This document shows positions 1-6,253 of a DNA stretch of 6,253 bases, piece after piece. The notes below the pieces were generated by a model. It saw only the letters and a list, made by a program, of their open reading frames with translations, did not search any database and was not told the origin of the DNA. A program made the translations under genes and the position numbers. Every line of letters starts with the position of its first letter. Positions within the stretch are counted from its first letter, which is position 1. Origin of the DNA: a virus; IMG/VR virus record IMGVR_UViG_3300045988_083067; one strand, given 5' to 3'.

Positions 1-55
1 CGGTAGTCACTATCACCAGACTGACTGATTTCTTTCCAACGTTGAAGAGCTTCAG
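1..55. repeat. Terminal direct repeat, copy 1 (assembly overlap of a circular contig)
   Basis: cggtagtcactatcaccagactgactgatttctttccaacgttgaagagcttcag at 1-55 is identical base for base to 6199-6253. It lies inside the VP1 reading frame, so it is a permutation artefact and not a biological repeat. Confidence 0.95.
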
Positions 56-1130
56 CTTGACGAAGAGCAAGAACGGTGAATTGAGATTTAATAGATGATA
101 AATCAAAATGAATCTTAGAACCTATAGATACAGGATTAGAAGGAGAAGCGTCAAGTGCAAAAAGGGGAACTGGAGCAGCATTAGAAGTGATAGCAGAGGC
201 AACACCGAGAGAGCTCTTGTGAGGGTCAATTCCCAAAACAACATTAGAATCTCCAAGAGAAGAAATATCCAAAACAGCAACATCTCCAAACTGAGAATTC
301 GGAAGAACACCCATCAACATATCCTTATTCCAATTACAATATTTAAGGTCAAACATTGTATCGGATTTCCAATAATTAGAAGAAGAAGTAGGAAGATCAT
401 CAACCAAAGAAGGAGTAAGACCAGAAAAGTAATCAACATTATAAGAAGAAGGATTAGATTTTTCCCACTGAGACCAACGGAAAAAATCCTGATAAATCTT
501 TTGATAAGCAAGAATAGGGAAAAGATTTATATAATTATTTTGTATATATTGCTGAGTATATCTAGAAGAAACTCCATTTACCAAAGAAGTAGACCACCAA
601 CGATTATTAGAAGAAGGAGCAGAACGCAAAAAATTACCATATCCAAGATATGATAAAAGCTTGAAGCTCAAATCAGCACGGCTAAAACCAAACATATTCT
701 TTAAAGAGTCAGTATCGCTAGGAGACCAACTACCACCATTTAAACAATACAGAGAGGTACCCAAAAGAGAAAGTTGAAGTGAAGGCAAATAAGTACCAAG
801 AGACAAACTTTGAGTCAAAGACAAAGCTTGAATTTGATTGATATCCTGCATTTGTACCAACACGGAAGGAGCGGACTTCCAGAGAAGACGCAATGGTACA
901 GCATAAAAATCAAAATACTCACGTAACCGGGTATAAGCAGAAGTTTCAACGGGCTGAGTTCGGGTAAAATACTCAACGTTAAACCGATACTTATCTCCAG
1001 GCATAGAGATGTCCCAATAGACGGGAAGAAGCTCACCAATTTTCGCAGTAAATGCATTTTTACGTCCAATATCAAATCCAGAACGATGAGGATGATTCTG
1101 AAGATTAGACATTCCGGTGTAAGAAGCCAT
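1..1130 (-). CDS. VP1: Major capsid protein VP1 (phiX174 F / gokushovirus VP1 family), N-terminal 376 codons; continues across the circular junction into 6198..5481
   Basis: The minus-strand ATG is at 1130-1128. I translated this frame by hand down to position 3 with no stop: MASYTGMSNLQNHPHRSGFDIGRKNAFTAKIGELLPVYWDISMPGDKYRFNVEYFTRTQPVETSAYTRLREYFDFYAVPLRLLWK ... FTVLALRQAEALQRWKEISQSGDSDY. The LRxAxALQ.W.E block (30-65), followed across the junction by Y.E.I..HFGV, is the signature region of Microviridae major capsid proteins. The ORF is absent from the track only because it meets no stop before the window edge. Third codon positions are T-rich, as in the other genes. Confidence 0.9.
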   Translation of the reverse strand, partial: MASYTGMSNLQNHPHRSGFDIGRKNAFTAKIGELLPVYWDISMPGDKYRFNVEYFTRTQPVETSAYTRLREYFDFYAVPLRLLWKSAPSVLVQMQDINQIQALSLTQSLSLGTYLPSLQLSLLGTSLYCLNGGSWSPSDTDSLKNMFGFSRADLSFKLLSYLGYGNFLRSAPSSNNRWWSTSLVNGVSSRYTQQYIQNNYINLFPILAYQKIYQDFFRWSQWEKSNPSSYNVDYFSGLTPSLVDDLPTSSSNYWKSDTMFDLKYCNWNKDMLMGVLPNSQFGDVAVLDISSLGDSNVVLGIDPHKSSLGVASAITSNAAPVPLFALDASPSNPVSIGSKIHFDLSSIKSQFTVLALRQAEALQRWKEISQSGDSDY

Positions 1131-1147
1131 AATAAAAATTTAAAAAA

Positions 1148-2866
1148 TTAAACAACATCAGGCTCAGCCTGATAAAAGAAAATACCAGACAAGTCGTTGA
1201 GCCTCTTATGTTTGACCTTACCTCGACATTTCATCAATGCCACAGCAGCCAAACGACGAACAAGAGGTAGTTCATGATAAGGTTTTTCCTTATTATCAGG
1301 AGGCCTGTTATAACGAAAAGAATAGTTACGAAGTTCAAAGTCAACCAAATCCTTATCATTAGAGTCCTCCAAGGTTTGATAAAAATCCACAAGACGATTG
1401 TAATCGTAACGATTCCAAAAAGTAACTATTTTTTCAGAAATTATTCGTAAGAACCTGTCTCGACCAAGGAGTTCTCCTCCCGGAGTGCCGCTGGACCAGA
1501 AGAGTTCTGAACATCCGTCCGTTGAATAAGTTCGAGCAAATTTGGAAATTCCGAGAAAAAATCGATATACACGGGAGAGACGATGAGTAGCTTCCAAATC
1601 AACACCATCGTACAAACGACATTCAGTAAGAATGAGAACATCACTATACGGTAAATTCGCCTGAGGAGAGAGGATATTCCTACATTCATTTGATTTTCCA
1701 TAATTATCTATATAATTTAAATACTGTTTACAAAAAGACAAGATATTTTGTTTAAAAGGAGCATTTACGTTAAATGGGTCACAAGTTATATCTGCACATC
1801 CGCTACGAATGACTCGTGAGGGCGCAGTGAACGCAGAAAATAATAATTGGTAAACACTCGATGGAAGTTTACGAATAGGGTCCGAAAATCGGGGGAATAA
1901 TCGAAGGAGATACGGCCAAGTAGGCTTAATTGTGCGAAAACGTCCATTGCGCTCAACGCAGACACCATCAAGGCACTTATTGGTAACTTCGTCAATTTCG
2001 GCAATTCGTACCTTTTCAGGAAAGAGATTTGATTCTGTAAATCCAATGGAATGGAAGGATTTAGGTCGCACCACTTTTGGCATTTGAGTATAAAAGTTGG
2101 GTAAAGCGACAAAACTATTAACATACGACGCAACATACGGTGCTGCGAATCCTCGCGAGAGTGACGCATCACAACGTCCGTAAGACCAAGCCTTAGATAC
2201 ATTTTCACAAACAGTTTGCGAGAATCGTTCGGAATTGGAAAACAATAGCAAATGCCAATGCGGGCGGAAACTGGTAGGGCCGTATTCTGATACAGCGTAG
2301 TAACGTAATTTTTCATCCGGGTAATAACTTCTTAAACGTTTTAAAAACAAATCCAAGTCACGATTACAAACATAAGGAATCCTATTTGGAACATTATGAT
2401 TAATCTTTCCAAGGATAGATAAAAGCTCCTTAGGCTTCATAGGATAATAAAACTTGATTTCGGGGTCTTTAAAAGTACGCTCAACAGTAGAATTTTTCAA
2501 CTTAATAGAAGCGGAACGAGGAACGCTACGAAAACCAAACAGATAAGTGTTAGTGTCACTATCGTCCAACTCATCAATATTGGGAACGCAGGACACATCC
2601 GCGATATCATCCGTACAAGTTTCAATAACCGAAACCTCCAAAGTAGGAAGAAAGCAAGGAGCATAAGTAAGAGTAACAAAATAAATATAATGGAATTGAG
2701 CAGAATAAGTGGTAAGAAGGTTCGTCTGAACAGCAGAACGACGAAGAACACATGAAGGACAACAACCACAAGAAACAACAACGGATTCATGCGTATACTT
2801 ATTGACAACCGTACGAGGGTTCTGACAACGAGTTACCAACTTATTCTGTAATTCCTTAGTTATCAT
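1148..2866 (-). CDS. VP4: Replication initiation protein VP4 (phiX174 gene A-like HUH rolling-circle endonuclease), 572 aa
   Basis: RCR motif 1 is FVTLTY (aa 63-68, nt 2663-2680). Motif 2 is the HUH element RPHWHLLLF (HWH at nt 2252-2260). Motif 3 carries two tyrosines, YVASY (Y244/Y248, nt 2123-2137), matching the YxxxY of phiX174 protein A. There is an N-terminal Cys cluster, SCGCCPSC, as in microviral Reps. All motif coordinates were checked by back-translation. There is no Walker A motif. Confidence 0.9.
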   Translation of the reverse strand: MITKELQNKLVTRCQNPRTVVNKYTHESVVVSCGCCPSCVLRRSAVQTNLLTTYSAQFHYIYFVTLTYAPCFLPTLEVSVIETCTDDIADVSCVPNIDELDDSDTNTYLFGFRSVPRSASIKLKNSTVERTFKDPEIKFYYPMKPKELLSILGKINHNVPNRIPYVCNRDLDLFLKRLRSYYPDEKLRYYAVSEYGPTSFRPHWHLLLFSNSERFSQTVCENVSKAWSYGRCDASLSRGFAAPYVASYVNSFVALPNFYTQMPKVVRPKSFHSIGFTESNLFPEKVRIAEIDEVTNKCLDGVCVERNGRFRTIKPTWPYLLRLFPRFSDPIRKLPSSVYQLLFSAFTAPSRVIRSGCADITCDPFNVNAPFKQNILSFCKQYLNYIDNYGKSNECRNILSPQANLPYSDVLILTECRLYDGVDLEATHRLSRVYRFFLGISKFARTYSTDGCSELFWSSGTPGGELLGRDRFLRIISEKIVTFWNRYDYNRLVDFYQTLEDSNDKDLVDFELRNYSFRYNRPPDNKEKPYHELPLVRRLAAVALMKCRGKVKHKRLNDLSGIFFYQAEPDVV

Positions 2867-3171
2867 TTTCTATCAGTAAAATTAAGTTCCATATGACGAG
2901 GCTTACGATAACGAGCAAAAGAAATATGAATAAAAGTTCGATATTTTATAAGCTGGTCATAGGGAAAAGAAGAATTCTTAATTAATAAAATAAAAGCGTC
3001 AACAGAAAGGTCGACAGGTTTTAAATCAATAGCATCACCAGTTAAATGCTGAGAGGTCTTAGCGCCATTACACGCACTATTTTGTTCTTCAGTACGAAAA
3101 GCGGAAGTAACAGTAAAATGAATATTCCGATGTAGAAGCCACTCAACAAATTTCATTAACTCAGGATTCAT
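2863..3171 (-). CDS. Peptidase_M15-like (LAS-type zinc D,D- or L,D-peptidase) cell-wall hydrolase, 102 aa; candidate endolysin
   Basis: VTSAFRTEEQNSACNGAKTSQHLTGDAIDL matches the remembered Peptidase_M15_3 core S-G-Y-R-x3-H/Q-N-x3-G-G-A-x-x-S-x-H-x2-G-x-A-x-D. The H-x6-D zinc ligands are H42 and D49 (nt 3025-3048, verified). The third ligand is in TFIHIS (H82), corresponding to the family's fvHvD. No signal peptide is visible. Its TGA stop overlaps the VP4 ATG (ATGA at 2866-2863). Confidence 0.72.
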   Translation of the reverse strand: MNPELMKFVEWLLHRNIHFTVTSAFRTEEQNSACNGAKTSQHLTGDAIDLKPVDLSVDAFILLIKNSSFPYDQLIKYRTFIHISFARYRKPRHMELNFTDRK

Positions 3172-3174
3172 GAC

Positions 3175-3264
3175 TTACGAAAATATTTGAGCAATAGACG
3201 TAAGAAGACTGACAGCAGCTGCAATAACTGCAGCCCAAATTTTAGATTTAGTTTCACTTTTCAT
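3175..3264 (-). CDS. Small single-pass membrane peptide, 29 aa (MKSETKSKIWAAVIAAAVSLLTSIAQIFS); C-terminal part of the 62-aa track ORF 3175..3363
   Basis: An internal ATG lies at 3264-3262. The peptide has a charged N-terminus followed by about 20 hydrophobic residues. Third positions are T-rich like the real genes. It ends 3 nt before the peptidase ATG. The longer start at 3363 is possible, but that N-terminal half lies in the +1 frame of the better-supported ORF 3254..3427. A peptide this short cannot be proven from sequence alone. Confidence 0.35.
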   Translation of the reverse strand: MKSETKSKIWAAVIAAAVSLLTSIAQIFS

Positions 3265-3427
3265 CAGAAATTGCTTTAAAAGTTGAACATTGAGAAATAA
3301 GAAGAAGACAATCAGGACGAAGATTTGAAGCGACGAACTCAGAAATTTCATCAACGAGCACAAGAACAGTTTCGCTCTGATTAGGATTAAACTTTGATTG
3401 GATAGAACACAAGTAATACTTTTCCAT
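3254..3427 (-). CDS. Hypothetical protein, 57 aa (MEKYYLCSIQSKFNPNQSETVLVLVDEISEFVASNLRPDCLLLISQCSTFKAISDEK); not in the ORF track (below its length cutoff)
   Basis: The ATG at 3427-3425 is the first start after the non-coding region and promoter candidate. It has an AT-rich leader like the one before VP1. Third positions are strongly T-rich (about 30 of 57 by hand count), matching VP1/VP2/VP4 usage. The stop is TGA at 3256-3254. I recognise no homology. Confidence 0.45.
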   Translation of the reverse strand: MEKYYLCSIQSKFNPNQSETVLVLVDEISEFVASNLRPDCLLLISQCSTFKAISDEK

Positions 3428-3469
3428 AACTTAAAATTTTAAATTAGACATTGTTTTTTAAAGACAGTA

Positions 3470-3502
3470 CAAAGATATAGATAAAGATTTGAAAAAAACA
3501 AA
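3470..3502 (-). promoter_or_regulatory. Candidate Bacteroidetes-type promoter (-33 TTTG, 21-nt spacer, -7 TATCTTTG) driving the minus-strand gene train
   Basis: In minus sense the sequence reads TTTG (3502-3499), then 21 nt, then TATCTTTG (3477-3470), which matches the Bacteroides consensus TTTG / TAnnTTTG. It lies in the ~19% GC segment, about 43 nt upstream of the ATG at 3427. It is the only non-coding place in the genome where a promoter could sit. Confidence 0.45.
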
Positions 3503-3540
3503 TACTCATACAAACTATTAACATAAATAAACAATAAGCT

Positions 3541-3839
3541 ATGCGGGTGGCAGGCTGGTCTGTGAGTTTGCGCTATAAAGACAAGGGGAGACTGAAAGCT
3601 ATGAGGTAAATAGCTTTCCCTACGGGCAAACTCATGTAGGTTTCACCAATTTATATTTTAAGGAATATAGCAGCGACGAGAGAAAGAAGCTCTCCGGGAG
3701 ATTGCTTACGCGTTGCGAGCGTCAAGCTTAAAGGATGGCAGTACTATAGCCTTACGGCTCTGATTTCAGTCCTAACGTCCCGAAATTCAGTAGGTGTATA
3801 ACCACGCTACGCGCGGTTGCCGAAATTACTCCAAGCAGT
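3541..3839 (-). other. Hairpin-dense non-coding element (candidate complementary-strand ssDNA origin or structured RNA)
   Basis: No ORF longer than about 22 codons exists in any frame. GC is about 47% by hand count. Verified helices, in plus coordinates: 3563-3571/3626-3634 (9 bp) enclosing 3594-3601/3611-3618 (8 bp); 3687-3694/3698-3707; 3704-3711/3719-3727; 3748-3751/3756-3759; 3760-3767/3782-3790; 3800-3807/3811-3818. The fold is better in minus sense, where 3804/3814 is a G.U pair and one loop is GUAA. Confidence 0.5.
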
Positions 3840-3870
3840 AAAACCCGGCACGTATCACTACGAACCGGGT
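3840..3870 (-). terminator. Candidate intrinsic terminator 25 nt downstream of VP2
   Basis: In minus sense: ACCCGG-TT-CGTA-GTGA-TACG-TG-CCGGGT followed by TTT. That is a 6-bp GC-rich stem, a small internal loop, a 4-bp stem and a GNRA (GUGA) tetraloop, giving a 4-U run when the closing T is counted. The U tract is short, so efficiency is uncertain. Confidence 0.4.
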
Positions 3871-3895
3871 AAGAAAACGTAAAGAAGCAAGGGAA

Positions 3896-4984
3896 TTAAC
3901 GACGAGTACTGATAACCTTATGAGGCAAGAAATTGCCTATAGTATTACCAATGCTAGTACCATAATCTACCCATTTGTCAGAATCAAAATATTGGTACTT
4001 CTTCTTTTCATTTCTAGAACGGTACCAAGATTCAATATTCCTACTTCGAGCATTATCCTTGGAAAGACCAAGTCTGAATTCTTCATTATGATAAGCCGCG
4101 GAAGACTGATTAGCTGCAATATTGGCAGCAATTTGAGACTCAGCAATACCAGAAGCAACCTTATTAGAAATATTTTGACCACGAGTACGAGCAGCTGCCA
4201 AAGCTTCTTCAGCTATAGCCTTTTTAGCTTCAGCATAAGAAACGTAACCAGAAGCCATACGCTGATAATAATCTGCAGCCTTAACACTCAAGTCAAGTTG
4301 TTGTTGTTGGTCAAGATACTTATTCAAAATACCTTTAGCCTCATTATCAAGAAGCATGCCAGAACGCTGAGCACGCATGATAAGACCTGTCATCGCCAAG
4401 TTATCAGCCTCTTGTTGCTCCTTAGCATAACCAAGCTGAGCACGAGCCAATCCGGTAGATTTCAAATAATTACGAGTTTCATCAGTAAGCTTTCCCCAAT
4501 CAATATTAGAAAGAGTCTCCATTGCCTTGGCATCAGCAAGCTGTCTAGCACCTTGCAATTGAGATTTCTCAGATTGCATCAACTCGTATTGAAAAATATT
4601 ACCAATGGAAGAACCTATGCCAGAATAATCAGCCTGAAAAGGTTGCATAACGGCAGAACCAGCAGAAAAAGCAGAATCGCCAGCACCGGCAGACTGAGCA
4701 ACACCGGCAGAACCTCCATTCATCATTAAATAAGGATTTAAACCAGCCTCTTCGAGACGTTGACGTTGGGCAGAAGCAGTGTTATAAGCATTTTCCTTAT
4801 TCCACATATTTTCCTGCCAATTACGCTGCTGTATCGCCATACGTTCGTTAAACTGATTATTCATCTGATTAATTTTGTAGTTCATCCGGTTAGTCTCCTG
4901 GACATTTTGTCTATTCTGCGAATTTTGAATTACAGAAGAACCAAAGTCAAGAAGACCACCAGCGATTGAACCAAGAAGACCCAT
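3896..4984 (-). CDS. VP2: Minor capsid / DNA pilot protein VP2 (phiX174 H analogue), 362 aa
   Basis: There is a Gly-rich N-terminus (MGLLGSIAGGLLDFG) and a Q/N-rich segment. The block YNTASAQRQRLEEAGLNPYLMM (nt 4721-4786, verified) resembles the NTA.QR...AGLNP.L block of gokushovirus/alpavirus VP2. A long Ala/Gln/Glu-rich, probably helical, middle region is followed by a basic C-terminus. The start overlaps the upstream stop (TAATG at 4986-4982). Confidence 0.8.
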   Translation of the reverse strand: MGLLGSIAGGLLDFGSSVIQNSQNRQNVQETNRMNYKINQMNNQFNERMAIQQRNWQENMWNKENAYNTASAQRQRLEEAGLNPYLMMNGGSAGVAQSAGAGDSAFSAGSAVMQPFQADYSGIGSSIGNIFQYELMQSEKSQLQGARQLADAKAMETLSNIDWGKLTDETRNYLKSTGLARAQLGYAKEQQEADNLAMTGLIMRAQRSGMLLDNEAKGILNKYLDQQQQLDLSVKAADYYQRMASGYVSYAEAKKAIAEEALAAARTRGQNISNKVASGIAESQIAANIAANQSSAAYHNEEFRLGLSKDNARSRNIESWYRSRNEKKKYQYFDSDKWVDYGTSIGNTIGNFLPHKVISTRR

Positions 4985-5466
4985 TACTCAGTAGAAGCAG
5001 CATCAGCGGAAGCAGCAGCCGCTTTTTCTGCTTCTTGTTCAGCATTTTTAGCATCAATTAATTCTTGAACTTGAGATTCAAGACGCTCAGCATAAGCCGA
5101 CAAATCCTTAGACCAGGCAATAATTTCAGAGGGAGACTGAACATGACGGGAACGAACCGTTGACAAAAGGTCATCATCAGACATCGTATCCATTACTTGC
5201 TGAATCTGGGAAACAGACTGTTTACCTTGTCCAAACTTAGAAGCAACAGCAATACCGGCACGAGAAGCAAGGTCCTTGGTATGAAGAATCAAACGGATAT
5301 CAGAAGTATAACGCACAGGACGAGATTCATCAGTATCATCAACCTCTACACGAAGCTGCTCGGTAGAATCAAATTCGGGAGCAACTGCAAAAGCATCCGG
5401 CTCAATATTAGGAATAAGTCCAGAACCTTGTTCCAAACTATTCAAATCATTAAATTTTCCAATCAT
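4984..5466 (-). CDS. Acidic 160-aa protein; positional candidate for internal scaffolding protein (VP3 / phiX174 B analogue)
   Basis: It lies between VP1 and VP2 and is strongly acidic (DDTDES, MSDDD). The C-terminus is helical and charged (LESQVQELIDAKNAEQEAEKAAAASADAASTE). Third positions are T-rich. I recognise no diagnostic motif, so the function is assigned by position and composition only. Confidence 0.6.
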   Translation of the reverse strand: MIGKFNDLNSLEQGSGLIPNIEPDAFAVAPEFDSTEQLRVEVDDTDESRPVRYTSDIRLILHTKDLASRAGIAVASKFGQGKQSVSQIQQVMDTMSDDDLLSTVRSRHVQSPSEIIAWSKDLSAYAERLESQVQELIDAKNAEQEAEKAAAASADAASTE

Positions 5467-5480
5467 AAATAAAACAATTT

Positions 5481-6253
5481 TTAATAAGGAACACCATCAC
5501 GAGACAAATTACGGGCAACATGGCAACCAATATAAGAATTAATCAATAACTGATCAGTATCCCAGGTAGAATCAGCACTCACACCAAATATAGGATCAAG
5601 AACAGAGGGGTTAACCTTAAAGAACTTGTAGTTCAAAACAACTCTATTATCCTCATTAATATCACCTTCATTGTATCCAAAACCAAACCATCCGGAAAGA
5701 AGAGATTCTGTGACAGGAGAAACCCAAGACTTAAGAGTAGTAGTAAAAGCACCATTGATAACATCAAGCTTAGTTTTCCAATTAAAATAACGAGGGTTAT
5801 ACCCAGCGTTAAACAGATTGACTACAGAAGCTTTTGGAGAATTGAAAATTTGTGTCATAGGAAGAACTTCCATACCAATGTTATCAAACTCAGGAATCGG
5901 AAGAGACTCAGCATCAGTAACCAATAACTGTCCATCCTGACCGGTCAAAGTATAATCAAGAAGAGGAACAGCATGATAAATACACATAACAACACAATGC
6001 TCATTAGTGGTATATTCAAAAGTTCCATTACCAGCACCAACACCTTTACCGGCAATAACAGCAGTATCACCATCAGCAGCAAGGTTATTATTAACAACTT
6101 CACTGATATCAAGATTACGAGAAATACCACCAATATAGGTACACAAATTGGAAAGAGCTTGGGGCAAGTTCACACCAAAGTGTTTACGAATTTGTTCGCG
6201 GTAGTCACTATCACCAGACTGACTGATTTCTTTCCAACGTTGAAGAGCTTCAG
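5481..6253 (-). CDS. VP1: Major capsid protein VP1, C-terminal part (6199-6253 duplicates 1-55); joined protein is 615 aa
   Basis: Track ORF 5481-6173 is the C-terminal 230 aa. Its listed first residue is really an internal GTG (Val). The frame stays open upstream to 6253 (...RWKEISQSGDSDYREQIRKHFG-VNLPQALSNL...). The low coordinate of each codon is 0 mod 3 in both parts. The stop is TAA at 5483-5481. Confidence 0.9.
   Translation of the reverse strand, partial: EALQRWKEISQSGDSDYREQIRKHFGVNLPQALSNLCTYIGGISRNLDISEVVNNNLAADGDTAVIAGKGVGAGNGTFEYTTNEHCVVMCIYHAVPLLDYTLTGQDGQLLVTDAESLPIPEFDNIGMEVLPMTQIFNSPKASVVNLFNAGYNPRYFNWKTKLDVINGAFTTTLKSWVSPVTESLLSGWFGFGYNEGDINEDNRVVLNYKFFKVNPSVLDPIFGVSADSTWDTDQLLINSYIGCHVARNLSRDGVPY
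6199..6253. repeat. Terminal direct repeat, copy 2 (duplicate of 1-55)
   Basis: Exact 55/55 identity with 1-55. The offset of 6198 is divisible by 3, so the VP1 frame is preserved across the junction. Confidence 0.95.

Follow-up and report, generated by a model that had tools for sequence, protein, structure and literature searches.

Microviruses are among the commonest phages of mammalian guts, and the way in which members other than phiX174 lyse the host is, to our knowledge, essentially unexplained. The window analyzed here, a stretch of 6,253 nucleotides from an IMG/VR virus record, raises the question of whether a tiny membrane peptide gene and the peptidase gene beside it together serve to lyse the host. 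An earlier note, made from the letters alone, had proposed a two-component lysis cassette in which an M15-like peptidase is partnered by a holin-like or membrane-disrupting peptide. Each feature that it named, down to its position, is present in the sequence.

Four genes are packed on the minus strand, as read from the ORFs and their coordinates. The block opens with o57, a conserved ORF of 57 residues (3254..3427), whose final 11 nt are overlapped by the start of the gene for a 29-residue single-pass membrane peptide, MKSETKSKIWAAVIAAAVSLLTSIAQIFS (3175..3264). The TAA stop of the peptide gene (3177..3175) is followed by a 3-nt spacer, GTC (3172..3174), and then by the ATG, at 3171, of a gene for a minimal, signal-less M15_3 (LAS) zinc peptidase of 102 residues (2863..3171). 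The peptidase stop overlaps the start of Rep as ATGA (2866..2863). Rep (VP4), the replication initiator, has 572 residues (1148..2866; PF23343, E = 1.8e-12; phrog_942, 5.6e-34). Relatives of the virus are found among Bacteroidales-associated microviruses and not obviously among gokushoviruses.

Of 58 relatives, 47 have the 3-nt spacer between peptide and peptidase, and in the others its length is −4, 9, 12, 13, 15, 16, 21, 32 or 56 nt, in some through TCGTAA repeats; because the lengths vary, the two ORFs are not consistently in frame. o57 lies upstream of the peptide in all relatives with enough flanking sequence, at 58–88% identity, and the other clades, as well as a prophage of Bacteroidales, have syntenic homologues of 56–73 residues. 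Its dN/dS is 0.17. The AlphaFold model of o57 (pLDDT 85) has a beta-beta-alpha-beta fold, for which a PDB fold search gave no informative match.

Sequence profiles and structural modeling identify the enzyme as an M15_3/LAS zinc peptidase with a His-Asp-His triad and no signal sequence, in agreement with the earlier note on both points. It matches Pfam PF08291 at E = 6e-13 (49.3 bits; cut-off 23.2), residues 16–84 aligning with profile positions 40–108 of 108, and the endolysin family phrog_894 at 2.6e-16. The characteristic motif reads S23-x-F-R26...Q30-N31...N35-G-A-K-x-S40-Q-H42, and the zinc triad is formed by H42-x6-D49, within SQHLTGDAID, and H82, within FIHIS. Across 66 diverse homologues, S23, R26, N31, S40, H42, A47 and D49 do not vary, and at least 90% retain H82. 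The AlphaFold model has a pLDDT of 97.1, and its top Foldseek match is the Zn DD-peptidase 1lbu (probability 1.00, TMq 0.68), followed by LdcB, VanY, LysB4, LysECD7, Ply500 and hedgehog N-domains. The fold is shared with LAS/M15 endolysins such as the T5 L-alanyl-D-glutamate peptidase (2mxz), LysB4 (6akv), LysECD7 (8q2g) and Ply500 (2vo9); in sequence, the T5 enzyme is only weakly similar (E = 0.5). The window's enzyme presumably hydrolyzes peptide bonds of peptidoglycan. It is a short form: homologues from cells and tailed phages have approximately 45 further residues at the N-terminus, a part that is soluble in the cellular M15_3 proteins and does not form a transmembrane helix. No close relatives of the peptidase were found among contigs when one genome per bacterial or archaeal species was searched. 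The neighbor of one tailed-phage M15 homologue (L251) is a 144-residue protein with a C-terminal transmembrane helix and not a mini-peptide.

A peptidase of this type is already known from microviruses and is not new, as the earlier note had held. M15_3 peptidases were reported in human-associated Microviridae and proposed to be endolysins by Roux et al. 2012 (PMC3394797), and Kirchberger et al. 2022 (PMC9239249) list them with the accessory genes associated with lysis. These genes share PF08291, virus family, gut origin and proposed endolysin role with the window's peptidase. Of the 11 M15_3 genes of Roux et al., 5 adjoin an ORF called 'unknown', and Kirchberger et al. left out overprinted genes. 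In the passages that a search by term brought up, neither paper describes a conserved mini transmembrane gene, and PMC9239249 has no mention of holin or transmembrane.

The 29-residue ORF, by contrast with the ordinary enzyme, is the unusual member of the block. It is a real gene under purifying selection: 58 of the 60 distinct relatives that carry the peptidase have an intact copy, a finding that, with the 3-nt spacer and the ATGA overlap, bears out the tight coupling to peptidase and rep noted at the outset. Its variable columns are distributed 8/3/20 over the codon positions, a pattern indicating that the conservation points to protein coding, and dN/dS is approximately 0.095, compared with 0.19 for the peptidase. 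The relatives' peptides are 92.7% identical to the window's copy and all other proteins 74–83%, so that no other protein encoded in the genome is as well conserved as the peptide. As the earlier note described, an N-terminal charge (net +2) precedes one hydrophobic span; the best 19-residue Kyte-Doolittle window, I9–I27, scores 2.01. One face of the helix is small or polar throughout (A11, A12, A15, A16, S19, T22, S23, Q26 and S29), and a face of only Ala, Ser, Thr and Gln is as expected for helix-helix packing. The gene is without annotation in seven related GenBank records. A search of annotated phage records with the peptide returned microviruses only, with 12 records at E ≤ 10, of which 9 fall below 1e-3.

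Other accounts of this short stretch were considered and set aside. The 62-residue version of the ORF that had also been put forward (3363..3175) has in-frame stops in four relatives (L002, L011, L020 and L024) and its extension varies freely, marking it as an artifact. An alternative 29-residue ORF with a GTG start (3168..3257) is the o57 frame run past its stop; it has 16 different translations among 24 genomes and is unselected. DNA or RNA structure was rejected as the cause of conservation, the single-stranded DNA fold of 3150–3290 being unexceptional (z = −1.76). The low dS, 0.29, is not accounted for by these findings.

Comparison across relatives shows how far the two genes belong together. 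A second peptidase clade, whose enzymes are approximately 55% identical, also carries a transmembrane ORF of 27–29 residues, MKSNNIWKIIIGAVSAALGYILNSIGL, ahead of the peptidase. An ATG-start copy is present in 19 of 20 assessable loci, and in 17 of these 19 its stop codon and the start codon of the peptidase share an ATGA. This abutment in a second clade favors the two-component cassette that had been proposed, and the separate occurrence of each partner speaks against it. In seven genomes (ON840043 and six IMG/VR contigs) the peptide stands directly before Rep and the peptidase is absent, and we found no recognizable wall hydrolase in these peptide-only relatives. The peptide occupies the same position before Rep in a prophage on a Bacteroidales chromosome. 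Because it is found there also without a wall hydrolase, the peptide is core and the peptidase an insert; at this position, the peptide predates the peptidase and has the wider distribution. Conversely, an M15 peptidase occurs without such a peptide in mar63 and in phiHBP1, a cultured but more distant phage that grows on B. fragilis H1 (PMC13064476), and in a close relative (L007) the peptide is disrupted and the peptidase intact, which argues that the enzyme is not strictly dependent on this peptide. The peptide and peptidase are therefore not an obligate pair. In one relative (L208), a 97-residue ORF separates the peptide from a full-length M15 peptidase, and in another clade (L089–L107) a different membrane protein, of 64 residues, stands at the peptide's position. 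Peptidases occur at other genome positions in other microviruses (phiHBP1; Kirchberger 2022).

The peptide resembles the smalltalk peptides of Bacteroidales (Pfam DUF6486, PF20096; NCBIfam NF033879). Their 29–32 residues begin with a basic N-terminus; a Trp usually follows, ahead of a transmembrane helix rich in Ala, Gly and Ser. In 11 of the 35 loci a gene for a signal-less Amidase_2 or M15_3 protein is located no more than 1.5 kb away from the smalltalk gene, and the order smalltalk then M15_3 is seen in L234 and L236. The cellular genes differ in usually standing behind an HU-HIG gene, as they do in 26 of 35 loci; the virus has no such gene. The window's peptide has no match at E ≤ 1 to either curated smalltalk model, and the best relative, a clade-2 peptide (L115), reaches 18.6 bits against a cut-off of 22.7. 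When 824 hydrophobic decoy ORFs were scored together with the microviral peptides by an HMM of six smalltalk peptides, only one decoy was not outranked by the microviral peptides. Second-clade peptides score 10–18 bits and window-clade peptides 6–11, compared with 8.2 for the best decoy, the decoys being spurious ORFs and convergent composition being possible. A chain of similarity connects the window clade to clade 2 (28–44 bits) and clade 2 to the second peptidase clade (9–15 bits).

The holin-like label was not upheld by family similarity. Searched against holin families, the peptide has its best match to phrog_443 at E = 0.097–0.13 and none in Pfam, and the relatives' peptides give scattered matches to different holin families at E = 0.03–0.25, none significant. 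Holins usually have a charged, hydrophilic C-terminal domain. The peptide ends two residues past its best hydrophobic window (I9–I27), its charges are N-terminal, and it has no charged C-terminal tail; at 29 residues it is shorter than any holin we know of. The likeness to the holin-endolysin cassettes of tailed phages lies in a signal-less LAS peptidase placed directly after a small membrane protein gene. Unlike in those cassettes, the partner here has only 29 residues and one transmembrane helix, lacks a consistent dual start, and occurs also without the enzyme. No outer-membrane, spanin-like component is evident.

Taken together, we give a probability of roughly 0.5 to the reading that this is a translationally packed lysis block of a Bacteroidales-type gut microvirus, with the peptide as the core membrane-acting lysis candidate and the peptidase as a putative accessory endolysin. 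In the course of events that we infer, which includes topology, oligomerization, permeabilization, lytic effect and the bond cleaved, the peptide would enter the cytoplasmic membrane, its basic N-terminus staying on the inner side, could self-associate or bind a membrane target through its small and polar helix face, and would thereby supply the membrane step of lysis. The peptidase, its gene inserted between the peptide gene and rep, would be a cytoplasmic, signal-less endolysin that reaches and cuts the peptide stems of the wall only after the membrane lesion, so that lysis may be faster or completed. Points in favor of such a block are the identity of the enzyme, the selected peptide, its place before Rep where a wall hydrolase is missing, its small and polar helix face, the gene packing, the second clade, the smalltalk analogy and the endolysin literature. 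Against it stand the missing holin-family match and C-terminal tail, the length of 29 residues, the separable partners, the missing spanin and a DUF6486 link that is below threshold. A peptide of this length would, moreover, have to release a folded 12-kDa enzyme, which it may not be able to do.

A somewhat unlikely alternative is that the peptide is a single-gene lysis protein (Sgl, or 'amurin') whose transmembrane helix binds and inhibits a membrane-bound wall-synthesis enzyme, be it MraY, MurJ or one like them. Cells would then burst unaided, leaving the peptidase a dispensable helper after rupture. The E protein of phiX174 is an MraY inhibitor, and E is found in the microvirus family to which our virus belongs. 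LysM of phage M, an MurJ inhibitor (PMC13712586, PMC10229422), has 37 residues, and the minimal active SglPP7 has approximately 34, with one transmembrane helix and a short tail (PMC13712586); the peptide matches both in size and architecture, and shares with all three proteins that they are very small single-helix peptides of tiny ssDNA or ssRNA phages. The peptide-only relatives, in which a muralytic gene was not recognizable, also agree with this alternative, and the extreme conservation (93% compared with 74–83%; dN/dS 0.095) fits a specific target better than generic hole formation. However, the peptidase is itself under purifying selection (0.19) and is kept beside the peptide in two clades, which is hard to reconcile with an enzyme that never acts at the wall before rupture. 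Most Sgls described so far are overprinted in other genes, whereas the peptide has a free-standing ORF, which is followed by a muralytic enzyme of a kind that Sgl phages do not have. The peptide has no sequence similarity to known Sgls, and there is no known target in Bacteroidales.

We consider a role outside lysis unlikely. In that reading the peptide, as a conserved membrane protein, would adjoin the peptidase only because the acquired peptidase gene landed just upstream of rep. Such a role might be that of a replication or assembly anchor, of superinfection exclusion, or of a modulator of burst size, as is K of phiX174. The constant neighbor of the peptide is indeed Rep and not the peptidase, and the intervening 97-residue ORF of L208, the peptidases located elsewhere in other microviruses and the different membrane protein of clade L089–L107 are all in keeping with this reading. 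Yet the abutment recurs in two clades with peptidases only approximately 55% identical, similar cellular mini-peptides are enriched beside signal-less wall hydrolases, and these genomes have no other candidate lysis gene.

Read-through of the TAA into one signal-anchored (SAR-like) endolysin, suggested by the in-frame 3-nt spacer of the window (TAA GTC ATG) and of 47 of 58 relatives and by a fusion of approximately 133 residues, the size of cellular M15_3 proteins, was rejected as very improbable, since spacers of −4, 13, 16, 32 and 56 nt are out of frame, other relatives carry several in-frame stops (TAATCGTAAATT...), the ATGA overlap of the second clade breaks the frame, and the N-terminus of cellular M15_3 proteins is soluble and not a transmembrane helix.

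Returning to the lysis block, its locus offers two clonable candidate lysis genes. The peptide gene is under the strongest constraint in the genome and occurs both with the enzyme and without it, and the peptide is small enough for chemical synthesis. A bolder proposal, which we hold to be possible and put forward tentatively, is that the peptide stands for a widespread family, not described so far, of ultra-small lysis proteins of the membrane. Such a family would belong to the core of microviruses that infect Bacteroidales and be distantly akin to smalltalk; the peptide might then be the smallest known holin-like or Sgl-type effector and kill Bacteroides alone, with the M15 peptidase optional. 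Should the peptide by itself kill Bacteroides, it would be either a minimal hole-former or the way to a new 'protein antibiotic' target in Bacteroidota, and would open the cellular smalltalk/DUF6486 family to functional study for the first time. If the reading as a lysis family with smalltalk kin is true, the cellular modules of smalltalk and hydrolase would be related devices for autolysis or release. If the peptide is inert, the finding shrinks to another known M15 peptidase gene.

The wider relationships of the virus were followed through Rep. A profile search with one genome per bacterial or archaeal species returned distant relatives only, located on a Bacteroidales chromosome, on a Sangeribacter contig and on contigs that had been assigned to MAGs of Eubacteriales and of Clostridia. 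The Eubacteriales-binned contig is microvirus-sized, at 6.7 kb, and is probably mis-binned.

The window is a complete, circular microvirus genome. Both of its ends carry the same major-capsid sequence (EALQRWKEISQSGDSDY), and its genes lie throughout on the minus strand, with the major capsid protein (MCP; 1130..3, continuing 6251..5481), a 160-aa scaffold-like protein (5466..4984) and the DNA pilot protein (4984..3896) encoded ahead of a tightly packed block. No convincing ORF was found on the coding strand in the roughly 470 nt (3428–3895) between the pilot gene and this block, which is composed of o57 (57 aa, 3427..3254), the small 29-aa ORF (3264..3175), the 102-aa peptidase ORF (3171..2863) and, last, Rep (2866..1148). 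Its junctions are, in order, an 11-nt overlap, a 3-nt spacer (TAA GTC ATG) and an ATGA overlap; the residue and coordinate details of the earlier note all proved correct against the window sequence. In related loci L012, L014, L015 and L016, the spacer between the peptide stop and the peptidase ATG has grown from 3 nt to 9–21 nt by tandem TCGTAA-like units, each adding a stop codon. Homologues of o57 (56–73 aa) are conserved and syntenic in all clades examined, always immediately upstream of the mini-peptide. The AlphaFold model of o57 (pLDDT 85) has a beta-beta-alpha-beta arrangement that found no informative match in the PDB, and o57 could belong to the same module as the peptide and peptidase.

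Judged from its sequence, the 29-aa ORF is a real gene. Relatives were gathered from GenBank and IMG/VR, and the ORF is kept intact in 58 of 60 distinct peptidase-bearing loci. The exceptions are L007, with a stop at codon 4 and a frameshift, and mar63, where the ORF is absent. Variable columns at codon positions 1, 2 and 3 number 8, 3 and 20 among 24 sequences, in which the other two frames vary freely. Mean pairwise dN/dS is 0.095 for the peptide, compared to 0.19 for the peptidase and 0.17 for o57, and mean identity to the window copy across 17 complete relatives is 92.7% for the peptide and 74–83% for all other proteins. Within the searchable literature and the examined records, this conserved mini-peptide gene is undescribed and unannotated. 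It carries no annotation in seven related GenBank records, and in Dulem viruses 243 and 226 the annotated peptidase CDS is stretched upstream over it.

Several further observations concern this gene. The peptide dS in the same genomes (0.29) is far below that of the peptidase (0.84) and o57 (0.71), which suggests extra nucleotide-level constraint or recent spread; the predicted ssDNA fold over the peptide region is unexceptional. A 62-aa version of the ORF was rejected, as stops interrupt the extension in four relatives, so the gene starts at ATG 3264. L007 (IMGVR_UViG_3300045988_021117, 3190–3325) is the sole close relative with a disrupted peptide gene and retains an intact peptidase; the disruption may be a natural knockout or may have arisen in assembly. 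In two GenBank relatives, L110 and L111 (PP511322 and PP511396), the 124-aa peptidase CDS (1438–1812) begins 63 nt too far upstream and crosses an unannotated 28–29-aa peptide ORF in a different frame, the conserved start being ATG 1501.

The peptidase was assigned to the M15/LAS enzymes in the earlier note, and profile and structural comparisons agree. Its Pfam match is to Peptidase_M15_3, above threshold (E=6e-13), and among PHROGs it matches the endolysin family phrog_894 (2.6e-16). When the enzyme is aligned with 65 diverse homologues taken from 1.8 billion cluster representatives, S23, R26, N31, S40, H42, A47 and D49 are invariant, and H82 is kept in at least 90%. The AlphaFold model from this alignment (mean pLDDT 97.1) predicts a LAS fold, with the Streptomyces albus zinc D-Ala-D-Ala peptidase 1lbu as top PDB match (prob 1.00, TMq 0.68), followed by LdcB, VanY, the phage endolysins LysB4, LysECD7 and Ply500, and hedgehog N-domains. 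In sequence, the protein resembles the phage T5 L-Ala-D-Glu peptidase weakly (E=0.5). The enzyme indeed lacks a signal sequence, its N-terminal helix being part of the fold, and it is a short form, whereas cellular and tailed-phage homologues are typically 130–150 aa with about 45 extra N-terminal residues. The family comprises 1,498 clusters at 90% identity, and among the matches listed its top members come mainly from ~6 kb contigs or shorter fragments. Such a peptidase alone is not new, as the earlier note already stated: Roux et al. 2012 (PMC3394797) describe M15_3 peptidases from 11 genomes of gokushoviruses and alpaviruses and propose an endolysin role, and Kirchberger et al. 2022 (PMC9239249) class them as lysis-associated accessory genes.

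The two-component lysis cassette proposed in the earlier note stands in part. A second peptidase-bearing microvirus group (including Dulem viruses 255, 243 and 226, and OP549867), with peptidases ~55% identical to that of the window, has a 27–29-aa ORF (MKSNNIWKIIIGAVSAALGYILNSIGL and variants) ahead of the peptidase; an ATG-start copy is present in 19 of 20 assessable IMG/VR loci, and in 17 of these the stop overlaps the peptidase ATG (ATGA). The abutting small ORF thus recurs, but peptide-only and peptidase-only genomes show that the pair is not obligate. In ON840043 and six IMG/VR contigs, a related peptide (MATTEKKNKIWSAIISAIVSLLTSLGTILVGQ and variants), scoring 28–44 bits with the window-clade HMM, immediately precedes Rep and the peptidase is missing; no wall hydrolase was recognisable in these genomes. 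In a Bacteroidales MAG chromosome, a prophage carries an o57-like gene, a 31-aa TM peptide gene and Rep, in that order. Conversely, mar63 and phiHBP1 encode an M15 peptidase, and no such peptide was found in mar63 and no mini-TM ORF in phiHBP1, whose MCP is 38% identical to that of the window. In the related locus L208, a 97-aa ORF separates a full-length 139-aa M15_3 gene from the 29-aa peptide. In clade L089–L107, the pre-Rep position is held by a different, 64-aa membrane protein that is ATGA-coupled to Rep (e.g. L089, 1796–1990). The simplest reading of these gene orders would be that the gene for a mini membrane peptide, placed just ahead of rep, is old and belongs to the core of the virus group, and that the peptidase is an accessory gene that landed between peptide and rep in the window clade. 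In the 64-aa protein of L089–L107, a related microvirus or prophage clade, a single TM helix precedes a Cys-containing motif (LCISC) and a tail rich in Ser, Thr and Gln; upstream of it, several of the contigs also encode a TPR protein of 404–420 aa that bears a signal peptide.

Searches of Pfam, PHROGs and NCBIfam gave no significant match for the peptide. Matches of the peptide and its relatives to holin families are scattered over different families and non-significant (E=0.03–0.25). Against smalltalk (DUF6486), a Bacteroidales mini-peptide family, the window peptide gave no match and a clade-2 relative reached 18.6 bits (cut-off 22.7). With an HMM of six cellular smalltalk peptides, second-clade microviral peptides scored 10–18 bits and most window-clade peptides 6–11 bits, both above 823 of 824 hydrophobic decoy ORFs, which is suggestive of homology, though not proof for 28-residue helices. 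More informative is the genomic setting of the cellular family. Within one Bacteroidales family, 40 of 121 genomes encode smalltalk, often in multiple copies. By BLAST, at least 26 of 35 loci (L214–L248) lie near an HU-HIG gene, which was usually upstream in the loci checked, and in at least 11 of the 35 a gene for a signal-less hydrolase, Amidase_2 (7) or M15_3 (4), lies no more than 1.5 kb away. By the hydrolase counts, the pairing of a mini-TM peptide with a neighbouring cytoplasmic wall hydrolase recurs in the order presumed to contain the host. We found no functional literature on smalltalk.

We class the locus as a putative lysis module of an ssDNA phage, holin/endolysin-like or single-gene lysis protein (Sgl)-like, whose membrane component is unusually small and unusually conserved. 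The N-terminus of the peptide is basic (net +2); the hydrophobic stretch behind it, of about 20 residues, extends essentially up to the C-terminus (Kyte-Doolittle 2.01). In helical-wheel projection, A11, A12, A15, A16, S19, T22, S23, Q26 and S29 fall inside one 140-degree arc, so that these nine small or polar residues would form a face suited to helix packing. In the reading we favor, at a probability of about 0.5, the peptide would lie with its N-terminus in the cytoplasm, associate through this face and act on the membrane in lysis, and the peptidase would be an accessory endolysin that gets to the wall only once the membrane is breached. This scheme does not account for the outer-membrane step. 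In the main rival reading, which we hold as a tentative second, the peptide would inhibit a membrane enzyme of wall synthesis in the manner of an Sgl, as do phiX174 E and the 37-residue LysM (PMC13712586). Extreme peptide conservation and peptide-only genomes fit this reading; it sits less easily with an enzyme that is under selection and adjacent to the peptide. Slightly less likely is a role outside lysis, which is entertained because the constant neighbour of the peptide is Rep. Read-through fusion of peptide and peptidase into one signal-anchored endolysin is disfavoured, as the spacer frames speak against it.

No close prophage was found in a collection with one genome per bacterial and archaeal species. 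Distant Rep relatives lie in a Bacteroidales chromosome and a Sangeribacter contig, relatives with a recorded source are faecal, and phiHBP1 was reported as the first cultured Bacteroidota-infecting microvirus, with B. fragilis as host (PMC13064476). Together these point to Bacteroidales as the probable host of the window clade. The phiHBP1 genome (L249, PV598014, a Bacteroides phage) has the order Rep, 54-aa ORF, full-length 134-aa M15, 71-aa ORF, MCP. Between its pilot gene and Rep, a 136-aa CDS is annotated (record 2326–2736); the 144-aa ORF that contains it is atypical in third-position composition (T3 0.26), and the CDS is probably spurious.

Follow-up and report, generated by a model that had tools for sequence, protein, structure and literature searches.

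A modular, covarying non-coding region of gut microviruses: a candidate signal for starting synthesis on the injected single strand

Microviruses and conjugative plasmids both enter cells as single strands that need priming. To our knowledge, the start of copying of the injected strand has been worked out only in phages of E. coli. The origins of G4, St-1 and alpha3 possess three hairpins and are primase-dependent, the primer being made from a fixed start in the presence of SSB. In the complementary-strand origin of G4, mini-hairpin DNA (GCGAAAGC) is reported where primase starts; it also occurs in St-1 and alpha3 (GCGTTAGC), in ssiA of RSF1010 (CCGAAGG) and in the single-strand promoters of phage N4 (PMC13037366). 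Sequences of this type (GCGNAGC, GCGNNAGC) form extraordinarily stable DNA hairpins which bind SSB poorly, the RNA versions being far weaker (2026 review, PMC13037366).

The ssi and Frpo elements of plasmids serve in the priming of entering single strands (PMC11541004); in ssiA of RSF1010 and Frpo of F it is folded single-stranded DNA that is read, on entry, by host or plasmid priming enzymes. Among microviruses, the reekeekee- and roodoodoo-microviruses contain conserved intergenic hairpins with compensatory changes, for which a role as minus-strand origin has been suggested (PMC9865509). Each such region has a single simple hairpin or a pair of them, 13-64 nt in size, whereas the locus described here extends over 330 nt, comprises several modules and shows evidence of exchange between distant lineages.

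The locus lies in IMG/VR record IMGVR_UViG_3300045988_083067. The analysed stretch of 6,253 nt (the window) represents a whole microvirus genome, circular and 6,198 nt in length; the contig's first 55 nt recur at its end. All of its recognisable genes are on the minus strand:

Across the ends of the circularly permuted contig, minus strand: major capsid protein gene, intact
4984-5466, minus strand: scaffold protein gene
3896-4984, minus strand: DNA pilot protein gene, with its stop at 3896
3254-3427, minus strand: ORF of 57 aa
2863-3171, minus strand: peptidase gene
1148-2866, minus strand: Rep gene, 572 aa

A disrupted capsid gene was suspected and ruled out, the gene simply crossing the contig ends. 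By blastn, the GenBank entries closest to the window are microviruses from faeces, among them Dulem virus 236, Dulem virus 257, the bajarodmic viruses and Microvirus mar62. The host is most likely a member of the Bacteroidota, because a Bacteroidota-type promoter is present at 3470-3502 and an integrated relative is flanked by bacterial genes (Usp-family and TPR/SH3-domain).

Nucleotides 3541-3895 form the sole long non-coding stretch of this 6.2-kb genome. The GC content of the stretch is 47.3%, as against 18.6% in 3428-3540 and 38.7% in the whole genome, in agreement with the approximately 47% and 19% given for the two intervals in the initial annotation, which had called the stretch non-coding. 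No ORF of at least 40 aa with a start codon occurs in 3428-3895. Stop-free stretches reach 47-53 codons, more than the 20-22 codons quoted in the initial annotation, and none of them is conserved as an ORF. The minus strand folds better than dinucleotide-shuffled controls with RNA parameters (z = -2.86, a value matched by none of 100 shuffles) and likewise with DNA parameters (z = -2.79), the corresponding values for the plus strand being -0.58 and -2.04. For module M2 (see below) the fold energy is nearly equal in sense and antisense, and for M1 it favours the antisense strand; comparison of fold energies between strands does not discriminate and was dropped as a strand test.

The initial annotation had treated the region as one element of about 355 nt; comparison with relatives resolves it into at least four separable modules. 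In the minus sense the order is pilot gene stop, hairpin T, M2, a variable site, a linker mini-hairpin, M1, and an AT-rich stretch with a promoter. The features, in plus-strand coordinates, are:

3843..3870, minus strand: hairpin T, a 12-bp GC-rich stem with one mismatch and a GUGA/GTGA loop
3660..3832, minus strand: module M2, a five-helix junction with a closing stem of 4 bp
3819-3822 with 3671-3674, minus strand: M2 P1, the closing stem
3811-3817 with 3801-3807, minus strand: M2 P2, loop GTA
3760-3767 with 3782-3790, minus strand: M2 P3, with a bulged A and an invariant G.T(U)
3748-3751 with 3756-3759, minus strand: M2 P4
3704-3711 with 3719-3727, minus strand: M2 P5
About 3648-3667, minus strand: variable site, with inserts of 53-161 nt in some relatives
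3639..3647, minus strand: linker mini-hairpin GGT-GAA-ACC, just after the variable site
3541..3634, minus strand: module M1, a 9-bp long-range stem enclosing two hairpins
3626-3634 with 3563-3571, minus strand: M1 long-range stem
3618-3626, minus strand: M1 hairpin CCC-GTA-GGG (M1-P2), inside the long-range stem
3594-3601 with 3611-3618, minus strand: M1 hairpin AAAGCTAT/ATAGCTTT, loop TTACCTC, inside the long-range stem
3503..3540, minus strand: AT-rich spacer, with conserved TTATGTTAAT at 3516-3526 of the plus strand
3470..3502, minus strand: Bacteroidota-type promoter TTTG-N21-TATCTTTG, upstream of the 57-aa ORF

All nine helices proposed in the initial annotation pair in the sequence, and its recurrent string C-T(T)-A-C-G was found at each of its five places (3620, 3705, 3751, 3807 and 3858). 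One of the nine, 3687-3694/3698-3707, is not conserved and is replaced by a pure pyrimidine tract in many relatives. The M1 hairpin CCC-GNA-GGG, the linker mini-hairpin and the 4-bp stem closing M2 had been overlooked. Between the helices of M2 lie the invariant unpaired blocks AGTACTGCCATCC, GCAACGCGTA and CGCTGCTATAC together with a pyrimidine tract, while M1 carries, within its long-range stem, a 23-nt pyrimidine-rich single strand 3' of the hairpins, and has a conserved tail, CAGACCAGCCTGCCACCC. In most relatives the linker reads GGC-GAA-GCC, which contains GCGAAGC, and the inserts at the variable site include a further hairpin module, M4 (152-161 nt). By eye, TTATACACC resembles a DnaA box, and TAGCGT in P2 resembles what we take to be the CS-6 motif of ssoA. 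These resemblances were not relied on, being either not conserved among relatives (as with TAGCGT) or not in a stem.

Hairpin T starts 26 nt past the stop of the pilot protein gene (CDS end 3896) and has a T/U run (3840-3842) behind it. The hairpin recurs, conserved, in 72 relatives; mar62 and mar63 differ in the stem and keep the GUGA(U) loop. We read it as terminator-like, being a conserved GC-rich hairpin with UUUU downstream of an operon, although an intrinsic-terminator scan with simple criteria did not call it and found no terminator. Its position directly 3' of the pilot-protein stop and its hairpin-plus-U-run appearance would suit a 3' UTR or terminator block that stabilises or ends the capsid-operon mRNA and insulates it from the next promoter. 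As an account of the whole region we think this very unlikely: some 300 nt of covarying multi-helix fold with invariant unpaired blocks exceeds what termination needs, the scan found no terminator, and in a second group of microviruses (class B, below) the same strand is antisense to the genes.

Relatives of the window were gathered from IMG/VR through the Rep protein (34) and a DNA pattern (14) and from 60 metagenome contigs, and about 100 of them keep the modules. The Rep proteins of the relatives are 76-91% identical to that of the window. Hairpin T, M2 and M1 are present in every relative with a full-length contig, with nucleotide identities to the window of 80-92% for M2 and 85-98% for M1; the closest whole genomes are about 85% identical. 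RNAalifold was run on an alignment of 46 distinct M2 sequences (A2), in which 97% of the cells are paired and 10 pairs have changed on both sides, a result reached by 0 of 500 shuffles. For M1 plus linker (A3; 81 distinct sequences) the values are 98.7% and 8 pairs, again equalled by none of 500 shuffles. The linker illustrates this covariation well, pair 9/15 being GC in 50 and AU in 28 sequences, and pair 10/14 CG in 69 and UA in 11. A covariance model of M2 (R1) scores the window at 200 bits and also recovers 59 loci from metagenomes. The conservation and compensatory changes by which the initial annotation proposed to judge the region are thus both present and, since every full-length relative keeps the structure and the covariation is strong, the structure is real and under selection.

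The strand that carries the structure was read from the wobble pairs. In the 46 M2 sequences, G.U outnumber A.C combinations by 200 to 20 in the window-minus sense, about 13% of the pairs being G.U. One of these is invariant (46/46) and another nearly so (42/46), both of which would be mismatches on the plus strand. Because of this ratio the structure is placed on the minus strand of the window, i.e. the coding-sense and presumed virion strand, with the reservation that part of the G.U excess could stem from C-to-T mutation pressure, the minus strand being T-rich. M1 is almost entirely Watson-Crick (3 G.U in 1,782 cells) and carries no strand information. That the virion strand is the coding strand is presumed from phiX174-like biology and from the T-richness. 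A general rule equating the T-rich strand with the virion strand is weakened by the isolates, the coding strand being A/C-rich in phiMH2K, as in class B (below), and T-rich in Chp2 and SpV4. Whole-genome counts of mini-hairpins proved too noisy for strand assignment.

Loops of the form C-GNA-G or C-GNNA-G cap four independent hairpins, namely P2, M1-P2, the linker and P4. Loops of this class are found in 41/46 sequences at P2, 72/81 at M1-P2 and 69/81 at the linker; at P4 the loop is C-GNNA-G in 34/46 and C-GNA-G in 7 more. The initial annotation had assigned the loops to the GNRA class, and the C-GNA-G/C-GNNA-G description fits better, the third base of the P4 loop being a pyrimidine in 31/46 sequences. 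In the 355-nt non-coding region of the window the minus strand contains 4 such motifs against 0.43 expected (P about 0.002), and the plus strand none. The mini-hairpins here are GCGTAGC in P2 and CCCGTAGGG in M1 (CCCGAAGGG in most relatives); most relatives also have GCGAAGC in the linker and C-GTTA-G in P4.

Searches for known RNAs were negative. The covariance models of Rfam 15 gave no match in 3428-3895 at E-values up to 10, and with relaxed thresholds no module was matched in searches of M2, M3 (a sister module described below) and M4 in relatives and a plasmid; snoZ39 and RAGATH-25 appeared there as chance matches outside the modules. Nor did ARAGORN predict any tRNA or tmRNA. In the whole window a single match to the Bacteroidota promoter consensus TTTG-N17-23-TAnnTTTG exists, at 3470-3502 on the minus strand, outside the fold, and a promoter occupies the same relative place in 36-46 of 81 relatives of the window's own group (class A). 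On the M2-sense strand upstream of M2 no such promoter was found in 81 class A and 8 class B sequences, using the exact consensus, which weak promoters could escape. No promoter is conserved inside M2 or M1, no sigma-70-like site was found in 3200-4100, and by eye no terminator was seen after M2 or M1. No promoter of the Bacteroidota type therefore seems available to drive an RNA of M2 sense in either genome class. The region lies between the terminator-like hairpin T and the next promoter, which forms the downstream edge of the gap, and this gap is probably non-transcribed.

Since there is neither an Rfam match nor an M2-sense promoter, and the loop motif is of the DNA type, these results point to DNA. 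The main competing view is that M2 and M1 encode structured non-coding RNAs in the window-minus sense, expressed by read-through of T or from an unrecognised promoter; such RNAs might act on a host or phage target, for instance through their CU-rich single strands, or play a role in lysogeny. G.U pairs are indeed common, two of them nearly invariant; the loop of T is of the GNRA type; with RNA parameters z is -2.86 for the minus strand against -0.58 for the plus strand; and non-coding RNAs are shared by mobile elements. Either orientation is also tolerable for a gene that brings its own promoter, which would explain the inversion in class B. In class A, however, a GC-rich hairpin with a U run stands directly upstream, the TTTG/TAnnTTTG promoter is missing from both classes, most loops are of types that are weak in RNA (triloops and GNYA tetraloops), M1 is essentially without G.U, and Rfam offers no family. 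We regard the RNA interpretation as somewhat unlikely.

The modules are not confined to close relatives of the window. M2 occurs at 72-84% identity in a second microvirus group (class B: mar40, mar45, mar49 and the L017/L023 group), whose proteins were undetected by tblastn at 1e-5 with the window's proteins as query, and whose Rep has 355-390 aa as compared with about 570 aa in class A. Class B genomes have M2 without M1, and their structured strand is antisense to all genes; M2 keeps its G.U excess there (G.U:A.C of 27:4). The same antisense arrangement is found in L117 and L118, which bear M3, and in L119, which has a variant M2. Codon third positions in the two classes are mirror images: T makes up 23-59% in class A (40-59% in all but mar63) and A 9-19%, while in class B A makes up 45-58% (29% in mar49) and T 5-17%. 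From the inverted modules and this mirror-image skew together it follows that the structured strand is the T-rich strand in both classes.

Other genomes contain further combinations. In mar63 M1 occurs without M2, and in Dulem virus 262 M2 is represented by its first 40 nt alone. The sister module M3 fills the M2-M1 slot in mar49, mar63 and two other microviruses, and was also found in two Bacteroides uniformis conjugative plasmids and one metagenomic conjugative-element scaffold. At these sites it occupies the intergenic space immediately behind the traM-traN operon and is antisense to the genes on either side. A search of 72,556 plasmids (PLSDB) gave no match to the window's region, M1, M2 or M4. 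A pattern scan of 185,579 genomes returned two matches (Cytophagaceae and Alcaligenaceae), which are due to chance, as both are rejected by the M2 model.

The alternative raised in the initial annotation, a horizontally acquired element, is partly right, in that the modules act as cassettes swapped between distant microviruses. A mobile insertion of the MITE or PATE-like kind, selfish, non-autonomous and of no use to the phage, would account for a modular and patchy distribution, for the same module in unrelated microviruses in both orientations and for inserts at one hot spot. This we consider very unlikely. All full-length relatives have the region, and within a genome class its position is fixed; M1 (85-98% identity) is more conserved than the genome as a whole (about 85% between the window and its closest relatives); neither terminal repeats nor target duplications were noticed; a partner transposase is absent, and so are matches in the plasmid set and, apart from the chance ones, in the pattern scan.

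Because the modules are common to phages with unrelated Rep proteins and to conjugative DNA, they are best explained as being read by a host factor and not by the phage Rep. The occurrence of M2 with undetectably related Rep proteins (about 570 aa versus 355-390 aa) also makes a Rep-specific origin unlikely. The latter belongs to a set of other cis-acting DNA signals that were considered: the plus-strand origin or nick site of Rep, a signal for packaging, or a fold that assists integration of the single-stranded genome by Xer/dif as in CTXphi. In their favour, the region is the sole long non-coding one, it adjoins both a dif-like arm and the phage-host junction of an integrated relative, and TAWACMCC occurs twice, as GGTTATACACC and GCTATACCCC.

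The dif-like arm is TTATGTTAAT (3516-3526), which resembles, by eye, what is presumably the XerD arm of E. coli dif. TGTTAAT in the AT-rich spacer is conserved across class A, and the spacer (3503..3540) is likely to be the attachment region. In the integrated relative (L091) the switch to bacterial genes takes place about 95 nt past M1, so that the junction is outside both M1 and M2, which are intact. Proviruses of Bacteroidota microviruses are thought to use XerC/D at dif (PMC3091885), a point which also speaks for an integration role. An attP of the CTXphi type consists of two inverted dif-like sites in a forked hairpin; only one dif-like arm is present here, outside the structured modules, and a forked dif hairpin is a far simpler structure than the fold seen here. 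Moreover, M2 occurs without M1 in class B and M1 without M2 in other genomes. We consider these other DNA signals, taken together, improbable.

The explanation we favour, to which we give about an even chance, is that the region is a cis-acting DNA element of the single-stranded virion form, a modular single-strand initiation signal or complementary-strand origin. After injection, the circle would be coated by host SSB. The hairpins of the cassette (T, M2, linker and M1) would fold in spite of this, several of them being capped by very stable C-GNA-G/C-GNNA-G mini-hairpins expected to bind SSB poorly. The exposed fold and its conserved unpaired blocks may then be recognised by a host priming factor, which would lay the primer for minus-strand synthesis. 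Primase acting directly, as in the G4-type origins, is favoured over RNA polymerase. The structure, its strand and conservation, the exchange of modules and the types of loop are documented by the data above; we infer that coding and virion strand are the same, that the element acts as DNA, and which host factor reads it.

The initial annotation had likewise put forward virion-strand hairpins acting as a complementary-strand origin as its lead idea. The coding-sense strand, the mini-hairpin loops, the missing M2-sense promoter and Rfam family, and the site between T and the promoter all agree with that idea, while the inversion in class B and the want of homology to known origins do not. Like the G4, St-1 and alpha3 origins, the region is a group of stable intergenic hairpins, borne by the coding-sense strand of a microvirus genome, with mini-hairpin DNA caps (GCGNAGC, C-GTTA-G) and CTG-containing conserved unpaired blocks beside the hairpins. 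It differs in being about twice as long and composed of exchangeable modules, with a multi-helix junction and a long-range stem, and in the phylum of the host, Bacteroidota. A blastn search of 50,697 phage records detected no sequence similarity to the origins of G4, St-1, alpha3 or phiX, the matches being gut microviruses only (Dulem, bajarodmic and mar). To judge from position, strand, loop chemistry and distribution, the region would resemble a G4-type origin functionally, and it is not homologous to it. For the PriA primosome assembly site of phiX174, a hairpin at which the PriA ATPase is activated and the primosome put together, no sequence consensus exists for comparison.

Among plasmid elements, the CCGAAGG mini-hairpin of ssiA and CCCGAAGGG of M1 are alike, and M3 in the Bacteroides conjugative plasmids is antisense to its neighbouring genes, as is Frpo. 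Unlike Frpo, no -33/-7 or -35/-10 promoter is rebuilt inside the fold, which thus has no sign of a single-strand promoter of the M13-minus-origin/Frpo type, where a hairpin rebuilds a duplex promoter. A further difference from ssi and Frpo is that M1 and M2 themselves are without a match in plasmids. Like the sso of rolling-circle plasmids, the region consists of a few hundred nucleotides of non-coding imperfect palindromes, is strand-specific and is exchanged as a cassette independently of the Rep gene; no homology to sso was seen. For the gut microviruses of Bacteroidota, the region provides a concrete candidate for the start signal for copying the injected strand, with defined modules that can be cloned, and such modules may be in general use among mobile DNA entering cells in single-stranded form.

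Several observations tell against an origin, among them the fold energies of the two strands, the possible C-to-T contribution to the G.U excess and the want of similarity to the G4 and phiX origins noted above. The G.U pairs (about 13%), the GUGA loop in T and the CU-rich single strands are typical of RNA too. In addition, in class B, L117, L118 and L119 the structured strand is antisense to every gene, which conflicts with a virion-strand role unless the other strand is packaged. This inversion and the mirror-image codon skew raise the question of which strand is packaged. Should class B package its coding strand, a role as virion-strand DNA is impossible there, and M2 would then have to act as an antisense RNA or in some other way, which lends the RNA interpretation continued weight. 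Should T-richness be the mark of the packaged strand, the gene-antisense strand would be the packaged one in class B and the element would always be on the virion strand.

A bolder version of the latter, which we offer as a long shot, is that M1-M4 form a shared pool of single-strand entry cassettes of Bacteroidota mobile DNA whose orientation marks the entering strand, and that mar40/45/49, the L023 group, MG945282 and MT135347 package the gene-antisense strand. Were this so, these phages would be the first negative-sense microviruses, and the cassette in such gene-antisense packagers could act like Frpo, priming DNA synthesis as well as early transcription into downstream small ORFs. In this class B-type group, which includes MG945282 and MT135347, the cassettes are antisense to every gene and the fraction of A at third codon positions is 0.29-0.58, mostly 0.43-0.58.

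The sister module M3, found in the non-coding regions of microviruses between M2 and M1 (the hairpin modules at 3660-3832 and 3541-3634 of the window), is also contained in conjugative plasmids of Bacteroides uniformis, where it lies directly beyond traM-traN and a gene for an M23 peptidase. The copies of M3 are as follows:

7001-7139 of pBUN1 (L124, NZ_AP019725)
approximately 4990-5090 of MT836100 (L120)
NZ_CP072237

MT836100, which was deposited as 'Bacteriophage sp.', is a fragment of a conjugative element. Its gene content includes TraM, a PAPS-reductase-like gene and a DUF4138 protein, the latter being taken to be TraN after the annotation of pBUN1.

M4 is an optional insert of 85-161 nt which begins with GTCGCTTGCGACCCC and, in one version, holds GCGCGAAGCGC and a 15-bp hairpin. 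A search for this module in plasmids gave no match. Among the relatives it is located as follows:

between M2 and M1, module M4, in L003, L014, L016, L018, L020, L087, L089 and L097

A variant M2 with a different interior is present in a porcine microvirus (L119, MT135347; 2564-2711). It retains the 5' part (TAGTAACTGTCGGTAACC, P2, GGTTAAGCACC) and the 3' end (GCTATACACC), and the M2 model scores it at 19 bits (E = 0.0045). Existing annotations overlap the modules in several genomes. In Dulem virus 257 (2580-2783) a GenBank 'hypothetical protein' (XCD03224.1) is annotated over M1/M2, where structured non-coding DNA has probably been mistaken for a gene; the annotated Rep CDSs of mar40 (L006) and mar45 (L007) extend approximately 30 nt into M2.

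The third-position codon skew is a mirror image between two groups of microviruses. The share of T is 0.40-0.59 in the window's group (the window, L001, L005 and L009), and the share of A is 0.43-0.58 in the short-Rep group (L006, L007, L010, L023, L070 and L117-L119), except for two genes at 0.29-0.33. In every case, in both groups, the T-rich strand carries the hairpin modules. The skew of phiMH2K resembles that of the A-rich group.

The window contig, whose termini form an exact 55-nt direct repeat (1-55 = 6199-6253), represents a 6,198-nt genome in circularly permuted form. Its other features are:

1130 down to 3, then 6251 down to 5484, capsid gene, intact across the contig ends
1148-2866, minus strand, Rep, 572 aa
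108-653, plus strand, 181-aa ORF antisense to the capsid gene
3516-3526, dif-like arm, plus strand TATTAACATAA, minus sense TTATGTTAATA

The match of Rep to a replication-initiator PHROG is limited to residues 8-273, the C-terminal 300 aa being without any assignment. The 181-aa ORF has no PHROG match and is probably an artefact of the strong composition skew. In its minus-sense form, TTATGTTAATA, the dif-like arm agrees with the E. coli dif XerD arm at 10 of 11 positions, and TGTTAAT is kept across relatives immediately after M1.

A relative of the window genome is integrated in a 34.8-kb bacterial contig (L091, ERZ836760 NODE-1017; 1-9334). The one phage-host junction recovered lies approximately 95 nt past M1, and beyond the phage end are genes for Usp-family and TPR/SH3-domain proteins. 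Partial copies also occur in contigs of 27 kb and 88 kb (L101 and L113).
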